DNA from: Promethearchaeia archaeon | GTDB lineage: Archaea > Asgardarchaeota > Lokiarchaeia > Sigyniarchaeales > SOKP01 | Direction: 5' to 3' | Length of the DNA stretch: 64,000 nt | NCBI GenBank assembly: GCA_029856125.1 | Contig: JAHQWJ010000014.1 | Span: 128,001 to 192,000 of the forward strand | Part shown: positions 1 to 64,000 of the stretch, one piece after another | Position numbering within the stretch: the first letter of the stretch is position 1 | Layout of the letters: every line of letters starts with the position of its first letter | The notes under the pieces: model-generated | What the model saw: only the letters and a program-made list of their open reading frames with translations | What the model was told of the DNA's origin: nothing | The model's database searches: none | Position numbers and translations under genes: made by a program

Positions 1-54
1 TTCCGAACAGAAAAGAAAACGCAATTTTTTAACTAATTATAATAACTTTTCACC

Positions 55-1104
55 ATGAAGAAATTAATTGATGCTGTAATATACACAGATATTCACGATG
101 AACTGGGCCCTAATCCTATTCATTGGTTTCCGCCGAATTTACCTGAATCTGTCAGAATGTTAGTAGGAATTAAAACTGTAACAATACTTACAGGTGATCA
201 AGGTTCTGTACCAGATTCGCTTTTAATAATTCCTTTTCCAGCTTTAAAATTGAAAGGATTAATTAAGTATATAGAAAGGGAAGACGAAAGTAAAAGAGGT
301 GGATTTGCAAGAAGCGCAATAACATTCTTGTTTAAAGAAACAGATGACGTCATTTTCTATAAATATATGAGCTACCTCAAATCTCCTTTCGATGAAACAA
401 CGAGAAGGATTATTGAATTAGAGAATAGAAATGTAGAACGTAAAAGGATTTTTGAAGAGATTACAATTTTACAGGATAGCGTCAGTAAGCTATTAGACGA
501 TTTTAGAACCAAAGAAATAACTTCACCAGCATCGAAAGAATTCCCTGAAAAACGAATCAAAGATGATAAAATTGTAGACTATAGGCTTAAACTCGTAGTT
601 GTTGGAGACCCTGGCGTAGGGAAGACATCGACAATTTTGCGATTTACTGATAATGCGTTCTTAAGAACTTACGTTCCGACCCTTGGCGTATCTATCACTG
701 AAAAACTATTTAATACTCAAAGTGGAATCATAGAAATGATTTTGTGGGACATTGCTGGACAAACAAAGTTTGAAACGATGAGAAGACATTTCTATCAAGG
801 CTCTGAGGCGATATTACTTATTTTTGATTTGACAAATCGAATGTCTTTTACGAGTATAAAAAATTGGTATCACGATGTTATGAATAATATGGAGAAACAC
901 CACCATCAAATGGTTGGATATATTTTTGGTAATAAAAGTGATCTAACAGAAGTACGAAAAGTTAAATTAGTTGAGGCATTAGCCTTAGCCAAGGAATTGA
1001 ATTTGAAATATATTGAAACATCTGCTAAAACTGGGAAAAATGTCGAATATGCTTTCTATGATATAGCAGAAACAGTTGTAAAATTACGTTTGAACAAACC
1101 TTAA
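55..1104 (+). CDS. Rab-like small GTPase fused to an N-terminal longin/uDENN-like domain
   Basis: C-terminal half has G1 GDPGVGKT, G2 YVPTLG, G3 WDIAGQ, G4 NKSD, G5 ETSAK. The ~170-aa N-terminus has a 'HDELGPNP' strand-turn motif like longin/uDENN domains. No C-terminal Cys prenylation motif. Confidence 0.88.
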   Translation: MKKLIDAVIYTDIHDELGPNPIHWFPPNLPESVRMLVGIKTVTILTGDQGSVPDSLLIIPFPALKLKGLIKYIEREDESKRGGFARSAITFLFKETDDVIFYKYMSYLKSPFDETTRRIIELENRNVERKRIFEEITILQDSVSKLLDDFRTKEITSPASKEFPEKRIKDDKIVDYRLKLVVVGDPGVGKTSTILRFTDNAFLRTYVPTLGVSITEKLFNTQSGIIEMILWDIAGQTKFETMRRHFYQGSEAILLIFDLTNRMSFTSIKNWYHDVMNNMEKHHHQMVGYIFGNKSDLTEVRKVKLVEALALAKELNLKYIETSAKTGKNVEYAFYDIAETVVKLRLNKP

Positions 1105-1115
1105 AGGTAATAAAT

Positions 1116-1691
1116 ATGGATATTGAAGAAGCAATATATAAAAGAAGAACTATAAGAAGGTTTAAGCTAGATCCAATTTCAAGAGATATTCTGAAAAAAT
1201 TAATTGATTACGCTCGAGTTGCTCCAATGGCCCGGAACGTTCAAGGTTTGGAGTTTGTTATTGTTGAAAGTAGTGAAATAAGAGAAAAATTATTTAAACT
1301 AATTAAATTTGCAGGTTCTTTACCTGAAGACCAGCGAACTCCAGAACCAGGAAGAGAACCTTCAGCGTACATAATAGTGCTTGTTAATACAGAAATTAAA
1401 CCGTCGTTTTTTGATTTTGATGTTGGAGCAGCGGTAGAAAATATATTATTAGGGGCAGTTAAATATGGGATAGGGAGTTGCTGGATGGCTAACATTAAAG
1501 CCCGAAAAATTAAATCGCTATTGGAAATTCCAGATCAATATCAAGTTAAACATGTAATCAGCTTAGGATATCCTGATGAAGAATCATTTATGGAACCGTA
1601 TGAAGATTCTTATAAATATTGGAAAAATCCCGATGGTACTATGCATGTACCAAAAAGAGACTTAGATGATATTATTTACAAAATCTTTTAA
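1116..1691 (+). CDS. Nitroreductase family protein
   Basis: RRTIRRF, APMARNVQ, GIGSCW and LGYP motifs. Confidence 0.9.
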   Translation: MDIEEAIYKRRTIRRFKLDPISRDILKKLIDYARVAPMARNVQGLEFVIVESSEIREKLFKLIKFAGSLPEDQRTPEPGREPSAYIIVLVNTEIKPSFFDFDVGAAVENILLGAVKYGIGSCWMANIKARKIKSLLEIPDQYQVKHVISLGYPDEESFMEPYEDSYKYWKNPDGTMHVPKRDLDDIIYKIF

Positions 1692-1734
1692 AAATTAAAT
1701 AAGAGCTTCCATATCCCGCAATTATTTTTAATTT
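1620..1734 (+). repeat. 115-bp direct repeat, copy 1 (3' end of nitroreductase gene plus downstream DNA)
   Basis: Matches 2976-3090 with 2 mismatches. Confidence 0.95.
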
Positions 1735-1842
1735 AATTTGATTGAAAATCAGCTGATATCTCTTCTTTTATAGATAATGAACCCTATTAGTATAATATAT
1801 GAAAAAGTGAAAATTAATATCTCTCATTATTTTAAAAGAGTA

Positions 1843-2667
1843 TTATGAATTAATTTTTATTATTAAACTTCTTTTTTGTATAATCTGATGTAAATAAAAA
1901 CCATAGAGAATTAAAACTATTCCTATAAAATAAAAGAGTAAGGGAAAATAAGGAGTGTAGAAAATGTAATAATAGGTATAATTAATCATACTCATTATTG
2001 AAAAAAATGTTATTAATAAGATAAATAAACCCATCCAAATTGAAAAAACAGCCTTATTTTTTCTCTCTTGTGTCGTGTGTGTTATTTTTATCGAATATTT
2101 ACTAAATATTAATAAAACAATTCCAATTAGAAAAGGTAATAAAAAAAAAGGAAATACATGGAGCATAGTTTCAGGTCTAAATGAAACTATTGTCATGATG
2201 ATTGAAAATCCATATGTTAGTGAAATAATTAACCCTATTATGAACAATACAATCCCTAATATTTTTTTTTCTTTTTTTTTTTTTTCCTCATCTTTTAACT
2301 TTATTTTATGAAAAAACAACCTAATTCCGAGATAGATTAATCCTATACCTAAAAGAATTTCGCTAATATTAACAATGGTTAAAGAATCTATAATTATCAC
2401 TGTAATAGATAATATTATGATTAATATTCCTATTAAAAATATAATAAGAGCAATCTTTTTTTTTACTCTAGCGTTAACGGACATAACTAGAATACCAAAT
2501 AAAATCAAAATAACGCCGTACAACATTAAAATGATAAAAAATATCAACATAAAATACAAAATAGTTTTTGATAATAAATCTATTAATCGAACTACTACAA
2601 AAATTAATAAGAAAACCCCTCCAAGCAGAAAACAAAATCCATATCTCCGTCTTTCTATTTTTTCCAT
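1843..2667 (-). CDS. Hypothetical 8-TM membrane protein made of four 2-TM repeats
   Basis: 274-aa hydrophobic ORF with recurring basic patch-TM-(L/I)GIxLI units; very AT-rich. Confidence 0.7.
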   Translation of the reverse strand: MEKIERRRYGFCFLLGGVFLLIFVVVRLIDLLSKTILYFMLIFFIILMLYGVILILFGILVMSVNARVKKKIALIIFLIGILIIILSITVIIIDSLTIVNISEILLGIGLIYLGIRLFFHKIKLKDEEKKKKEKKILGIVLFIIGLIISLTYGFSIIMTIVSFRPETMLHVFPFFLLPFLIGIVLLIFSKYSIKITHTTQERKNKAVFSIWMGLFILLITFFSIMSMINYTYYYIFYTPYFPLLFYFIGIVLILYGFYLHQIIQKRSLIIKINS

Positions 2668-2744
2668 CTAATTAACCTGTAAGATTTTCTTAAAAAAAAA
2701 AAGGTAATAAAATGTTTTAATGTTTTTGATTAGTTGTTATATTC

Positions 2745-2975
2745 TTATTTTACGATATAATTATGCCCTTCAATAATAAATGTAAATCCTGAAAAAACCT
2801 GATTAGGAGGCGACATAAATTCTATATCAATGAACTCAGAGGTACCGTTGTTGTGAATGGCTCCCAGTACGTCAACCCGGTTATCATCACTAAACTTTAA
2901 CTCGGGTAACACATTTCCTAGAGAAGAGTGAAACGCTGATTTAAGAGCTAAGGGTACTAATAATCCATTGGAGAG
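2745..2975 (-). pseudogene. 5'-truncated gene fragment (C-terminal ~76 aa) cut at the repeat junction
   Basis: Open frame LSNGLLVP...GHNYIVK*. The only ATG lies inside the antisense strand of repeat copy 2. Confidence 0.5.
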
Positions 2976-3090
2976 TGGAAAAATCCCGATGGTACTATGC
3001 ATGTACCAAAAAGAGACTTAGATGATATTATTTACAAAATCTTTTAAAAATTAAATTAGAGCTTCCATATCCCGCAATTATTTGTAATTT
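2976..3090 (+). repeat. 115-bp direct repeat, copy 2
   Basis: Matches 1620-1734 (WKNPDGTMHVPKRDLDDIIYKIF* plus 43 bp). Confidence 0.95.
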
Positions 3091-3133
3091 TTATAAATCT
3101 CTAATCTTTTCCTTTTCTTTAAATTTTTTATTG

Positions 3134-3199
3134 GCGTATGCAAAAACATAAATTGGAAAGTCTTATTTTAAAGGTGGAATAAAAGAGAGAAATAATAAT
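3134..3199 (+). repeat. Imperfect ~66-bp direct repeat, copy A (downstream of LRR gene)
   Basis: Core 3153-3199 is 41/47 identical to 4035-4081. Confidence 0.8.
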
Positions 3200-3206
3200 T
3201 TAGAAA

Positions 3207-3892
3207 TTAGTTCTTCTTGTTTTTTCGACAATAAGCAACGCATTTCTTAACATTTAAAGGGTGTTCATCAGTACCATAAATAGCGTTCTCGTCTATAACC
3301 TGCTCGAGGATCTCAGATGGATACTCTCTTCCTCGAATTCAAGTATCTCAAGCTTACCTAAATGCTCTAAGCCCTTTAACTCGGTGATTTGATTATTTAA
3401 TAAATCAAGTTCCCTCAGCTCCCCAAGATTATCTAATCCCGTAATCTCTTTTATTTCATTGGATTGTAGATCGAGATAGCGCAATTTTTTAAGATTCTCC
3501 AACCCTTTAATCTCTGAAATTTTGTTTTCAGACAAATCTAAGCAAGTAAGATTAGTTAGGTTTTCTAATCCTTTAATTTCGGTGATTTGATTGCGTTTGA
3601 GATCTAAATCGTAAAGGTTAACTAATTTCTCTAATCCTTTAATTTCAATGATTTGATTGTAGGATAACCTTAATACTTTCAGATTTGATAAGCTTTCAAG
3701 CCCATTGATTTCTGTTATTTCGTTAATCGATAAATCTAAAACTTCCAAGTTGTTCAAGCGTTCAAGATCCTCAATATCGCCAATATCTCTTATATCTCTA
3801 CTGCCTAAATCTAAAAGTCCCTTGGAATCTTTATAATATTCGACATAACAACGTTCTTTTCCAATTACAACGAAATCTTTGCGTTCTTGCAT
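3207..3892 (-). pseudogene. SDS22-type leucine-rich repeat protein, frameshifted near its C-terminus (uninterrupted ORF 3293-3892)
   Basis: 22-aa repeats LxxLxxLDLxxNxIxEIxGL. Removing 2 bp at the GAGAG run (~3324-3329) continues the frame to YPSEILEQVIDENAIYGTDEHPLNVKKCVAYCRKNKKN* (stop 3207-3209). Confidence 0.75.
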
Positions 3893-4015
3893 AGTTTATT
3901 CACCTACCGCTTAATTGGTTAATTATGTAATCGAAACAATCCTATTTAAATACAGAGCATCCACCGGATTATCATTGAATTACAATAAAATTTGGAAAAT
4001 TAAAAAAAAATTGAT

Positions 4016-4081
4016 GCATATCCCAAAATGTAAGTTGGAAGATATCATTTTAAGGGTGGTATAAAAGAGAGAAATAATAAT
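4016..4081 (+). repeat. Imperfect ~66-bp direct repeat, copy B (upstream of LRR gene)
   Basis: Aligns to 3134-3199 at a constant offset of 882 bp. Confidence 0.8.
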
Positions 4082-4158
4082 GAAATTTGCCCTCCTCTTA
4101 CTCTCTCTTAATTAAATTACTTGAATAACAACTGTTTAAAGCGTTAAATACCCCACCC

Positions 4159-4182
4159 ATAGATTTTTGTCATAAAATCTAT
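4159..4182. promoter_or_regulatory. Perfect 9-bp inverted repeat, possible operator
   Basis: ATAGATTTT-tgtcat-AAAATCTAT in the intergenic region upstream of a wHTH-like gene. Confidence 0.35.
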
Positions 4183-4453
4183 TAAAATAGATATTGTTTA
4201 TGAAAATATAAGCTTTGTTCCCCAGAATTGAGGAAAATTTTTCGGTGGGTTCCTAGATGTCCTCAATCACGGAGAAAAATTTAGTCATTCTCTAAATTTA
4301 CGGCTTGGTTCTCATTTTTTATCAAAAATTCTGCTAAAAGAGTCGGAATTGTTAATCATTTTAACATTAAATTTATATTCAATTAAGGTCATTTAATATT
4401 TACGCTAAGTAATTTTATATGAATAAATATTTACAATTTGTTGCAAGATAAAT

Positions 4454-4975
4454 ATGTCAAATCAAAAAAACGAAAAAAAAATGGTAACCTTGGTTAGTCC
4501 ACTGTCAATGAGAGAGTTTGAGGCTTTATTGATAATTTTAAAGAACGATGGGGAGGAGTTAGCAGTTTTAAAAGCAGCAATCGATGTAAAATTTAAACTT
4601 GGAAGTAGAACTAAAGGGTACGATTATATAAGAAATCTGCGTAATAAAAATTTTATCGAAACTCTAGAAAAAAAAATTTATGTGAAAGAGAATATAAGGA
4701 GTGAATACGAGAGATTAATCTTACCCACAGTGAAAAATCTAAATGAATCGATAAAAAAACTTTCAAAGGATTACATGAACGAGATCAAAGAAGAAGAAAT
4801 ACTTATGGAGAAATTTAGAACCTATACAGAAACCCTTCTTCAGGGTATCAATCATGTGTTGGAGGATACACCGACAAAAAATATAAATAAAACAAAACTT
4901 CAAGGAAAAATAAAAGATACGATCTGGCGCTACTTTCGCGCAAAAATGTTAGAAATCGAGATGTTTTCAAAATAA
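4454..4975 (+). CDS. Putative winged-helix DNA-binding protein with helical C-terminus
   Basis: LSMREFEALLII...SRTKGYDYIRNLRNKNFIE resembles an HTH plus wing. Confidence 0.55.
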   Translation: MSNQKNEKKMVTLVSPLSMREFEALLIILKNDGEELAVLKAAIDVKFKLGSRTKGYDYIRNLRNKNFIETLEKKIYVKENIRSEYERLILPTVKNLNESIKKLSKDYMNEIKEEEILMEKFRTYTETLLQGINHVLEDTPTKNINKTKLQGKIKDTIWRYFRAKMLEIEMFSK

Positions 4976-4988
4976 AGACGCTATAAGT

Positions 4989-5789
4989 TTGATAGGAAAT
5001 AAATATGGAAGGTATGGAATAAAGTCAAAACTTTTAAAAATTCATACACTTTTGAGTAACAATACGTTGCTATTTCAAAATGAACTTACTATAAGATTAA
5101 TTATTGTTTCGATTTTTCAAATATGGCCTATTTTTTACTGTTCTTATTTCGCTTATAGATTACTAAAAAGAGCAAAAAATCGTTCGACTTATATTTTGAG
5201 TGCTTATTTCGCAACAACCGCTCTCACTTATTTCCTTGCAACTATTTCAACATATTTATCAAATACGCCCATATCTTACCCTGTTTATGTGATTTCAATT
5301 TACTTCTTTGTTTTTAGTTTTAGTTTTTTAATTAATTTCAGCTGGTTACTTACTAATCTTGATGTAAAATCGCGCAATACTACTTTTTACTTAAGACTAT
5401 CTATTTATGGCATCTTATCATCATACATTATTATTATAGGTGTTTTGTTTAATGGTATAACATTAAATGAAAGCACTGGTTGGATACCTGTTTACAGTTG
5501 GTTCCTTCTTGGGTTTAGTTGGATTTATTTCTTGCTTTTTTTAATTATTCCTCAAATATATTTATCTTTAAAAATTCTGAAAGTATATGAGGGTATTGTT
5601 CTAAAGAGAAGATTAAATAGGTTTATAATCAGCGTGTTTTTAGGGTTGTTAGTGCTTGTTTTTTTATTCCTGTATAACACATGGACTGAAAATGAACTTT
5701 TCAGAACATTTTATATTTTTATAATACCAGAATTAGCAACAATTGCTGCTTATTTAATATTCAAAGGATTTGGGAAGAATTTAGAGTAA
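4989..5789 (+). CDS. 7-TM membrane protein (putative sensor); true start may be ~20 codons downstream
   Basis: Seven hydrophobic segments and a GWIPVYS loop; 13 bp after the wHTH gene. Confidence 0.65.
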   Translation: MIGNKYGRYGIKSKLLKIHTLLSNNTLLFQNELTIRLIIVSIFQIWPIFYCSYFAYRLLKRAKNRSTYILSAYFATTALTYFLATISTYLSNTPISYPVYVISIYFFVFSFSFLINFSWLLTNLDVKSRNTTFYLRLSIYGILSSYIIIIGVLFNGITLNESTGWIPVYSWFLLGFSWIYFLLFLIIPQIYLSLKILKVYEGIVLKRRLNRFIISVFLGLLVLVFLFLYNTWTENELFRTFYIFIIPELATIAAYLIFKGFGKNLE

Positions 5790-5818
5790 CTAAACACTAA
5801 ATACGATTTTTATATATC

Positions 5819-6550
5819 CTAACTTTTATAGGAATTGTACAGATGTTTTAATGCGATTTCTGTTGATTCTTTAGCTTCATCAATACTGACCATCCCTATT
5901 GTAGTGCAACAGATATTATGCCTAGAAATATACTCATAAGCTTTATAAGGATTCAATTTACCGGCTGCTAGTGTTTTCATTCCTATAAAGTGATGATTTT
6001 TATGGCTATCTACTATCTTCTCTAGCTCTATTTGATTCCCCATTAAATAACCCCGAGCGTTGAAGGGAATTAAAAATGTTTTTACAGAAGGAATATTTTC
6101 GAACGCGTATTCCAAGGTAGAAACGGGATTATGAGCCGCAATTCCAGGTATAATTCCCATTGACTCAATCTCATCAATAAGTTTTTCTAGTTTCTCATCC
6201 ACTTTATCCGCGACCATTCCGTGGGCAAAAATGATTTTTGCTCCAAGTTCAGCTAATTCCTTAATGAGAGGATCAGGTCCCGGAAAAGTAGAGCCCGTAA
6301 TGACAAATTCGTTATGAGTTTCAGCCATTATTTTAGCTGCTTCGGTGACCTTTCCTGCTAGGATTATTTCGATTCCACGACCCCCTACTTCATAAGACGC
6401 TTCCAATATCTCTAGCACAGCGTCCGTATTATTCAAAAATTTTCTTCGATATACTCGCGCATTCTTTCCAAATTGTGAGGCACCTAAGAATGGCGAGGTT
6501 CCTACCGACACAAGTGGAATTTCTTGACCTTCGATTTTATAAAATATGAT
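5819..6550 (-). CDS. Aldo/keto-reductase-like TIM-barrel protein, probable ATC/ATA start
   Basis: VGTSPFLGASQF, PGIAAH and FIGMKTLAAG motifs. The frame extends 13 codons above the GTG at 6511 to an ATC placed 5 nt after AGGTG. Confidence 0.65.
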   Translation of the reverse strand: MIFYKIEGQEIPLVSVGTSPFLGASQFGKNARVYRRKFLNNTDAVLEILEASYEVGGRGIEIILAGKVTEAAKIMAETHNEFVITGSTFPGPDPLIKELAELGAKIIFAHGMVADKVDEKLEKLIDEIESMGIIPGIAAHNPVSTLEYAFENIPSVKTFLIPFNARGYLMGNQIELEKIVDSHKNHHFIGMKTLAAGKLNPYKAYEYISRHNICCTTIGMVSIDEAKESTEIALKHLYNSYKS

Positions 6551-6683
6551 GTCTACACCTTTTTACTTTAGTTTTTAAAACAAAATTCGTCAAATAATAA
6601 AACTTTTATGAGATTTAATTAATAATTTCAGATAACTACTAACTATAAAATATAATTATAAAAATGATTCAATTTGATGAGAA

Positions 6684-8507
6684 ATGACAGACCCTAAAGC
6701 TATAGAAAACAATCCTTTTAAAGAGTTAGGTGAAATACCAGAAAAAAAATATGCTGATGGCTACACAGTTGATTCAACATATATTACAGTAAGAGATGGC
6801 GTTAAAATTGCTGTCACACTATGTTTCCCAAAAGGTCTCGCTTCAGATACTAAAATTCCGACTGTGTTAACGCAAACGAGATATTGGAGAGCAATGGAAT
6901 TACGAATTCCTTTTAGATGGATCCTTGATAGTATGGTACCAAATGCTCCAAATCCAGAGGTAGTTACTAGTAGAGGCTATGCCCTTATTTATACTGATGT
7001 CAGAGGAACTGGAGCATCAGACGGTACTCGAATAGTTCCATTTTCTGAAGAAGAGATCAAGGACGGTTCAGATGTAGTCGATTGGATAATATCTCAGCCT
7101 TGGTCAGATGGAAATGTTGTATCTAAAGGTATTTCTTATACGGGAATTACTGCACAGTTATTTCCTAAGAATAATCACCGTGCAATAAAAGCGGTTATAC
7201 CGGGTCATGCTTGCTGGGATCCTTATACAGAAATTGCATTTCCAGGTGGATGTTTTGAGTACGCATTTATGCAATTGTGGTCATTTTTAGGTAAGAATTT
7301 AGATTTAAATAATCCCAAAGTCTTTAGACAGATAAGACCCGAAGCTTGGCTGCTTGTGAAAGGCGTAGAACGAGTAAAAAGCGACAAAGACCTAAAATTA
7401 TTACAAATTGCTATAAATCAGCATAAATCAAATCAATATGTTTACGATCATACACTAAGTAGAGATTTTCGCGACGATAAGCTTCCCGATGGTACTGTTT
7501 TTGATGATATTAGCATATTTGCTCGGAAAGAAAAAATTGAAAAGTCAAACGTTCCAATTTTGGCCTGGTGTTCGTGGTTAGATTCTGGTTTCGGTGATGC
7601 TATTATTAAGCGATTCATGAATTTATCTAACCCCCAAATTGCTATTTTGGGCGATTGGAGTCACGGAGCAGTCTATCCTGCAAACCAATTTTTTCCAGAA
7701 CGGACTTTTGTAACTCCGACCCCTAAAGATAAGGTTAACGCTTGGATTAATTTCTTTGATAAATGCGTATATGGCGATGGAATACAAGGAAAAAAAATAT
7801 ATTATTATACCCTAGCGGAAGAAAAATGGAAGAAGTCCGAAGTATGGCCCCCCAAAGGGCACTTTTATCAAAAATGGTACTTTTCGGAAAATAATTCACT
7901 CATAAAAGAAGAACCTAAGGAAAATATTGGATCTGACGATTATAAAGTAAATTTCCGAGCTACAACTGGGCGGAATAATAGGTGGTGGGCGCTTTTAGGT
8001 TTACCTATAACGTACTACAACAGAAATAAAATCGATGAGAAATTGTTATGTTATACAAGCCAACCATTCGAATCTGATACAGAAATCACAGGACAAATAA
8101 TTGCATGTCTTTATTTATCCTCCACCCACGATGATGGTGCCATTTTCGCTTATTTTGAGGATGTTGATGAAAGTGGGAAGGTTACATATATAACTGATGG
8201 AGAATTCCGACCACTTCATAGAAAAATTCTAACAGACGAGCCACCGTATAAAATATTGACTCCATACCATAGCTATAAAGAAGAAGATTCTACACCTCTT
8301 ATTCCGGGAGAGATAATGGAGCTTAAGTTTGGGTTACATGTAACATCAGTTCTTATTAAAAAGGGACACAGAATTAAAATTGCCATTGCGGGAGCAGATA
8401 AGGATACATTTATACGTTATCCTAATGAGGGAAGACCAACAATTACTATATTTCGAAATAAGGAGTTTCCGTCTTATATTGAACTGCCAATTATAAAGAA
8501 GGAGTAA
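6684..8507 (+). CDS. CocE/NonD family serine hydrolase
   Basis: VRDGVKIA, TRYWR, DVRGTGASDG, nucleophile GISYTG, GDWSH, C-terminal GHRIKIAI domain. Confidence 0.93.
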   Translation: MTDPKAIENNPFKELGEIPEKKYADGYTVDSTYITVRDGVKIAVTLCFPKGLASDTKIPTVLTQTRYWRAMELRIPFRWILDSMVPNAPNPEVVTSRGYALIYTDVRGTGASDGTRIVPFSEEEIKDGSDVVDWIISQPWSDGNVVSKGISYTGITAQLFPKNNHRAIKAVIPGHACWDPYTEIAFPGGCFEYAFMQLWSFLGKNLDLNNPKVFRQIRPEAWLLVKGVERVKSDKDLKLLQIAINQHKSNQYVYDHTLSRDFRDDKLPDGTVFDDISIFARKEKIEKSNVPILAWCSWLDSGFGDAIIKRFMNLSNPQIAILGDWSHGAVYPANQFFPERTFVTPTPKDKVNAWINFFDKCVYGDGIQGKKIYYYTLAEEKWKKSEVWPPKGHFYQKWYFSENNSLIKEEPKENIGSDDYKVNFRATTGRNNRWWALLGLPITYYNRNKIDEKLLCYTSQPFESDTEITGQIIACLYLSSTHDDGAIFAYFEDVDESGKVTYITDGEFRPLHRKILTDEPPYKILTPYHSYKEEDSTPLIPGEIMELKFGLHVTSVLIKKGHRIKIAIAGADKDTFIRYPNEGRPTITIFRNKEFPSYIELPIIKKE

Positions 8508-8523
8508 TTAACTCGTTAAATAG

Positions 8524-8895
8524 GTGATAAAAAAAATGGAAGAAATTTTACCACGGTTAAAAGGCATGTTAAAAGATGCGACTGTTATATCGTCTGATGC
8601 AACTAAATTCGAAATAACTATCACAATAGTTAAAAAAATTAACGGTAATGTGGCAGAGCCTGATGAAGTCATCGTAATGTTAAAAATGTACGGTGGATTA
8701 AGGGAAGATATCCCTATGGAAATAGATATCGATAACGATGCTCAGAATATTACGTTAAAACTCCAGAACGAAGAGGATTTCATAAAAGTTGCAAAAATAA
8801 TGGAAACATTATGGGATAACGCTGTAGATATGCTTACTTCAGCCTTGGAAGGCGATATAAGTCGTATTAAGGATATTCCGGAAATAGATGATTAA
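8524..8895 (+). CDS. Hypothetical acidic protein (likely start ATG 8536)
   Basis: 123-aa ORF; AGGTGA SD before the ATG at 8536. Confidence 0.7.
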   Translation: MIKKMEEILPRLKGMLKDATVISSDATKFEITITIVKKINGNVAEPDEVIVMLKMYGGLREDIPMEIDIDNDAQNITLKLQNEEDFIKVAKIMETLWDNAVDMLTSALEGDISRIKDIPEIDD

Positions 8896-8967
8896 ATAAT
8901 TTAAAAATATTTATTTTTATTCTTATTTTTCTTGTTCGAAAAGGTGATCTAATTAGCGGTATCTTTT

Positions 8968-9936
8968 CTAAATTGAATGTGTGGTTTTTAATGTAGAAAA
9001 AAAGTCTGTTAAATCGATATTTCCGCCGCTTATTACGATTCCAATCCTTTTGTTTTTAATTAAAGGTGATTCTATGTTACCGCTCAATATGCCTGCCAAA
9101 GGCACTGCTCCTGAAGGTTCTACCACTATTTTCATACGCTCCCAATAGAATTTCATAGCGTCAATTATCTGTTCCTCTTTAACTGTAATTATGTCATCTA
9201 CAAACTCCTTAATTATAGGAAATGTTTTTTCTCCTACTGAAGTTCGTAAACCGTCCGCAATTGTATTCGGATTTTCTACAGGTACCCTTTCTCCTAGTTG
9301 AAACGAGCGATAGGCGTCATCAGCATTCTTGGGTTCCACACCCACGACCTTGATGCTGGGGATTAACCCTTTTGCTGCAATTGAACACCCACTAATCAAT
9401 CCCCCCCCCCCAACAGGAACTAGTAGTAGATCAAGTTTTCTTACAGCACTAATGAATTCATATGCAGTTGTTCCAGCACCAAAAATTACGCGATAATCAT
9501 CGAAGGGGTGAACTAGTTTATACTCGTATTTTTGAACTAATTCCTCTGCCATTTTTGCTCGATCCCCAGGATTATTGCCGCATAATACAACTTCTGCTCC
9601 GTACTCTTTCGTTGCTTGAATCTTCGAAGGTGTAGCGTTGTTAGGCATAACTATAGTTGCTTTCGTATGTATAATCTTGGCAACTAATGCTACGGCTTGA
9701 GCAAAATTTCCTGAAGAATGGGTGATAATTCCGTTCTTTCTTTCAGTTGAGGATAGGCGGCTAATAACGTTCCAAGCACCCCTAAACTTAAAGGAACCCG
9801 TTCTTTGGAAGTTTTCACACTTAATTACTACTCTTTTAGCACTGATCATAGAATCCAAGGTCCTACTTGTCATAATAGGGGTTCTATTCGCTGCATAAGA
9901 GACTATTTTTGCCGCATTTTTTATGCCTTTAAAAAT
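8968..9936 (-). CDS. PLP-dependent serine/threonine dehydratase (serine-racemase-like), probable ATT start
   Basis: KCENFQRTGSFKFRGA, SSGNFAQ, PVGGGG, ADGL, VEPSGA and SGGN motifs. The conserved N-terminal helix plus RTP lies upstream of the first ATG (9873). Confidence 0.93.
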   Translation of the reverse strand: MFKGIKNAAKIVSYAANRTPIMTSRTLDSMISAKRVVIKCENFQRTGSFKFRGAWNVISRLSSTERKNGIITHSSGNFAQAVALVAKIIHTKATIVMPNNATPSKIQATKEYGAEVVLCGNNPGDRAKMAEELVQKYEYKLVHPFDDYRVIFGAGTTAYEFISAVRKLDLLLVPVGGGGLISGCSIAAKGLIPSIKVVGVEPKNADDAYRSFQLGERVPVENPNTIADGLRTSVGEKTFPIIKEFVDDIITVKEEQIIDAMKFYWERMKIVVEPSGAVPLAGILSGNIESPLIKNKRIGIVISGGNIDLTDFFSTLKTTHSI

Positions 9937-10108
9937 CGTTTTTCACCTTTTTAACTCCTTATGTATGAAAGTTAATCTTAATCATTGTTTTTATTTCTAT
10001 AATATTTTGTAGATACATTACTTAAAACGTGTGTAATCTTAAAAAAAATCTCATATTGATAAAGTTTGAGGGGAAAATTATAAATAATAGAGTAGCTAAT
10101 ACGATTAT

Positions 10109-10921
10109 ATGCCGTACGTAGAACTTGATAAAGGGTATAAAATACATTATTTAGAAAAAGGTAAGGGAAAAAATTTAGTTCTTATTCATGGTTTTTTAGG
10201 TTCTTCCTGGTTATTTGAAGCTCAGGTAGATCATTTTTCAAATAATTATAGAGTAATCGCCATTGATCATTTAGGGCACGGGAAAAGCGATAAACCAGAA
10301 TCAGAATCGTATGAATTGGAGGAATTAACGCAATTCCTTGACGAGACCTTATCAAAAATAATTGGCGACGAAAAAATAATCCTCGTGGGACATTCGATGG
10401 GTGGTATGATAAGTTTAATTTATGCAACTAATCCAAAGCTGGCTAAAAGATTAGAAGGGTTGATCTTAATGGCAACAGCGCCTAAATTAAACAATCCGGG
10501 ATTAGTTCAATATGTCGAAGATTTGAAATCTGGAGCAATGTCCCTTAAGGATAGACAAACGATCGAAACCATTTTTGTTGGCCTGTGCTTCCAGCGCAAA
10601 GCAAGAAAAGAGCAAACAGAATTAATTAAAGAGTTTGTTGATAGGACACTTGAAAATGAGGATTTTGTAGGGTTACGAACAATGGAATCAATTGTAAACA
10701 ACTTTGACGTGGAAGATAAGTTAAAATCAATAAGCGTTCCCACTCTAATTCTTACCGGTGATAGGGATTTATTCATACTGCCTTCCGAAGCAGAATCTAT
10801 GAATAATTTGATACCAAACTCTACATTGACAGTCTTCACTCCAAAAATTGGACATATGATTCAATACGAGGCGACCGAACAATATACAGATACAGTTGAG
10901 AATTTCTTAAAAAACATATAA
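10109..10921 (+). CDS. Alpha/beta hydrolase
   Basis: HGF, DHLGHGKS, GHSMGG, GDRD and GHM motifs. Confidence 0.93.
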   Translation: MPYVELDKGYKIHYLEKGKGKNLVLIHGFLGSSWLFEAQVDHFSNNYRVIAIDHLGHGKSDKPESESYELEELTQFLDETLSKIIGDEKIILVGHSMGGMISLIYATNPKLAKRLEGLILMATAPKLNNPGLVQYVEDLKSGAMSLKDRQTIETIFVGLCFQRKARKEQTELIKEFVDRTLENEDFVGLRTMESIVNNFDVEDKLKSISVPTLILTGDRDLFILPSEAESMNNLIPNSTLTVFTPKIGHMIQYEATEQYTDTVENFLKNI

Positions 10922-11022
10922 AATTTTCTTTTATTAAATTATTACCTTTTTTTTAAGAGAACTATTGTGTCATCAGTAGCAAATTTATGTAATGCATCTT
11001 CATTTGTTTTAAAACAAAATAT

Positions 11023-11718
11023 TTAGATAAAAATAACTTTCTCGAAAAGAAAGTAGAAAAACGATGCGCTCCCAAGATACAATAGCATTATACCAAAAGC
11101 GACTACAATTAGCATTAAGTAGTGTTGATTTTTTGCCTTTTGAAAATAATAAAATGTGCTCAGACCGAGTATTACTTCAGGTATAATTATGTAGACGGCT
11201 AAGTGATCGAAAAACAAGGTGACATTTTGAGGATACCACGATTGAAGCATCCACATAGTTTGTTCGGAAAACACAAAAATATTAAATGAAATTAATCCTA
11301 CGACAATAAGGGCCTTCAAGTGAGAATAATTTTCTTGAAGCTTCAAACCAATAAAACAAAGTAAAAATAAAGGGATAGCCCATAATCCTACCATATATCC
11401 CGAAACAGTCCCAATTTTAAAAAGACCATCCTCGGGAAAGACTAATATGTTTAACTGAGCCGATAGGAACCAATCTGGCCATATTTGAAACAGTGAAATT
11501 AAAAACACAAAAACCCATAGCTTTACCCATTCACTATCTTTTCGGAACAAACCTACTAATGGAATCAGCAAATTATAACTAGCTACAAGTATAAACAATT
11601 TAATCCCTATAGCAATTGGGATTGGTATGATTAACACAGCGAAGCATAAACCTATGAAAATAAGATGGACAATAATAAAATCCCTAGTCGATTTTCCTGT
11701 ATTTGCGTTTTTCTCCAT
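11023..11718 (-). CDS. Multi-pass membrane protein of unknown function
   Basis: About 7 TM segments; PDWFLS...LVFP motif. Confidence 0.7.
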   Translation of the reverse strand: MEKNANTGKSTRDFIIVHLIFIGLCFAVLIIPIPIAIGIKLFILVASYNLLIPLVGLFRKDSEWVKLWVFVFLISLFQIWPDWFLSAQLNILVFPEDGLFKIGTVSGYMVGLWAIPLFLLCFIGLKLQENYSHLKALIVVGLISFNIFVFSEQTMWMLQSWYPQNVTLFFDHLAVYIIIPEVILGLSTFYYFQKAKNQHYLMLIVVAFGIMLLYLGSASFFYFLFEKVIFI

Positions 11719-11794
11719 AATGTTACCAATATTAAAGAAATATATATACTTTTAAAATTTTAAACTCTAAATAAACATAAAAACTTAAAAAAAA

Positions 11795-12631
11795 GTGATA
11801 TTTATGGGAATTGATGTAAAACAGTTAAGAGAAGACTTCAAAGAACCTCACGATCTAGTTAATACTTCGGATGGAATAACATTATTTTTAAGAAAATGGG
11901 AATCCCAGAGTCCATCAAATAAGGCTATTCTCATTCTCCATGGGATTACAGCTTACAGTGGACCATATGAGCCGTTTGGTAAAGCAATATCAAGAGCAGG
12001 ATTTACTGCTGTTGGCTTAGATTTAAGAGGACACGGGTTGTCTGACGGTAATAGAGGCGATTATCCTAGTAAAGAGAGGTTAATAAGCGATCTTGTAGAA
12101 ACTATCTCATACTTAAAGAAGCAGTTCAGTACGCTATTGCTATTTGGACACAGTCTTGGAGTCCTCACTGCGTTAATAACAAAAAAGAATAGCAACGAAA
12201 AAATTGACGGATTAATTTTAATGAGTGCAGGAAAAACTTTTAATCCAGGGGTTTACAAAAAGCCTTCAGTTCTACAGAAATTAAAAATACTAGTTAGTTC
12301 AATCTTTCAACCTAGTAAACCTGTAATAAATTATTATCGAGAGGGTATTTCAGGCTTAGACGATCCGTTATTCAATTTTAAATATACATTACGATTTATG
12401 AGGCTAGCAAGTTTTCAAGATTTAGACCTTTCAGAAGAAATAGACTGCCCTGTAATATTAGGAGTTGGAGAGCACGACGAAATATTCTCTATTGAGTCAG
12501 CTCAATCACTACTTGATGAAATTCTTTCTAAAGACAAAACCTTTTTTGTAATGCCTGGTGCTAAGCATGCTGTAGAATTTACTGAAGAGATTTTTAAAGA
12601 TCTCAAATCTTGGTTGATTGCTAAATTCTAA
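11795..12631 (+). CDS. Alpha/beta hydrolase, lysophospholipase/monoglyceride lipase-like
   Basis: LHGITAYSG, DLRGHGLSDG, GHSLG, AKH. Confidence 0.9.
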   Translation: MIFMGIDVKQLREDFKEPHDLVNTSDGITLFLRKWESQSPSNKAILILHGITAYSGPYEPFGKAISRAGFTAVGLDLRGHGLSDGNRGDYPSKERLISDLVETISYLKKQFSTLLLFGHSLGVLTALITKKNSNEKIDGLILMSAGKTFNPGVYKKPSVLQKLKILVSSIFQPSKPVINYYREGISGLDDPLFNFKYTLRFMRLASFQDLDLSEEIDCPVILGVGEHDEIFSIESAQSLLDEILSKDKTFFVMPGAKHAVEFTEEIFKDLKSWLIAKF

Positions 12632-12667
12632 TGAAAAAATTTAAGTAACTGATTAATGTGATTTGGT

Positions 12668-13516
12668 TTGACAAAGGAAATTAAAAAAGTTGGAATTGTT
12701 GGAGCTGGTTTTACCGGAAAACAGATAGCAGCTCAAACAGTTCAAAATAACTTCGTAGTAAAAGTGTATGATATTGATTCAAAAGTTCTAGAAGACGCTA
12801 AAAAATACATCACAGGAGTTCTAAACCGTAAAAAGCTGATGGATGCAATCCAAGATGTTTCGTACTATTCAGATTTAGATAAGATGTTGAAAGATGTTGA
12901 TCTCGTGATTGAAGCAGTTCCAGAAAATCTGGAGTTGAAAAAGAAAATTTTCTCGCAGATAGATAATCTCGCACCCGCTCACACGATAATAGGGACAAAT
13001 AGTTCTTCTTATCCCGTGTCGAAGATTGAGTCTGCAGTTAAAAGAAAAGATAAAGTACTAAATTTACACTTTTACCCTCCGATACCGATTCGCCCAATGG
13101 TTGATATTATGCGTGGCTCTGAAACGAGCGAAGAAACTTTTGAAATTGGAAAGAAGTGGATAGAAGACATTAAGTGTGAGCCTCTTGTGGTTAATAAAGA
13201 ATGTTTGGGATTTGTATTCAATAGAATCTGGCACGCTGTAAAAAAAGAATGTTTAAAAATATGGGACGGAGGATACGCCGATATAAAAACAGTTGATACT
13301 GCTTGGAAAATCTTTACTGGAATGAAAATGGGCCCATTTACTATGATGGATGGTGTTGGATTAGACGTTGCATATGCAGTTGAGATGTCGTATTACGAAG
13401 AGAGTGGAGACCCAAATGATAAACCACCTGATGCTCTTAAAGAGCTGGTAGAAAATGGGGATCTAGGTTTAAAAACGGGAAAAGGGTTTTACACTTTTAG
13501 AAGAAGAAAGAAATAG
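12668..13516 (+). CDS. 3-hydroxyacyl-CoA dehydrogenase family protein
   Basis: GAGFTG, IEAVPENLELKK, TNSSS, LHF, GFVFNR, MGPF, GLKTGKGFY. Confidence 0.95.
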   Translation: MTKEIKKVGIVGAGFTGKQIAAQTVQNNFVVKVYDIDSKVLEDAKKYITGVLNRKKLMDAIQDVSYYSDLDKMLKDVDLVIEAVPENLELKKKIFSQIDNLAPAHTIIGTNSSSYPVSKIESAVKRKDKVLNLHFYPPIPIRPMVDIMRGSETSEETFEIGKKWIEDIKCEPLVVNKECLGFVFNRIWHAVKKECLKIWDGGYADIKTVDTAWKIFTGMKMGPFTMMDGVGLDVAYAVEMSYYEESGDPNDKPPDALKELVENGDLGLKTGKGFYTFRRRKK

Positions 13517-13528
13517 TGTTTTTTTTCA

Positions 13529-14461
13529 TCAATTTAAAATTAAAACTAAAACCCAGATAAGACCAAAACTAATGATAATTGTAAGATTTACAACCATGGT
13601 AACCAATTTTTGATCGTATCCATTTTCTACAGAAAAGGGGATAACAGCAAGACCCACTGGAAGGATCAAGGAGAGACAAATAATTATTCTGAATAGATGG
13701 TTGAAAATGCTTGGTGGTAATAAGAAAAACAAGCTTAACCCTACGAGAAGGCCCACGCCATATCTTAATACCAAAACTTTGATTATTGAAATCCATTCCG
13801 CTTTTCCAAATTTAAAGTGAAGAAATACGCCTAACAATAACAAGGCTAAAGCTGAATTCGCCCTCGCTAAGATATCTAATAGTTCAGAGAAAAAACTCGG
13901 AATTACAATTCCAGAGAAATTGATAATTAACGCAACAATATAGCTTAATATAGGAGCAGATCTAATTATTCTCTTTAAAATGTATTTAACATTAATCTTT
14001 ACAACATTCTCTTGGTTTTTTGGAGAATAAATAGTTGACAAAATATAACATACTATAAATATCGTGAAAGCGTTTCCTGCGTCAAAGAGAGCGATATATT
14101 GCATGCCAGATTGACCCCAAATGCCTTCTACTAAAGGGAAAAAAAAATTCGCTACATTGAACCCTATCATTGTCATAATCATAGCTCCTTTTAGATTAGG
14201 TGGATGTTTTCGAAAAACTAATAACGCAATAAATGTCATAAAAAAGCCAAAAACTATGCCGATTAAAGGTAATAGAACCAACGATAGTTCGAATTGAATC
14301 GTAGTTGTAACTTGAATTATGACGGCAGGAAGAGTGATGTTAAAGATAATTTTTGCTATTGTATCTCCATCCGTTTCTTTTAAAATGTTTAATTTTTTAA
14401 CTAAATAACCAATAGCGACAATCGAGATTGATAGTAAAAAAATTTCGTTTACGTCAGTCAT
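13529..14461 (-). CDS. AEC (auxin efflux carrier) family transporter
   Basis: About 10 TM; NITLPA, N..F..P and LALLLLG motifs. Confidence 0.85.
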   Translation of the reverse strand: MTDVNEIFLLSISIVAIGYLVKKLNILKETDGDTIAKIIFNITLPAVIIQVTTTIQFELSLVLLPLIGIVFGFFMTFIALLVFRKHPPNLKGAMIMTMIGFNVANFFFPLVEGIWGQSGMQYIALFDAGNAFTIFIVCYILSTIYSPKNQENVVKINVKYILKRIIRSAPILSYIVALIINFSGIVIPSFFSELLDILARANSALALLLLGVFLHFKFGKAEWISIIKVLVLRYGVGLLVGLSLFFLLPPSIFNHLFRIIICLSLILPVGLAVIPFSVENGYDQKLVTMVVNLTIIISFGLIWVLVLILN

Positions 14462-14574
14462 ACTCTCTTATTTTTCAGTCCTGTATACTTAGTAATTAAA
14501 ATATTCAAAATAATTAAATAATTATCTAACGTGTTTTAATAACATATAGAAATTATAATAATTGTTGAAGATAA

Positions 14575-15489
14575 ATGAAACCTAACCTTTTAACAGACAA
14601 AAAAGTTATAATTACTGCTGCGATTACGGGTGGAATTCACGGTAAATGGGCTAATCCATGTTTACCATTAACTGCTGAAGAGCAAGCGCAAGATGCTTTA
14701 GAATGTTACGAAGCGGGAGCGTCTATTGTTCATATCCATGTTCGTGGAGATGACGGTCAAAATACACCTGATTTAAACTATTACGGTAAAACCGTCAAAC
14801 AGATTGGGGAAAAATGTCCTATGATTAGACAAATAGGAAATGGCATTGGTGCGCGAGTCGTAGAACATAAATTCACTACTAAGTCTGGCAAAAGAAGAAC
14901 TACGACTGAAATTGTCCAACCTTCCTTAGAAGAACGATTAAATCTTCTCAATATAGATCCTGAACCTGAGATGCACACCATTAACGCCGGATCATTTGAA
15001 TTTAGAACGCCTTATGGAGGATCTTTGTTCAAAAACCCGCAAGATTTCAATCGCAAATATATCAAAAGATGCAATAAAAAGGGTTTTGGTATAGAAATTG
15101 AAGTTTACGATTCAAGTCACATTACTAATGTGTTAGAATTTGTCGAAACAGGTTTACTAAAACCTCCCTTACATTTTAGCTTAGTTTTAGGAATTAAAGG
15201 AGGCGCCGAAGCTAATCCCGCTAATTTATTACGCATGATTGATCAATTACCTGAAGGTTCAACGTGGCAAGTTGTTACTGTTGGTAAATTTAATTTACGA
15301 ACGACAGTAATGGCTATGTGTATGGGAGGAAATGTGCGAACTGGTTTAGAAGATACTATTTATTATGGAAAAGGCGAGTTGGCTCAGAATAACGCACAAT
15401 TGGTCAAGCGAATGGTTAGAATAGCCAACGAAATCGGAAGAGAAGTTGCCACTGTTGATGAAGCTAAAGAAATTTTAGGAATAATATAA
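14575..15489 (+). CDS. Beta-keto acid cleavage enzyme (BKACE/DUF849, Kce-like)
   Basis: IITAAITG, AGASIVHIHVR, GGNVRTGLED, NAQLV. Confidence 0.93.
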   Translation: MKPNLLTDKKVIITAAITGGIHGKWANPCLPLTAEEQAQDALECYEAGASIVHIHVRGDDGQNTPDLNYYGKTVKQIGEKCPMIRQIGNGIGARVVEHKFTTKSGKRRTTTEIVQPSLEERLNLLNIDPEPEMHTINAGSFEFRTPYGGSLFKNPQDFNRKYIKRCNKKGFGIEIEVYDSSHITNVLEFVETGLLKPPLHFSLVLGIKGGAEANPANLLRMIDQLPEGSTWQVVTVGKFNLRTTVMAMCMGGNVRTGLEDTIYYGKGELAQNNAQLVKRMVRIANEIGREVATVDEAKEILGII

Positions 15490-15594
15490 AAATCGTTGAA
15501 GTTATTCAACGTGACTTATTTTTTAGACACTATTGTAATTTTGTACTAACATTTATTAATTGAAGTTAGATCACAATATATAGCACTATTAAGA

Positions 15595-16047
15595 GTGAAT
15601 CTGATGAGTAGAAAAAAATTAACTTGGTTTGGATTTAATTTAACACAGAAGCAGGCGGTATCCATATTTATATTATCAATTGCAGGACTCTTCATTTCAG
15701 CATTTTTGTTTATGACGATGTTGTACCCATTAATGATGAACATCATGTATAACGATCCTTATTATTATCCGGATGATTACTTTATTATGATGCTTTTTAG
15801 CATGCTTCCTTATATGTTTGTATTTTGTGGCGTATTTGTATTAAGTCTTTATTCCTTGATTCGATGCAGAAAAATAGCTAAATATTACTCTCCCTCAATT
15901 GATCCTGTGATAGAAGAGAAACCAAAATCCTCTCATACTGAACAAAAACCGAAATCCATTGCCCAATTTTGTTCTAACTGCGGAGAAATGAAAAAAAGTC
16001 ACGAAAAATTTTGTACTAATTGTGGACATCAAATAGGGTATCAATAA
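15595..16047 (+). CDS. 2-TM membrane protein with C-terminal zinc ribbon
   Basis: Two TM helices; FCSNCG...KFCTNCG. Confidence 0.85.
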   Translation: MNLMSRKKLTWFGFNLTQKQAVSIFILSIAGLFISAFLFMTMLYPLMMNIMYNDPYYYPDDYFIMMLFSMLPYMFVFCGVFVLSLYSLIRCRKIAKYYSPSIDPVIEEKPKSSHTEQKPKSIAQFCSNCGEMKKSHEKFCTNCGHQIGYQ

Positions 16048-16083
16048 AAAAAATAAAAAAAATAAAAATAGTTGAGTTTAAGC

Positions 16084-17490
16084 TCAGATTTTTTTCAATT
16101 CTTCTCTTATGCGTTCAAGTCTTTCTCCATGTAAACCATAAGATTTCATGGCTAGAAGTCCAATTACAAGTGCGATGCTAGGAAAGATAACCATTATAGC
16201 TTTTAGACCTAATATAACTAAATATGGATCTGAAGGTAAGGGATCAAATTGTTTGTCCCAACCTATATTTCCAAACATAAGTCCAATAGTTAAAATGACT
16301 AAGATTATTGAGATTCGATGAATAAATGCGTTAATTCCATAAAAGCTTGCAGATCGCTTAACTCCGAATTTAACTGCGTCTTCGTCAATAACGTCAGCGT
16401 GTAAAATATCTACGTAAAACAATGCTCCCGACAATGGAAATCCTTGAAGTGCTATAAGAAGAATAAATGCGATTTGAAATGCTTCTCCAGTTATAAATAA
16501 GAATGGAAACAGTGTACAAATCCAAATTCCTAATGTTATCATGAAAGCTTTTCGCATTCCGTATTTCAAGCCTAATTTTTTGTGAATTGGCAATACAAGG
16601 GCAGCAATGACAAAAGCCAACATAAGCGCTATCCCGACTATAAGCGAACCTCCTCCTGCAAAAAGAGAACCTCCAATAACGAATTCAGCGTAAATGGGGA
16701 TAATCATCGGTAAAATGCTAAAACAATACCAAACTGCTGTATTTGCTACAACAAATTTTACAAATGTTTTGTTTGTTAGTGTAATTTTCATTGATTTAAA
16801 AAACGATGGTCTTTTTTCAAAATCTTCTGCTTTTTCTACTTTTTCTTCAATGCCCTTCAAGAGAAACGGTATTGAGATTAAAATCGTAAAAACGGCTACG
16901 ACGATCGCCATCATAAAATATTCGCTTTTAGCGAGGGGAATTGCGGCGTCTGCTGGAACATAATCCGAAATAAATATCATCGGAATAAGCGAGCTTAAAA
17001 TTAAGGCAACTACGGTTAGGCCTTTTATAAATAAATTAGCAGAAGCTCTCTTCTTCTCATTTGGGAACATTTCTGGGAAAATTGCGTTCACATTTACATC
17101 AAACATAGTATAGAAGAACTCAAAGATAACAATCGTCGTTAAAAAGTAAATAAACTCAAGCATTTTATCACTTGTATTGAATGGCACATAGAACATTAAA
17201 ACTACCATAGCGCATAACGGAATTATCGAAATGAGTAGATAAAACTTTCTTTTACCCCACTTTCCTCTATGTTTCGTCCTTTCCGAGAGTGCTCCGAGCA
17301 TTGGATCGTTAACTGCATTCCATATACCCCAAAGAACATATGTAATTATCATTAAATCCAAAGGTATTTTGACGACTGTAAAATAGAAGGTGAAAATCAA
17401 GAATTGAAAGATTTGGTAAGTAAGCTGATCTGGAAATGCACTAAGCCCAAAAAGGAATTTCTTCTTAAATGTTAATTTCTCTTCACTCAT
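16084..17490 (-). CDS. MFS transporter, GPH (MelB-like) family
   Basis: WNAVNDPMLGALSERT, WGKRK, ADVIDED; about 12 TM. Confidence 0.92.
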   Translation of the reverse strand: MSEEKLTFKKKFLFGLSAFPDQLTYQIFQFLIFTFYFTVVKIPLDLMIITYVLWGIWNAVNDPMLGALSERTKHRGKWGKRKFYLLISIIPLCAMVVLMFYVPFNTSDKMLEFIYFLTTIVIFEFFYTMFDVNVNAIFPEMFPNEKKRASANLFIKGLTVVALILSSLIPMIFISDYVPADAAIPLAKSEYFMMAIVVAVFTILISIPFLLKGIEEKVEKAEDFEKRPSFFKSMKITLTNKTFVKFVVANTAVWYCFSILPMIIPIYAEFVIGGSLFAGGGSLIVGIALMLAFVIAALVLPIHKKLGLKYGMRKAFMITLGIWICTLFPFLFITGEAFQIAFILLIALQGFPLSGALFYVDILHADVIDEDAVKFGVKRSASFYGINAFIHRISIILVILTIGLMFGNIGWDKQFDPLPSDPYLVILGLKAIMVIFPSIALVIGLLAMKSYGLHGERLERIREELKKI

Positions 17491-17799
17491 TTTTAATACC
17501 TAAATTCTAATTAAATTTTAATTGAGTTTGATTACATTATATTTTATTTAAAATTATGCTTAATTAAAGTCAAAAAGGAGCTCTTAAAAGGTTAACTCAG
17601 ATATTCTCTTCTAATGATGTTCAATTATATTATCTTCTTACATTTAAGTTTAAATAGAATTAATTGGGTTAAAACCTACGAACAATCAATAGCAAATGCT
17701 GTTTTTTTAAAAAATGAAACATATATTTTAAAACAAGGAATTTATATTTTTTAATACTACATATGAAAAAACTAATATACGAAAAAGAGAAGAAAAACG

Positions 17800-18597
17800 A
17801 TGAAAATTATTGATATTGAAGGCGTAGGAGAAAAATACGCAAAGAAACTAGAAAAAGCCGCTATTGCAAATGTTGAAGACTTAATACCGTTAAAATGGAG
17901 CGAAATTAAAGAGCTTGCTAAAACAACTAGTATTTCTTTAAAATTACTTGAAAAATGGCAAGATCAAACAGAATTAATGGTTATTAAAGGTGTTGGTCCT
18001 GAATATTCAGAAGTTCTAAATAAAGTTGGCATTGATTCTACAAGAGAACTTGCCTATCGAAACCCTAAGAACACGTTAGAAAGCATTGTTAAGTTTGATA
18101 AGGAACAACCTGACGTTATAAGAAAAATCCCTAAAGTTGAAGAAATTGAGGATTGGATTAACAAGGCAAAAGAACTCAATAATGTGAAGAAAACTAAGAC
18201 AATCCCTAAAGAAACCCCAATTATTGACATCGAGGGAATCGGTAAAAAATACGGAAAAACTATGGAAAAAGCAGGGTTTCTTGATGTTGAGAGTTTAATA
18301 GGATTAGACAGAGATGGAATTAAAAAATTAGCAGAAAAAACAAAGATTTCCGAAAAATTACTGGATAAATGGGCAGAACACGCTGATTTAATGAGAATTG
18401 ATGGCGTAGGTCCTGAATATGCCGAGGTAATTAATGAAATTGGAATTGACTCGGTTAAAGAATTTGCTCAACGTAACCCTAATAACACTTTAGATCGAAT
18501 AGTGAAATTAGATAAGGAAAAGCCTGATATGTTTAGAAAACCTCCAACATTAAGCATGATTGAAGATTGGATTGAAGAAGCTAAAAAAATTAAATAA
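17800..18597 (+). CDS. Tandem DUF4332 helix-hairpin-helix protein
   Basis: Two copies of IIDIEG(V/I)G..Y...L...LM.I.GVGPEY.E...G. Confidence 0.88.
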   Translation: MKIIDIEGVGEKYAKKLEKAAIANVEDLIPLKWSEIKELAKTTSISLKLLEKWQDQTELMVIKGVGPEYSEVLNKVGIDSTRELAYRNPKNTLESIVKFDKEQPDVIRKIPKVEEIEDWINKAKELNNVKKTKTIPKETPIIDIEGIGKKYGKTMEKAGFLDVESLIGLDRDGIKKLAEKTKISEKLLDKWAEHADLMRIDGVGPEYAEVINEIGIDSVKEFAQRNPNNTLDRIVKLDKEKPDMFRKPPTLSMIEDWIEEAKKIK

Positions 18598-18682
18598 CTA
18601 TTTCTATAATACATTTTTCTTTTTTTTATATAAAACATAATTGTTTCTATAAGCTAAATAAATAAAGGAGTTTACTTAAAAA

Positions 18683-19267
18683 ATGGCAGATTTAAATTTA
18701 GAAGTAACATATTTTGAAAAGGGAGGACCTCAAAATACACAGAAGGCGTTGGAAATAGCAAAAAAATACGCAGATCAATTTGGTATAAAGGATATCGTTA
18801 TCGCCAGCACCACAGGAACATCAGCTGAAAAAGCTGCTGAAATTTTTAACCCAAAGGATTATAACATAATGATCGTGACCCATGCCTATTATTTTGTAAA
18901 TAGTACAACAAGACAAGAATTTCCTGAGGAAAAATTGAATAGTCTTAAGGAACTTGGCTTAAAATTTCATATTGGGACGCATTCAATGAGTGGCATTGAA
19001 AGAGGAATACGATTGAAAAAAGAGGCTTGGCAATTTGTCGATTTATTAGCTAAGATGTTAGGATACCACTTCAGTCAAGGAGTAAAGGTATGCATAGAGA
19101 TATCCGCTACAATTTGCGATGCAGGACTAATCCCTGATCTTGAAAGAGACATAATTGCAGTTGGAGGCACTGGTAGAGGCGCTGATACTGTATGCCTAAT
19201 TAAGCCTGCTCCAACGAGTGATTTTAAAAATCTTAGAGTTAAAGCAATTTTTGCTAAACCTCTATAG
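18683..19267 (+). CDS. Pyruvate kinase C-terminal-like (MTH1675/DUF1867) protein
   Basis: YFEKGGPQNT, VIASTTG, SQGVKVCIEI, GGTGRGADT. Confidence 0.88.
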   Translation: MADLNLEVTYFEKGGPQNTQKALEIAKKYADQFGIKDIVIASTTGTSAEKAAEIFNPKDYNIMIVTHAYYFVNSTTRQEFPEEKLNSLKELGLKFHIGTHSMSGIERGIRLKKEAWQFVDLLAKMLGYHFSQGVKVCIEISATICDAGLIPDLERDIIAVGGTGRGADTVCLIKPAPTSDFKNLRVKAIFAKPL

Positions 19268-19400
19268 TTTTATTGAAAAAAGAAAATTTAATTTTCTACT
19301 TTTTATTTTTTGAACATTCTAAGGAAGTGTGAATCCGACGACACAAAATTAATAAGAAAATGGATTATAAAATCTATTAATTAAAATTATCTAAATAAAA

Positions 19401-20786
19401 ATGATTAAAATGTCGTTAGATATAAATAACGAAGAAATTGAAGTCGAAACTACAACATCTAAGCGTAACGTGTTTTACTGGAGTATGTACGACCTTGCAA
19501 ATACGATTTTTTCTATGATTATTGTTAGTCTAATCATTAACCGCTATATACTGGTGATAGGTCAACTCGAATACAGTATGTCTTATGGTGGTGCTAACTT
19601 TCTCTTTGGTGTAGCTGCCTTTGTTATGCAGATAGGAATAGCAATCTGCATCCCTTTTTTAGGAGCGCTCAGTGATAATGTGGGAAAGAGAAAACCTTTT
19701 GTTATCAGCTTAACAGGAATTATCCTTCTTTTTGCAAGTTTACTTGGATTTTCTCACGATCTTACGATGGTTTTCTTGTTTTACATCATTGCAAATGTCG
19801 CTTATCAATTTAGTTTATTGTTCTATGATGCGATGCTTCCATTTATTGCTAAAAGAGGAGATATTGGAAAAGTTGCCGGATTTGGAGTTGCTTGGGGCTA
19901 TTTTGGCACGATCATTTCTCTCTTTATTATGTTGCCTTTAATAGCAAATGATATAAATTCTGATCCTTTACAGGGGCCTGTAGTATATGGTTATACAGGT
20001 AGTTGGTTCACATTTGTTCTACCCATGATTCTATTCTTAGTTTTTGCAATTCCGTTTATTTTTGTTCGTGAAAAGCAGAAAAAAGGTAAAAGACCTCCTG
20101 TAGGCCAATTAATCGGTAATACTTTTAAGCAGTTACGTAGTACATTTAGAGACATCAGAAAACATAGATCGATGTTGATCTTTATTATAGGTTATTTTTT
20201 TGTTGCTGACATTGCTAATGTTATAGTTATATATATGACACCAATTGTTACCGATGGATTAATTCTTGGAGGTGGAACAACAACATGGGCTATACTTTTT
20301 ATAATAATTGCCACATTTTCAGCTGTTGTCTTTACTTACTTTATTGGAAAATTCGGCGAAAAATACGGTGCAAAGAAAACCTTTTACCTTGTAGGCGCCT
20401 TATGGGGTTTTGCGTTAACAGTTGGGATTGTATTAATTTTTACAACATCATCTATTGACGTTGGTGCAAATCTCCCGTTTATATTTAGTATTATTATGGG
20501 AATGGTAGCGGGTGCAGCTTTGGGTGGAACATGGACAGCACAACGAATTATGGTAGTAGAGCTTGCTCCTAAAGAAAAGTTTGGAGAGTTTTTTGGATTT
20601 TCTAAGCTAAGCGGAAAACTCTCTTCTGCAATAGGTCCATTTATTTGGGGCACTGTTATGATAACTTACGATGTAATAGGCAAAGCGGCATATGGTTGGG
20701 CAATGATCTCTGTAGGTATTATATTAGCATTAGGCATCTTTATCCTAAGTTTCATCCAAAAAGAATCGTCGCAAGAAAATACTTAA
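19401..20786 (+). CDS. MFS transporter, UMF1/Atg22-like
   Basis: WSMYDLAN, FYDAMLP, EFFGF...GKLS. Confidence 0.88.
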   Translation: MIKMSLDINNEEIEVETTTSKRNVFYWSMYDLANTIFSMIIVSLIINRYILVIGQLEYSMSYGGANFLFGVAAFVMQIGIAICIPFLGALSDNVGKRKPFVISLTGIILLFASLLGFSHDLTMVFLFYIIANVAYQFSLLFYDAMLPFIAKRGDIGKVAGFGVAWGYFGTIISLFIMLPLIANDINSDPLQGPVVYGYTGSWFTFVLPMILFLVFAIPFIFVREKQKKGKRPPVGQLIGNTFKQLRSTFRDIRKHRSMLIFIIGYFFVADIANVIVIYMTPIVTDGLILGGGTTTWAILFIIIATFSAVVFTYFIGKFGEKYGAKKTFYLVGALWGFALTVGIVLIFTTSSIDVGANLPFIFSIIMGMVAGAALGGTWTAQRIMVVELAPKEKFGEFFGFSKLSGKLSSAIGPFIWGTVMITYDVIGKAAYGWAMISVGIILALGIFILSFIQKESSQENT

Positions 20787-20914
20787 TTACTATTTTTTTT
20801 TTATTTTTTAAAGTAAAGAAAATAAAGCTTTAACTCAGCAGATACTAAAAAAATAATAAGAAAAAAAAACCTACAAGGTTAATCTTAATTTTAATAAGAG
20901 AATAAATAATATTC

Positions 20915-22069
20915 TTAAACTTTCCCTTTTTCGGGGATAATGTTAACACGTCTATGAGGGCCTTTAATCAAGGATATCGCATTTTCAGGACACAAATAAG
21001 CGCATACGCCACATCCGATACATTCTTCTTCAACTTTTTCGGCAATTCCGTGCTCATTTATTTCTAATACTTGATTAAAACATTTTTCGACACATGTGCC
21101 ACACCCCCTGCACAAATCTTGATCAATATCAACTGTGAAACTAGCTATATTAACATTAGGATATGTTACAGAAACTTTACTAGTTGAGCAGCAACAGCTG
21201 CAACAATTGCAGATTGCTACTTCATCTTTACTTAAATCTGAATTTAGGTGATAAACCTTATGAACCAATCCTGCATCTTCAATGTCTTTTAAAATTTTTA
21301 ACGCTTCTGCTTTAGAGATAAGCCTAGTGAAACCATGTTTAGTTGTATGCCTTGCGCTTTTACCTAGAGTAAAACAGCTTTCTCCAGGAGGGTTTTGTTC
21401 ACATGTATGTCCTAAGAAATCTTCTTTTTGTCGGCAATAACATTGACCAACTGCTATATCGTCAAATTTTTCTATGAGTTCTTTTATATCTTGTGTAGTT
21501 ATAATCTGTTCTTCAGGAACTTCTAGTTCTTCATTGACAATTATTTTAATGTCTTCACCAGTTTCTTTATTTTCTCTAATAGGAACTGTTCGATCCTGTG
21601 CTGGCATGCCTTTCACCATATTGGGAAGATTATCGTAATCATCTTGAGCTATAGCAGCTAATTTTTTTTCTGATTCGTTGAATAAACGCGCTAATTCTAT
21701 ATATTCGTCTGTTTTTTCCAGCCTTTTCATGAAAGTATATTCAAACTGTCGATAAATGGGCGCTAATCGAAAGACCACTACACCGTGACGATTGGGTTGG
21801 TCAAACATTACACCACGTTTCGCTAGCTGATCAACTTTTTTCAAAATTTCTTCTTCAGAGTAAGTCTTCTCGCAATATTTTGCGATGCTCTCCTTTAACT
21901 GTTCCATTGTTTGAGATATATTTTTTTTAAATGCCACTAAAAAATCTAGATTGTCTTCCGATATGGAGTATTTTAAAATTTCTATGACACTATCTGTCAG
22001 AATATATGGTCCAGCTTTATTTAGTATATTACCAATTTGTTTATATTTCGCATTAATTTCATTCGACAT
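20915..22069 (-). CDS. 4Fe-4S cluster-binding protein
   Basis: CYCR, ICNCCSCCC, and two ferredoxin motifs CRGCGTCVEKC / CIGCGVCAYLCP. Confidence 0.9.
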   Translation of the reverse strand: MSNEINAKYKQIGNILNKAGPYILTDSVIEILKYSISEDNLDFLVAFKKNISQTMEQLKESIAKYCEKTYSEEEILKKVDQLAKRGVMFDQPNRHGVVVFRLAPIYRQFEYTFMKRLEKTDEYIELARLFNESEKKLAAIAQDDYDNLPNMVKGMPAQDRTVPIRENKETGEDIKIIVNEELEVPEEQIITTQDIKELIEKFDDIAVGQCYCRQKEDFLGHTCEQNPPGESCFTLGKSARHTTKHGFTRLISKAEALKILKDIEDAGLVHKVYHLNSDLSKDEVAICNCCSCCCSTSKVSVTYPNVNIASFTVDIDQDLCRGCGTCVEKCFNQVLEINEHGIAEKVEEECIGCGVCAYLCPENAISLIKGPHRRVNIIPEKGKV

Positions 22070-22146
22070 AATATTTTCACTGAGTTTTATTTCAATAATA
22101 CTTGATGTTATAAGTAAAAATAAAGAAAAAAAATATTAGAAAATAC

Positions 22147-23334
22147 CTAAATTATATCTAACTTCTTACCAACTTTTTCGATTGAACTTAAAGCTGTGTT
22201 CAAATCATCTTTAGTAAGTAAGGCGTTCATTTGCACTCTTATTCTTGAGAGTTCTCGGGCGACCATTGGAAAGACTATTGGTGTGCCATAGATATTTTCT
22301 TCTTCGAATAAGATTCTTGCGAGTTCTTGAGCTTTACCAGGATCGCCAATAATCAAAGGAATGATTGGTGTTTCTGATCTACCAGTGTCGTATCCCATAC
22401 TTTGAACTTCTTTCTTGAAATAGTTAGTATGTTCCCAGACTGATTTAAAGTGTTGAGGTTCGTTTTCAACAACTTCTATTGAAGCGATGTTAGCTGCTAC
22501 TATTCCAGGTGGATGCGCTGTGCTTAACAAATAGGTTCTACTTTTGTTCGTACAGAATTCAATTAAGTCTTTAGAACCAGCAACGGTACCACCAAAAACT
22601 CCGAAACCTTTGCTCATTGAGCCTCCTTCCACGTGAACTTTTCCTTGCAAATTAAAATGTGCTACTATACCTTTACCTTTCCCAAGAATACCTTCACCAT
22701 GGCAATCGTCTACAAAAACCATCGCTCCAAAGTCTTCTGCTACATTAACGATCTTATCTAATGGAGCCATGTCACCATCCATACTAAAGACTCCATCGGT
22801 AATGATGCAAATTCTTCTAGCTCCACCTTTTTCAGCTTCTTTTAATTGTTTTTCTAAATCTGAAATATCTCTATGTTTATAAATAACGCGCTTCGCACCA
22901 GACAATCTAACACCATCAATAATAGACCCATGGTTTAATTCGTCTGAGACAACTATATCAGGCTTTCCAACCAACATAGGAATTACTCCTGAATTAACTG
23001 CAAATCCCGTCTGACATAAGAGTGACGCTTCTACTTCTTTATATTTAGCAAATTTTTCTTGAAATTCACGGGTTAAATCAAAACTCCCAGCAATTACTGG
23101 AACTGCTCCTGCCCCTGCTCCATATTTTTTAGTAGCGTCAATTGCTGCCTGAATAATTTTTGGATGCGTAGCTAATCCCAAATAATTATTTGTATTAAGC
23201 ATCAATACTTCTTTTCCATTTACAACACAGTGTGGCTTAGAACCGCCTTCTAAATATCGAATAACCCATTCAAGATTGTTACCTCTCAATTCGGTCATAT
23301 CCTCCTTAAGAAAAGCAACTGGATCTCTCTTCAT
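22147..23334 (-). CDS. kbl: Glycine C-acetyltransferase (2-amino-3-ketobutyrate CoA ligase)
   Basis: NNYLGL, SDELNHGSIIDG, TDGVFSMDGD, DDCHG, PLP Lys in SMSKG; divergent from tdh. Confidence 0.9.
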   Translation of the reverse strand: MKRDPVAFLKEDMTELRGNNLEWVIRYLEGGSKPHCVVNGKEVLMLNTNNYLGLATHPKIIQAAIDATKKYGAGAGAVPVIAGSFDLTREFQEKFAKYKEVEASLLCQTGFAVNSGVIPMLVGKPDIVVSDELNHGSIIDGVRLSGAKRVIYKHRDISDLEKQLKEAEKGGARRICIITDGVFSMDGDMAPLDKIVNVAEDFGAMVFVDDCHGEGILGKGKGIVAHFNLQGKVHVEGGSMSKGFGVFGGTVAGSKDLIEFCTNKSRTYLLSTAHPPGIVAANIASIEVVENEPQHFKSVWEHTNYFKKEVQSMGYDTGRSETPIIPLIIGDPGKAQELARILFEEENIYGTPIVFPMVARELSRIRVQMNALLTKDDLNTALSSIEKVGKKLDII

Positions 23335-23522
23335 ATCTTCATATCACCTTAAATTTTTTTGAAACATGTGTAAATTAATAAATTAAGTCTATTTAGAAAA
23401 CTATATTAGTTTTTGCTATAATAAATAAAAGGGGTTCAAAGTGGGAGAAAAATGGATAAAGCTTTTTTAATTGGGTGAATTATGAATGTCATTATATTTA
23501 CTCAGAATTATGAATATGAAAA

Positions 23523-24479
23523 TTGATGAATATGAGTAGAAAAATACTTGTTATTGGTTCGGCCGGACAGATAGGATCTGAACTCGTTCCAGCGTTAAGA
23601 CAAAAATATGGCGGAGAAAACGTAATAGCTACTGGGAGAAGAACTCCACTTCCCGATGCTATTAAAAAATCGGGACCTGTAATATACTTGGACATTTTAG
23701 ATAAGAATTCGATAGCTAAAGCAATCTTTGAGTATGAAATAGATACAATCTTTCACATGGCTTCTATTTTATCAGCAACTGGAGAAAAAATACCTCAAAC
23801 AGCTTGGGATATAAACCTAAACGGCTTAATTAACGTATTGGAAGTTGCGAGAAGTTACAATATTGATAGAGTCATTTGGCCTAGCTCGATAGCTGCTTTT
23901 GGTCCTACAACACCCCGAGAAAATACGCCTAATATTACGGTGCTGCAACCTACTACTATGTATGGTATAACTAAAGTAGCAGGAGAGCTCTTAGCAGAAT
24001 ATTATTACAATAAATACAGTCTTGATATAAGATCCATAAGATTACCCGGAATAATAAGCAGTGAAACCTTACCCGGAGGTGGAACCACGGACTACGCCGT
24101 AGAGATCTTCTACGAGGCTATTAAAAATAAGCAATATACTTGCTTTTTAAAGGAGGATACTGTTCTGCCTATGTTATACATGCCAGATTGTAACAAATGT
24201 ATGATAGATCTTTTAGAAGCAGATAATTCAAAACTAAAGCGTCGAGTTTATAATTTAACGGGGATAAGTTTTTCTGCCGGTGAGATCGCAGCAGAGATTA
24301 AGAAACATATTCCTGAATTTAAGATCGAATATAAGGCAGATTTCAGGCAAGCAATAGCCGATTCTTGGCCGAAGACAATTGACGATTCGCTTGCTCGAGA
24401 AGAATGGGGCTGGAACCCTGAGTACGATCTTGAATCTATGACAAAAGATATGATCGATATTTTAAGTAAAAGATTGTAA
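23523..24479 (+). CDS. tdh: L-threonine 3-dehydrogenase, SDR type
   Basis: GSAGQIGSEL, LSATGE, PSSIAAFG, YGITK, PGGGTTDYA, RQAIADSWP. Confidence 0.92.
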   Translation: MMNMSRKILVIGSAGQIGSELVPALRQKYGGENVIATGRRTPLPDAIKKSGPVIYLDILDKNSIAKAIFEYEIDTIFHMASILSATGEKIPQTAWDINLNGLINVLEVARSYNIDRVIWPSSIAAFGPTTPRENTPNITVLQPTTMYGITKVAGELLAEYYYNKYSLDIRSIRLPGIISSETLPGGGTTDYAVEIFYEAIKNKQYTCFLKEDTVLPMLYMPDCNKCMIDLLEADNSKLKRRVYNLTGISFSAGEIAAEIKKHIPEFKIEYKADFRQAIADSWPKTIDDSLAREEWGWNPEYDLESMTKDMIDILSKRL

Positions 24480-24546
24480 AAATTATAAATCATAATTCCT
24501 ATTTTCTTTTTGATAATTTAATAGATTTACAAGTGAATTTTGCTAA

Positions 24547-25329
24547 GTGAGATATGTAATGAAAATTGTATTTCATAAAAGATATTATAATTCAAATTAC
24601 GCTATGGACCCAGCAGCAGCTCCCGGGCGTTTAGAAGGTATAATCGAAATCCTATCGAAAAATGAAGATTGTAAGTTTATCGAACCAAAGCCAGGTACAG
24701 AAGATGACATCTTAAGGGCTCACACTGAACGGCATTTCAATTATGTTAAACGAGATTCTTTATTGTTAGAACTTGCTTCACTTGCAGCTGGAGGAGCTAT
24801 TTTAGCGGCAGAAGAGGCTTATGGTGGTAATCCTACTTTTGCTGTAATTCGACCTCCTGGCCATCACGCATCAACAGACTCTTGCTGGGGCTTCTGTTAC
24901 TTCAATAATATAAGTATAAGCCTACTAAAACTGTTCTCAGAGGAGAAAATTAAATCTGCGTTCGTTCTAGACTTCGATTTACACACAGGTGATGGTAACA
25001 TCAATATTTTAACCTTTAGAGATAGCGAATTTCGAGTTAAAATTCTCAATCCCGATTCAAGCGGAAGAACAAGCTATCTTAAAGAAGTTCAAAACTATTT
25101 GGAAGAATTAGATAATATTGATATTTTTGTGGCTTCAGCTGGTTTTGATCAAGGAATTGAAGATTGGGGCCATCTCCTTTATCCTGAAGACTATGAAGAG
25201 TTAGGAAAATTGATGAAAATATATTCTGAGAAGTTATGTAAAGGGCGGAGATATGCGCTTTTAGAAGGTGGTTATAATCACGAGGTATTGCCTATAAATG
25301 TGAATTCCTTCTGTCAAGGATTTAAATGA
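24547..25329 (+). CDS. Histone deacetylase family (Zn-dependent) protein
   Basis: RPPGHHA, GFCYFNN, DFDLHTGDG, SAGFD, LEGGY. Confidence 0.93.
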   Translation: MRYVMKIVFHKRYYNSNYAMDPAAAPGRLEGIIEILSKNEDCKFIEPKPGTEDDILRAHTERHFNYVKRDSLLLELASLAAGGAILAAEEAYGGNPTFAVIRPPGHHASTDSCWGFCYFNNISISLLKLFSEEKIKSAFVLDFDLHTGDGNINILTFRDSEFRVKILNPDSSGRTSYLKEVQNYLEELDNIDIFVASAGFDQGIEDWGHLLYPEDYEELGKLMKIYSEKLCKGRRYALLEGGYNHEVLPINVNSFCQGFK

Positions 25330-25358
25330 AGATAGAGCTGTTAATAAAAAACTGGAAA

Positions 25359-25607
25359 TTAAAGCTTTTTATCTTTTATTTTCTTGAAAGCAACTACAAC
25401 TATTATAAAAGTAGGAATGTTCATAGCTAACAATAGTAATAAGTCCACGATAGTCAAAGGTTGATATACTGGTGGATCTGTAAGCCCGATAGCATTAGGA
25501 GGCAACCATCCTGCAACTAAAAGAAGTCCAATTATTACTTGCATTAAAAAAAAGCCCAAATACCCAACAAATGGTAGAAATTTTATACTTTTGTCTAGTT
25601 TTGTCAT
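25359..25607 (-). CDS. Small 2-TM membrane protein
   Basis: 82-aa ORF with GGAGG SD; 17 bp downstream of the preceding gene. Confidence 0.7.
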   Translation of the reverse strand: MTKLDKSIKFLPFVGYLGFFLMQVIIGLLLVAGWLPPNAIGLTDPPVYQPLTIVDLLLLLAMNIPTFIIVVVAFKKIKDKKL

Positions 25608-25624
25608 AGTTTATCCCTCCATAC

Positions 25625-26380
25625 CTAATTCAACCACGGCCACCATGATAAATCGTTCCCTTTAAATGGCGTTAATAAAATTGCACAAATTATGATGATC
25701 CCAATCACAAACAGTAACGGTAAGAAAACTAATATAAAATATACTCCATTTGTTTTTATTGACGACCTTGTTTCATGTCGGGGGGCATATTTTTCCCAAT
25801 ACCATATAAAATAATAATTAAATGAAACGACAAGCAGGAAAAACCCAATGAAATTGGTTACAGGTACTTGGAGAAACCAAAAAGCATCTTCTTTTACATT
25901 TAGCCAAATCCAGGCATATCTTCTAATAACGATTGGGTCAATTACGAAATCTATGGAGGTTCCCATCCATCCCGCAAGTAATAATTTCTTTAAAAGAGCT
26001 TTATTTGATTCGTTCGAAACGACCATTTCAGCTATTTGAAACGAACCGTATGTCAATATAAACCATGCACTCAAAACTACAAGGGGAATAGCTCCGATCC
26101 AGAACATGTAGGAATGAAAATTGTAATAATATGTTGGACCACCAAAGAGGTAGAAATAACCTTGAATGACCATGAAATTTTCTTCTATACCCGTTAAAAG
26201 AAATCCACCTAAGAAGAAAAGTATTATTTTTTTCCTTCCATATTTTTTATATCCATGGTAAATTAACAGCGCGACAAGTAGATAAGTAAATATTTCTATT
26301 ATATTTCCCAAACGAAAGCTATCTAAATACTTGATAAAGCTAAATAACTTTTCGTAAAAAAGCGGATCGTAATCTGCCAT
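25625..26380 (-). CDS. DUF422/CruF-like membrane protein (carotenoid biosynthesis family)
   Basis: IPL...W, D..IDP, W.W and VP.TNF.G motifs. Confidence 0.75.
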   Translation of the reverse strand: MADYDPLFYEKLFSFIKYLDSFRLGNIIEIFTYLLVALLIYHGYKKYGRKKIILFFLGGFLLTGIEENFMVIQGYFYLFGGPTYYYNFHSYMFWIGAIPLVVLSAWFILTYGSFQIAEMVVSNESNKALLKKLLLAGWMGTSIDFVIDPIVIRRYAWIWLNVKEDAFWFLQVPVTNFIGFFLLVVSFNYYFIWYWEKYAPRHETRSSIKTNGVYFILVFLPLLFVIGIIIICAILLTPFKGNDLSWWPWLN

Positions 26381-26479
26381 TATAATTTTTAAAATGTTTT
26401 AAATTTCACTTAAACAAAGTTCGCTCTATTTATTTATAAATATTTTGGATAAAAATGATAAAAAAAAAATAGTTTAGAT

Positions 26480-27106
26480 TTAAAAGTTCTTTGATTTTCC
26501 TTTCATATCGAAATTAGCTACAACACCGCTTCTATTCTTAAACTCCCAATTTCTATCAAAATCTTTATAGTTCCAGAAATGAGTGTTGCATATTTTTAAA
26601 TCTGAAAGATATATACCAAATGGAGAATTTTCAAGTCTTTGAGGATTTTTTCCATCGAGTCCTGGAGTATAGGATAATTTCATTTCCCCGTAAGGCATAG
26701 TAACGTGGAAAGTATTTCCTTCTTGATTAAAATTAATATCCACATATTTTATCCCTAATACTTTCGATAGAATCATGCCACCTGGAATTCTATTTGTAAA
26801 AAAAGGTTCCAAGTATCTTCTTTGTTCTTCAGTAGTTTTATTGCTAAGATATACTCCTCCTTCTCCACCTTTCGTCAACACATCAGCGGCTTTATTAGAA
26901 TATAAATCAACTACATGAATCGCTAATACGCCTCCGATATCCACATCTCCTATTTTTCCTTCTTCAATTTGATATAATTGAAATGATTTACAAGGAGTGT
27001 CTCTGTCTCTTCCAAAATAATAAGAGCAATGCCCTTCTGATGCGCATGCTTCATGCCATACGCCTTTCATACTCCAACCAATTCTTTCTTTTGTTTCTTT
27101 AGACAA
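26480..27106 (-). CDS. DUF1326-like protein with a degenerate Cys motif
   Basis: W..KG...EAC....C, IEEG..GDVD.GG, ..EEQR..LE. Confidence 0.65.
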   Translation of the reverse strand: MSKETKERIGWSMKGVWHEACASEGHCSYYFGRDRDTPCKSFQLYQIEEGKIGDVDIGGVLAIHVVDLYSNKAADVLTKGGEGGVYLSNKTTEEQRRYLEPFFTNRIPGGMILSKVLGIKYVDINFNQEGNTFHVTMPYGEMKLSYTPGLDGKNPQRLENSPFGIYLSDLKICNTHFWNYKDFDRNWEFKNRSGVVANFDMKGKSKNF

Positions 27107-27359
27107 TATTTCTTCCCTCTATTTATACAAAAATAATACAAAATTATACTAAATATAATTTATAAAATGGAAAATAAAATTTTTCAAGAGAAAAGAACTT
27201 AAAATCATATTTAAAATTATTGACACCATTGTCTAATGATAAGTTTTAACCAATAGAGTAGAGATATTTGAAATTATTTCTCAGAATGAAATTATTGAAT
27301 TATTCTTGTTTCAATGAAGAACGAGTTCGATAGAACTCTTTATATAAATAAATATTAAA

Positions 27360-28682
27360 TTAATTGATTTGATAAAAATGTTCTTCAAATTCAGGCTTGC
27401 CTTGATACTTTTGCATGAAGATTAACGGGGCCTTTTCGAGATTCTTAAAAAGATACGAAGGTGCTCTGATTCCTGCTTGCCTTAGAGCGTCTTGTATTCT
27501 ATCAACTTCAGGGGGGCATCCATCAATTGCGATCAATTCTTTGATATTTGGATGGTCCTTTTGCTTATTGATTATGCATTGTCCAAGTAATATTGTTTTA
27601 TTCATCCCCTCAGAAGGTTCCATGATTTTTCCGGTAAGAACTTCTATATTGTCAAAATCCTTACCCTTCCACGCTGATTTAATTGCTACTAGTAAAACTG
27701 CATTGTAAAAACTGCAATAAGTACACATAGTATCATCGTATTTACGATACCTTAGCCCCCCAATACCTGCTTTTGCGTAAGAAAGAGGTAATGTATTATT
27801 ATTTTTGTAGATATAGTCCCATCCATGAGGCACGGCAAGATCTTCTATACTTTCTCCTATAACCTCAATTTCTGATAAATCTACCGGACGATTTCTATCC
27901 TTAGCTGCCTGGACTAAATGGGGAACAGCAGTAGGAGCTATACCTAGTAAACTAGAACCCACCATATCTGCGGAGAGCATGTTATTGGAAGCGACTATAA
28001 TATCGCTTCTATGAGCTTTACCATCAAAAGATGGACCTCGTTCAAGCGTGTAAATCCCGTCAATGATTGTAAGGCCAGGAGGTGCTTTATCTGCAAGGTG
28101 TGACACATTATAATGTAAGGTGTATTTGGGATCGTCACCATGGAACTTTTTACGCGATGGAATATTTATCAAGCCTTTTAGATTTTTTAATCCTAAACTA
28201 ACAACGCATTGTGCGTGAGTTTTAAGAACAGGAACATCAATTAAAAAATCTGAATGAAGCATATCTGCATTCATTTTTGCGGATACCCCTTCTGCTAACT
28301 CTACTTTTTCAAAAGGTCGTTGAAAAATATCGTATACTTTAACACCATATCGTTCCTTAAAAATATTATATCCAAGCTTTTCGAATGCGTCCTTAGCTGT
28401 TTCTCTATCTTTTGGGCTTTCAGTAACTATTCCTTCTCCGATGGTAATGTCGGTTACACCATGTTCTTTTAACAATATTAAAATTTCCTCCATTACGCTC
28501 GAAGTTGTTAGCATACCCCATTTAGGAAAGTCACAATGCCTATTCCAATAAACCAAATTAGGTTTTATGAAAACTTTTGCGTTAGGATCAAGTTTTTCAA
28601 ATCCATTTACAAGTTTGACAGCTTTCCGAACAGAATCTTTTTCCTTTTCATATTTTACTATAGATACTATCGATTTGCTCAT
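27360..28682 (-). CDS. DUF362 Fe-S protein, paralog 1
   Basis: IKPN, PVLKTH, LGLKNLKG, IIDG; C-terminal CTYC...GQC...GCPP. Confidence 0.9.
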   Translation of the reverse strand: MSKSIVSIVKYEKEKDSVRKAVKLVNGFEKLDPNAKVFIKPNLVYWNRHCDFPKWGMLTTSSVMEEILILLKEHGVTDITIGEGIVTESPKDRETAKDAFEKLGYNIFKERYGVKVYDIFQRPFEKVELAEGVSAKMNADMLHSDFLIDVPVLKTHAQCVVSLGLKNLKGLINIPSRKKFHGDDPKYTLHYNVSHLADKAPPGLTIIDGIYTLERGPSFDGKAHRSDIIVASNNMLSADMVGSSLLGIAPTAVPHLVQAAKDRNRPVDLSEIEVIGESIEDLAVPHGWDYIYKNNNTLPLSYAKAGIGGLRYRKYDDTMCTYCSFYNAVLLVAIKSAWKGKDFDNIEVLTGKIMEPSEGMNKTILLGQCIINKQKDHPNIKELIAIDGCPPEVDRIQDALRQAGIRAPSYLFKNLEKAPLIFMQKYQGKPEFEEHFYQIN

Positions 28683-28724
28683 AAATTTACATCTTTTCTT
28701 TAATTAAAAATTATTAGGAAAATT

Positions 28725-28744
28725 AATATTAACTATTTTAAAAA
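28725..28744 (-). promoter_or_regulatory. Conserved promoter element TTTTTAAAATAGTTAATATT of DUF362 paralog 1
   Basis: An identical 20-mer lies at the same 43-nt distance from the ATG of both paralogs; contains a TATA-like box. Confidence 0.65.
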
Positions 28745-28843
28745 GTAATTTATTTTTGGAAATTTTACATCATATTACCAATAATGTGAACTCCTTTTGT
28801 CAAAGATTTAAATAACTAAATTTGATATTAAAAAAAGAAAAAG

Positions 28844-30154
28844 CTATTTTAATTTGTAGAATGACTCTTCAAATTCAGATTTACCTTTGTATTTTTGTAA
28901 AAAGATGATGCCCCCGGCATCCTCGTTTCCTTCTTGAAATGTAAGAGGATTAACCTTTATTCCACATATTTCAAAAGCATTTTTAATATCTTCCATTGAA
29001 GGTGGGCACCCTCTAATAGGCACTAGTTCATTGATATTAGGATGATCTCTATTTTTCTTATATTGACATTGACCAACTAGGATTGTTTTATTCATGCCGG
29101 CCGAAGGTTCCATAATTTTTCCTGTTAGAAATTCGATACCACCAAATGTATCCCCATTCCATGCATTTCTTAGTAGTACTAATAATAAACCATTAATCAT
29201 ACTACAGTAGGTACACATGGTGGAGTCATATCGTCTGTATTTTAATCCTTTAAATTGTCTAGTATAGAAAGGAAGCGGTAAATCCCCAGCTTCATTATAT
29301 ATAAACTCCCATTCGTGATGGGAAGCTAAGGCTTCGATTTTTTCTCCGACAACCTCAATCTCTGATAAACTTGTCGATCTATCTTTATCTTTAGCAGCTT
29401 GGACCAAGTGTGGTACATCTGAAGGATCAATACCTAACATTTTTGCACCTACCATATCAGCCGATAAAATATCTTTAGATGCGATTAATACATTTGTTTT
29501 GTGAGCTTTTCCATCCATCGAAGGACCACGTTCTAGCGTATAAATTCCATCAATAAGAGTTAAACACGGAGGAATATTATTTGGAAGTTTTGCAACGTTG
29601 AAGTGGAGGGTTTTTATAGGATCAGCACTATGAAATTTCTTTCGAGATGCAATATTAATAAATCCTTTAAGATTTTTCATCCCCAAACTTACTACTGCTT
29701 GACTATGAGTTTTTAAAGTGGGTAAACTAATAATATAATCAGCGTTCAGCGCATCAGAGGCAAAATTAACAAGAAAATCACATCCCATATCTATTTTTTC
29801 ATATGGTCTATCATTAGTATTAATTAGTTTTACACCAAATCGCTCCTTTAATTTGCTATACCCTAATTTTTTGAAAGCGTCTTGAGCAGCTTCATTACTA
29901 ACAAAGCCCTCACCAATTGTTATGTCGTCAATTCCTTTTTCTTTTAAAAGAGTCACAACATCTTCCATAACCCTGGATGTAGTAATAACGCCCCATTTAG
30001 GATAAGGACCACTGCTCCAATAGACAATATTCGGTTTAATGAATATTTTTGCTTCTTTAGGCAAATCATCAAATAAATTGGATAACTCAACAACCTTACG
30101 TACGGATTCTAGAGGTTCTTCATATTTAACTACAGAAACTAAATTTTTACTCAT
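28844..30154 (-). CDS. DUF362 Fe-S protein, paralog 2
   Basis: Same motifs as 27360-28682; tandem duplicate. Confidence 0.9.
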   Translation of the reverse strand: MSKNLVSVVKYEEPLESVRKVVELSNLFDDLPKEAKIFIKPNIVYWSSGPYPKWGVITTSRVMEDVVTLLKEKGIDDITIGEGFVSNEAAQDAFKKLGYSKLKERFGVKLINTNDRPYEKIDMGCDFLVNFASDALNADYIISLPTLKTHSQAVVSLGMKNLKGFINIASRKKFHSADPIKTLHFNVAKLPNNIPPCLTLIDGIYTLERGPSMDGKAHKTNVLIASKDILSADMVGAKMLGIDPSDVPHLVQAAKDKDRSTSLSEIEVVGEKIEALASHHEWEFIYNEAGDLPLPFYTRQFKGLKYRRYDSTMCTYCSMINGLLLVLLRNAWNGDTFGGIEFLTGKIMEPSAGMNKTILVGQCQYKKNRDHPNINELVPIRGCPPSMEDIKNAFEICGIKVNPLTFQEGNEDAGGIIFLQKYKGKSEFEESFYKLK

Positions 30155-30196
30155 GTAATTACACCTTTTCTTATATTAAAAATAATTAGTGAATTG

Positions 30197-30216
30197 AATA
30201 TTAACTATTTTAAAAA
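30197..30216 (-). promoter_or_regulatory. Conserved promoter element of DUF362 paralog 2
   Basis: Identical to 28725-28744. Confidence 0.65.
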
Positions 30217-30304
30217 TTAATTTGTTATTGAAATTTACTCCTTTACTATAGTTTGGCCGTTTTTTCTTAGGGTTGCTATTATAAGTTCATTAAAAAAAAT
30301 AAAA

Positions 30305-33169
30305 TTAGAAATATATCTCAGATCGTCTTGCCATGTATTTAACAAATTCGAAGGAAACGATACAAATTAACGAAATTAAGAAACACACTAGCCAGTCTAA
30401 TCCCGTAAGGAACATAAATCTAAAGTTTAAGCCCCAATCAGCGAGCGTTACTTGGACTCCAGGAATATACATGAGTGCAAGAAACAGTGCAAACAAGAAT
30501 CCAATTAGTAAGTACATGAATCGGGTGCTATCTTCTTTAATACTCATGATTAATGATTTGTTAGGTCTCCTAATTTGCAGCACTAAAAATGACTCGCAGA
30601 TGAAAATAGTCACCATTAACATAGTAAGAGTTTTAGCTTCGTTTAGAGAAATTCCACTTCCATCTGGGAATGTGAGGGGAGAAAACAAATAGGCTTCGTT
30701 TAAATCTCCGAAATTGATAACAGAAACCTCAGGACCCAAAAGTGTCGTGAAATAAACAACGATCATACTAATTGCTAATAAAGCTCCAAATATAAAGAGA
30801 AGAATTATGGTATTTTTTGATAAGATTTCCTCCTCGTCGTGTGGTTTCTGCTTCATCAAATCTTTAGAATTGCGATCGAATGTGAGAATTAAGCCCGGAA
30901 ATATGTGAACGGTTATCGAGAGGAAAATCCATTGGTAATAAAATGCGTCGTCTAAAAAGTAGGGGAAATTGAGAATAACAGATAAAATAAACTGGACTAT
31001 GCCTTCAAAAACATTTATACAGATATAGAAAAATACAACTGCTCTGATGCGAGCAAAAATGCCACGCCCTTGCTCGATACCTGTAACGATCGATGTAAAA
31101 GAATCATCGCTTATTACCATATCGCTCGCTTCCTTCGCAACATCAGTTCCTTGAATCCCCATAGCTATTCCTGCATCTGCCATATTCAAGGCTAGAGCGT
31201 CGTTAACCCCATCTCCGGTCATAGCCACAACTTGATTAGCTTCTTGGTATTTTTCAATTATATCTTGTTTATGCTCTGGAGATACCCTAGCAAACACTTT
31301 TATTCTGCCAAAATCAAAAAATGATTTAACTTTTTTTATTGCTTTTCCTTCTACTACAATTTCATCCTTGTTTTTAATAATAGAGATTTGTTGGGCAATA
31401 GCTTTCGCCGTTGTGGGAGAATCTCCTGTGATCATTACTACATCCACCCCAGCGTTGTGACATTGCTCAATGCTTTGTTTCACACCTTCCCGAGGAGGAT
31501 CATGGATCGTTACAAACCCAATGTATATCATATCTGACTCGCACAACTTTCTGCTTTTCTCGTCTTCTTGTGGAATAGTATCTAGTTTCTTATAACACAA
31601 ACTCAAGATTCTATATCCTTGTCCAGCGTAGATATCCGAAATCTTCAAAATTTTGTCTCTAATTTCGTTAGAAAATTTTAACTCTTGATCTTTATATAAG
31701 ACTTTTTTGCAGAGCGGGATTAATATCTCACTAGCACCTTTAGTAAAAGAATAAAATTTACCCTCTTTTTTATAAACTTTAGTCATTCTTTTAACTTTAG
31801 AATCGAATGGATGCTCTTTAACGTATTCAAAATCTTCTAGGAGATAATCGCCCATCCCCTTTTGAAAAAGAACCATTAAAGCTCCTTCTGTAGGAGAACC
31901 AATTACATTCCAGTTATTGATAGTTTTTCCTGATACTTCAATCTCATTTTTTACCAATGCTGAGTTATTGTTCAAGAAACCTGAAGTTAAAAGCAATTTG
32001 AGTTGAGGATGGTCATCGATGTGTTTCACATATACTGAATTTTTTGGATCGTCGACTAAAATAATTTCTCCGTCAGGACTATAACCACTACCAGAAACAT
32101 TATATGTAGAACCGTTTGTCCATACATGCTGAATCGACATTTGGTTTTTCGTCAAGGTGCCTGTTTTATCTGAGCAAACTACGCTTACTCGCCCTAAACT
32201 ATCTACTGAAGCGAGATTTCTGATGATGACGCCGTGGCGAGCCATAGTTACAACACCCGTTAACAAAATAATTGTTACAAGAAGAGGTATATTGATAGGT
32301 AGTAAATCCATGGCAGAGTTAAGACTCTTGACTATATTTAACTCACCGGTAGCGCCCCAAAGAATCATGAGAATAAGAAACCAAAAACCGATAACGATCA
32401 ACCCTAACCACTTACCAAAATTATTCATTTTTGCTCGAATTGGAATCTCGCTTGTTCCTGCGTCTTCTAAACCTTGCGATATTTTTCCTATTTCGGTATC
32501 TTTACCTGTTTTTACTGCTATTGCCGTTGCATTACCAGTAGCAATAAAGGTTCCGTAATATACTAAATTAAATCGGTTTGCGATAGCTATATCCTCGTTT
32601 TTTATTGCTGCTCCGTCATGAGCTTTTCTAACCGGCTCAGATTCTCCCGTTAAACTGGATTCGTTAACTTCTAGGTTAGAAGATTGAATGATTCTCCCAT
32701 CAGCAGGTATTCGGTCTCCTTGCTTTAGGACTAGTAAATCGCCAGCTACTACATTTTTTGTCGTAATATCCTCCTTTTGACCATCTCTTATTACCGTGGT
32801 TGTTGGTGCCGTCATTTCTCGTAGTGCGTTTAATTTTTTTGTTGCTCTATATTGCTGTATGATGGCAACTACACAATTGAGAGCCACTATGCCTAAAGTT
32901 AGCATGACGAATATTAAATTTCCCTCGCCCATTGTGATTGCTGCTAAAAACAATATTAACGAAGCGAATAGATAAATTACGATTAACCAATTGAATAAAG
33001 GAGCGAGATATATTTTGATAAATCCTTTAGAAGCTTTCGGAATCTCGTTAAATCCGTAAAGTTCAAGCCGTTTTTGGGCTTCCTCACTTGTTAATCCTTT
33101 AGTTGAATTAGTGTTAAACTTTTTGTAGATTTGATCTAACTCAAAATTATAGTATTTGATTTCTTCCAT
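30305..33169 (-). CDS. P-type ATPase, P2A-like scaffold with a non-canonical substrate site (M4 PINI)
   Basis: TGES, DKTGTLT, KGA, MITGD, GDGVND; about 10 TM. Confidence 0.95.
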   Translation of the reverse strand: MEEIKYYNFELDQIYKKFNTNSTKGLTSEEAQKRLELYGFNEIPKASKGFIKIYLAPLFNWLIVIYLFASLILFLAAITMGEGNLIFVMLTLGIVALNCVVAIIQQYRATKKLNALREMTAPTTTVIRDGQKEDITTKNVVAGDLLVLKQGDRIPADGRIIQSSNLEVNESSLTGESEPVRKAHDGAAIKNEDIAIANRFNLVYYGTFIATGNATAIAVKTGKDTEIGKISQGLEDAGTSEIPIRAKMNNFGKWLGLIVIGFWFLILMILWGATGELNIVKSLNSAMDLLPINIPLLVTIILLTGVVTMARHGVIIRNLASVDSLGRVSVVCSDKTGTLTKNQMSIQHVWTNGSTYNVSGSGYSPDGEIILVDDPKNSVYVKHIDDHPQLKLLLTSGFLNNNSALVKNEIEVSGKTINNWNVIGSPTEGALMVLFQKGMGDYLLEDFEYVKEHPFDSKVKRMTKVYKKEGKFYSFTKGASEILIPLCKKVLYKDQELKFSNEIRDKILKISDIYAGQGYRILSLCYKKLDTIPQEDEKSRKLCESDMIYIGFVTIHDPPREGVKQSIEQCHNAGVDVVMITGDSPTTAKAIAQQISIIKNKDEIVVEGKAIKKVKSFFDFGRIKVFARVSPEHKQDIIEKYQEANQVVAMTGDGVNDALALNMADAGIAMGIQGTDVAKEASDMVISDDSFTSIVTGIEQGRGIFARIRAVVFFYICINVFEGIVQFILSVILNFPYFLDDAFYYQWIFLSITVHIFPGLILTFDRNSKDLMKQKPHDEEEILSKNTIILLFIFGALLAISMIVVYFTTLLGPEVSVINFGDLNEAYLFSPLTFPDGSGISLNEAKTLTMLMVTIFICESFLVLQIRRPNKSLIMSIKEDSTRFMYLLIGFLFALFLALMYIPGVQVTLADWGLNFRFMFLTGLDWLVCFLISLICIVSFEFVKYMARRSEIYF

Positions 33170-33345
33170 TTAAATTCTCCCGGGACTTAATCTTAATTTT
33201 GATTTTATGATAAAAAATAATTATAATAAATACACAATAGAAATTCTTGTTTTTATTTTATAGTATTTTGTTAATAAAAATAGTTATTAAAGATAATTTA
33301 AAAAAATAATAGAAATGATTCAAAAATACAATTATCTATATGGAT

Positions 33346-36213
33346 TTAGAAGAGAATATTTTTTCTCCTCGTAATGTATTTAAATATCTCTATTCCTATT
33401 AAGCCAGGTAGCGCCATTAAAATACATATTATCCAGTCGGTACCACTCAAAAAGAGAAAGTTTAATTGTAAACCTAAGCCAAATTCATCGTTTATATAAT
33501 AATTAACGGCATTTGAAAATAAAACGAACAAGACGTGCAAAGCGAGCGTAAATAAGCTAATTACGAGTAACGTTGACGAAAATTCGTTTTTAAGGCTTTT
33601 GAAAAGCGATTTGTTAGGGCGTCTGAATGTCCAGATGAAGGTAGTTTCAACAATGTAAAGCGTGGTAATAAACATAGTCCTTGCTTTTTGTGCCAACAGT
33701 TCGGGTTGTGTTGATCCAACGGGAATATAACTAATTGTAGGGTTAAGATTCCAATCATTTAATGGGACTAAACCTCCTAACGTAAATTGAAGAACTAAAA
33801 CCAAACCAATTCCCATTAACAACGCTTGTATTACCAACATTACCCACATATTCTTGTTTAATAGTTGTTCCTCGTCTCTGGGAGGTTCTTTCATAACATC
33901 TATTGGATGTTTATCAATCACTAAAGCTAAAGCAGGTAAGGAATGAACTATCGCGTATATATAAATATGCTGCCAATTTGAGCTAAACAAAATAAATGAT
34001 GGGACAAACTCATACGCAAAAAAAATAACGGATTCCATTAGATTTAAGCAGATAAAAAAGAATATGATCGTTCGAATTCTAGCAAACAAACCACGACCAA
34101 TTTTTACACCCCTAACTATAGATGTGAAGTTATCGTCGCTTATGACCATATCAGCGGTTTCTTTAGCTACATCAGTTCCCATTATACCCATGGCTATCCC
34201 GGCATTCGCTAATTTTAAAGCTAACGCGTCGTTAATACCGTCTCCCGTCATAGCACAGATGTGATTCTCTGACTGATACTTTTCTATTATTATCTCTTTA
34301 TCTGAAGGATTGACTCGCGCAAATACCGACACTCTATTGAAATCTTTATCGTTTAAATTGTTAATTTCTGAACTTTCTACTATTAAATCCCCTTCATTAT
34401 AAATTCTCATTTGAGCTGCAATAGTTTTGGCTGTTGCTGGATGGTCGCCTGTGATCATTGAAATTTTAATACCGGCTAATTCACATTCCTCTACTGAAGC
34501 TCTCACTCCTGGTTTGGGAGGGTCCAATATCGAAACAAAACCTAAGAAGACAAGATCATTTTCAACTTTTCCTCTTTTAAAATCTTGTTCGCCCTTTATT
34601 TTTCTATAACCAATAGCTAAAGTTCGATATCCTTGGTTCGCTCGGATTTGAATTTTATCGATTAAGAGTTTTTTTAATCTTTCAGTTAATGTTTCTTCTA
34701 CACCGTTTATTTCAATTATACTTGATATGTCTAAGATCCTCTCCGGTGCTCCTTTGGAGAATGCTATAATAATAGAATTATTAGTTTTAAGTTTACATAC
34801 AGTAGTCATTCGTTTAACTTCTGAAGTAAATGAAAACTCCTTTAATATAGAGTATTTATTTTTTATATCATAAGGAATGTATCCTGCCTTTTCAGCTAAC
34901 ACTAATAAAGAAGCCTCTGTTGGCGAGCCTAAAGCTTTTCTTACGGCAATTTCCTTTGATTCTTTCAACTGGACTTTAACATCTTCATACACTAATTTAG
35001 CGTTATTATTTAAGACGCTTGAATCAATGAATTTGATAAATGTAGAATTTTCCTCAAAGCTCATTTTCTTTCCATTTTCGAGAATAATTCCTTCCGGATC
35101 ATATCCTGAACCCGTAACTTGGTATTCGTTGTTATTTATCCAAAATCTTTCAACGGTCATTTCGTTTTTAGTAATGGTTCCAGTCTTATCTGAACAAATT
35201 ACAGATACACGGCCAAGTGATTCGATTGCTGACAAATTTTTTATTATTACTCCACTTTGAGCCATATTAAGTACTCCTGTAACGAGAACGAGCGTTGTTA
35301 GTAAAGGTAGGTTAATAGGCATGATTCCCATTGATATTAAAATAGAATCTATAATCGCTTCAGTTATATTATCACCAAAAAATCGACCTTCTAATCCTAA
35401 AATAGAAAATTTATACACAATTAAGACGATTAAGTAAAGGATAACTATCGTTCCAAGGATATACCCTAACCTATTTAGTTTTCTTGTCAGTGGAATGTCC
35501 TCGATACTTCCCATATCTTTAAGTTGATTTGAAATTTTACCAATCTCAGTATTAAGGCCTGTTCCAGCGACAAGTGCTTTCCCTCTACCAGTATTTATGT
35601 AAGTCCCCATGAACACCATATTGCTTTGTTTCTGAATGGGTAATTCTCTATCTTTTAGTGACTTATTATTTTTTTCTACCGGCTCACTCTCCCCGGTGAG
35701 TGGCGCTTCGTCAATAGTTAAATTGGTTGACTCAATAATTCTCGCATCTGCACCTATTTTATCGCCTTGCTCTAATAAAATAATATCCCCTGGAACTAGT
35801 TCTTTTATAGGAATTTCAAACTGAATTCCATCTCGCAGGACAACCGTTTTTAAAGCGGCAATTTGTCTTAAAGCGTCTAATGCTTTTCGAGCCCTATATT
35901 GTTGAGTTATTACGGTTATTGAATTAATAACTACTACTGTAAAAGTAATGATTGTTGATGTTATATCTCCGAGTATTATAACGATTGTTGCCGAAATAAT
36001 CAGTATTATTATTAAAAAATTGAAAATTGGTGCTAAATAGATTTTCCACAGAGATTTTTTAATTTTTGGTAATTCATTAAAGCCATATTTGATGTATTTT
36101 TTCTCTATTTCAGAAGTTTTCAAACCCTTGTTAGAATCAGTCTGAAACTGAGTAATTAAATCATCTATTGATTGAGAATACGCTATATCAGAACGAGGTT
36201 GGGTTTGATTCAT
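33346..36213 (-). CDS. P-type ATPase, P2A-like scaffold with a non-canonical substrate site (M4 PINL)
   Basis: TGES, DKTGTIT, KGAPE, MITGD, GDGIND; tandem paralog. Confidence 0.95.
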   Translation of the reverse strand: MNQTQPRSDIAYSQSIDDLITQFQTDSNKGLKTSEIEKKYIKYGFNELPKIKKSLWKIYLAPIFNFLIIILIISATIVIILGDITSTIITFTVVVINSITVITQQYRARKALDALRQIAALKTVVLRDGIQFEIPIKELVPGDIILLEQGDKIGADARIIESTNLTIDEAPLTGESEPVEKNNKSLKDRELPIQKQSNMVFMGTYINTGRGKALVAGTGLNTEIGKISNQLKDMGSIEDIPLTRKLNRLGYILGTIVILYLIVLIVYKFSILGLEGRFFGDNITEAIIDSILISMGIMPINLPLLTTLVLVTGVLNMAQSGVIIKNLSAIESLGRVSVICSDKTGTITKNEMTVERFWINNNEYQVTGSGYDPEGIILENGKKMSFEENSTFIKFIDSSVLNNNAKLVYEDVKVQLKESKEIAVRKALGSPTEASLLVLAEKAGYIPYDIKNKYSILKEFSFTSEVKRMTTVCKLKTNNSIIIAFSKGAPERILDISSIIEINGVEETLTERLKKLLIDKIQIRANQGYRTLAIGYRKIKGEQDFKRGKVENDLVFLGFVSILDPPKPGVRASVEECELAGIKISMITGDHPATAKTIAAQMRIYNEGDLIVESSEINNLNDKDFNRVSVFARVNPSDKEIIIEKYQSENHICAMTGDGINDALALKLANAGIAMGIMGTDVAKETADMVISDDNFTSIVRGVKIGRGLFARIRTIIFFFICLNLMESVIFFAYEFVPSFILFSSNWQHIYIYAIVHSLPALALVIDKHPIDVMKEPPRDEEQLLNKNMWVMLVIQALLMGIGLVLVLQFTLGGLVPLNDWNLNPTISYIPVGSTQPELLAQKARTMFITTLYIVETTFIWTFRRPNKSLFKSLKNEFSSTLLVISLFTLALHVLFVLFSNAVNYYINDEFGLGLQLNFLFLSGTDWIICILMALPGLIGIEIFKYITRRKNILF

Positions 36214-36318
36214 TTCACTATCTATTTCTAATTTAGATTACATTAATTGCTAATAAATAGTGATTTAAACATTTTTAATTATATATTTTTTTCTCAAAAA
36301 CAAAGGTATGTGTTATGA

Positions 36319-37272
36319 TTAGAGATTAAATTCGGAAGGATCTCCTAATATAGCAATTAAGACATGAAATTTTTTTCTGATGGTTGTACTCGAAAATCTG
36401 CTTGTTTGTTCAACAATACTTTGAGTAAAAATCTTGCGATTATCTAAAGTCTGTCCAATATAGTAAATTAATCCCGCTGTAAAAGCCTTGTAGTTCAGGT
36501 TTAGGATTTGCTCGTAAGAAATTTTCTGTAAAATTTTAGCTGCTAATAATTGCATTTCCAATTTTAATCTTATGTAATCTGGCTCGCTGGAGAAGTGTTG
36601 TTCAACTCGTTCAAAATTGATATTGTTTAAATCCTTCTGAAATAAAATTTTAATCTTATTTTTTATCTCTTCTTCTAGATTTATCGCGTTTTTATACCCC
36701 TTCAACCTTTTATCTGTTCTTTTAACTTTTAACATCGCATTGTTGAGCATCTTTTTGTTTATCTTATGGCCTAACTCTTTAGATGCTTTGATGAAATCTT
36801 CAATCCTAACATTTGTGGTTTCTTTTATTTCCATCCAAATGATTGCAAGAAAGATAATTACCATATTTTCATATGTCTGTCTATGATATTTGTTATACCG
36901 GAGATAATTGTCTTTTATTTCGTTGTATTTAGCCTTATCAATATTTAGTCCAATACCATAACTTTTGAGCATGCTAATAGTTTTTTTTTGCTCAGTAAAA
37001 CTACTCTGAGAATCCTTAAACCATTTGGACAAAGTTTTAATTTGCTCAAAACGAGCTTTCGTTTTTGGATCCTGAGTAGCTCTTGAGTCACTTATTCTTA
37101 TTTTTCTTTCGTAATCTATTTGGGACTCAGAATAAAAGTCAGGAGACGGAACATTCTCAAAAGCGATTTTATCTTTATCAATTAAACCACAATTTTGACA
37201 AACATAGTATCCCCCTTCCAACTTTAAGTTCTTGTGTTCACATTCAGCTATTTCTTTATTAGTTTTATTCAA
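36319..37272 (-). CDS. Divergent TFIIB/TFB-like protein
   Basis: N-terminal Zn ribbon CEH...CQNCG; C-terminal cyclin repeat with AGLIY and TQSIV...SSTTIRKKF. Confidence 0.75.
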   Translation of the reverse strand: MNKTNKEIAECEHKNLKLEGGYYVCQNCGLIDKDKIAFENVPSPDFYSESQIDYERKIRISDSRATQDPKTKARFEQIKTLSKWFKDSQSSFTEQKKTISMLKSYGIGLNIDKAKYNEIKDNYLRYNKYHRQTYENMVIIFLAIIWMEIKETTNVRIEDFIKASKELGHKINKKMLNNAMLKVKRTDKRLKGYKNAINLEEEIKNKIKILFQKDLNNINFERVEQHFSSEPDYIRLKLEMQLLAAKILQKISYEQILNLNYKAFTAGLIYYIGQTLDNRKIFTQSIVEQTSRFSSTTIRKKFHVLIAILGDPSEFNL

Positions 37273-37444
37273 GGATTCAACATTTGATTAATCTAATTAT
37301 AATCTATCACATCTATTCAAAAAAAGTATTAATCTTTAATTTATAAATGTAGCATAAAAAAACCATCAAATTAAATATTATATAAAAGATTTAAAAGAAA
37401 ATAATGAGTATTAAATATAATCAGAAAAAAACAAGCGATTACTT

Positions 37445-38014
37445 ATGGAGCGTAAAGTCGTAATAAAATGGGTAAAAATTTTTAGTATTAGTTTTCTTAT
37501 TCTTTCATTACTTGGATTAGTTGATCTCATCTTGCTCAGCACTCTTATTAATCTAACTTTAGATAGTGAGCAATTTACTATTATTACGATAATTTTTCAA
37601 TCAGGCTTTATGACTTTTCACGCAGTGTTGCTATGGATTGTTTTACTCAGTATTTTTTGTGGCTTTATTGCGTTATCATACTCCATTTTTAAAGTCGTTA
37701 ACAATAACACCATTGGAGATAAAATTTTTGCTAAATTTTTATTGCTTATAGGTTTATTCCTAATTATTGGCGGTTTTATCACCATGAGTTTCATAGTTTT
37801 ATTAGGTGAAAGCACCATCAATACAGGTATCACTACTATTATTTTCCAAGAAGCTCTCCTTTCGCCTTCGATTACTCCTGTTATTGGAGCGATTATGTGG
37901 TTTTATTTCCCTTTTGTTGTTTCTTGCTTTTTAATCTCTGGATTAATTTTCAGCGGAATTGGTCTTAAATGGTTGCTACTTATTGAAGAAAAAGAAGAAT
38001 CCACTGATAATTAA
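37445..38014 (+). CDS. 4-TM membrane protein of unknown function
   Basis: Four hydrophobic segments. Confidence 0.7.
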   Translation: MERKVVIKWVKIFSISFLILSLLGLVDLILLSTLINLTLDSEQFTIITIIFQSGFMTFHAVLLWIVLLSIFCGFIALSYSIFKVVNNNTIGDKIFAKFLLLIGLFLIIGGFITMSFIVLLGESTINTGITTIIFQEALLSPSITPVIGAIMWFYFPFVVSCFLISGLIFSGIGLKWLLLIEEKEESTDN

Positions 38015-38097
38015 GGCTGAATATTAACTTATGATTCAGTTTCTTATAACAAAAAAAAGGAAATTAATTTAATCTGCCCGATCTATGACATCCCTTA

Positions 38098-39030
38098 CTA
38101 GAGCTTACCTTTGATTTGTTTAGCTCTACTACGTAAAGTGACTTCTGTTATTTTAGCGATATTTGCTACGAGAGATTGTGTTCTTCTTATCGCTCCATCT
38201 TTTGCTGCGATATAGATACACGCTGCAGCTAATCCTTTCGGATCCTTCCCTGTTCGCTGTAAACCATTCTTAGATGCAGTTCTTAACATGTCGATTGCAA
38301 CTTTTTGGATTTTCATAGGAAGTTCCAATTCGTTACCAAACCGAAAGACTAAACTCTCAGCGGTGATAGGCTGATATCTAAGACCTAAACTGGGAAGTAC
38401 TTCTCTTATAATCATCGCTAGACTCCTGTGTACAGTTCTTCTAGGAGTTAACGAAGCTTCACAAACCTCGTCTAATAACCGTGGAAAATCGTGTACTCTA
38501 ATCGCGGCGTATAAAGATCCCGCTATAAATCCATTAATCGACCTTCCCATTGTTAATTTTTTCTTAGCTACTATGCTATAAATCTTCCACGCAGTTTCTG
38601 AAATGTATTCAGGAATATTTAGTTTTGAGGTAAGCATTTTCAATTTGGGTTTAGCTTCCCAAAAGTTACGTTCTATACTTGAAATAAGAGAATTTTGAAT
38701 TTTTGATAATCTTGAAAACAAAGCTTGCTCCTTTGGACCTATTGACTTACCCTTTGAATCGGTTTTCGTGGTTGGGAGCATTGTCCTCGGTCCAAAATCC
38801 CGCCACCTCGGCTCAGTCCTTCGGCGGTTCTGTATCTCTTCCACAGTGTAAGCTCTTCGCTCATTGCCAACATAGGTTCTTTCTGCGATCATGCCGCAAT
38901 TTAAGCAAACTTTATTCCCATCGCGTTCTTCTATTGATGGGGTTGAACAACACTCGATATTTTTATTGGGCAAATTATCTTGATCATCATTATCTTTAGA
39001 AATTAATCGATCACGGTAATTGCTATTCAT
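38098..39030 (-). CDS. tfb: Transcription initiation factor IIB
   Basis: Zn ribbon CC...CLNCG, ERN, GRS...AGSLYAAIR, PR.LDEV, GKDPKGLAAACIY, TQ...ITEVTLR. Confidence 0.95.
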   Translation of the reverse strand: MNSNYRDRLISKDNDDQDNLPNKNIECCSTPSIEERDGNKVCLNCGMIAERTYVGNERRAYTVEEIQNRRRTEPRWRDFGPRTMLPTTKTDSKGKSIGPKEQALFSRLSKIQNSLISSIERNFWEAKPKLKMLTSKLNIPEYISETAWKIYSIVAKKKLTMGRSINGFIAGSLYAAIRVHDFPRLLDEVCEASLTPRRTVHRSLAMIIREVLPSLGLRYQPITAESLVFRFGNELELPMKIQKVAIDMLRTASKNGLQRTGKDPKGLAAACIYIAAKDGAIRRTQSLVANIAKITEVTLRSRAKQIKGKL

Positions 39031-39304
39031 TATAAAATCACAAAGATTATGTTATTATATCATCTATAGTGCCATCTTAACATAAGACTTATAAAAAATT
39101 AGATGAATGTTACGACTTTAATAATATCATAATATCCAAGTCGCGTTAATAAATGTTTGTACGATTTTGAAGAAATTGGACATTTTTATTGACGGGGAAT
39201 ACCATGGGAATTAATGATCCTAGTAATTTTTTTTACGATAATCTATAAGAAATAAGCTTAAGAAAAATCCATATTTCTATCTATTAATTAATCAATGAAA
39301 TAAC

Positions 39305-39829
39305 GTGTTTACTATGGATTTTTATGAAGCTGTAAAGAAGAGAAGAAGTTATAGAGTGTATAAACCTGACATGCCAGAAGATGATAAGGTTACTCGAATT
39401 CTAGAAGCTGCTAGATTGGCTCCTACATGGGCAAATATGCAAGGGATGCATTATATTGTTGTTAAAGACCCTGAAACCGTGAAAGGAGTATGGAAAGCAG
39501 TTGGTCAAAGAAAAAAATTTGTTGAGGCACCCATGTACGTTGTAGGTGTCATTTCTGAATCAGGTTCTGGGACTAATACTAATGGTATAAAATATTTTCC
39601 TTTAGATTGCGGAATCTGTTTTGAACATTTAATTTTAGCTGCAACAGCTGAAGGTTTAGCTACTTGTTGGATTGGATGGTTTAATGAAACTAGAGTTAAA
39701 AAAGTTCTTGAAATACCTGAAGAATTTAGAGTCATGGCTTTAACACCATTAGGATATCCTGTTAAAGAAAAAGGAGAAGTCATAGAACGTAAGCCTATTG
39801 AAGAAATCGTACATTACGACAAATTCTAA
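39305..39829 (+). CDS. Nitroreductase family protein
   Basis: RRSYRVY, APTWANMQ, GLATCWIG, LGYP. Confidence 0.92.
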   Translation: MFTMDFYEAVKKRRSYRVYKPDMPEDDKVTRILEAARLAPTWANMQGMHYIVVKDPETVKGVWKAVGQRKKFVEAPMYVVGVISESGSGTNTNGIKYFPLDCGICFEHLILAATAEGLATCWIGWFNETRVKKVLEIPEEFRVMALTPLGYPVKEKGEVIERKPIEEIVHYDKF

Positions 39830-39909
39830 TTTAACTTGAAAATCTTTCTTTTTGATTTTTGATTTTTTTTTAAAGAAAAAGTAAAATAATCTCATATTTT
39901 ATTTCATAT

Positions 39910-41628
39910 ATGAATATTGTAAGAATTAATGTTAATTCAAACACGATTAAATACGAAGAAATAGTTAAGAATTCAAAATACTATTTATTAGGTGCTCGAG
40001 GACTAACTTCACAAATCGTTCACGATGAGGTTCCTCCCAGGTGCGATCCACTTGGATCAGAAAATAAGCTTATTTTAGCAAATGGGATACTTACGGGAAG
40101 CCCATTCCCAAATTCTGCGCGCACTTCAATCGGTGCGAAAAGTCCATTGACAAATGGTATAAAAGAAGCAAATGTGGGGGGAAGACCTTCATTTATGCTA
40201 GCTAAGCATGGTATAAGAGCCTTAGTCTTTGAAGATGTATCTTCAGAATTAAAAATACTCCTAATCAACGAGAATCGAATTGAGTTGTTACCTGGTAATG
40301 AATATAAAGGGTTAGGAAACTACGAACTACATCGGAAGCTGAGAAGTAAATACGGAGAAAAAATAGGTCTTTATTCTATAGGTCCTGCTGGCGAACACAG
40401 GCTGCCATCGGCAACTGTTGCTGCCAACGACCTAGAAGGCTATCCAAGTAGACACGCAGCTCGTGGCGGTTTAGGTGCAGTGATGGGTTCTAAAGGCATC
40501 AAAGCTATCGTAATCATCCCTTCTAAGGAGTCAAAGGTAAAAGTGCACGATTTAAAGAAGTTTAGAGAAGCTTCGACTCCTTTTGCTAAACATTTGGCAG
40601 AAACTAAGAAAGTTTTTTCTACTTTTGGAACAGCCTTAAATATGAGGATAATGAGTGAACATCAAGGGTTACCTACCAAGAATTTTCAATTTGGATCTTT
40701 CGATAAAATTTCAAACATTGATGGAGAAAAACTCCATGAACTCGTAATGGCCAGAGGAGGAAAGAAAAATTTAGCTTGTTCTCCTAATTGCGTTATAAAG
40801 TGTTCTAATTTAATTGTAGACGAGAACGGGAACCATATAACTTCAAGTCTTGAATACGAAACAATGTGTTTAAATGGGACTAATTTGCTTATTGATGATT
40901 TAGACAGCTTAGCTAAAATTGATCATTTCTGCGACGATGTAGGAATTGATACAATTGAGTTCGGAGGTACAGTTGGAGTAGCTATGGATTGTGGTAAGAT
41001 TCCTTGGGGAGATGCCGAGGCAGTTTTTAATATCTTGGATAAAGAAATCCGGGAGAACACCAAAATTGGTAAGTTGTACGGAAATGGCGTTAGAAATATT
41101 GGAAAGAAGTTGAATGCGCAAAGAATACCCGAAATAAAAGGACAAGGTATATCTGCTTACGATCCTAGAGTATTTAAAGGAATGGGTGTTACTTACGCTA
41201 CAAGCCCAATGGGTGCTGATCACACTAGTGGAGCAGCCATAGCTGGCAGAATCCCGAGTCAAACCAAAGACTATGGTGAACTTACTAAAAACGAAGGTAA
41301 ATTTGATTTATCGTTTGAATTACAAGTATACACCACAGTATTGGATTCGATGGGCTGTTGTTATTTTATAGGGCCAAGTTATGAGAATATGGAGATTATA
41401 ACTGCTGCTATTAACGCAATGTATAATACAGATTTAACAAGAGCAGAAGTAATTAATATTGGAAAACACATCCTTAAGAGTGAACTAGCATTCAACGAGA
41501 AAGCAGGAATTACCAAAGATACGAATGATGTTCCAGAATTTTTTAAACTAGAACCTTCTGAACCTAGCGGTTTGAAATTTACATTCAAGAAAGAAGAATT
41601 ACACGATTTTTGGGAGAAATTAGAATAA
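39910..41628 (+). CDS. aor: Aldehyde:ferredoxin oxidoreductase family (W/Mo-pterin)
   Basis: KSPLTNGIKEANVGG, SIGPAGE, RGGLGAVMGSK, CSPNCVIKC, EYET, GADH. Confidence 0.92.
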   Translation: MNIVRINVNSNTIKYEEIVKNSKYYLLGARGLTSQIVHDEVPPRCDPLGSENKLILANGILTGSPFPNSARTSIGAKSPLTNGIKEANVGGRPSFMLAKHGIRALVFEDVSSELKILLINENRIELLPGNEYKGLGNYELHRKLRSKYGEKIGLYSIGPAGEHRLPSATVAANDLEGYPSRHAARGGLGAVMGSKGIKAIVIIPSKESKVKVHDLKKFREASTPFAKHLAETKKVFSTFGTALNMRIMSEHQGLPTKNFQFGSFDKISNIDGEKLHELVMARGGKKNLACSPNCVIKCSNLIVDENGNHITSSLEYETMCLNGTNLLIDDLDSLAKIDHFCDDVGIDTIEFGGTVGVAMDCGKIPWGDAEAVFNILDKEIRENTKIGKLYGNGVRNIGKKLNAQRIPEIKGQGISAYDPRVFKGMGVTYATSPMGADHTSGAAIAGRIPSQTKDYGELTKNEGKFDLSFELQVYTTVLDSMGCCYFIGPSYENMEIITAAINAMYNTDLTRAEVINIGKHILKSELAFNEKAGITKDTNDVPEFFKLEPSEPSGLKFTFKKEELHDFWEKLE

Positions 41629-41651
41629 AAAACAATTTTTTATACTTTTAA

Positions 41652-42206
41652 TCAAATATAATTCAACCATCCCTTCTTTTTCATTATTAATTCCGCTGAG
41701 ATTATTAGCAATAAGCCCAAAGATACGGATATTAATAGAGTCAAGTTAAAAATAAATAAATGGGAAATTGAAATACTACCCAACAATATTAGAAACTGTA
41801 AAATAAAATAACTAACACCACAAATAAAGAATAAAATTTTATTTTTCTTGTAAATTGAGAGCGAAAAGTGCCAGCATATGAGAAGTATTATAATTGAGCT
41901 TGAAGTTATAACAGTTGCTAGCGCTACAAATATGTTATAAAAAGCAATTATAATGGTATCTACTGCGATTTTTTCTATTAGGAGCAAAAATAGGAATCTT
42001 TTAGCGTTGTTAACGAAAAAATCTTGTTCTAGTTTTAAGAGGACACTCAAAACAAAAGGAGGGATTGTGATCAATATTAAAGCAATGGATAAGAGCGGAT
42101 TGCTAGGTGTCAGAAATCCTAAAAACATAGCCAAAATAAGGCTTATTAAAAGCATAATGGAGCCTAAAAGTCTATAGATTCCTTCTTTTTTACCTTTAAT
42201 ACTCAT
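41652..42206 (-). CDS. Multi-pass membrane protein of unknown function
   Basis: About 6 TM segments. Confidence 0.7.
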   Translation of the reverse strand: MSIKGKKEGIYRLLGSIMLLISLILAMFLGFLTPSNPLLSIALILITIPPFVLSVLLKLEQDFFVNNAKRFLFLLLIEKIAVDTIIIAFYNIFVALATVITSSSIIILLICWHFSLSIYKKNKILFFICGVSYFILQFLILLGSISISHLFIFNLTLLISVSLGLLLIISAELIMKKKGWLNYI

Positions 42207-42356
42207 ATCGCAACCTATATTTTTTCAATAATTCCAAGAAATTATAAGTTTATATAGAAAAAAAAGTATTTTGAATTATTACATTAATATTTGAATCTTT
42301 ATTCAAATTCAAATAATTCGAAAAATAGAATAATTAAATATAACAGGTTGTAGATA

Positions 42357-43727
42357 TTGAGCGAGAAAAATATTTTAAAAGAGCTGGAAGAAATTGTTGG
42401 GAAAGAATTTGCCTCTAATCGTTCGGAAGATTTATATATATACTCCCAAGACCCGGGAGCATCACTTTCTCGACCCGTAGATTTCGTAGTGATGCCAAAT
42501 ACATCTAAAGAAGTTCAAGACATCCTTAAATTAGCAAATCGAGAAAAAATTCCAATAGTTCCTATGGGGGGTGGATTAACGTTAAGCGGGCTTGTAATTC
42601 CCGTTAAAAGAGGTATTGTTATGGATATGAAACGCATGAACAATATAATTGAAGTTAACGAATTAAGCCGCTTTGCTCTTATTGAAGCCGGCGTAACTAC
42701 AGGACAATTACTTGCGTACTTAAATATTAACCATCCACATTTACAACCACCTATACCTGATGCACCTCCTTCAGCTACAATTGCCGGTAATGCGTTAATT
42801 CATGGTTCTGGTTATCTGTCCCAAAAGTTTGGAGATCACGGTTCTATGATTAATGGATTAGAAGTTATACTCCCTGATGGCGAAGTCTACAAATTAGGCT
42901 CTTGTGCGGTTTCAGATTATTGGTTTACGAGGGGTCCTATTCCAGATTTTATTGGAATGTTTATTAGCTCATTTGGCACTATGGGTATTATCACAAAACT
43001 TTCAATTAAATTGTTTCCCAAACATAAGATGAGAAATATCGTATTTGGCTTAAATAAAGACGCAACTTTACTCCCAGAATTAATTTCAAACATAACATTT
43101 ACTGATGTGGCCGAAGATATTTTACTAGGGATTCAAGATAAGCCCGACTGGATGAAAGGCTACACATTCATTATCGTTTATATTACAGGTGAATCAGAAG
43201 AAGAATTAAATGATAAAACTAAAATTCTTAAGAAAATGTATCGCAAAGCAAAGTCTAGATACATGAAAGTACCAAATAGGATTGAAGATATTTTTCTCGA
43301 AAAACCACAATTTGCAGCAGGCGCAGCAGACTTTAGAAAGGGAGGTGGCTTTGAATATGTTGGAGCCTTCATACCGCTACAGTTAATCCCTGAAATGATT
43401 AAAATTGGAACAAATATTTCTTTAAAACACGAAATCATTCCTACTATGGGTGCTAGACTAATTGGACAAGGCCATGCTGCGATGTTTTTTATTTCGTATT
43501 CTTTTAATCGCTCAGATCCAAAAGATATGAAAAATGCACGAGATGCATTGCACGACACAAATAAGGCTGTGCTTGAAATCGGAGGAATTCCTTGGAAAGC
43601 TGAGCTTGATGGACAAAGAATGATACTAGAAAGGATGAATCCTAATTACAAGAAACTTCTAAAAGGCATTAAAAATTTATTAGACCCTAATGGGATTATG
43701 AATCCAGGAAATTGGGAGGTTAAATAA
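42357..43727 (+). CDS. FAD-binding oxidoreductase (GlcD/VAO-like)
   Basis: PIVPMGGG, IEAGVT, GTMGIITK, LDPNGIMNPG. Confidence 0.92.
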   Translation: MSEKNILKELEEIVGKEFASNRSEDLYIYSQDPGASLSRPVDFVVMPNTSKEVQDILKLANREKIPIVPMGGGLTLSGLVIPVKRGIVMDMKRMNNIIEVNELSRFALIEAGVTTGQLLAYLNINHPHLQPPIPDAPPSATIAGNALIHGSGYLSQKFGDHGSMINGLEVILPDGEVYKLGSCAVSDYWFTRGPIPDFIGMFISSFGTMGIITKLSIKLFPKHKMRNIVFGLNKDATLLPELISNITFTDVAEDILLGIQDKPDWMKGYTFIIVYITGESEEELNDKTKILKKMYRKAKSRYMKVPNRIEDIFLEKPQFAAGAADFRKGGGFEYVGAFIPLQLIPEMIKIGTNISLKHEIIPTMGARLIGQGHAAMFFISYSFNRSDPKDMKNARDALHDTNKAVLEIGGIPWKAELDGQRMILERMNPNYKKLLKGIKNLLDPNGIMNPGNWEVK

Positions 43728-44909
43728 ATGACTTTAAATCCTGAACAAGATTGGAAAGATATTATTCATAGGTGCTTTAGATGCGGATATTGTAAATTTA
43801 CCTACGATTATTCTGATTTTAATTGTCCTAGCTATAAAAAATACAGATATGAAACATACTCCACTGGTGGAAGACTCTGGCTCATTTATGGTTTAATAAG
43901 TGGGGAAATCCCGTGGAGTCAAGGCGTAGCAAATGTGCTTTACGCGTGTTCCACTTGTGGAAACTGTATGGAAAATTGCAGGTTTGACAAATTTAACGAT
44001 TTCTTGGTAGATATTATTGAAGCTGCCCGCGCAGAGGCTGTAATAAATGGATTTTGTCCAGAAAAACAAAAAGCTTTAATTGAACGTATAGAGAACCCTG
44101 AGATGTACAATCCATATGGCGAACAAAATTCAGATAACGAAGATTTGAAGAAAGAATACGATTTACCAGATAAAGCCGAATGGGTTTATTTCATTGGTTG
44201 CACATCTAATTATCGTCAAAAAAATTTAAGAGACGCTACTTTAAGATTTTTGAAGAAAGCTAACATTGATTTTACTTTAATTGACGAACATTGTTGTTGT
44301 AGTCCGGTGATGCGAACTGGTCAAATTAATTCCGTTAAAGACTTCATCAATTTTAATATAGATCAAATAAACAAAACGGGCGCTTCAAAGGTTATCACTT
44401 CGTGTGCGGGTTGTTATCGCACGTTAAAAAAAGATTGGGTAAAATATGGTGCTGACTATGATTTTCAAATATATCACACAGTAGAATTAGTTAAAGAATT
44501 ATTAGACGAAGGAAAATTAAAATTTACATCAGAATATAACAAAATAGTTACTTATCACGATCCGTGCCATTTGGGAAGACATATGGAAATTTACGAAATT
44601 CCAAGAGAAGTATACAAACAAATTCCGGGAATTAAGCTTGTAGAAATGAAAAGAAACCGAGAAAACGCTTGGTGTTGCGGCGCTGGAGGTGGGGTAAAAA
44701 TAGGTTTCCCCGAGTGGTCAGTTGAGATTTCAAAAGAAAGACTTGAAGAAGCAAGTGCAACTGGAGCTTCAGTTGTATCATCAGTATGTCCTTTTTGCAG
44801 AACGAATTTGGGAGATGCTAACGATAATTTTGATATGAATTTTGAAGTAATCGATTTGATTGAGATCATAGATAAATTAGACTTCGAAATTACCGATAAT
44901 AAACAGTAA
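43728..44909 (+). CDS. Fe-S oxidoreductase with CCG domains (GlcF/HdrD-like)
   Basis: CFRCGYC, CSTCGNC...C, CAGC, YHDPCHLGR, CCGAGGG, CPFC; abuts the FAD subunit. Confidence 0.93.
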   Translation: MTLNPEQDWKDIIHRCFRCGYCKFTYDYSDFNCPSYKKYRYETYSTGGRLWLIYGLISGEIPWSQGVANVLYACSTCGNCMENCRFDKFNDFLVDIIEAARAEAVINGFCPEKQKALIERIENPEMYNPYGEQNSDNEDLKKEYDLPDKAEWVYFIGCTSNYRQKNLRDATLRFLKKANIDFTLIDEHCCCSPVMRTGQINSVKDFINFNIDQINKTGASKVITSCAGCYRTLKKDWVKYGADYDFQIYHTVELVKELLDEGKLKFTSEYNKIVTYHDPCHLGRHMEIYEIPREVYKQIPGIKLVEMKRNRENAWCCGAGGGVKIGFPEWSVEISKERLEEASATGASVVSSVCPFCRTNLGDANDNFDMNFEVIDLIEIIDKLDFEITDNKQ

Positions 44910-44980
44910 TTAAAAGAATTTATTACCTCTTTTTGTTTTAAAATTTATATTAGGTTTAAGTAAATACTCAATTTGTAGGT

Positions 44981-45859
44981 GTGATAGAAATGAGATTAGG
45001 TGCTCACATGAGCGTTACAGGAGGGAAATACATGGCCCTTGAGAGGGGAAAAGAGCTTGGGTGCGAAGCTATTCAAGTATTTATTAGAAATGTACGCTCT
45101 TGGTCGTCAAAACCTTTAATACAAAGTGATATTGACGATTTTCATACAAAAAAGGAAGAATTCAAAGAAGAAATTTGGCCGATAATTAGCCACAATAGTT
45201 ATTTAATAAATTTAGCGAGTATTGATAACGAAAAATTGGAAAAATCATATATTTCTATGCTAGATGAGCTTATTAAAGCTGATCAACTCGGTATCGATTT
45301 GGAAAATATACATCCGGGAGTTATTCCTATAAGTGATAAAGATGAAATCTCCAAAAAAGAAGCGTTATCCCAGATCGCAAATCAATTAAACAAATTAATT
45401 GATGAGACTAAAAGTTCAAAAGTTAGAATCTTATTAGAAACTACCGCTGGGCAAGGTAAGGGTTTAGGCAATAAATTTCATCATTTAACTACGATTATTG
45501 ATAAAATTATAGATAAAAGCAGGATTGGAGTTTGTTTTGACACTGCTCATTCATTCGCAGCAGGCTACGACTTTACGACCAAGAAAAAATGCGACGAAAT
45601 GTGGAACGAATTTGACGATATTATTGGATTGAAGTATTTATTTGCTTTTCATTTGAATGACACTGAAAAAGATTTAGGTTCTAGAGTTGATCGTCATACT
45701 CACATAGGACAAGGAAAAATCGGCAAAGAACCTTTTGGATTCTTGGTAAACGATGAAAAATTTAGAGATCTTCCCGGAATTATAGAGACTCCAAAAGGGA
45801 AAGATATGAAAGAAGATTTAATGAATCTTGCAACTCTTAGATCTTTGATAAAAAAATGA
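44981..45859 (+). CDS. nfo: Endonuclease IV (AP endonuclease)
   Basis: GAHMS, H.SYLINL, HPG, LETTAGQG, DTAH, HLND, DRH, ETP. Confidence 0.96.
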   Translation: MIEMRLGAHMSVTGGKYMALERGKELGCEAIQVFIRNVRSWSSKPLIQSDIDDFHTKKEEFKEEIWPIISHNSYLINLASIDNEKLEKSYISMLDELIKADQLGIDLENIHPGVIPISDKDEISKKEALSQIANQLNKLIDETKSSKVRILLETTAGQGKGLGNKFHHLTTIIDKIIDKSRIGVCFDTAHSFAAGYDFTTKKKCDEMWNEFDDIIGLKYLFAFHLNDTEKDLGSRVDRHTHIGQGKIGKEPFGFLVNDEKFRDLPGIIETPKGKDMKEDLMNLATLRSLIKK

Positions 45860-45868
45860 CGCCTATTG

Positions 45869-46267
45869 TTAATCTTGAACATTAAACCATACTTGACTCG
45901 TATCTTCAACTAAGCCATTGTAGTTTACTGTTAATTCTTCACCTTTCTTAATGTCTTGAAGAGCCGTGTATTCAATTGCTTTATTCTCATAATCGTATAA
46001 ATACTGTAAATTGGGAGTGTAGGAGTGGTTGATGAACTGACTAACGCTCAGTGTGATTGCGTTTTTAAAAGCTGGTTTGTGTTTTGGGTCTTCCCAAATA
46101 TAGCAGTAATTGTATAATTGAGTTTTTTTAATCTTTTTATATTCTTCATTAGGTATTAAAACTACATTTGCTATGTCGATTACAGTTTTCTTTTTAATAT
46201 CCTTCTTCGCAAAGGCACCTTTTCCTTTTATTTCAGATATAAATTTAACTTCTATAAATTCATGCAT
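45869..46267 (-). CDS. Stand-alone SET-domain protein
   Basis: KGKGAFA, FINHSYTPN, DIKKGEELTVNY. Confidence 0.92.
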   Translation of the reverse strand: MHEFIEVKFISEIKGKGAFAKKDIKKKTVIDIANVVLIPNEEYKKIKKTQLYNYCYIWEDPKHKPAFKNAITLSVSQFINHSYTPNLQYLYDYENKAIEYTALQDIKKGEELTVNYNGLVEDTSQVWFNVQD

Positions 46268-46296
46268 GAAATCACTAATAAAATGCTTGTTTTTTT

Positions 46297-46893
46297 TTAT
46301 TCGATTGATGCGTGTCGCTTATCAATATCGTTTTCAGTTATTCCTAATAGAACCATTAAGGAGGCTCCTATAGAATCTAATATGGAAAGCGTGGAAATAT
46401 CGAATAACGAAGTAAACGGAGCTAAAGATTCTTGTGAAATCGCTTTCTCTTTACTTTTACCTTCAACTTTGATGATTAAGTCAGATAATGTTGCGATCGT
46501 ACTTTTAGGATTCCCTGTAAATAAAGCAATTTTTCCTCCAATTTCTTTTGCTTCTTCGGCTATGGCTTTCGGTGAAGTTGTTTCGCCGCTTCCACTTACC
46601 AAAATCAATAGGTCATCTTTAGTGTAGCGATACGTAACTGCGTCAGAAACAAAACAAGATCTAATACCTAGATGCATTAATCTTTGAGCAAAACATCGAC
46701 CAATAAACCCTGATCTACCAGCACCATAAACAAAAATCCTTCCATCGTTTGAATCAATTTCAACAATCGACTCAATTAGCTTTAAGACTTGATTCGTATC
46801 ACTAGATTCAGAATTTTTTTTTACTTGATCTGCGATTTCTAGAAGAGTATTTAGAAATCTTTCCCGTAATAGTTTTGAATTAGAACTATTCAT
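46297..46893 (-). CDS. hxlB: 6-phospho-3-hexuloisomerase (SIS domain)
   Basis: YGAGRSG, AQRLMHLG, SGSGET, C-terminal RHASIE; GGAGGAG SD before the ATG at 46893. Confidence 0.88.
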   Translation of the reverse strand: MNSSNSKLLRERFLNTLLEIADQVKKNSESSDTNQVLKLIESIVEIDSNDGRIFVYGAGRSGFIGRCFAQRLMHLGIRSCFVSDAVTYRYTKDDLLILVSGSGETTSPKAIAEEAKEIGGKIALFTGNPKSTIATLSDLIIKVEGKSKEKAISQESLAPFTSLFDISTLSILDSIGASLMVLLGITENDIDKRHASIE

Positions 46894-46895
46894 TT

Positions 46896-48182
46896 TTATC
46901 TCTCCTCCTTTGATAATTTGGGATTGACACAACTTCTCCATTGATTCACGGTTTCTTTGGGTCCTAAACCGATTAAAAGGTCCCCCACTTCAAAAATAAA
47001 ATCTGTTTTAAAGCTGTAAATCCATTTATTTTCTCTTTTTAAGGCTATGATGTGAAACCCTCGTTTATATTTTTGATTTTGTAATTGATTATACGTTTTA
47101 TCTTTAAAATAAGAATCTGCTGAAATTGTTTCTCGTACGACTATTTCTGAAGTTTCTTTTATGGCTTTTTGAAGAATAACATGGGGTTCAAAGCCTTCTA
47201 AAATATTTTCGGTTAAATGTGCAGCTGCATCTGCTATTAACTCACAAGAAAATACTATGCGCATTATTCCAGTTAAAATTTTTGGATTATCAATTAATTT
47301 TGTTAAATCTAAAAGATCCTTTTCGAAATTTATATTCAATCCATCCATTAAAGATTCCATCTCTAAAACATCCTCTGCAAGCTCGTAACTGTTAAAGAAC
47401 AACGCTGCTAAGGCTAATTCTATCATTGTTTCTGAAATATCTGTAATCAATATATAATCTTTTTTGAGTTCCTTTATTTCTTCGTAAAATTCAGGATTTT
47501 CTAGATCAAAATCCGAGTCTTCTTTTGTCTCCCCTAAGTGAAAAGAAAAATCTTCAGAGTCATATGTTAACTTCTTTAATTCTTTAATTGGTTCAATTTC
47601 CCCTTTAATTATTAATATATCCCCGGTTCGAATTTCGTTATCTCTTTCAAATAACCACTCATCTTTTCTTTTTATCGCGATTAAATCTACTCCGTACTTA
47701 GATCTAAAGTGTACTTCTTTACGTTTCATTCCTATAAACTCGCAAGCATCATTTACAACAATTTTTACGATTGGTTCAGGAACTTCGTCCCAAAACAATT
47801 GCGTGAAGTCTGAAATATCGCTATTAATATATACAACTCGGGCGATGTCAGCAAGAGCATCGGAGATTTTGTCAATTGAGGCACCCATTACAACAATAGG
47901 TTCTAAAGCTTTTGCTTCTTTAAAACCACCAGTTTGAGTTTGAATAATTTGTAAATTCAATAGAAATGTTAATTCGTGGATTCGTTTTTCAAGTTTAGAC
48001 GTCTCGTCAGCGATTTCTTTACTACTAAATTTAATAGCGCTGTAAGCAAGATCAATCATCAAGTCGATCTTTTGTTTCATCTCTTTTAAAATGTCCTTTA
48101 GTGATATAGGTTGATATTGAAATTTCTTTCTTTTTTCATACTTTTTAATTATTTTCTCACTCTCGTTTAGATAATTACACAA
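46896..48182 (-). CDS. Tandem PhoU + TrkA-C (RCK_C) regulatory protein; start uncertain (possibly ATA/ATT at 48152/48149)
   Basis: Two MIDLAY/MIELAL helical units, each followed by (L/I)IA(I/L)KR...W...GD(I/L)LI. Confidence 0.85.
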   Translation of the reverse strand: MCNYLNESEKIIKKYEKRKKFQYQPISLKDILKEMKQKIDLMIDLAYSAIKFSSKEIADETSKLEKRIHELTFLLNLQIIQTQTGGFKEAKALEPIVVMGASIDKISDALADIARVVYINSDISDFTQLFWDEVPEPIVKIVVNDACEFIGMKRKEVHFRSKYGVDLIAIKRKDEWLFERDNEIRTGDILIIKGEIEPIKELKKLTYDSEDFSFHLGETKEDSDFDLENPEFYEEIKELKKDYILITDISETMIELALAALFFNSYELAEDVLEMESLMDGLNINFEKDLLDLTKLIDNPKILTGIMRIVFSCELIADAAAHLTENILEGFEPHVILQKAIKETSEIVVRETISADSYFKDKTYNQLQNQKYKRGFHIIALKRENKWIYSFKTDFIFEVGDLLIGLGPKETVNQWRSCVNPKLSKEER

Positions 48183-48726
48183 ATATTTGGATAAAGATTA
48201 TTATAAATAAGGGGGTTAAGAAATCCGCTAACGATGTCACCATTGGAATTAAGAAATTATTTGGGTCTTTTCCTTTTCTAAATATTAATATTGAACCCAT
48301 AAATAAAAATACGAACATTAGTCCAAATAAAATCATAATAGTAATAATAAAAATTGATATAATCAACAAGGGATTAACAATTTGTATACCAGTTACGCTT
48401 CCCAATATGTATCCTAGACTTATCAATGCAGCAAGGCTTAATAGAATTGTTATAAATAAGCCATAAAAATCCTGTTTTAATCGATCAGAGACTTGAATTT
48501 TTGGAGACAACGTACCTATATACAGATGAGAGGTAAGACGAGATACCAGAACAGTTGATATATCGCCTATTAAAGAATTTAAGGACGGTAAAACTAATAA
48601 TATAATAGGAAAACTAGACAACACTATTTCATTATTAGAGAGAAGTGTCCCAGAAAAGAGTCCCATAACCGAACTAATTAGAACTACTATTACTGATTCC
48701 TTGAAGATTTTTTTAAAGTAATCCAA
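48175..48726 (-). CDS. mgtE: MgtE-family membrane domain (half transporter 2)
   Basis: SRLTSHL; GKDPNNFLIPMVTSLAD. Confidence 0.85.
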   Translation of the reverse strand: MDYFKKIFKESVIVVLISSVMGLFSGTLLSNNEIVLSSFPIILLVLPSLNSLIGDISTVLVSRLTSHLYIGTLSPKIQVSDRLKQDFYGLFITILLSLAALISLGYILGSVTGIQIVNPLLIISIFIITIMILFGLMFVFLFMGSILIFRKGKDPNNFLIPMVTSLADFLTPLFIIIFIQIFV

Positions 48727-48728
48727 AT

Positions 48729-49283
48729 TTATGGCACCCCCAACATAATTATTGTTAAATAGAAGCAGATAACTGTAAAAAAGTCGTCAATCGCTGTCAT
48801 TACAGGATTTACGATGTTGTTTGGATCGAGCCCGCGCTTAAACGCTAAAAAATTTAAGAACGTAGAACATGGAATTGAAATCGCTAAGGTTAATGCGATT
48901 GAAATAATTGGAATTACGATTAATAAACCAAGATGAAAAATATAAAGTCTAATAAGTAGAAGATTAATGAGGATGCTGAAAACACCAATCGCTAACGCTG
49001 TTAATAACGATAGAGATAATGTAGCTAATACATTTTCAAACCATGATTTCTTATTAAATTCACCGATAATGAAATCTCTTGAAGTTCGGGCGATGAATGG
49101 TCCACTTAAATTACCCCTTAGAGAAAGTAAAGCCGGTATAATTAGAATTAATAGAAGAAAGCTCTTAAATGAGACTATTAAAAGAGAGAGTACGATTCCC
49201 GCAAGGATATCGCCCACAATGGAAACCATTTCAGATGGAAACGTTTCTTTAACGATTCTACCTTTAGTATCTCGAGCTTCCAT
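48729..49283 (-). CDS. mgtE: MgtE-family membrane domain (half transporter 1)
   Basis: P.LL.LRGN; GLDPNNIVNPVMTAIDD. Confidence 0.85.
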   Translation of the reverse strand: MEARDTKGRIVKETFPSEMVSIVGDILAGIVLSLLIVSFKSFLLLILIIPALLSLRGNLSGPFIARTSRDFIIGEFNKKSWFENVLATLSLSLLTALAIGVFSILINLLLIRLYIFHLGLLIVIPIISIALTLAISIPCSTFLNFLAFKRGLDPNNIVNPVMTAIDDFFTVICFYLTIIMLGVP

Positions 49284-49523
49284 ATGTCATCATCATCATC
49301 AGATGAACTCATAGTTAAATTTTCGTTCATTCTCTTACTAATTTATTAAGGCTCGAATTTATTTAAAAATTCCTAATTAAAATGAAAAGAATATATAACT
49401 TTATAAAATCAATTAAAATCTTCAATTATTTTGGTTTGGATAAAGAAAATAGATGATTTTTTTTAAATAAAATTAGATGCGCCTAAAAAGAAAATATAAA
49501 ATAAAAAAAAATTGAATTTATGG

Positions 49524-51941
49524 TTATAATTTCTTAACTTTCTTGAAATATATCATAATCAAAGCAACTGTACTTATTGTCAGAAATCCAAGTGTCATCA
49601 AAAGTGGAAAACCAGGTATTGCTGCGACTTCAGGACCAATGTAGATGTATGAGACTGCCATGATAATGGAAAATGGACCTGAACTACCTCCTATTGGAAA
49701 AATTATTGTCAAGGAGTTATCCTCATAATCATAAACAAACATATCGGTTGCTGATGTAGGAGCAGCGTCCCATTCATTATTACCACTCATGTTCCATGCC
49801 CAAAAGGTAAGGTTATAGTAATCTAGATCAAAAGAATCGTCGAATTTGATGTAAAAAGTTAAATTCTCTAATCCTGTGGTGTTGGTAATTAAAAGGTCAC
49901 TATAATAAAGTACTGTTCCATTTGTGATCGAGGTGTTTATAGGACTATAGTCCAAAATTGCGTTTACTAACTCTACTTCCGTGTTAGTGGTGATAATGTC
50001 AATACGAGAGGCGGTTATTTCAGTTATAGCATCGTTAGGAACGGATATACTATTTGTTCCAGAGTGAAGCGTTTCGTTAAACATAGGATAGATGCTCATA
50101 TAATTCCAGGTTGTCTCGTCTCCTCCAGGCATGTTCATCCAACCTCCCATAAAGGTTATTCTTCCAGTGGTTGAATCAAGATATGTGTCGTATTCATTAT
50201 TATTCGTAGAATTTCTAAGAACCACATGGTCTTCAGTAAATGTCATCACATCAAACATGCCTCCAAGCAATGCTAAGAGATTTTCAAAATCTTCTCCTGT
50301 AAAGCCTAGAGGTATAAAAAGTGGTGGTGCTGTACCTCCAAACATAGCATATGGCGAGATTGGCCAGTATATATTCGCTTCAAGAAACAAATCATCTCCA
50401 AGATTATCCCAAGTGCCTGTGTCTTCATCAAATTCTTCAAATTCAGCAATAATTGCTTTAAAGAATTGCAATTCCGGTTGTCCAGGGATTGTAGTAAAGA
50501 ACCCCCCGCTATCCACTTCCCATATTGTTAAATTAACAAATTCACTAACAGTAAAAAGAACTGTCGCTCTCATGTACGCTTCGTCATCTTGAGAATTTTG
50601 TTTATAATACACAACATCGCCTATTTCTAAGTCCCAATCTACTAATGTTTGGTGTTGTATTTCGTAATAAAGTTGAACATCACCGTGCTCAGTAATCAGA
50701 AATGATTGCACTATTCCAGTTGATTTTTCGATGACATTATTTACTCCAAAGTTCGTAGAAGTATTTCTTAGGGTAAACTCAAAGTTAATATTTTCTATGA
50801 GCACAAGGCTATTAAATGGAGCATCCCATATACGAAGCGTGTCGGAATTCCACATGAATTCAATATCTTCCTTAGTAGTACTATTGGGATATACAAAATT
50901 AAATTCAGGTGAAAAACTTTCATCAACATATTGGAAATAAAAGTTATTTGCATAACCTATCGGTAAATTTTCTTCTTCTACTTCATACGCATTTCCATTC
51001 CACACGGATAGATTTGAATAAACAGCTTGGAATACCATAGGAATATCGTCTTGCATAAATCCGTTATTAGATTTAGGAAGCATAACATCTGTGAAGTTAG
51101 TAACCTCAATTTTTACATCGTAGGCACTACTACCACCTTCAGTCCAGTCGTAATAAAATGTGTCTCCAATAGTAACTCCCCATTCAATCTCGTCAGTTAT
51201 ATCGTAATCGAAAACTCTTTGTATTGTAAAATTAAGTAGCATTGACTCACCCATTTCAACTTTCATGTATCCCTCTGCATATTCTGCCACTCCATTTGTA
51301 ACATTGTACACGAGGTTAAGATAATAGCCATCAGACGAATTTGTAAAAGACATGGAGTTAGCTGAAGGAATCGAGGAAAATCCATCAAACTGGTTGAATC
51401 TATCAGGAGAAAGGGGATCATAAAACGATTGGTTGAGAATATCGTCTAATACATCGACTTCTAAATTATTTGTCCCATTTAGAGGTAGTATATAGGGTGC
51501 AGCACCCATTCCAGCTCTATATTTATGCTTAATGGTATCTGAGTTGTTAAATCCAAATAACGCGAATTCCATAGGACCATCATAAGATTCCAATTCTCCT
51601 TCTGAAACATTAAAATAACATTGGGTTGCGTTAACCAGCGAAAATTCGTTTAATCCTAACCAATCTGTTGTCACGTTTTCGATTGAAGTTATGTTATATA
51701 TCCATATGTCTTTAAACATCATGGTAACCTCATCATTTGAAGCGTTAGTAAGGATCATTTCTACTTCCCAATAGAGCTCGTCATCAACATCGACGCCCCA
51801 ATGCCAACCGTTATTTACGTGTTCTTCGGGAACATATGGACCCGCTTTTACTGACGTAAAAAACGCACTTAAATTTATAGCTGCTGTGAATGCTAAAAGT
51901 ATGATTACAGTTGATTTTGTTCTGTTTTTTAAATTATTCAA
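49524..51941 (-). CDS. Large acidic cell-surface glycoprotein with signal peptide and IPGF-TM-basic C-terminal sorting signal
   Basis: N-terminal signal ending VKA, many NxS/T sequons, three W(G/D)xxxxDxxY repeats, C-terminal IPGFPLL...FKKVKKL. Confidence 0.85.
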   Translation of the reverse strand: MNNLKNRTKSTVIILLAFTAAINLSAFFTSVKAGPYVPEEHVNNGWHWGVDVDDELYWEVEMILTNASNDEVTMMFKDIWIYNITSIENVTTDWLGLNEFSLVNATQCYFNVSEGELESYDGPMEFALFGFNNSDTIKHKYRAGMGAAPYILPLNGTNNLEVDVLDDILNQSFYDPLSPDRFNQFDGFSSIPSANSMSFTNSSDGYYLNLVYNVTNGVAEYAEGYMKVEMGESMLLNFTIQRVFDYDITDEIEWGVTIGDTFYYDWTEGGSSAYDVKIEVTNFTDVMLPKSNNGFMQDDIPMVFQAVYSNLSVWNGNAYEVEEENLPIGYANNFYFQYVDESFSPEFNFVYPNSTTKEDIEFMWNSDTLRIWDAPFNSLVLIENINFEFTLRNTSTNFGVNNVIEKSTGIVQSFLITEHGDVQLYYEIQHQTLVDWDLEIGDVVYYKQNSQDDEAYMRATVLFTVSEFVNLTIWEVDSGGFFTTIPGQPELQFFKAIIAEFEEFDEDTGTWDNLGDDLFLEANIYWPISPYAMFGGTAPPLFIPLGFTGEDFENLLALLGGMFDVMTFTEDHVVLRNSTNNNEYDTYLDSTTGRITFMGGWMNMPGGDETTWNYMSIYPMFNETLHSGTNSISVPNDAITEITASRIDIITTNTEVELVNAILDYSPINTSITNGTVLYYSDLLITNTTGLENLTFYIKFDDSFDLDYYNLTFWAWNMSGNNEWDAAPTSATDMFVYDYEDNSLTIIFPIGGSSGPFSIIMAVSYIYIGPEVAAIPGFPLLMTLGFLTISTVALIMIYFKKVKKL

Positions 51942-52069
51942 TTTTTTAACCCGTTATCGTTAAATTTTTTGTTAGCAAAAACATGAAATTGTAAGTTTAA
52001 AAATTCTTGCTAATGCGAATTTTAAAAACTCCACCGATAAAAGTAAATGTTTTAGAATTATTCGCGAAA

Positions 52070-53596
52070 TTAATCATTGGATTTAATTAATTTCAACCAA
52101 TTTGAATCGATATTGTTAAGTGCAGCCTCAATTTCTTTTCTAACAGCCCAGTCATCGTCCCATAACGAATTCGCTAAAGAATTTAGCGCTTTTTTATCCC
52201 CTAGTTGCCCTAAGGCTCTTGCAGCGGCAATTCTAATTTTAGGATCGCTGTCTTCAAGCATCTTTATAAATGGAGAAATATCGCTAATGTTTTCGAATTT
52301 TCCTAATGCTAAAGCAATCCAACTTTTAATAAAAAGATCTTCATCGTCAATTAAAGGTAATAGAGCTTCTAAGCTATCTTCACTCCCTAATTTAATTAAG
52401 AGCTTAACTGCTGCTCTTTTAGTCTTCCAATTTGAAGAACTCAAGAAAGGCTTCACCTCATTAACATAAGTTTGATTCTTTTTTTTAGATAAAGCGTTAA
52501 TAGTTACGTCTCGCACTCTATTATCAGGATCATTTAAAAGATCTAATAGTAATGAAACTTGCTGTTTGTTACCTAATTTTCCTATTAATTTTGCACATAG
52601 ACTTCTTATTTTCCATTCCTTAGCCTTAAGACCTTCAAGTACTTGATCTGGAACCTCATCTTTAGAAATCTGAAGAAGTGAATTATAAGCTAATTTTCTG
52701 GTTTTATTATCACTACTCTTGAAGGAATTAATCATATAGTCTACAGACTTCTTATCTTCAAGTAAACCTAAAAGCTTAATTGCTTCCTTCCTCTCTATCA
52801 TATTTTTGCTATTTGCCACGGCATATATTTTTTCATAAGAATCGATGTTCACAAAAATTTGCTTTAACGATTGAATAGATAACCTACGTACATCTTCATT
52901 CTTATTTTTTAATAATCTAAGAAGGGGATCAATTGCTCGTTTGCTATTAATTGAACCTAAAGCTTTTATACTCGCTTTCTTAACTTCTACATCTGTATCA
53001 TCTAATAAATTTATTATTAATCTTGCATCATTGACTTGAAGCAATTTTTCTAAAGCTTGAACGGCATTGCGTTTGACTTCAGCATCATTTTTACGAAGCA
53101 GTTCTTTTAAGTAATTAGTTGAATCGTCGCATCGAATTTTACCCAAGATGATTGGAATTGATTTTCTAATGTATATATTCCCTTTATCGAAAAAGTTTAT
53201 AATTTCACTTACGTCTCCTAATTTTCCTATATTCACGATTGATTTAATTACATCGTCTTTTATTTCTAAAGAGGGATTACTGAGCATTTCTAACAAAGGT
53301 TTAAGAGCAGAGAGGATTTTAATTTTACCTAACGCAACCACCGCTGTTTTTCTAGCTTCTATAAAATTATCTGTAAGAGCTTCAATTAATATTGGACTTG
53401 AAGCTTCTGGTACATTATTTGCTATAAAATTGATAATTGTTGCTCGTACCTCACCGTCAGACTCATTTTTATAATGGGTAGCAAAAAAGCTTAAATTATT
53501 TTTATCAATTAAATTTTCAATTGAATTTATCAAATCTACTTTTTTTTCTGGAACGGTTGCTTTAAGATAGTTTTCCTTAAATTCTTGAAATCCCAT
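52070..53596 (-). CDS. HEAT-repeat protein (likely start MGFQEF at 53596)
   Basis: More than 12 repeats of LxxLLxDxxxxV(R/K)xxAxxALG. Confidence 0.92.
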   Translation of the reverse strand: MGFQEFKENYLKATVPEKKVDLINSIENLIDKNNLSFFATHYKNESDGEVRATIINFIANNVPEASSPILIEALTDNFIEARKTAVVALGKIKILSALKPLLEMLSNPSLEIKDDVIKSIVNIGKLGDVSEIINFFDKGNIYIRKSIPIILGKIRCDDSTNYLKELLRKNDAEVKRNAVQALEKLLQVNDARLIINLLDDTDVEVKKASIKALGSINSKRAIDPLLRLLKNKNEDVRRLSIQSLKQIFVNIDSYEKIYAVANSKNMIERKEAIKLLGLLEDKKSVDYMINSFKSSDNKTRKLAYNSLLQISKDEVPDQVLEGLKAKEWKIRSLCAKLIGKLGNKQQVSLLLDLLNDPDNRVRDVTINALSKKKNQTYVNEVKPFLSSSNWKTKRAAVKLLIKLGSEDSLEALLPLIDDEDLFIKSWIALALGKFENISDISPFIKMLEDSDPKIRIAAARALGQLGDKKALNSLANSLWDDDWAVRKEIEAALNNIDSNWLKLIKSND

Positions 53597-53780
53597 TTTT
53601 CTAATTCTGCATCTTTTCTTTTCAATAAACAATGATTCTAAGTATAGAATCGAGTTCATATTTTTATTTTTAAGTAAATAGAAAGATAGAAATTGAATTA
53701 ATAAACGGTAAAAATATCTATATTAATTGAGGTTTCTTTACCTCTATACATTATAAAAGAAAAGTAAAAAAAATAGAAAT

Positions 53781-54053
53781 TTACGAGCTAAGTAGCTGAA
53801 AGAGAATCGAAGCGTGAGGGATATAGAATTGATCACGCACTTTAATCACGACAGTATGAAAGTACTCAGCTAAACCTAAGAAACCTCGAATAACTGATTC
53901 GTCTTCCTCAAATTTAAATACTATCTTAGCAATAGCAGCGCCAGAGCTGAAGTTAGCTTTTTCATAGACTCTTTCGTCAATTAAGGGAATTTTAAGCTCA
54001 TTAACAATTTCATATACTCGCTTGATGAAGAGTTCTCTCTTGGGAATATTAAT
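53781..54053 (-). CDS. Uncalled ~90-aa hypothetical protein with an ATT start
   Basis: Open frame INIPKRELFIKRVYEIVNELKIPLIDERVYEK...HASILFQLLSS*; AGGTG directly upstream; globular-looking composition; T-rich tract after the stop. Confidence 0.7.
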   Translation of the reverse strand: MNIPKRELFIKRVYEIVNELKIPLIDERVYEKANFSSGAAIAKIVFKFEEDESVIRGFLGLAEYFHTVVIKVRDQFYIPHASILFQLLSS

Positions 54054-54310
54054 ACACCTATTATATTGAATACTAATTATTAAAATTACAAATGAAATAT
54101 GATATATAATATATTAGATTTGGAACATTTAATAGTTTATTTTTAACTGTGAAAAATTTTGAAGCATTGAATTTAATTTAGGTAAAACTATGATACAAAT
54201 ATTATACAAAAATAAAAATATAAATTAATAAACTACTACTATATTACTACTATAGCTATATAGTATTCTTTTAAAAAATATGATTAAAATTTTGGAGTAA
54301 ATGAACTACC

Positions 54311-54964
54311 TTGGTTTCGAAAGAATATAAGAAGATTGAGAGAGTCGTTAATTTTATGAAAAAGGGTTTAACCTCTTTAAGCGACGACTTGGAAGAGACG
54401 GTTAAAGGGATTACTGATTTTAAAAAATCGTTAAATAAAGCCTTGAAAGATTTGAAAGATGTTTCTCTTGAACAAGGAGTGAAAACTGTGAGTACATCCT
54501 CTAAGAAAGTTATTGCACCTGTGGATGGTACGGCCAAAACTGCAGCGGCAAGTACTTTATTTAGTTTATTAAGTGGTAGTCCTGCTCCAGTCCAAGAAAT
54601 GCCTCCAGCTACCGCAGCTGTAACTTCACCAACTGTAGGTGGCCCCCCTAAAGTTCCTGGAAAGGGACCTCCAAAGAGACCTGGAGGGAGTAGACCTCCA
54701 AAAGCACCCAGCACAGGTGGACCTCCTAAACGAACCAATTTACCTCCGGCGCCAAAATTGCCTCCTAGTTCGGTTGGTGTACCTCCTAAAGCTCCCGGTT
54801 CAAGAGTTGTACAAGCGCCCACATTTGCTAAAAGACCAACGCCCCCAGCAGCACCAGCTGCATCCCCTGCACCAGCAACTCAAGCAGGAGGAGGTTTAAG
54901 TTCTCTCCGAGATGAAATGTTAGAGGAATTAAATCGTTTAAAGAAGATTATGAGAGGAGATTAG
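54311..54964 (+). CDS. Coiled-coil + proline-rich protein with a WH2/VASP-like C-terminal helix
   Basis: Heptad-like N-terminus, repeated PPK units, C-terminal GGGLSSLRDEMLEELNRLKKIMRGD. Confidence 0.8.
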   Translation: MVSKEYKKIERVVNFMKKGLTSLSDDLEETVKGITDFKKSLNKALKDLKDVSLEQGVKTVSTSSKKVIAPVDGTAKTAAASTLFSLLSGSPAPVQEMPPATAAVTSPTVGGPPKVPGKGPPKRPGGSRPPKAPSTGGPPKRTNLPPAPKLPPSSVGVPPKAPGSRVVQAPTFAKRPTPPAAPAASPAPATQAGGGLSSLRDEMLEELNRLKKIMRGD

Positions 54965-55094
54965 GAGTTAACTCTTTTTCTCATATCTAATACTTATTTT
55001 TATACCTTTTTATCGCATATCTTTATAACTTACAAGATTCAATATTTTTAATTCATAACATTTTTAATTATCGATTGTGAACTATTTAGTATAG

Positions 55095-55841
55095 ATGGAT
55101 AAAAACAATTCTATCATCTGCGAAAACAAAATACCAATCGTTGTTCCTAAATGTATAATGGTGTTAGCTGGTCATCCAGATGATGAAATAATATCCTGTG
55201 GTGGTACCCTTCTAAAATACCAGTCTTTAGGTTCAAAAATAATCGTTGTGGTTGCAACAAGTGGTATTGGGGGGTATGCAAAAAGTGATCAAAAAGAAGG
55301 AATTATTAATCAAAGAAAACACGAGCTTGATTCAGTTCGATCATCGTTGAAATGTGAAATTATCGAGTTAGAATTTCCTAATATGGAAATAACCCGAGAA
55401 AAAATCTCTAAGATAACAAATCTCATAAGGGACATTAAGCCTCAAGTTATTTTATTGCCTCATCATTCTGATTTTCATCGAGTACATCGAAACTTGGCAT
55501 TAATCTCGAGAGAAGCTATTTATCATTGTTCAACAGGTAAAGCTTATGGAGGATACGAAAGAAACTGGACTCCATTAGGCGTGTATTATTACGAAGGACC
55601 TTCGTGTAAATTTCAATACATTGAGAGTTCAGTTTTTGTTATAGTAGATATCGAAGAATTTTGGAGTAAGAAAAAAGAGATATTTAATGTTGCCTACCTT
55701 ACTCAGAAAGAAGTTCTAGAAAGAGTAATGGAGTGGGCGGAAGATACTGCGATTTTAAGGGGTAACGAAATAAATTCATCGTATGGGGAAGCTTTTATAC
55801 CCGAGACAACTTATACACCACTTAAGCTTTTATTAGTTTAG
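55095..55841 (+). CDS. PIG-L/LmbE family deacetylase
   Basis: GHPDDE, D.H..H, YGEAF. Confidence 0.9.
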   Translation: MDKNNSIICENKIPIVVPKCIMVLAGHPDDEIISCGGTLLKYQSLGSKIIVVVATSGIGGYAKSDQKEGIINQRKHELDSVRSSLKCEIIELEFPNMEITREKISKITNLIRDIKPQVILLPHHSDFHRVHRNLALISREAIYHCSTGKAYGGYERNWTPLGVYYYEGPSCKFQYIESSVFVIVDIEEFWSKKKEIFNVAYLTQKEVLERVMEWAEDTAILRGNEINSSYGEAFIPETTYTPLKLLLV

Positions 55842-55901
55842 TATAGATATAAAAAGATTAAATATTGTTAATATAATAAGCGAATAAATTGCTAAAATTA
55901 A

Positions 55902-57026
55902 TTGGATATTATGGGCAATCTTACTGTTGTTTTAGACATTGGACAGTTTTCAGCAAAAGCGGGTTTTGCTGGCGAAGATATGCCAAGCCAAGTATTCTTC
56001 ACAATCGTAGGAAAGCCTAAATATAGACAAATCGATTACGAGTATGGAAGTGCTCGAAAAGAAGACTACTACGTCGGAGATGAGATTCAATCTTTAGGAC
56101 TATACAAAGTGTTATACCCTATTGATAAGGGTGTAATACAAGACTGGGTCTCATTCGAGAAAATAATTGATTACATTTTCTATAATTTAAGAGTCGACCC
56201 TAGTTTAGTCAATGTCTTATTTGCGGTACATCCTTTGTTTCCTCGCAATAATTTAGAGAAGCTTTTTAAATTATTTCTGGAGAAATATCAATGTAATGCG
56301 TTTTATCCTGTATTAGATTCCATGCTCACTCTGTATGCTGGTGGATTTCAAACGGGTTTGATAGTAGAGATCGGAGATAGTCTAACAAGAATAGTCCCCA
56401 TCTATCAAGGTTATAAACTTGATCACGCAATTAGAATTCTTGAAATCGGTGGAAGAACGTTAACAAGGTATATGGAAAAAATATTAGGTACAAAAGGTTA
56501 TTCAGCAGATTCTTCTATAAGAAGAGAACTCGTCAGAGCTTTAAAGGAAAAAGCGTGTTTTGTTTCCCTTGATTACAAAGAAGATTTGAAGAGAGTTGAA
56601 CAATACGAAAAAGAGTATTCCCTACCTGATGGTTCTACAATTTCTTTAGCTAGAGAACGATTCGAAGTTCCAGAGTTGCTGTTTAATCCCTCAATCGAAT
56701 TAGAAGAATCCTCTCTCCCAGAAGCAATCTTGGATGTAATCGAAATGTGTGACTTAGATGTCCGTCCAGATTTATTAAATAACATTTTTTTATCGGGAGG
56801 GTCTTCGATGTTTCCAAATCTCAAATCTCGAATATACCAAGAATTAGAATTAGAATTGGCGCGACGTAAAAAGAATAATCAAATCATCAAAATAATAGCA
56901 CCTCGGGAACGTGTTTTCTCAGTTTGGGTTGGAGGATCGATTTTAGCAATGATCCCAGAATTCGAGCAGAATTGGATAAGCAGAGCGAAATATTTTAACG
57001 AAGGTATCCCTGAAGATATTCTTTAA
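55902..57026 (+). CDS. Actin-family protein (divergent Asgard actin-related protein)
   Basis: KAGFAGED, VGDE, YPI..G, VPIYQG, GGRTLT, KEK.CFV, Y.LPDG, ERF.VPE.LF.P, LSGGSSMFP, SVWVGGSILA. Confidence 0.95.
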   Translation: MDIMGNLTVVLDIGQFSAKAGFAGEDMPSQVFFTIVGKPKYRQIDYEYGSARKEDYYVGDEIQSLGLYKVLYPIDKGVIQDWVSFEKIIDYIFYNLRVDPSLVNVLFAVHPLFPRNNLEKLFKLFLEKYQCNAFYPVLDSMLTLYAGGFQTGLIVEIGDSLTRIVPIYQGYKLDHAIRILEIGGRTLTRYMEKILGTKGYSADSSIRRELVRALKEKACFVSLDYKEDLKRVEQYEKEYSLPDGSTISLARERFEVPELLFNPSIELEESSLPEAILDVIEMCDLDVRPDLLNNIFLSGGSSMFPNLKSRIYQELELELARRKKNNQIIKIIAPRERVFSVWVGGSILAMIPEFEQNWISRAKYFNEGIPEDIL

Positions 57027-57157
57027 ATAATTACTTAAGATTAAAGCATCTATTTTTCAAAGTATCATTTTAATATTACAAGCATATTACAATTTTTTAA
57101 AAATATTATTCTGATATTATATCTTAGTGGAGTTTCATCTCGATTGGAGAAATAAAA

Positions 57158-57523
57158 ATGGAAGAACCTCAAAATACTAGTTTTGAACAAAGCAAAATTC
57201 TAAAAAACTTTTATAAACCTGACTATTCTGGTCTGTTTAATAAAATAAAAGACATTAAAACTCCGGTAAAAAACGAAATTTTAATGACTTTACTTGATGG
57301 GAATTGGCATACTGAATTGGATTTGATAAGAGTAGCTAAACAAAAAATGAGATATTTGGGTGCTGTAACCTTAGGGACAATGATTCACTCTTTAAACCAT
57401 CACCTAAAGAACGATTACGTTGAAAAAAGCGTGATAAACGGAAAATTATCTTACAGAATCTCAGATAATTATGTCGGTCTTACTCGAGCAGCATACAACA
57501 AGTATAGGTTTAAAATGGACTAA
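57158..57523 (+). CDS. Putative winged-helix protein
   Basis: ILMTLLDGNWHT...helix...VEK....K..YRI wing-like pattern. Confidence 0.6.
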   Translation: MEEPQNTSFEQSKILKNFYKPDYSGLFNKIKDIKTPVKNEILMTLLDGNWHTELDLIRVAKQKMRYLGAVTLGTMIHSLNHHLKNDYVEKSVINGKLSYRISDNYVGLTRAAYNKYRFKMD

Positions 57524-57544
57524 CTTTTAATTAATACCCTTTTT

Positions 57545-59731
57545 TTACTTTCTTTTTACGCATTGCTCTTTAGAGATTTGGTAATTTGCACAATTAGAGC
57601 AGAAACCATTAGTACCTTCTTCTTTAAAGCTATCACTCCAACATTTTGGACAGATATAATAGATAAGACTTTTATTGTTCTTCCTTTTTTGTATCTTGAA
57701 CACATTAAAACCACATTTTAAACAATTCGTGGATTTTAATATGGTAATCCTTCCAGTTTTTGGAACTGAGAGGTAAGTCTTACAATTTCTATCAGAACAC
57801 GCTAGGAATCTTTTCTTTTGTGAAGTTGTTACTAATTTCATAGGATAATTTTTACAAGTTGGGCATTTTGAAGTAGTCTGAGGAAAATTTTTTTGAGAAG
57901 TTTGTTGCATTGTTGTTTTTAAATTAGCTTTAACGCTATCAAACTTTATGGTTATCGCATTTTTCTCATTCCGAAATTTATCAAATAAAGCTAAAAAAAT
58001 CTTTTTTACAGTTGAAACGACATTTTCCTTTGTTTTTCTTTTTTCTTTTACATCTTCGAGCAAATTTTCAACAAATCGGGTAAACTCAGGTTTTAAAAAT
58101 GGTAACCACACCTTAATTAGCTCTTGGATAAGAAATTTACCCCATTCAGTTATTTTAAAGCGATTTTTAGCAATATTATAAGTTAATTTACGATCTACCA
58201 GAATTCTTATTATTGTTGGACGAGTGGATTTTGTTCCTAAATGTTCCTTCTCCATCAATTTCAATAAAGTGGTATCGGTGTAATGTGGTGGAGGTTGAGT
58301 TGCCTTTTCATCCAAAAGGATTTCTTTAACCGGAAGTTCCTTAGCTTCGATCTCGAATGCTGGTTGATAAGGTTTTTTCAAAAATGGTGCGATTTCGTAA
58401 AACCCACTCTGGGTTAACGACACGAGACGGGATGAAAAGAGTTCATCTTTGATTGAAAGTTTTAATTTAATTCTCAATTCCTTTGATTTCTCACCGAAAA
58501 GGGCTAAATAATGTCGTGCTAAAATATCGTATACTTTTTTTTGGAGATTATTTTCTAATTTAGAGCTAGCTTGTTCTAAACTTACTAAGGGAGTAATGGG
58601 TGGATGGTCTCCAGCGTCAACTTTTCCTATTGTGGGTTTCAATCGATTTCCTCTAAATAACTTTACTACGTAATTCCCATAATTCATATGGGGCTTGAAA
58701 TTTTCTAAGTATGAAACATGGTTAAAATTTGGGCTATATTTATCGCTATCAGTTCTTGGATAAGAGATAATTTGATTTAAGTATAGAGAATTCATGGCAT
58801 TCATGACAGATTTTGCGCTAGTTCTTAAGATTCTGGTTAACAATACAAGAGCTTTTGAAGTATTCAATGGCGTTGGTGGATTAATTAATGCGGATTCTTT
58901 GGTATTGTTTAATATTATTGCTATTTTTTCGTTTTTAATTTTTTGAAATATGGCTTTCGCTTCAGATTCTTTCTCTTTAATGAATGGATTCTCATTGTGC
59001 ACAGCTTTTATTATATAATTTTTATGCTCTAAATTAGCGGTAATCGTCCAATATGGTTCAGGGATAAATTTTTCGATCTCTCTGTCTCTTAAATAAATCA
59101 AATAGAGTAATGAAGTTTGTACTCTACCTATCGACACAAATTTATTATTAATCTCATTTAGTATTGGCTTGAACGTATTTGTGACTTCCCTAGTGCTTGA
59201 AAAACCAATAATTGCGTCAATAATTGCTCTTGCTTCCCCTGTTTCTCCCCAGCTCCATTTAGGGGAAATTAAATTTCTATATTTTGAAACGATCTCTTTT
59301 TTTTCTAATGAACTTAACCATAACTGGTTTACTTTAATATTTCTATTAGCTTTAATTACATAAGGAAGTGCGTCAAAAAGTCCAATATTACACCCTTCGA
59401 CATCGGCGTCAGTTGCAATTACACATTCGTCGCATTTTTTAGCGAAGTCGATTAAAGCTTTGATATATGGATTAGCATAGCTGATGGCGACTTTATCGAT
59501 TGAATTTGGTTTTGTAATGATTTCTCTTGGATCTGAATTAGTCCAGCTTTTAAATTGATCGGTGTTTCTATACTCTAAAATATGACCTCGAAGAGGAACA
59601 ACATAAATATTCTTAGAAGGTATTTGATAGACTTTTAGGTATTTTGATCTGTTTATGACCGTAACTTGACCTAACGCCTCTGCGATTCTTTGAGCTGCTT
59701 TATTTTTTTCAGATATTATTAAAGTCGGCAT
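57545..59731 (-). CDS. topA: Type IA DNA topoisomerase with C-terminal zinc ribbons
   Basis: TOPRIM SEK...DADVEG, SIGRVQT, catalytic ISYPRTDS, LGTKSTR, several CxxC. Confidence 0.95.
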   Translation of the reverse strand: MPTLIISEKNKAAQRIAEALGQVTVINRSKYLKVYQIPSKNIYVVPLRGHILEYRNTDQFKSWTNSDPREIITKPNSIDKVAISYANPYIKALIDFAKKCDECVIATDADVEGCNIGLFDALPYVIKANRNIKVNQLWLSSLEKKEIVSKYRNLISPKWSWGETGEARAIIDAIIGFSSTREVTNTFKPILNEINNKFVSIGRVQTSLLYLIYLRDREIEKFIPEPYWTITANLEHKNYIIKAVHNENPFIKEKESEAKAIFQKIKNEKIAIILNNTKESALINPPTPLNTSKALVLLTRILRTSAKSVMNAMNSLYLNQIISYPRTDSDKYSPNFNHVSYLENFKPHMNYGNYVVKLFRGNRLKPTIGKVDAGDHPPITPLVSLEQASSKLENNLQKKVYDILARHYLALFGEKSKELRIKLKLSIKDELFSSRLVSLTQSGFYEIAPFLKKPYQPAFEIEAKELPVKEILLDEKATQPPPHYTDTTLLKLMEKEHLGTKSTRPTIIRILVDRKLTYNIAKNRFKITEWGKFLIQELIKVWLPFLKPEFTRFVENLLEDVKEKRKTKENVVSTVKKIFLALFDKFRNEKNAITIKFDSVKANLKTTMQQTSQKNFPQTTSKCPTCKNYPMKLVTTSQKKRFLACSDRNCKTYLSVPKTGRITILKSTNCLKCGFNVFKIQKRKNNKSLIYYICPKCWSDSFKEEGTNGFCSNCANYQISKEQCVKRK

Positions 59732-59902
59732 TAGGTTATAGCTATTTCAAGCTTTTATAAATAACAATAGATCCATATATTTGTAATCTATTTCTAATTG
59801 TTTTTAAAAAACACACATCTAATTTGAATAAGAAAATTCCTCCTATTATAATTTTTTATTATCGATATCGGCTTGACTTAATAATCTTTTAAGAAAAGGG
59901 GT

Positions 59903-62900
59903 TTATTGTTTTGGAAGAGTAAAGCTAAATTCAGCCCCAAAATCTCTTCCTTTTGATTCAACCCATATTTTTCCTCCATGTGCTTCTATAAAACCCCTAG
60001 CAATATACAATCCTAACCCCGTTCCTTTATCTAAAGTAGAATATCCATCAGCTCCTTGTTCAATTGTCACGAATTTACCAAAGAGCTTTTGAATTTCTTC
60101 TGGAGTCAGTCCTTGTCCGTTATCTTTTATTTTGAATAGAACTTTTTCATCTTCTTCTACAACAGAGATATCGATTTTCCCATTCTTGGGAGTAAATTTG
60201 ACCGCATTTGATAAAAGATTCAAAATAGCTTGCGTAATTCTAAAGTTATCTACTCTCATATTAAGATTTTCTGAGATGTCAATATTAACCGTTAAATCTT
60301 TCTGGCTAACTTGAAATTCTAAATCAGAAAGACAACTCTTTATCATTTTATGAATGTTTTCTTCTCTTTTAACTAACTCTACCTTTTTTGCTTCGATTTT
60401 CATTACATCTAATAATCTATTAATATACCCATCTAACCGATGTACATTATTCAGAACCCTATTTAAGTCCTCCTTAACCTCCTCTTTCAATCCCTTTTCC
60501 CTTAAAAGGATCAGATCTACATACCCTCCTACTGATATTAAAGGTGTTTTTAAGTCGTGAGCAGCAATGCTAATAAAATCTGTCTTTAACCTATCTAATT
60601 CTTTCAATTCAATATTCTGTTGTCTTAGCATTCTTTCAGATTCTTTTAATTTCTCTTCAGCGAGTTTTTTTTCAGTAATATCTTGTATTATTGCTAGAAT
60701 CATTAGTTCCCCGCCTATACTAACGGTAGACAATTCAGATTCAGTCCACATAGCTTTTTTATCTTTGTTATAAATTTTTGTAATTTGAGGTCTCATTATT
60801 GGATCAGATGGTTCCCCTTTAGACATCAAATCCTGAACCATTCTCAATCCAGGCAATGTTTCTTTGGGAAAAATATCAGTAAGAGTCAAATATTTTTTAT
60901 CAATAAGGTCTTCTTCTTGATAACCAAAGAGTTTCGTTGTTGCCTTGTTCATTTCAATGATTTTGCCTTCAAAATTTAAAAGTACGATACTAAATGGAGA
61001 ATTCTCAAATAAATGGCGATATTTCTCCTCTGATTCTTTTAGTTTTTTTTCAGCTCGTTTCCGATCAGTAATATCGTGAAAAGTAACCGCAAAATATCCT
61101 TTTTTCGTTGAATAACTTGAGACGATATACCAACGATCAAGTGGTTCTGAATAATCTTCTGCAGTTAGAGGCTCTCCTGTAAGACCTACATTCCCATACC
61201 TTCCAATCCAATCTGCAGGATCATTTTCAATTCCGGGCAATACTTCGGTTACAGTCTTTCCGATTATTTCACTTACTTTTAAGCCAGTCAGTTTTTCAAA
61301 TTGACTATTTGCTTCTATGAATCTATAATCGATTGGTATGTTATCATCGTTCACTAACACCTCGGAATAGGCAAAACCCGAATTCATATTTTCAAACAAT
61401 AAACGATATTTTTCTTCGGATTCTTTTATTTCTTGTTTGGCTAAATTTTGATTTGTAACATCGGTAATAAGAGCTAAATCAGCTAATCTACCTAAATAAT
61501 TAATAGTTTTACCGTAAGAATCTATCCATTTAATTTTTCCACTTTTCGTAATTATCCTATAAGAGCTGTACGATGGGAGATCGGGATCACCCGTTTGTCT
61601 TCCCTTCATGTATTCAATGGCTTGTTTTCGATCTTCGGGAAAAATATTGTTTATTAATTCTTTTGGTGTCCATTCCATCATTTCATCCGTTGTATATTCA
61701 TTAATAGCTAACATCGCATTGTTGACATACTTAATGTTGTCATCTTGAATAATTGCTATTCCAATTGTTGAATGTTCAGTAATGGTCCTAAACTTCTCTT
61801 CTGATTCTTTTAACTCTTGTTCAGCTTTCCTACGATTAGAAATGTCTAAGACCGTTACTAAATCTGCAGGTCTACCCATATATTCAATAGTCTTAGAATA
61901 ATTGTCCAGCCATTTAATACTTCCCTTCTTATCAAAAATTCGATAATTATATTGGGATATGTAATCTAATGAACCGCTTTGTTTTTTTCTTAATTGTTCT
62001 ACAACCCAGTTTCTATCCTCTGGATGAATGCTTTGAAAAATATCCATTGGACTAAATTCTTTTACTTCATCAACATCATAACCAGCTAAAGTAGCAAATT
62101 GTTGATTTACATATTTAATTTTATTATCTTGTATAATCGCGATACCCATTAAAGAACTTTCAGCAATAGTTCTAAATTTTTGTTCAGACTCTCTAAGCTC
62201 CTTAGTTCTTTCTTGTACCTTTTTTTCTAATTCCTTATTTAAAATCTTCAGTTCTTCTTCAGATTTCTGTAATTTTAAGCCGGCTATTTTTTTTTCAGTG
62301 ATATCTTGCATTATAACTTGAATAAGCGTTTCGTCTCCCAGCTTAATTTTTGAACTAGTTATATGTATCCACTTTTCTATCCCATCTGCTCGTGTCATTT
62401 TAAATTCTAAGGCTTTCATTGGTTTGTCTTGAACAAAGTTTTCAAATTTACTCTTAAAAAAAGGAATGAAATATTCTGGTCTTTCAAGCATTCCTAATAC
62501 TTCTACAAAATTTTTCCCTACAAGATTTCCTCTCGTGTGTTTCGAGAACATTATGTTTGTAGTTGGATTACAATCAATTAGTACGCCATTTAAGTCAACT
62601 ATCCAAATTGCATAAGGAGAACTTTCAAATAAGTGCCTGTATTTCTCTTCTGATTGTTTAAGCTTAAGTTCTAAGTTAAATTTCTCAGTAATGTCTTTAC
62701 TTATCCCATAGAAACCTATTTTTTTACCATAAGATTCTTTATTTAAATAAACGGAGGATTCAACAATGACTTTTGTATTCCCTTTATCAATGAACTCAAA
62801 TTGGAAGTGTTCTTGTTGTAAACCAGATTTATAAACCGCATTAAATTTTTTAATGACCTTCCTCTTATTTTCGTCGTCCATAAGTTGTTTATAATTTTTA

Positions 62901-63523
62901 CCCATCATTTCGTTTAATGAATAACCAGTCATTTGAGTGAAGGATTTGTTCATATATGTGAAATTTCCTTCTAAATCCACTTCAAAATATGCTTCTTTTA
63001 TATTATCAATTATTTGTCTGTATTTTTTTTCAAAAGCTATAGATTTTTGAAACGAAGCTTTTTCGTCCTTAGTTAGGAGTAGCTTCCAAAATCGGATTTC
63101 TTGCATGTTTTCAGCTAATTTTTTAAATTCTTCCTCGTTTTTATTCCATTCTTCTTCCTTCTTTTTGAATTGAGTAATATCTCGAGTTGTAATCAAATAT
63201 TTGGTTTCTTGTGCTTCGTTTTTGAATAAGCGCCCTCTAAATTCATAAAATCTGAAGTTATCACCATAACGAACCCTTAACGTTACTGCTGCTTGTTCAA
63301 GCTTTGACACATTTTGGAGAAAATCCACGCCACGATGAGAATCGTTGGGATGCAAAATGTCAGTTATTTTACCTCCTAAGCTTGTCAAACCTAAGTTTTT
63401 CAAATGAAGATTTTCTGTAGCATATTCAATCTCGTAATCTTTGTTTAAAATAAAGATGGGATCGTCGAGATATTCTTTTAGGACGTCCCCTATATTATAG
63501 CCAAAATTAGTAGTTGATACCAT
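59903..63523 (-). CDS. Soluble multi-PAS sensor histidine kinase
   Basis: About 7 PAS/PAC units (SEEK(Y/F)R...DIT); H-box AAHDLKTPL, NLLSNAVKFT, DNGQG, GTGLGL. Confidence 0.95.
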   Translation of the reverse strand: MVSTTNFGYNIGDVLKEYLDDPIFILNKDYEIEYATENLHLKNLGLTSLGGKITDILHPNDSHRGVDFLQNVSKLEQAAVTLRVRYGDNFRFYEFRGRLFKNEAQETKYLITTRDITQFKKKEEEWNKNEEEFKKLAENMQEIRFWKLLLTKDEKASFQKSIAFEKKYRQIIDNIKEAYFEVDLEGNFTYMNKSFTQMTGYSLNEMMGKNYKQLMDDENKRKVIKKFNAVYKSGLQQEHFQFEFIDKGNTKVIVESSVYLNKESYGKKIGFYGISKDITEKFNLELKLKQSEEKYRHLFESSPYAIWIVDLNGVLIDCNPTTNIMFSKHTRGNLVGKNFVEVLGMLERPEYFIPFFKSKFENFVQDKPMKALEFKMTRADGIEKWIHITSSKIKLGDETLIQVIMQDITEKKIAGLKLQKSEEELKILNKELEKKVQERTKELRESEQKFRTIAESSLMGIAIIQDNKIKYVNQQFATLAGYDVDEVKEFSPMDIFQSIHPEDRNWVVEQLRKKQSGSLDYISQYNYRIFDKKGSIKWLDNYSKTIEYMGRPADLVTVLDISNRRKAEQELKESEEKFRTITEHSTIGIAIIQDDNIKYVNNAMLAINEYTTDEMMEWTPKELINNIFPEDRKQAIEYMKGRQTGDPDLPSYSSYRIITKSGKIKWIDSYGKTINYLGRLADLALITDVTNQNLAKQEIKESEEKYRLLFENMNSGFAYSEVLVNDDNIPIDYRFIEANSQFEKLTGLKVSEIIGKTVTEVLPGIENDPADWIGRYGNVGLTGEPLTAEDYSEPLDRWYIVSSYSTKKGYFAVTFHDITDRKRAEKKLKESEEKYRHLFENSPFSIVLLNFEGKIIEMNKATTKLFGYQEEDLIDKKYLTLTDIFPKETLPGLRMVQDLMSKGEPSDPIMRPQITKIYNKDKKAMWTESELSTVSIGGELMILAIIQDITEKKLAEEKLKESERMLRQQNIELKELDRLKTDFISIAAHDLKTPLISVGGYVDLILLREKGLKEEVKEDLNRVLNNVHRLDGYINRLLDVMKIEAKKVELVKREENIHKMIKSCLSDLEFQVSQKDLTVNIDISENLNMRVDNFRITQAILNLLSNAVKFTPKNGKIDISVVEEDEKVLFKIKDNGQGLTPEEIQKLFGKFVTIEQGADGYSTLDKGTGLGLYIARGFIEAHGGKIWVESKGRDFGAEFSFTLPKQ

Positions 63524-63680
63524 TTTACCTAAAGACCTCTTGAACTTATTAGATATTAAGTTCTTAATTTATATTTTAGTAAAGATTTTTAATAATGTTA
63601 TTCTTTCCAACAACTAAAAGTTGTTATGTAAAAATTATAAGCAAACATATCTAATCTCTTATAAAGTAATAAATAGTATT

Positions 63681-64000
63681 ATGGTTAATATCGAACCTTC
63701 TTTTGAAATCGATGAGAAAGGACGAGTTATCTGTCAATCTCACTCAAGATATCCCTATTTTATTCAACCAGGTAAAACATATTTTGAGGAAAGAAAGATG
63801 GAGAAAGAATTAACATGCCTTACTTGTTCACATTATAAAAATGACGATTGCTATTTTCCTAGGTCTGAAATTGATAAAATAGAGTTAGATCGGTTAACTA
63901 GGTCACTATTTCAATGTAACCTATGCGGAAATAAAATCGACCTCATGCTAACTCTCATGCAAAAGATTTTTTACGAAGTAAAATTCAATATGAAAATGCC
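63681..64000 (+). CDS. Cys/His-rich (zinc-binding) hypothetical protein, runs off the window end
   Basis: MVNIEPSFEIDEKGRVICQSH...CLTCSHYKNDDC...CNLCG; open to the end of the window. Confidence 0.8.
   Translation, partial: MVNIEPSFEIDEKGRVICQSHSRYPYFIQPGKTYFEERKMEKELTCLTCSHYKNDDCYFPRSEIDKIELDRLTRSLFQCNLCGNKIDLMLTLMQKIFYEVKFNMKM

What the first reader, a model, noticed from the sequence alone, without database searches (positions are those of the whole stretch)
30305..36213. Tandem P-type ATPases with a P4-flippase-like M4 motif and a rebuilt, non-Ca2+ binding site
Seen: both paralogs have an intact P2A-type catalytic core (TGES, DKTGT, KGA, TGD, GDGxND), but M4 reads PINI (32288-32299) and PINL (35308-35319) instead of PEGL. 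In a manual alignment to SERCA, M6 N796/T799/D800 become S/V/H in one paralog and Y/V/H in the other. M5 N768/E771 (INVFE, LNLME) and M8 E908 are kept. Known: E309, N796 and D800 are SERCA Ca2+ ligands. Eukaryotic P4 lipid flippases have PISL in M4, with Ile replacing E309, and DGET in the A domain. Inference: these pumps should not bind Ca2+ in the SERCA way. The same substitutions in two otherwise diverged paralogs suggest selection for a new substrate, either a lipid (a proto-flippase intermediate between P2 and P4) or another ion using the His. The TGES motif and the lack of a CDC50-like neighbour mean they are not true P4 enzymes.
Basis: partly seen in the sequence, partly recalled or inferred. 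Interest (0 to 1): 0.85.

Follow-up and report, generated by a model that had tools for sequence, protein, structure and literature searches.

The report
Asgard P-type pumps, rebuilt ion site
These two neighbouring genes encode intact ATP-driven membrane pumps from an apparently undescribed Asgard-archaeal sister branch of the calcium/sodium pump class; the calcium site is replaced by a fixed Asn/Glu/His/Glu pocket, so they probably move another small ion and are not ancestors of lipid flippases.

Summary
Both ORFs (30305-33169 and 33346-36213, minus strand, 41% identical) keep TGES, DKTGT, KGA, TGD and GDGxND. M4 reads PINI/PINL, M6 has S..VH / Y..VH, and M5 N..E and the M8 Glu are kept.

These changes define a clade. 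In 169 members, the Asn after M4 Pro-Ile, N768, E771, His at D800 and E908 are each at least 97% conserved. The clade scores E<=1e-285 in 131 of 201 sampled Asgard species genomes, in 12 of 27 families. It often sits beside a canonical PEGL pump, and the tandem pair recurs across the window's family.

The flippase idea fails every P4 test: TGES instead of DGET, no P4 linker insert, N..E instead of K-N in M5, and 109 bits against a 431-bit cut-off. Trees with only three animal P4 sequences pulled P4 towards this clade. With ten diverse P4 sequences the clade is sister to canonical P2 pumps (96/98), and it joined P4 in 0-0.4% of bootstrap trees.

A hydrophobic residue after the M4 proline is also the P3A proton-pump state. 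The Glu(M5)/His(M6) pair mirrors P3A's Arg/Asp pair.

Cargo is unknown. My pick is H+ or Na+, and a transition metal is the main rival. This scan has reported the same family at least 18 times on other Asgard genomes.

The parts
30305..33169 (-). P-type ATPase paralog 1 (P0001, 954 aa), the PINI type
   Evidence: ORF and translation. Pfam Cation_ATPase_N, E1-E2_ATPase, Cation_ATPase, Hydrolase and Cation_ATPase_C. AF2 model has pLDDT 80 and pTM 0.71, with M4 unwound at residues 288-292.
33346..36213 (-). P-type ATPase paralog 2 (P0002, 955 aa), the PINL type
   Evidence: ORF and translation. Same Pfam architecture. 41% identical to paralog 1. It groups with Helarchaeota-labelled clusters P0137-P0139, so the duplication is old.
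32288..32299 (-). M4 motif P291-I-N-I of paralog 1 (SERCA P308-E309-G310-L311)
35308..35319 (-). M4 motif P299-I-N-L of paralog 2
32639..32650 (-). A-domain TGES (T174-S177) of paralog 1; P4 pumps have DGET here
32156..32170 (-). Phosphorylation motif DKTGT (D334-T338) of paralog 1, 43 residues after the M4 proline as in P2 pumps
31004..31015 (-). M5 N719-V-F-E722 of paralog 1 (SERCA N768..E771 kept)
30905..30919 (-). M6 S751-I-T-V-H755 of paralog 1 (SERCA N796..T799-D800 become S..V-H)
30593..30595 (-). M8 E859 of paralog 1 (SERCA E908 kept)
33943..33945 (-). M6 H757 of paralog 2 (SERCA D800 position)
34033..34044 (-). M5 N724-L-M-E727 of paralog 2
33646..33648 (-). M8 E856 of paralog 2
33170..33345 (-). 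176-bp AT-rich spacer between the paralogs, with T-runs just after the stop of paralog 2
   Evidence: Sequence read; no Rfam match. That the two genes are transcribed separately is an inference.

Best explanation
Both genes encode working P-type ATPases of an apparently undescribed, mainly Asgard-archaeal family. This family is the sister group of the canonical PEGL-type P2 pumps (Ca2+, Na+/K+). The ATP-driven engine is standard: E1/E2 cycle, Asp phosphorylation at DKTGT and TGES-catalysed dephosphorylation. The transport pocket is rebuilt. SERCA site II is filled in (E309 to Ile/Leu, N796 not conserved, D800 to His). One pocket remains between M4, M5, M6 and M8, lined by the fixed Asn after M4 Pro-Ile, N768, E771, His and E908. 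I infer one small cation per cycle, and not Ca2+ bound in the SERCA way. My pick for the cargo is a monovalent cation, H+ or Na+ pumped out, possibly in exchange for K+. The Glu(M5)/His(M6) pair would act as a charge-swapped counterpart of the Arg(M5)/Asp(M6) pair of P3A proton pumps. Those pumps also carry an aliphatic residue after the M4 proline. What is shown: the anatomy, its conservation, the phylogeny and the distribution. What is inferred: a single site, the identity of the ion and the direction of transport. I give about 0.8 to a small inorganic cation other than Ca2+ and about 0.4 to the H+/Na+ pick; the confidence field carries the latter.
For: Full P2-type domain set, and TIGR01494 at 277-300 bits against a cut-off of 62. 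Best NCBIfam scores go to P2A (425-477 bits) and P2D (395-440), then P3A (337-339), P5 (230-254) and P4 (109). The fold matches P2/P3 pumps best: PfATP4 Z 31.7, SERCA2 28.6, AHA2 28.5, SPCA1 28.2, LMCA1 27.8. Identity is 27-30% to P2 against 17-19% to P4. The five polar pocket residues are at least 97% conserved in 169 members. The clade is monophyletic at 100/100 and sister to canonical P2 at 96/98. It was found at E<=1e-285 in 131 of 201 Asgard genomes and 12 of 27 families. It coexists with canonical PEGL+Asp pumps: family f1 genomes show 3-4 hits at E<=1e-100 but only 2 at E<=1e-285, and G099 L122 is canonical. That argues for a non-redundant cargo. This genome also has two CPC-type P1B metal pumps. 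It has no TrkH, Kup, KdpB, two-TM K+ channel domain or CPA Na+/H+ exchanger, with controls positive in 5-13 of 14 genomes. So monovalent-cation homeostasis has no assigned carrier. True archaeal P3A pumps read P-V-A-(L/Q)-P in M4. In the shared alignment they have Arg on the E771 column and Asp on the His column.
Against: No experiment exists. A proton pump would not need five conserved polar residues. A His ligand is unusual for Na+ or K+ and typical for transition metals. The missing K+ and Na+ carriers do not complement the clade across the phylum. TrkH is missing everywhere (1 of 201), K+ channel domains are rare in families with and without the clade (22 of 201), and CPA exchangers are common in several families that carry it. 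The Arg/Asp versus Glu/His column match rests on one MAFFT alignment of divergent M5 helices. I could not read coordinates of the AF2 model, so the pocket geometry is assumed from SERCA homology.
Confidence: 0.4

Rival explanations
1. A divalent metal pump, for Mn2+, Fe2+, Zn2+, Ni2+ or Co2+ and less likely Mg2+. The ion would bind at a His + 2 Glu + 2 Asn site. The pump would serve as a housekeeping exporter in metal-rich anoxic sediments, and the two paralogs could take different metals.
For: The His is near-invariant beside two Glu and two Asn, a ligand set typical of borderline metal ions (my own knowledge). All five residues are conserved, which fits a coordinated metal better than a proton. 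The related P2A pump SPCA1 is among the best sequence matches; that it carries Mn2+ is my own knowledge.
Against: The genome already has two P1B (CPC) metal pumps. No metal-binding tail, His-rich stretch, metal regulator or metal riboswitch is nearby. The very high conservation (71-92% identity among the 120 closest homologues) fits a bulk-ion housekeeping role at least as well.
Confidence: 0.3
2. A lipid flippase or proto-flippase: the Ile after the M4 proline acts as a hydrophobic gate as in P4 pumps, and the substrate is an archaeal lipid head group.
For: M4 P-I-N-(I/L) resembles P4 P-I-S-L. With only three animal P4 sequences, trees drew P4 to this clade. The held tree was 40.7 lnL better than a short free search, UFBoot was 80 without P5A, and AU p was 0.42 with P5A. 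Under LG+F+G4 the constrained tree in the best-sampled set is still not formally rejected (delta lnL 13.3, p-AU 0.089).
Against: The A domain has TGES, not DGET. The M4-to-Asp spacing is 43 as in P2, against 53 in P4. M5 is N..E, not K-N, and M8 keeps Glu. Pfam finds Cation_ATPase_N/C, not PhoLip_ATPase_N/C. TIGR01652 scores 109 bits against a cut-off of 431. With 10 diverse P4 sequences the clade joins P2 at 96/98, P4 in 0.0% and P4+P5A in 0.4% of 1000 bootstrap trees. The same hydrophobic M4 position occurs in P3A proton pumps.
Confidence: 0.06
3. Still a Ca2+ pump, as annotated, using a single modified site I.
For: Public annotation calls these proteins Ca2+-transporting ATPase. N768, E771 and E908 of site I are kept. 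This genome shows no canonical PEGL pump.
Against: The single-site Ca2+ pumps I know of (LMCA1, SPCA, PMCA) keep site II with the M4 Glu and the M6 Asp (my own knowledge). Here both are lost in every member. Sister genomes carry a canonical PEGL+Asp pump as well. No P2A equivalog cut-off is reached.
Confidence: 0.07

Closest known systems
P2A Ca2+-ATPases (Listeria LMCA1 6zhf/9euq, SPCA1/PMR1, SERCA)
   Same: Best sequence matches in the PDB (E 1e-119 to 1e-94) and in NCBIfam. Same domain set and ten-helix layout. Same 43-residue M4-to-Asp spacing. M5 N..E and M8 Glu are kept. The two groups are sisters in the tree (96/98).
   Different: M4 P-E-G-L becomes P-I-N-I/L. M6 N..T-D becomes x..x-H. 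All equivalog cut-offs are missed (425-477 bits against 703-798). The clade lies outside the canonical group, which holds together at 92/90.
P3A plasma-membrane H+-ATPases (AHA2 5ksd; archaeal P3A loci L129-L132)
   Same: An aliphatic residue follows the M4 proline (P-V-A-L/Q-P). A single acid/base pair bridges M5 and M6. The fold match is high (Z 28.5).
   Different: The pair is charge-swapped: Glu/His here, Arg/Asp in P3A. TIGR01647 scores 337-339 bits against 615.5. Identity is 22%. The clade grouped with P3A in 0.1% of bootstrap trees. This clade keeps N768 and E908 and adds an M4 Asn.
P2D / PfATP4-type Na+ efflux pumps
   Same: Best structural match (9n10, Z 31.7, rmsd 3.4 A over 731 residues). 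Second-best NCBIfam model for paralog 1 (TIGR01523, 440 bits).
   Different: The score is below the cut-off of 645. I had no P2D sequence in the tree, so the relationship was not tested.
P4 lipid flippases (ATP8A1, Drs2, Dnf1, Neo1)
   Same: Ile after the M4 proline and no acidic residue in M4.
   Different: DGET against TGES. A 10-residue linker insert in P4. K-N against N..E in M5. Different N- and C-terminal Pfam families. 17-19% identity. P4 groups with P5A, far from this clade.
P6 / CtpE-type pumps (Mycobacterium)
   Same: A precedent for a P2-like pump whose M6 Asp is replaced and whose transport behaviour differs (PMC10654040; PMC5615198).
   Different: CtpE keeps PEGL and has Ile, not His, in M6. 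I did not place it in the tree.

Membership tests
P-type ATPase superfamily (HAD-IC, TIGR01494) | DKTGT phosphorylation site, TGES, TGD, GDGxND and a model score over the cut-off | tested here: met
   277-300 bits against a cut-off of 62.3. The motifs were read.
P2A Ca2+-ATPase (SERCA/PMR1 equivalogs) | NCBIfam equivalog cut-off (TIGR01116 703.4; TIGR01522 798.3) | tested here: not met
   424.7-440.2 bits and 439.8-477.5 bits.
P2A Ca2+-ATPase (SERCA/PMR1 equivalogs) | M4 P-E-G-L Glu (E309) and M6 Asn/Asp (N796, D800) as Ca2+ ligands | tested here: not met
   Ile/Leu at E309. S, Y or other residues at N796. His at D800 in 164 of 165 members.
P2A Ca2+-ATPase (SERCA/PMR1 equivalogs) | M5 N768/E771 and M8 E908 | tested here: met
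   N in 164, E in 166 of 166, and E908 in 162 of about 165 members.
P2 class in the broad sense | Cation_ATPase_N and Cation_ATPase_C domains, and grouping with P2 pumps in a tree that includes P1B, P3A, P4 and P5A | tested here: met
   Pfam hits. The clade plus canonical P2 form one group at UFBoot 96 / SH-aLRT 98. The clade is sister to the PEGL pumps, not nested within them.
P4 lipid flippase | DGET (Asp-Gly-Glu-Thr) in the A domain | tested here: not met
   TGES in both paralogs and in 163-170 of 171 aligned rows. All 40 fetched P4 ORFs have LDGE(T/S).
P4 lipid flippase | M4 P-(I/V/T/S/C)-S motif | tested here: not met
   The hydrophobic P+1 residue is shared, but P+2 is Asn in 166 of 169 members, against Ser (Cys in 3) in all 40 P4 ORFs.
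P4 lipid flippase | P4-specific insert between M4 and the P domain | tested here: not met
   The Pro-to-Asp spacing is 43, as in P2 and P5A; in P4 it is 53. The insert is described in PMC11460456.
P4 lipid flippase | Family model TIGR01652 and Pfam PhoLip_ATPase_N/C | tested here: not met
   109 bits against a cut-off of 431.25. There are no PhoLip_ATPase hits.
P4 lipid flippase | Phylogenetic grouping with P4 | tested here: not met
   0.0% of 1000 bootstrap trees with P4 and 0.4% with P4+P5A. AU under LG+F+G4 gives p 0.089, which disfavours but does not formally reject it.
P4 lipid flippase | Lipid-dependent dephosphorylation and lipid transport; a CDC50 partner in P4A | not testable with these tools
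   No CDC50-like neighbour was found, but P4B pumps need none.
P3A H+-ATPase | TIGR01647 cut-off, M6 Asp proton acceptor and M5 Arg | tested here: not met
   337-339 bits against 615.5. His sits on the Asp column and Glu on the Arg column. The aliphatic residue after the M4 Pro is shared.

The most novel reading that the evidence does not exclude
The Glu(M5)/His(M6) pair is an independent, charge-swapped reinvention of the Arg/Asp proton-pumping device of P3A ATPases. On this reading, Loki-, Thor- and Hel-type Asgard archaea energise or de-salt their cell membrane with a primary P-type H+ (or Na+) pump. That is how eukaryotic plasma membranes work, and most prokaryotes do not do this.
Probability: 0.2. 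Interest if true: 0.85.

Novelty: new variant of a known kind. Interest (0 to 1): 0.58.

Why it matters
1. These proteins are annotated as Ca2+-ATPases. An Asgard transportome study read them as support for eukaryote-like Ca2+ signalling (PMC7997004). For this clade that inference is unsafe.
2. The clade offers a new, sharply conserved ion-pocket design in the best-understood pump family, and it can be tested directly by biochemistry and cryo-EM.
3. Sampled Asgard genomes lack the usual K+ uptake systems, and the window's family mostly lacks CPA Na+/H+ exchangers. These pumps are therefore candidates for basic ion homeostasis or membrane energisation in the closest archaeal relatives of eukaryotes.
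4. The tempting story of an Asgard origin of lipid flippases is tested here and not supported. The analysis also shows that a sparse P4 sample produces it as a long-branch artefact.

Tried and rejected
It returned only canonical PEGL pumps at 28-36% identity and said nothing about distribution.
- My first phylum count (192 of 201 at E<=1e-100) was wrong. The clade profile also scores canonical pumps at 700-905 bits. Reading the motifs in 10 other families showed PEGL+Asp. The recount at E<=1e-285 gave 131 of 201.
- P4 affinity: three analyses with three animal ATP8A sequences leaned towards P4 plus this clade. I rejected this after adding 9 diverse P4 ORFs from metagenomes.
- The AU test under the mixture model did not finish in the time allowed. 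The LG+F+G4 result is given instead.
The same holds for Asgard families without the clade, so there is no complementarity.
- No riboswitch or other Rfam match lies around the genes.
- No paper on this clade turned up in five literature searches (also 97).
- The AF2 model's coordinates are not exposed, so distances within the pocket were not measured.
Only the returned database proteins, named by their sources, were used.
Full report
**What is there.** Two ORFs lie head to tail on the minus strand: 33346-36213 (955 aa, upstream) and 30305-33169 (954 aa). A 176-bp AT-rich spacer separates them. They are 41% identical over their whole length. Both carry the full P2-type domain set: Cation_ATPase_N, E1-E2_ATPase, the N domain, the HAD P domain and Cation_ATPase_C. 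The catalytic motifs LTGES, SDKTGT, KGA, ITGD and TGDGxNDA are intact in both. The organism is an Asgard archaeon of the Lokiarchaeia type. The closest homologues carry Lokiarchaeota or Promethearchaeota names, and the window lies in a 3.69-Mb assembly that is 99% complete.

PINI sits at 32288-32299 and PINL at 35308-35319. HMMER aligns the Ile with the Glu of the Listeria LMCA1 P-E-A-L motif. It aligns the M6 stretch S..VH with N..ND. Paralog 1 has N719/E722 in M5, S751/V754/H755 in M6 and E859 in M8. Paralog 2 has N724/E727, Y753/V756/H757 and E856.

**The pocket is a fixed clade signature.** A search of 1.84 billion representative proteins found about 35 clusters at 50% identity with the same signature. 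Below them the canonical PEGL pumps begin abruptly. Conservation across 169 members:

| Position (SERCA numbering) | Conserved residue | Count |
|---|---|---|
| M4 P+1 (E309) | I, L, V, F or W | all members |
| M4 P+2 (G310) | Asn | 166 |
| M5 N768 | Asn | 164 |
| M5 E771 | Glu | 166 of 166 |
| M6 D800 | His | 164 of 165 |
| M8 E908 | Glu | 162 |
| M6 N796 | not conserved | - |

**Distribution.** My first count was inflated because the clade profile also scores canonical pumps at 700-905 bits. I found this by reading motifs in ten other Asgard families, all of which have PEGL plus Asp. True members score at least 1186 bits.
- At E<=1e-285 the clade is present in 131 of 201 sampled Asgard species genomes and in 65 of 85 high-quality ones.
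- It occurs in 12 of 27 families and was not found in the other 15.
- Named members are Loki/Promethearchaeota, Thor, Hel, Hod, Hermod and an Odin MAG. One MAG is labelled Korarchaeota.
- The adjacent pair recurs in at least 24 genomes, mostly of the window's family (coordinates). Paralog 2 groups with Helarchaeota clusters, so the duplication is old.
- Most genomes of the family also hold a canonical PEGL pump. This assembly does not. Its only other P-type ATPases are two CPC-type P1B metal pumps.

Coexistence with a canonical Ca-type pump argues that the cargo differs.

**Which class it belongs to.**
- NCBIfam ranks the proteins P2A (425-477 bits), P2D (395-440), P2C/P2B, P3A (337-339), P5 (230-254) and P4 (109). 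No equivalog cut-off is reached.
- An AlphaFold2 model (pLDDT 80, pTM 0.71) has M4 unwound at the proline.
- The model matches PfATP4 (Z 31.7), SERCA2 (28.6), AHA2 (28.5), SPCA1 (28.2), LMCA1 (27.8) and MgtA (27.4) ahead of the P4 pumps Neo1 (26.6) and ATP8A1 (24.5). Identity is 27-30% to P2 pumps, 22-23% to P3 and 17-19% to P4.

**The flippase question.** I fetched real P4 and P5A sequences using short baits, plus archaeal P3A pumps that pass the TIGR01647 cut-off.
- With only three animal ATP8A sequences the result was unstable.
  - In a 65-row set, a tree holding P4 with this clade was 40.7 lnL better than a short free search.
  - With P5A added, the ML tree joined the clade to P2 (74%), but the alternative was not rejected (AU p 0.42).
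  - Without P5A, P4 sat next to the clade (UFBoot 80, SH-aLRT 24).
- I then fetched 40 diverse P4 ORFs from metagenomes. They are 28-55% identical to ATP8A1, and all have LDGE(T/S) and P-x-(S/C) in M4.
- I rebuilt the tree with ten P4 sequences, which halved the P4 stem length.
- The careful tree (39 rows, 816 columns, LG+C20 PMSF) is (P1B,((P4,P5A) 92/81,(P3A,(clade,P2) 96/98) 81/49)).
- The clade joins P4 in 0.0%, P4+P5A in 0.4% and P3A in 0.1% of 1000 bootstrap trees.
- Under LG+F+G4 the constrained tree is 13.3 lnL worse (p-AU 0.089). It is disfavoured but not formally rejected. The mixture-model AU test did not finish.

The earlier attraction was a sparse-sampling, long-branch artefact.

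Molecular markers agree with the tree:

| Marker | This clade | P4 pumps |
|---|---|---|
| A-domain motif | TGES | DGET |
| M4 Pro to DKTG Asp spacing | 43 (as in P2 and P5A) | 53 |
| M5 | N..E | K-N |
| Terminal Pfam domains | Cation_ATPase_N/C | PhoLip_ATPase_N/C |

A hydrophobic residue after the M4 proline is not unique to P4. Five archaeal P3A proton pumps read P-V-A-(L/Q)-P. In the shared alignment they carry Arg on the E771 column and Asp on the column of the clade's His. The clade's Glu(M5)/His(M6) pair is therefore a charge-swapped counterpart of the P3A Arg/Asp device. A review describes that device as the proton acceptor plus a built-in counter-charge (PMC10654040). This column match depends on one alignment of divergent helices.

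**How it most likely works.**
- Shown: an intact engine, a conserved rebuilt pocket, sisterhood to P2 pumps and coexistence with Ca-type pumps.
- Inferred: site II is closed and one small cation binds among Asn(M4), N768, E771, His and E908.
- My pick, at about 0.4, is H+ or Na+ pumped out, perhaps against K+.
  - The reasons are the P3A-like features and the housekeeping-like prevalence and conservation.
  - In addition, this genome has no TrkH, Kup, Kdp, two-TM K+ channel domain or CPA Na+/H+ exchanger, while MgtE is present.
- The absence argument is weak. TrkH is missing from the whole phylum sample (1 of 201). K+ channel domains are rare with or without the clade (22 of 201). CPA exchangers are common in several families that carry it. 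They are, however, rare in the two families that mostly hold two or more copies (f1 6 of 40, f2 0 of 3).
- The main rival, at about 0.3, is a transition-metal pump. The His and the full set of five conserved ligands fit a coordinated metal better than a proton.
- Ca2+ gets about 0.07 and lipid about 0.06.

**Novelty.** Five literature searches found no description of this clade. A recent review states that P4 pumps are unique to eukaryotes and expects further prokaryotic families (PMC10654040). The Asgard transportome paper files these pumps under a putative Ca2+-ATPase (PMC7997004). This scan has reported the same family at least 18 times on other Asgard genomes, mostly with the same reading. 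I class the finding as a new variant of a known kind: an unnamed sister family of P2 pumps with a new pocket.

**Limits.**
- No biochemistry exists.
- The model's coordinates were not readable.
- P2B, P2D, P3B, P5B and P6 were not in the tree.
- Distribution outside Asgard archaea was not surveyed systematically.

Noticed in passing
window 27360-28682 and 28844-30154 (minus strand): Two tandem DUF362 paralogs (440 and 436 aa) lie directly downstream of the tandem ATPases on the same strand. The locus therefore holds two successive duplicated gene pairs. Any functional link is unknown.
   Followed up: no
window 36319-37272 (minus strand) and 38098-39030 (minus strand): A 317-aa ORF with an N-terminal C..C/C..C zinc-ribbon-like start and no Pfam hit sits just upstream of the pumps, close to a TFIIB-repeat gene. 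It may be a divergent TFB paralog.
   Followed up: no
window 48199-49139 (G000:C18:176199-177139, minus strand): Two adjacent short ORFs (203 and 185 aa) each hold an MgtE domain. They are the only recognised Mg2+ carrier found in this genome; CorA was not found.
   Followed up: partly
Asgard phylum sample: TrkH was found in 1 of 201 genomes and the two-TM K+ channel domain in 22 of 201. How most Asgard archaea take up K+ is not explained by the usual systems. CPA Na+/H+ exchangers are present in 117 of 201 genomes but in only 6 of 40 in the window's family.
   Followed up: partly
proteins P0165, P0186, P0193, P0213, P0223, P0264: These proteins are 1400-1700 residues long, and a P2-like ATPase fills the C-terminal half. 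The first DKTG in some of them is preceded by a CPx-like M4 (for example GCPAAV), which suggests two P-type ATPases fused in one chain.
   Followed up: no
protein P0135: A clade member labelled Korarchaeota sits on a 156-kb contig and nests among Asgard members in the tree. This is either horizontal transfer or a mis-binned contig.
   Followed up: no
locus L016 (Methanobacterium MAG): A 929-aa pump has an Na+/K+-ATPase-like M4 (VPEGLLPTVT) next to a true P3A gene on the same contig. This fits the reported P2C-like pumps of methanogens.
   Followed up: no

Follow-up and report, generated by a model that had tools for sequence, protein, structure and literature searches.

Does an archaeal locus that encodes an actin-related protein (ARP) close to a Pro-rich protein hold a simple module of an ARP and its activator? 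This had been proposed, from the sequence alone, for positions 52070 to 57523 of a DNA stretch from a Promethearchaeia archaeon (GCA_029856125.1, JAHQWJ010000014.1:128001-192000), which we refer to at its full length of 64,000 nucleotides as the window. All six genes of the original prediction are present in the layout described, with a HEAT-repeat gene and a small gene (SMALL) on the minus strand and the Pro-rich, PIG-L, actin-family, and winged-helix genes on the plus strand (Table 1). Our findings lead us to favor, with some reserve, the view that separate units have come to lie side by side in this lineage and that the locus contains no dedicated ARP-activator module.

Table 1. Features of the locus, in coordinates of the window
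Feature	Position	Strand	Description
HEAT-repeat (PBS-lyase-type) gene	52070..53659	-	529 aa; Pfam HEAT_2 E 3.5e-65, 7 matched stretches
SMALL gene	53781..54047	-	88 aa, alpha/beta, ATT start; stop-to-stop open frame
AGGTG Shine-Dalgarno-like motif of SMALL	54055..54059	-	7 nt upstream of the ATT start; read from sequence
Pro-rich "tether" gene	54311..54964	+	217 aa, TTG start; without Pfam/NCBIfam family
Pro-rich C-terminal helix GGGLSSLRDEMLEELNRLKKIMRGD	54887..54961	+	most conserved part of the family
AT-rich spacer, 130 bp	54965..55094	+	five T5 tracts, read from sequence
PIG-L/LmbE-type deacetylase gene	55095..55841	+	248 aa; Pfam PIG-L 76.2 bits, cut-off 28.2
Actin paralogue (ARP) gene	55902..57026	+	374 aa; Pfam Actin 305.9 bits, cut-off 27
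Winged-helix (MarR/PadR-like) gene	57158..57523	+	121 aa; AF2 model and Foldseek matches

The ARP label stands. The match to the actin family (PF00022) spans residues 8-368, and among solved structures the protein is closest to conventional actins (E ~1e-92). The gene is one of four actin-family genes in the genome, among them a separate Lokiactin (441.7 bits, contig C63) to which the ARP is 43% identical, and the substitutions relative to this Lokiactin (DNGTG to DIGQF, MQAV to LDSM, and DIGDGVSH to EIGDSLTR) fall at phosphate-loop and hydrolysis positions, namely, DIGQF at P1, D at Q137, and EIGDS..R at P2/H161. Lokiactin identity was rejected on the basis of this level of identity, the noncanonical phosphate loops, and the separate Lokiactin gene; a crenactin of the arcade type was likewise rejected, with a score of 32.2 bits against an NCBIfam crenactin cut-off of 630. 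The orthologue in "Ca. Lokiarchaeum ossiferum," UYP44126.1, is 50% identical to the ARP, clearly above the 43% to Lokiactin in that species, and it is one of three non-Lokiactin homologues of L. ossiferum that were grouped with ARPs, in trees that place it among "ARPs" and do not name Arp2 or Arp3 (PMC9834061). In the same study, Lokiactin transcripts of L. ossiferum were severalfold above those of the other three actin homologues. The UYP44126.1 locus differs from the one in the window: 273 kb separate the actin gene from the Pro-rich gene, and the gene in front of it encodes a small GTPase.

The Pro-rich protein has the architecture that had been read from it, with an N-terminal helical region (~aa 8-70), an LFSLLSG motif (~aa 83-89), a GPPK/PPxP arm, and a terminal amphipathic helix with RLKKI, and one orthologue (L024) has ATG at the codon where the window has its TTG start. 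The protein falls into a family that spans the Asgard archaea and had not been described; a profile search gave matches in 162 of 301 Asgard genomes. Full-length forms, 200-245 aa long, are found in families f1, f2, f6, f8, f13, f17, f24, and f26, f1 being the Lokiarchaeia family of the window, while in f10, f12, f18, f21, f27, and f32 the arm and tail are carried by longer proteins (~300-350 aa or 560 aa) whose N-terminal part has transmembrane segments; in other Asgard classes, the transmembrane-anchored proteins that carry the same tail measure 300-570 aa. Members of the family share a plan in which an anchor is followed by a disordered arm rich in PP and by a C-terminal helix that is nearly invariant, the anchor being either a soluble helical domain (Lokiarchaeia, f8 with its small genomes of 1.3-1.4 Mb, and several other families) or, in other Asgard classes, one or more transmembrane segments. 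Within the helix, L199, M203, E206, R209, L210, and K211 are invariant or near-invariant among 23-28 sequences from more than 12 families.

The label "WH2-like" that this gene had been given was not supported. WH2 consists of a three-turn amphipathic helix, a linker of 4-6 residues, and an extended LKK[TV] motif, and it binds actin in the hydrophobic groove that lies between subdomains 1 and 3. In the Pro-rich tail, RLKKI is present, but it lies 2 residues from the preceding hydrophobic position, the hydrophobic heptad spacing runs on through LKK, and the second K varies among relatives (RLKSI, RIKEI, RLKAL, and RLREI). An hmmscan of the protein against Pfam-A at E <= 10 returned three noise matches (DUF885, DUF948, and DUF3086) and no WH2 (PF02205), WASP, or EVH1. 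Two further identities were tried and rejected. A VCA of the WASP/WAVE type would have a connector helix and an acidic tail with tryptophan behind the WH2 motif, but the protein ends ...RLKKIMRGD, 7 residues past LKKI, without an acidic stretch or tryptophan. Ena/VASP has an N-terminal EVH1 domain and a tetramerization coiled coil at its C terminus; here, EVH1 is unmatched, the helical region stands at the N-terminal end, and the protein closes with the tail. Profilin and EVH1 domains bind long proline runs, and the arm has PP dipeptides only and no long runs. When the tail profile was compared with solved structures, no similarity to an actin-binding peptide or to arcadin-2 was found.

The gene order itself is conserved only in part. 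The linkage of the Pro-rich gene and the ARP gene, for which a check of synteny had been suggested, recurred in every sampled genus of f1 (~30 same-genus genomes and 9 further genera), always with the Pro-rich gene upstream on the same strand, and it was absent from the sister families f2 and f3. The order persists even in g22 and g23, two f1 genera in which PIG-L is missing at the locus position, and this persistence would fit a functional tie in f1 and so speaks against separate units. In f2, the ARP orthologue shares a replicon or contig with the Pro-rich gene at a distance of 44, 71, 100, or 273 kb and is preceded by a Ras-like GTPase or by PIG-L, and in f3 the two genes are on separate contigs. 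In f6 and f7, no ARP orthologue was found, though the Pro-rich gene is present; the best actin match in three of these genomes (G057, G059, and G060) is 43-44% identical to the ARP, the level found with the Lokiactin of the ARP's own genome (43%). The Pro-rich family ranges far more widely than the ARP.

These observations bear on the reading in which the Pro-rich protein is an activator of the neighboring ARP, similar to nucleation-promoting factors (NPF) or VASP, with an oligomerization domain, Pro-rich arm, and WH2 that would drive ARP/actin nucleation. The adjacency throughout f1 speaks for it, and so does the overall build of the protein; as an analogy, actin assembly factors of the WH2 type follow the same plan as the tether, and Lokiactin is as common across Asgard archaea as the family, a second point against separate units. 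WASP/WAVE VCA proteins, Ena/VASP, and bacterial effectors with WH2 and Pro-rich parts share with our protein an oligomerizing or membrane anchor, a proline-rich arm, and a short amphipathic helix with an L-K-K-hydrophobic motif near the C terminus. Compared with these factors, however, the Pro-rich protein has a continuous helix with a shorter spacing to LKK, lacks the C/A regions, has its coiled coil at the N-terminal rather than the C-terminal end, and belongs to a family older and wider than the neighboring ARP. Together with the unmatched Pfam domains, the variable second K, the short end after LKKI, the PP dipeptides, and the loss of linkage beyond f1, this makes an activator of this kind very unlikely.

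What accompanies the Pro-rich gene is SMALL. The "uncalled small gene" of the original prediction, put there at 90 aa, is real, with 395 homologue clusters in public data, all annotated "hypothetical." It was missed by ATG/GTG/TTG open reading frame calling of the window and is visible only from stop to stop; its orthologues start at the same codon with ATG, TTG, ATC, or ATT, the start codons of the family include ATT, ATC, TTG, and CTG, and an AGG TGT upstream of the start is kept in most same-genus orthologues. The AF2 model (pLDDT 90) has the order helix-strand-helix-three strands, and fold searches with it gave no match (best Foldseek E 0.26; best VIA Z 4.4). SMALL adjoins the Pro-rich gene across at least 8 Asgard families, and it is present in 62 of 68 genomes of f1, 6 of 7 of f2, 4 of 4 of f8, 16 of 19 of f17, and 3 of 3 of f26, as well as in f5 and f6. 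In nearly all listed genomes of the SMALL-bearing families, the two genes are ~0.2-3 kb apart on the same contig, in all four possible orientations (divergent, convergent, and tandem either way), and the other neighbors of the Pro-rich gene are unrelated housekeeping genes. SMALL was found in 0 genomes of f10, f13, f27, and f32 and weakly in f24. It co-occurs with the soluble helical form of the Pro-rich protein, a pairing that is not absolute, because SMALL was not found in f13, and only weakly in f24, although both have the short soluble form.

The constant gene partner of the Pro-rich gene is SMALL, not the ARP, and an actin-activator module is for this reason possible but unsupported. The simple module that had been proposed is further at odds with the restriction of the linkage to one family and with f6 and f7, where the Pro-rich gene is present and no ARP orthologue was found.

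At least 13 SMALL orthologues of related genomes carry mini-introns of 29-33 nt at two insertion sites; the copy in the window is intron-free. These inserts have the features of archaeal bulge-helix-bulge introns, and splicing is predicted: they can be parsed into a 4-bp central helix with a 3-nt bulge on either side, one per strand, each bulge being cut after its second nucleotide, and in 13 interrupted orthologues the predicted splicing restores exactly ...ELFIKRVYEIV... or ...KIPLIDERVY.... In these structures, 97.6% of cells are paired, compared with 31-47% in slid controls, and 3 pairs have changed on both sides. Two of the mini-introns shift the frame, since each is 29 nt long. A bulge-helix-bulge intron in crenarchaeal cbf5 pre-mRNA (PMC2738675) is similar in that it lies inside a protein-coding gene and is patchy among relatives, and it differs in phylum and gene from the SMALL inserts, with their length of 29-33 nt and two sites. 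Start codons of ATT, ATC, TTG, or CTG, together with mini-introns in some species, mean that SMALL is routinely miscalled. Automatic gene catalogues can therefore be expected to omit or truncate it, as has happened in the ESM Atlas record.

T-tracts serve as terminators in archaea, and because the gap with a T-rich tract that had been noted behind the Pro-rich gene indeed contains such tracts, the spacer is probably a terminator and promoter region between the Pro-rich gene and PIG-L. The PIG-L protein belongs to PF02585 and scores under every NCBIfam equivalog cut-off; as it missed the BshB1 cut-off (75.9 against 182.5), we place it at the PIG-L/LmbE level and assign no specific enzyme. The HEAT gene is a variable neighbor outside any conserved unit, as it adjoins the locus in some same-genus genomes (L005, L006, L008, and L009) and is merely nearby, or absent, in other genera.

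The 121-aa protein encoded behind the ARP has no Pfam match, and its AF2 model (pLDDT 74) resembles MarR/PadR/ArsR winged-helix regulators, with a three-helix core (36-45, 53-63, and 69-83), a beta-hairpin wing (strands 88-93 and 96-101), and a C-terminal dimerization helix (103-120). The top Foldseek matches are all winged helix-turn-helix proteins (LmrR/PadR, MarR, HlyU, AspA, and TubR), at probability 1.00 but with E values of only 3e-3 to 1e-2. The gene lies downstream of the ARP in 9 of 9 other f1 genera in which the locus is readable past the ARP (in tandem duplicate in g22), and its full-length orthologues are confined to f1. This conserved order, and the centromere-binding proteins AspA and TubR among the fold matches, could point to a DNA-segregation pair like ParM/ParR, with the ARP as actin-fold ATPase and the winged-helix protein as DNA-binding adaptor. 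We regard such a pair as extremely unlikely, since ordinary MarR/PadR regulators rank equally in the same fold search, no iteron-like repeat array was seen near the two genes, the ARP is a close relative of actin and not ParM-like, the pair is chromosomal, and the ARP orthologues of f2 lack the winged-helix gene.

The near-invariant end helix raises the question of what it might bind. The helix might dock in the hydrophobic groove of Lokiactin, much as WH2 motifs and, reportedly, the end helix of arcadin-2 bind their actins, and the family would then be a general, Asgard-wide actin tether or regulator, membrane-bound in some classes and without specificity for the ARP. The Pro-rich family is widespread in Asgard archaea, as is Lokiactin (PMC9834061); transmembrane-anchored forms exist, an amphipathic helix ends the flexible arm, and in f1 the gene adjoins an actin paralogue. 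Moreover, there is a gap for an actin regulator, since only profilins and gelsolins are named as such in published work on Asgard archaea (bioRxiv 10.1101/2025.11.30.690169). We nevertheless think this reading clearly unlikely, given that the tail matches neither WH2 nor any solved actin-binding peptide, that its heptad spacing and distance to LKK are not those of WH2, and that none of the lineages examined showed synteny with Lokiactin, profilin, or gelsolin. Equally doubtful is its extended form, in which the helix docks on Lokiactin and, in f1, also on the ARP, and the family supplies the Asgard-wide actin tether or nucleation-elongation factor that has been missing; the family would then, if this is true, stand as an analogue or functional forerunner of the assembly factors with WH2 and Pro-rich parts, soluble with SMALL in Lokiarchaeia and f8 and membrane-anchored in other classes.

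For the way in which such a helix might work, the nearest archaeal precedent is arcadin-2, the crenactin regulator, which like the Pro-rich protein is small, archaeal, and encoded near an actin homologue. The C-terminal helix of Pyrobaculum arcadin-2 is reportedly the functional element that binds the crenactin groove, a result said to come from Izore et al. in eLife in 2016. In contrast to arcadin-2, to which the tail has no detectable sequence similarity, the window's protein has an ARP beside it that is not crenactin, and its conserved neighbor is SMALL rather than actin. The arcadin-2 paper is cited in PMC9834061.

In an alternative reading, the end helix would be akin to the MIM tails of ESCRT-III subunits, which are likewise terminal amphipathic helices after a flexible, partly proline-rich linker, and it would dock on the Vps4 MIT domain or on some other helical domain of the MIT kind. 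The conserved motif LPPxPKLPP upstream of the helix would then be a MIM2-like element, and the family would serve to recruit the ESCRT ATPase or to regulate it. In the same genome, the two Snf7-family proteins end in ...KELEEELNKLKSRD and ...KLEDEIDKLRKELEGS, and comparison of one of these with the Pro-rich tail, ...DEMLEELNRLKKIMRGD, gives EELN[KR]LK as common to both. However, this likeness spans only ~8 residues, and a search with the tail profile at E <= 1 missed the ESCRT-III tails of its own genome. The MIM1 consensus is (D/E)xxLxxRLxxL(K/R) at the extreme C terminus, from which the Pro-rich tail is shifted in register by one residue. The Pro-rich protein also lacks the Snf7 core of ESCRT-III subunits, and no synteny with ESCRT genes was seen. 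We consider docking on an MIT domain unlikely.

The explanation that we favor, separate units brought together in one lineage, has as its directly observed basis the gene identities, family range, synteny, co-occurrence, and motif conservation. SMALL and the Pro-rich protein would be an ancient Asgard gene pair, in which the latter may act as a flexible tether, anchored at one end, with a long PP-rich arm that is disordered and an amphipathic end helix that would dock onto a conserved partner, while SMALL probably binds the soluble helical N-terminal domain. The PIG-L deacetylase would be a second unit, and the non-Lokiactin actin paralogue with its altered nucleotide-hydrolysis residues would form a third, followed by the winged-helix protein that probably regulates it. 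The three units are presumably functionally independent of each other.

The picture of an ARP beside a WASP-like gene comes from the gene order of one family and is no basis for citing an ancestral Arp-activator module. Since only profilins and gelsolins have been named as Asgard actin regulators, the Pro-rich family is a concrete and testable candidate, and it could link membranes to a conserved machine, be it actin, ESCRT/Vps4, or another.

Every one of the six genes that the original prediction had placed in this locus, from the HEAT solenoid on the minus strand to the winged-helix gene on the plus strand, was recovered by ORF listing and family scans, and the 130-bp gap that follows the Pro-rich gene contains five T5 tracts. 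The window also encodes an Asn/Thr-rich secreted protein, probably located at the surface, whose C-terminal Loki-CTERM sorting signal is weak (17.5 bits; cut-off, 19.9). Its orthologue adjoins the small minus-strand gene (SMALL) in genus g18 (L105).

Features of the locus and of related loci, with window coordinates unless a relative's locus (L) or genome (G) is named
Feature	Location	Strand	Basis or remark
Asn/Thr-rich secreted protein, 805 aa	49524-51941	-	
HEAT-repeat protein, 529 aa	52070-53659	-	HEAT_2, E 3.5e-65
SMALL, frame open stop to stop	53781-54113	-	
SMALL, ATT start	54047-54045	-	AGGTG 7 nt upstream (element 54045-54059)
Pro-rich protein, 217 aa	54311-54964	+	without Pfam or NCBIfam family
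Pro-rich element 1	about aa 8-70		N-terminal helical region
Pro-rich element 2			short motif AASTLFSLLSG; DDVFDMF or EDLWSLL in other members
Pro-rich element 3			PP-dipeptide arm of variable length, with LPPAPKLPP
Pro-rich element 4			tail [GS][LI]xxL[RK]xEM[LM]xE[LI]xR[LI]K, extremely conserved
PIG-L deacetylase	55095-55841	+	family scan
Actin-family protein (ARP)	55902-57026	+	305.9 bits
Winged-helix protein (wHTH), 121 aa	57158-57523	+	ORF listing
Ras/Rab-like GTPase in family f2, ~190 aa	L056 2701-3282; L057 575-1162; L058 2827-3393	same as ARP	
wHTH-like domain in an f2 genome	G044:C1:2254705-2254956		
ARP orthologue in the same genome	G044 2259716-2260819		
Tail look-alike, 147 aa	L128 1474-1917 (G000:C63, about 109.2 kb)	-	
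SMALL inserts, site 1	L021 1125-1183; L033 2639-2697; L023 2707-2765; L007 1099-1154; L111 394-448; L116-L118; L120-L123		between I8 and K9
SMALL inserts, site 2	L024; L111		between L22 and I23
Extra C at SMALL site 1 in genome G018	L027, about 2393-2440		

The original prediction had proposed that the Pro-rich protein may be a WASP/VASP-like activator of the neighboring ARP, and its synteny check gave a divided answer. The order of SMALL (divergent), the Pro-rich gene, the PIG-L gene, and ARP is kept in about 30 genomes of the window's own genus and in nine further genera of its family, f1 (g18 to g25 and others), across which identity drops to 61% for ARP and 44% for the Pro-rich protein; in g22 and g23 the PIG-L gene is missing, and the Pro-rich gene lies directly upstream of ARP. 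Outside f1 the linkage is lost. In family f2 a distance of 44 kb (G044), 71 kb (G042), 100 kb (G050), or 273 kb (G055, L. ossiferum) separates them, the Pro-rich gene adjoining purA and a methylase and ARP having just before it either a Ras-like GTPase gene (g2, g8, and g9) or PIG-L (g5), while in family f3 (G038) SMALL, Pro-rich, and PIG-L genes stand together and an ARP fragment lies on a different contig. These overlapping gene pairs fit an ancestral order of SMALL, Pro-rich, PIG-L, and ARP that has since decayed, and, read from gene order, they give no sign that selection has favored Pro-rich and ARP as a unit. The GTPase gene of f2 genomes of the Promethearchaeum and Lokiarchaeum types sits just before ARP, and upstream of it is a divergently transcribed conserved gene (...NFENGLFYCLSFLA...).

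The label ARP is itself a fair one, since the orthologue in "Candidatus Lokiarchaeum ossiferum" (UYP44126.1; 50% identity, versus 43% for the Lokiactin of that genome) is one of three homologues placed with ARPs and is transcribed less than Lokiactin (PMC9834061). The window's own genome carries four actin-family genes, among which Lokiactin is a separate gene on another contig (C63; 441.7 bits) and the window's ARP ranks second (302 bits), with 43% identity between the two. In the alignment, ARP has DIGQF in the first phosphate loop where Lokiactin has DNGTG, LDSM where Lokiactin has MQAV at the position equivalent to Q137, and EIGDSLTR where Lokiactin has DIGDGVSH at the second phosphate loop and the H161 equivalent. 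The search for clear orthologues (>50% identity) succeeded in families f1, f2, and f3. None was found in three genomes of families f6 and f7 (G057, G059, and G060; 82 to 94% complete), where the best actin match reaches only 43 to 44% identity, the level of the Lokiactin of the window's own genome (43%). With the linkage confined to f1 and the orthologue not found in these f6 and f7 genomes, comparative genomics does not support a module of ARP plus activator, and the actin-activator reading of the locus is left as an improbable one.

The gene downstream of ARP had been called a winged-helix gene, and its AF2 model (pLDDT 74) bears this out: a core of three helices carries a beta-hairpin wing and ends in a long C-terminal helix, and the top Foldseek matches of the model are all winged-helix proteins (LmrR/PadR, MarR, HlyU, AspA, and TubR; probability 1.00, E about 3e-3). 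Full-length orthologues are confined to f1, where the gene follows ARP in all nine other genera that are readable past ARP and is duplicated in tandem twice. On our reading it is an ordinary local regulator, with a ParR-like role as a weak rival. The iteron-like array that would go with such a role is absent: near ARP and the winged-helix gene, a search for iteron- or centromere-like repeats returned nothing but codon-level repeats within the Pro-rich gene. G044, the complete 4.4-Mb f2 genome, encodes a wHTH-like domain as part of an 806-aa ORF some 5 kb upstream from the ARP orthologue.

The Pro-rich family, whose alignments contain four conserved elements, far exceeds the ARP paralogue in age and range, since a profile of its Lokiarchaeial members matches 162 of the 301 genomes in a phylum-wide sample. 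Full-length forms of 200 to 245 aa occur in families f8 (genomes of 1.3 to 1.4 Mb), f13, f17, f24, and f26; elsewhere the arm and tail end proteins of ~300 to 350 aa with a single N-terminal transmembrane helix (f10, f12, f18, f21, and f32) or belong to ~560-aa proteins with many transmembrane segments (f27). NCBI labels the family "hypothetical protein," and in the ESM Atlas the protein falls in an unnamed "hypothetical" Promethearchaeota cluster of 357 members. Within its own genome, the tail profile matches only the Pro-rich gene and one weak look-alike, which adjoins a 210-aa coiled-coil gene and shares the architecture of the Pro-rich protein, with an N-terminal helix, a GPP arm (GGPPGGPPPPPGGPP, including a true P5 run), and a tail ending ...VSLRGAIMGELKQLFSK.

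What the tail binds is a matter on which we can only infer a partner. The original prediction had called the gene "WH2-like," and in the tail no WH2 can be recognized: there is no WH2 profile match, the heptad spacing runs on through "LKK," the second lysine of that motif varies among family members, and nothing resembling a VCA-like tail follows it. In the searchable literature, only profilins and gelsolins are named as Asgard actin regulators (bioRxiv 10.1101/2025.11.30.690169), WH2-like LKDV motifs appear only inside two-domain gelsolins, and polyproline motifs receive generic mention only. Docking of the tail in the actin groove is, in our estimate, quite improbable. Docking on an MIT-type domain, the kind that receives the C-terminal motif of ESCRT-III, also seems unlikely; the C terminus of the Snf7-family protein of the same genome resembles the tail (...EELNKLKSRD versus ...EELNRLKKIMRGD), with a similarity that is short and a Snf7 protein that the tail profile does not retrieve. 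The tail probably docks on something else, perhaps a partner not yet described. Against all solved chains, the tail profile found nothing significant; the best match (E 0.39), an encapsulated-ferritin localization peptide (...GSLGIGSLRQE), was discarded as a short chance match that leaves the conserved EMLxELxRLKK outside the alignment.

SMALL had been predicted as an uncalled gene and proves to be real, its frame being open and its orthologues starting at one shared position with ATG, TTG, ATC, or ATT (apparently CTG in one relative). With ATT as the start in the window, where the sole ATG, GTG, or TTG in the frame is a GTG 22 codons before the stop, and with this variety elsewhere, gene callers miss or truncate it. 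The variable start codon may reflect translational control. The 88-aa product is highly conserved; it has 395 homologue clusters, all annotated "hypothetical" (the top 120 at ≥73% identity), and is present in the ESM Atlas only from residue 43, without a named cluster. Its AF2 model (pLDDT 90) runs helix-strand-helix-three strands and has no convincing structural relative by Foldseek against the PDB (best E, 0.26) or by VIA-align over 48,161 chains (best Z, 4.4). Glyoxalase-like modules gave only partial beta-alpha-beta-beta-beta matches, and the fold was left unassigned.

The window's copy of SMALL is intron-less, whereas at least 13 of the 123 f1 genomes with a match (135 searched) carry inserts of 29 to 33 nt at two fixed codon positions. 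Genome G321 has both, and each shifts the frame because it is 29 nt long. In a site-restricted scan, all inserts fold into canonical bulge-helix-bulge motifs, with H = TCAT and H' = GTGA or GTGG at site 1 (bulges, with a slash for the cut, AA/T, or TA/A in G321, and AA/A) and H = CCGT and H' = GCGG at site 2, and the predicted cuts give back ...ELFIKRVYEIV... and ...KIPLIDERVY... exactly. The inner hairpin is paired in 97.6% of cells, versus 31 to 47% in slid controls, and has compensatory changes whose covariation score was reached by none of 500 shuffles. An insert is unchanged in contigs from sequencing runs of two studies, and an intron-less relative from the same sediments begins to diverge exactly at the predicted 3' boundary. 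Taken together, these sequence features point to predicted bulge-helix-bulge introns. For such an intron within an archaeal coding sequence we found a single published precedent, in crenarchaeal cbf5 (PMC2738675), and a recent preprint on Asgard introns covers tRNA genes only. In G018, a single extra C exactly at site 1 (...TTT C ATT AAA...) shifts the frame; possible explanations are a sequencing error, a pseudogene, and an intron-loss scar.

SMALL is the only neighbor of the Pro-rich gene that recurs across classes, lying next to it or no more than about 3 kb away in f1, f2 (g5), f3, f5, f6, f7, f8, f17, f24, and f26, in all four relative orientations. In distant lineages the gene otherwise stands beside housekeeping genes, which offer no hint of its function (purA, an Eco57I-type methylase, HflX, LysRS, AlaRS, NUDIX, RpiA, a PilT-like ATPase, EndA, PhoU, and adenine deaminase). 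The phyletic pattern of SMALL tracks the short soluble Pro-rich form: it is present in 62/68 genomes of f1, 6/7 of f2, 4/4 of f8, 16/19 of f17, and 3/3 of f26 and was not found in transmembrane-form lineages (0/28 in f10, 0/21 in f27, and 0/11 in f32). The exceptions are f13, which has the short form and in which SMALL was not found, and f24, with a single weak match.

The well-supported reading of these comparisons is a conserved pair of SMALL and the Pro-rich tether, parked beside ARP in one Lokiarchaeial family. SMALL would work together with the soluble N-terminal domain of the Pro-rich protein, a transmembrane anchor may take over that function in other lineages, and the tail, conserved in soluble and transmembrane forms alike, would dock on a partner that all Asgard archaea share.
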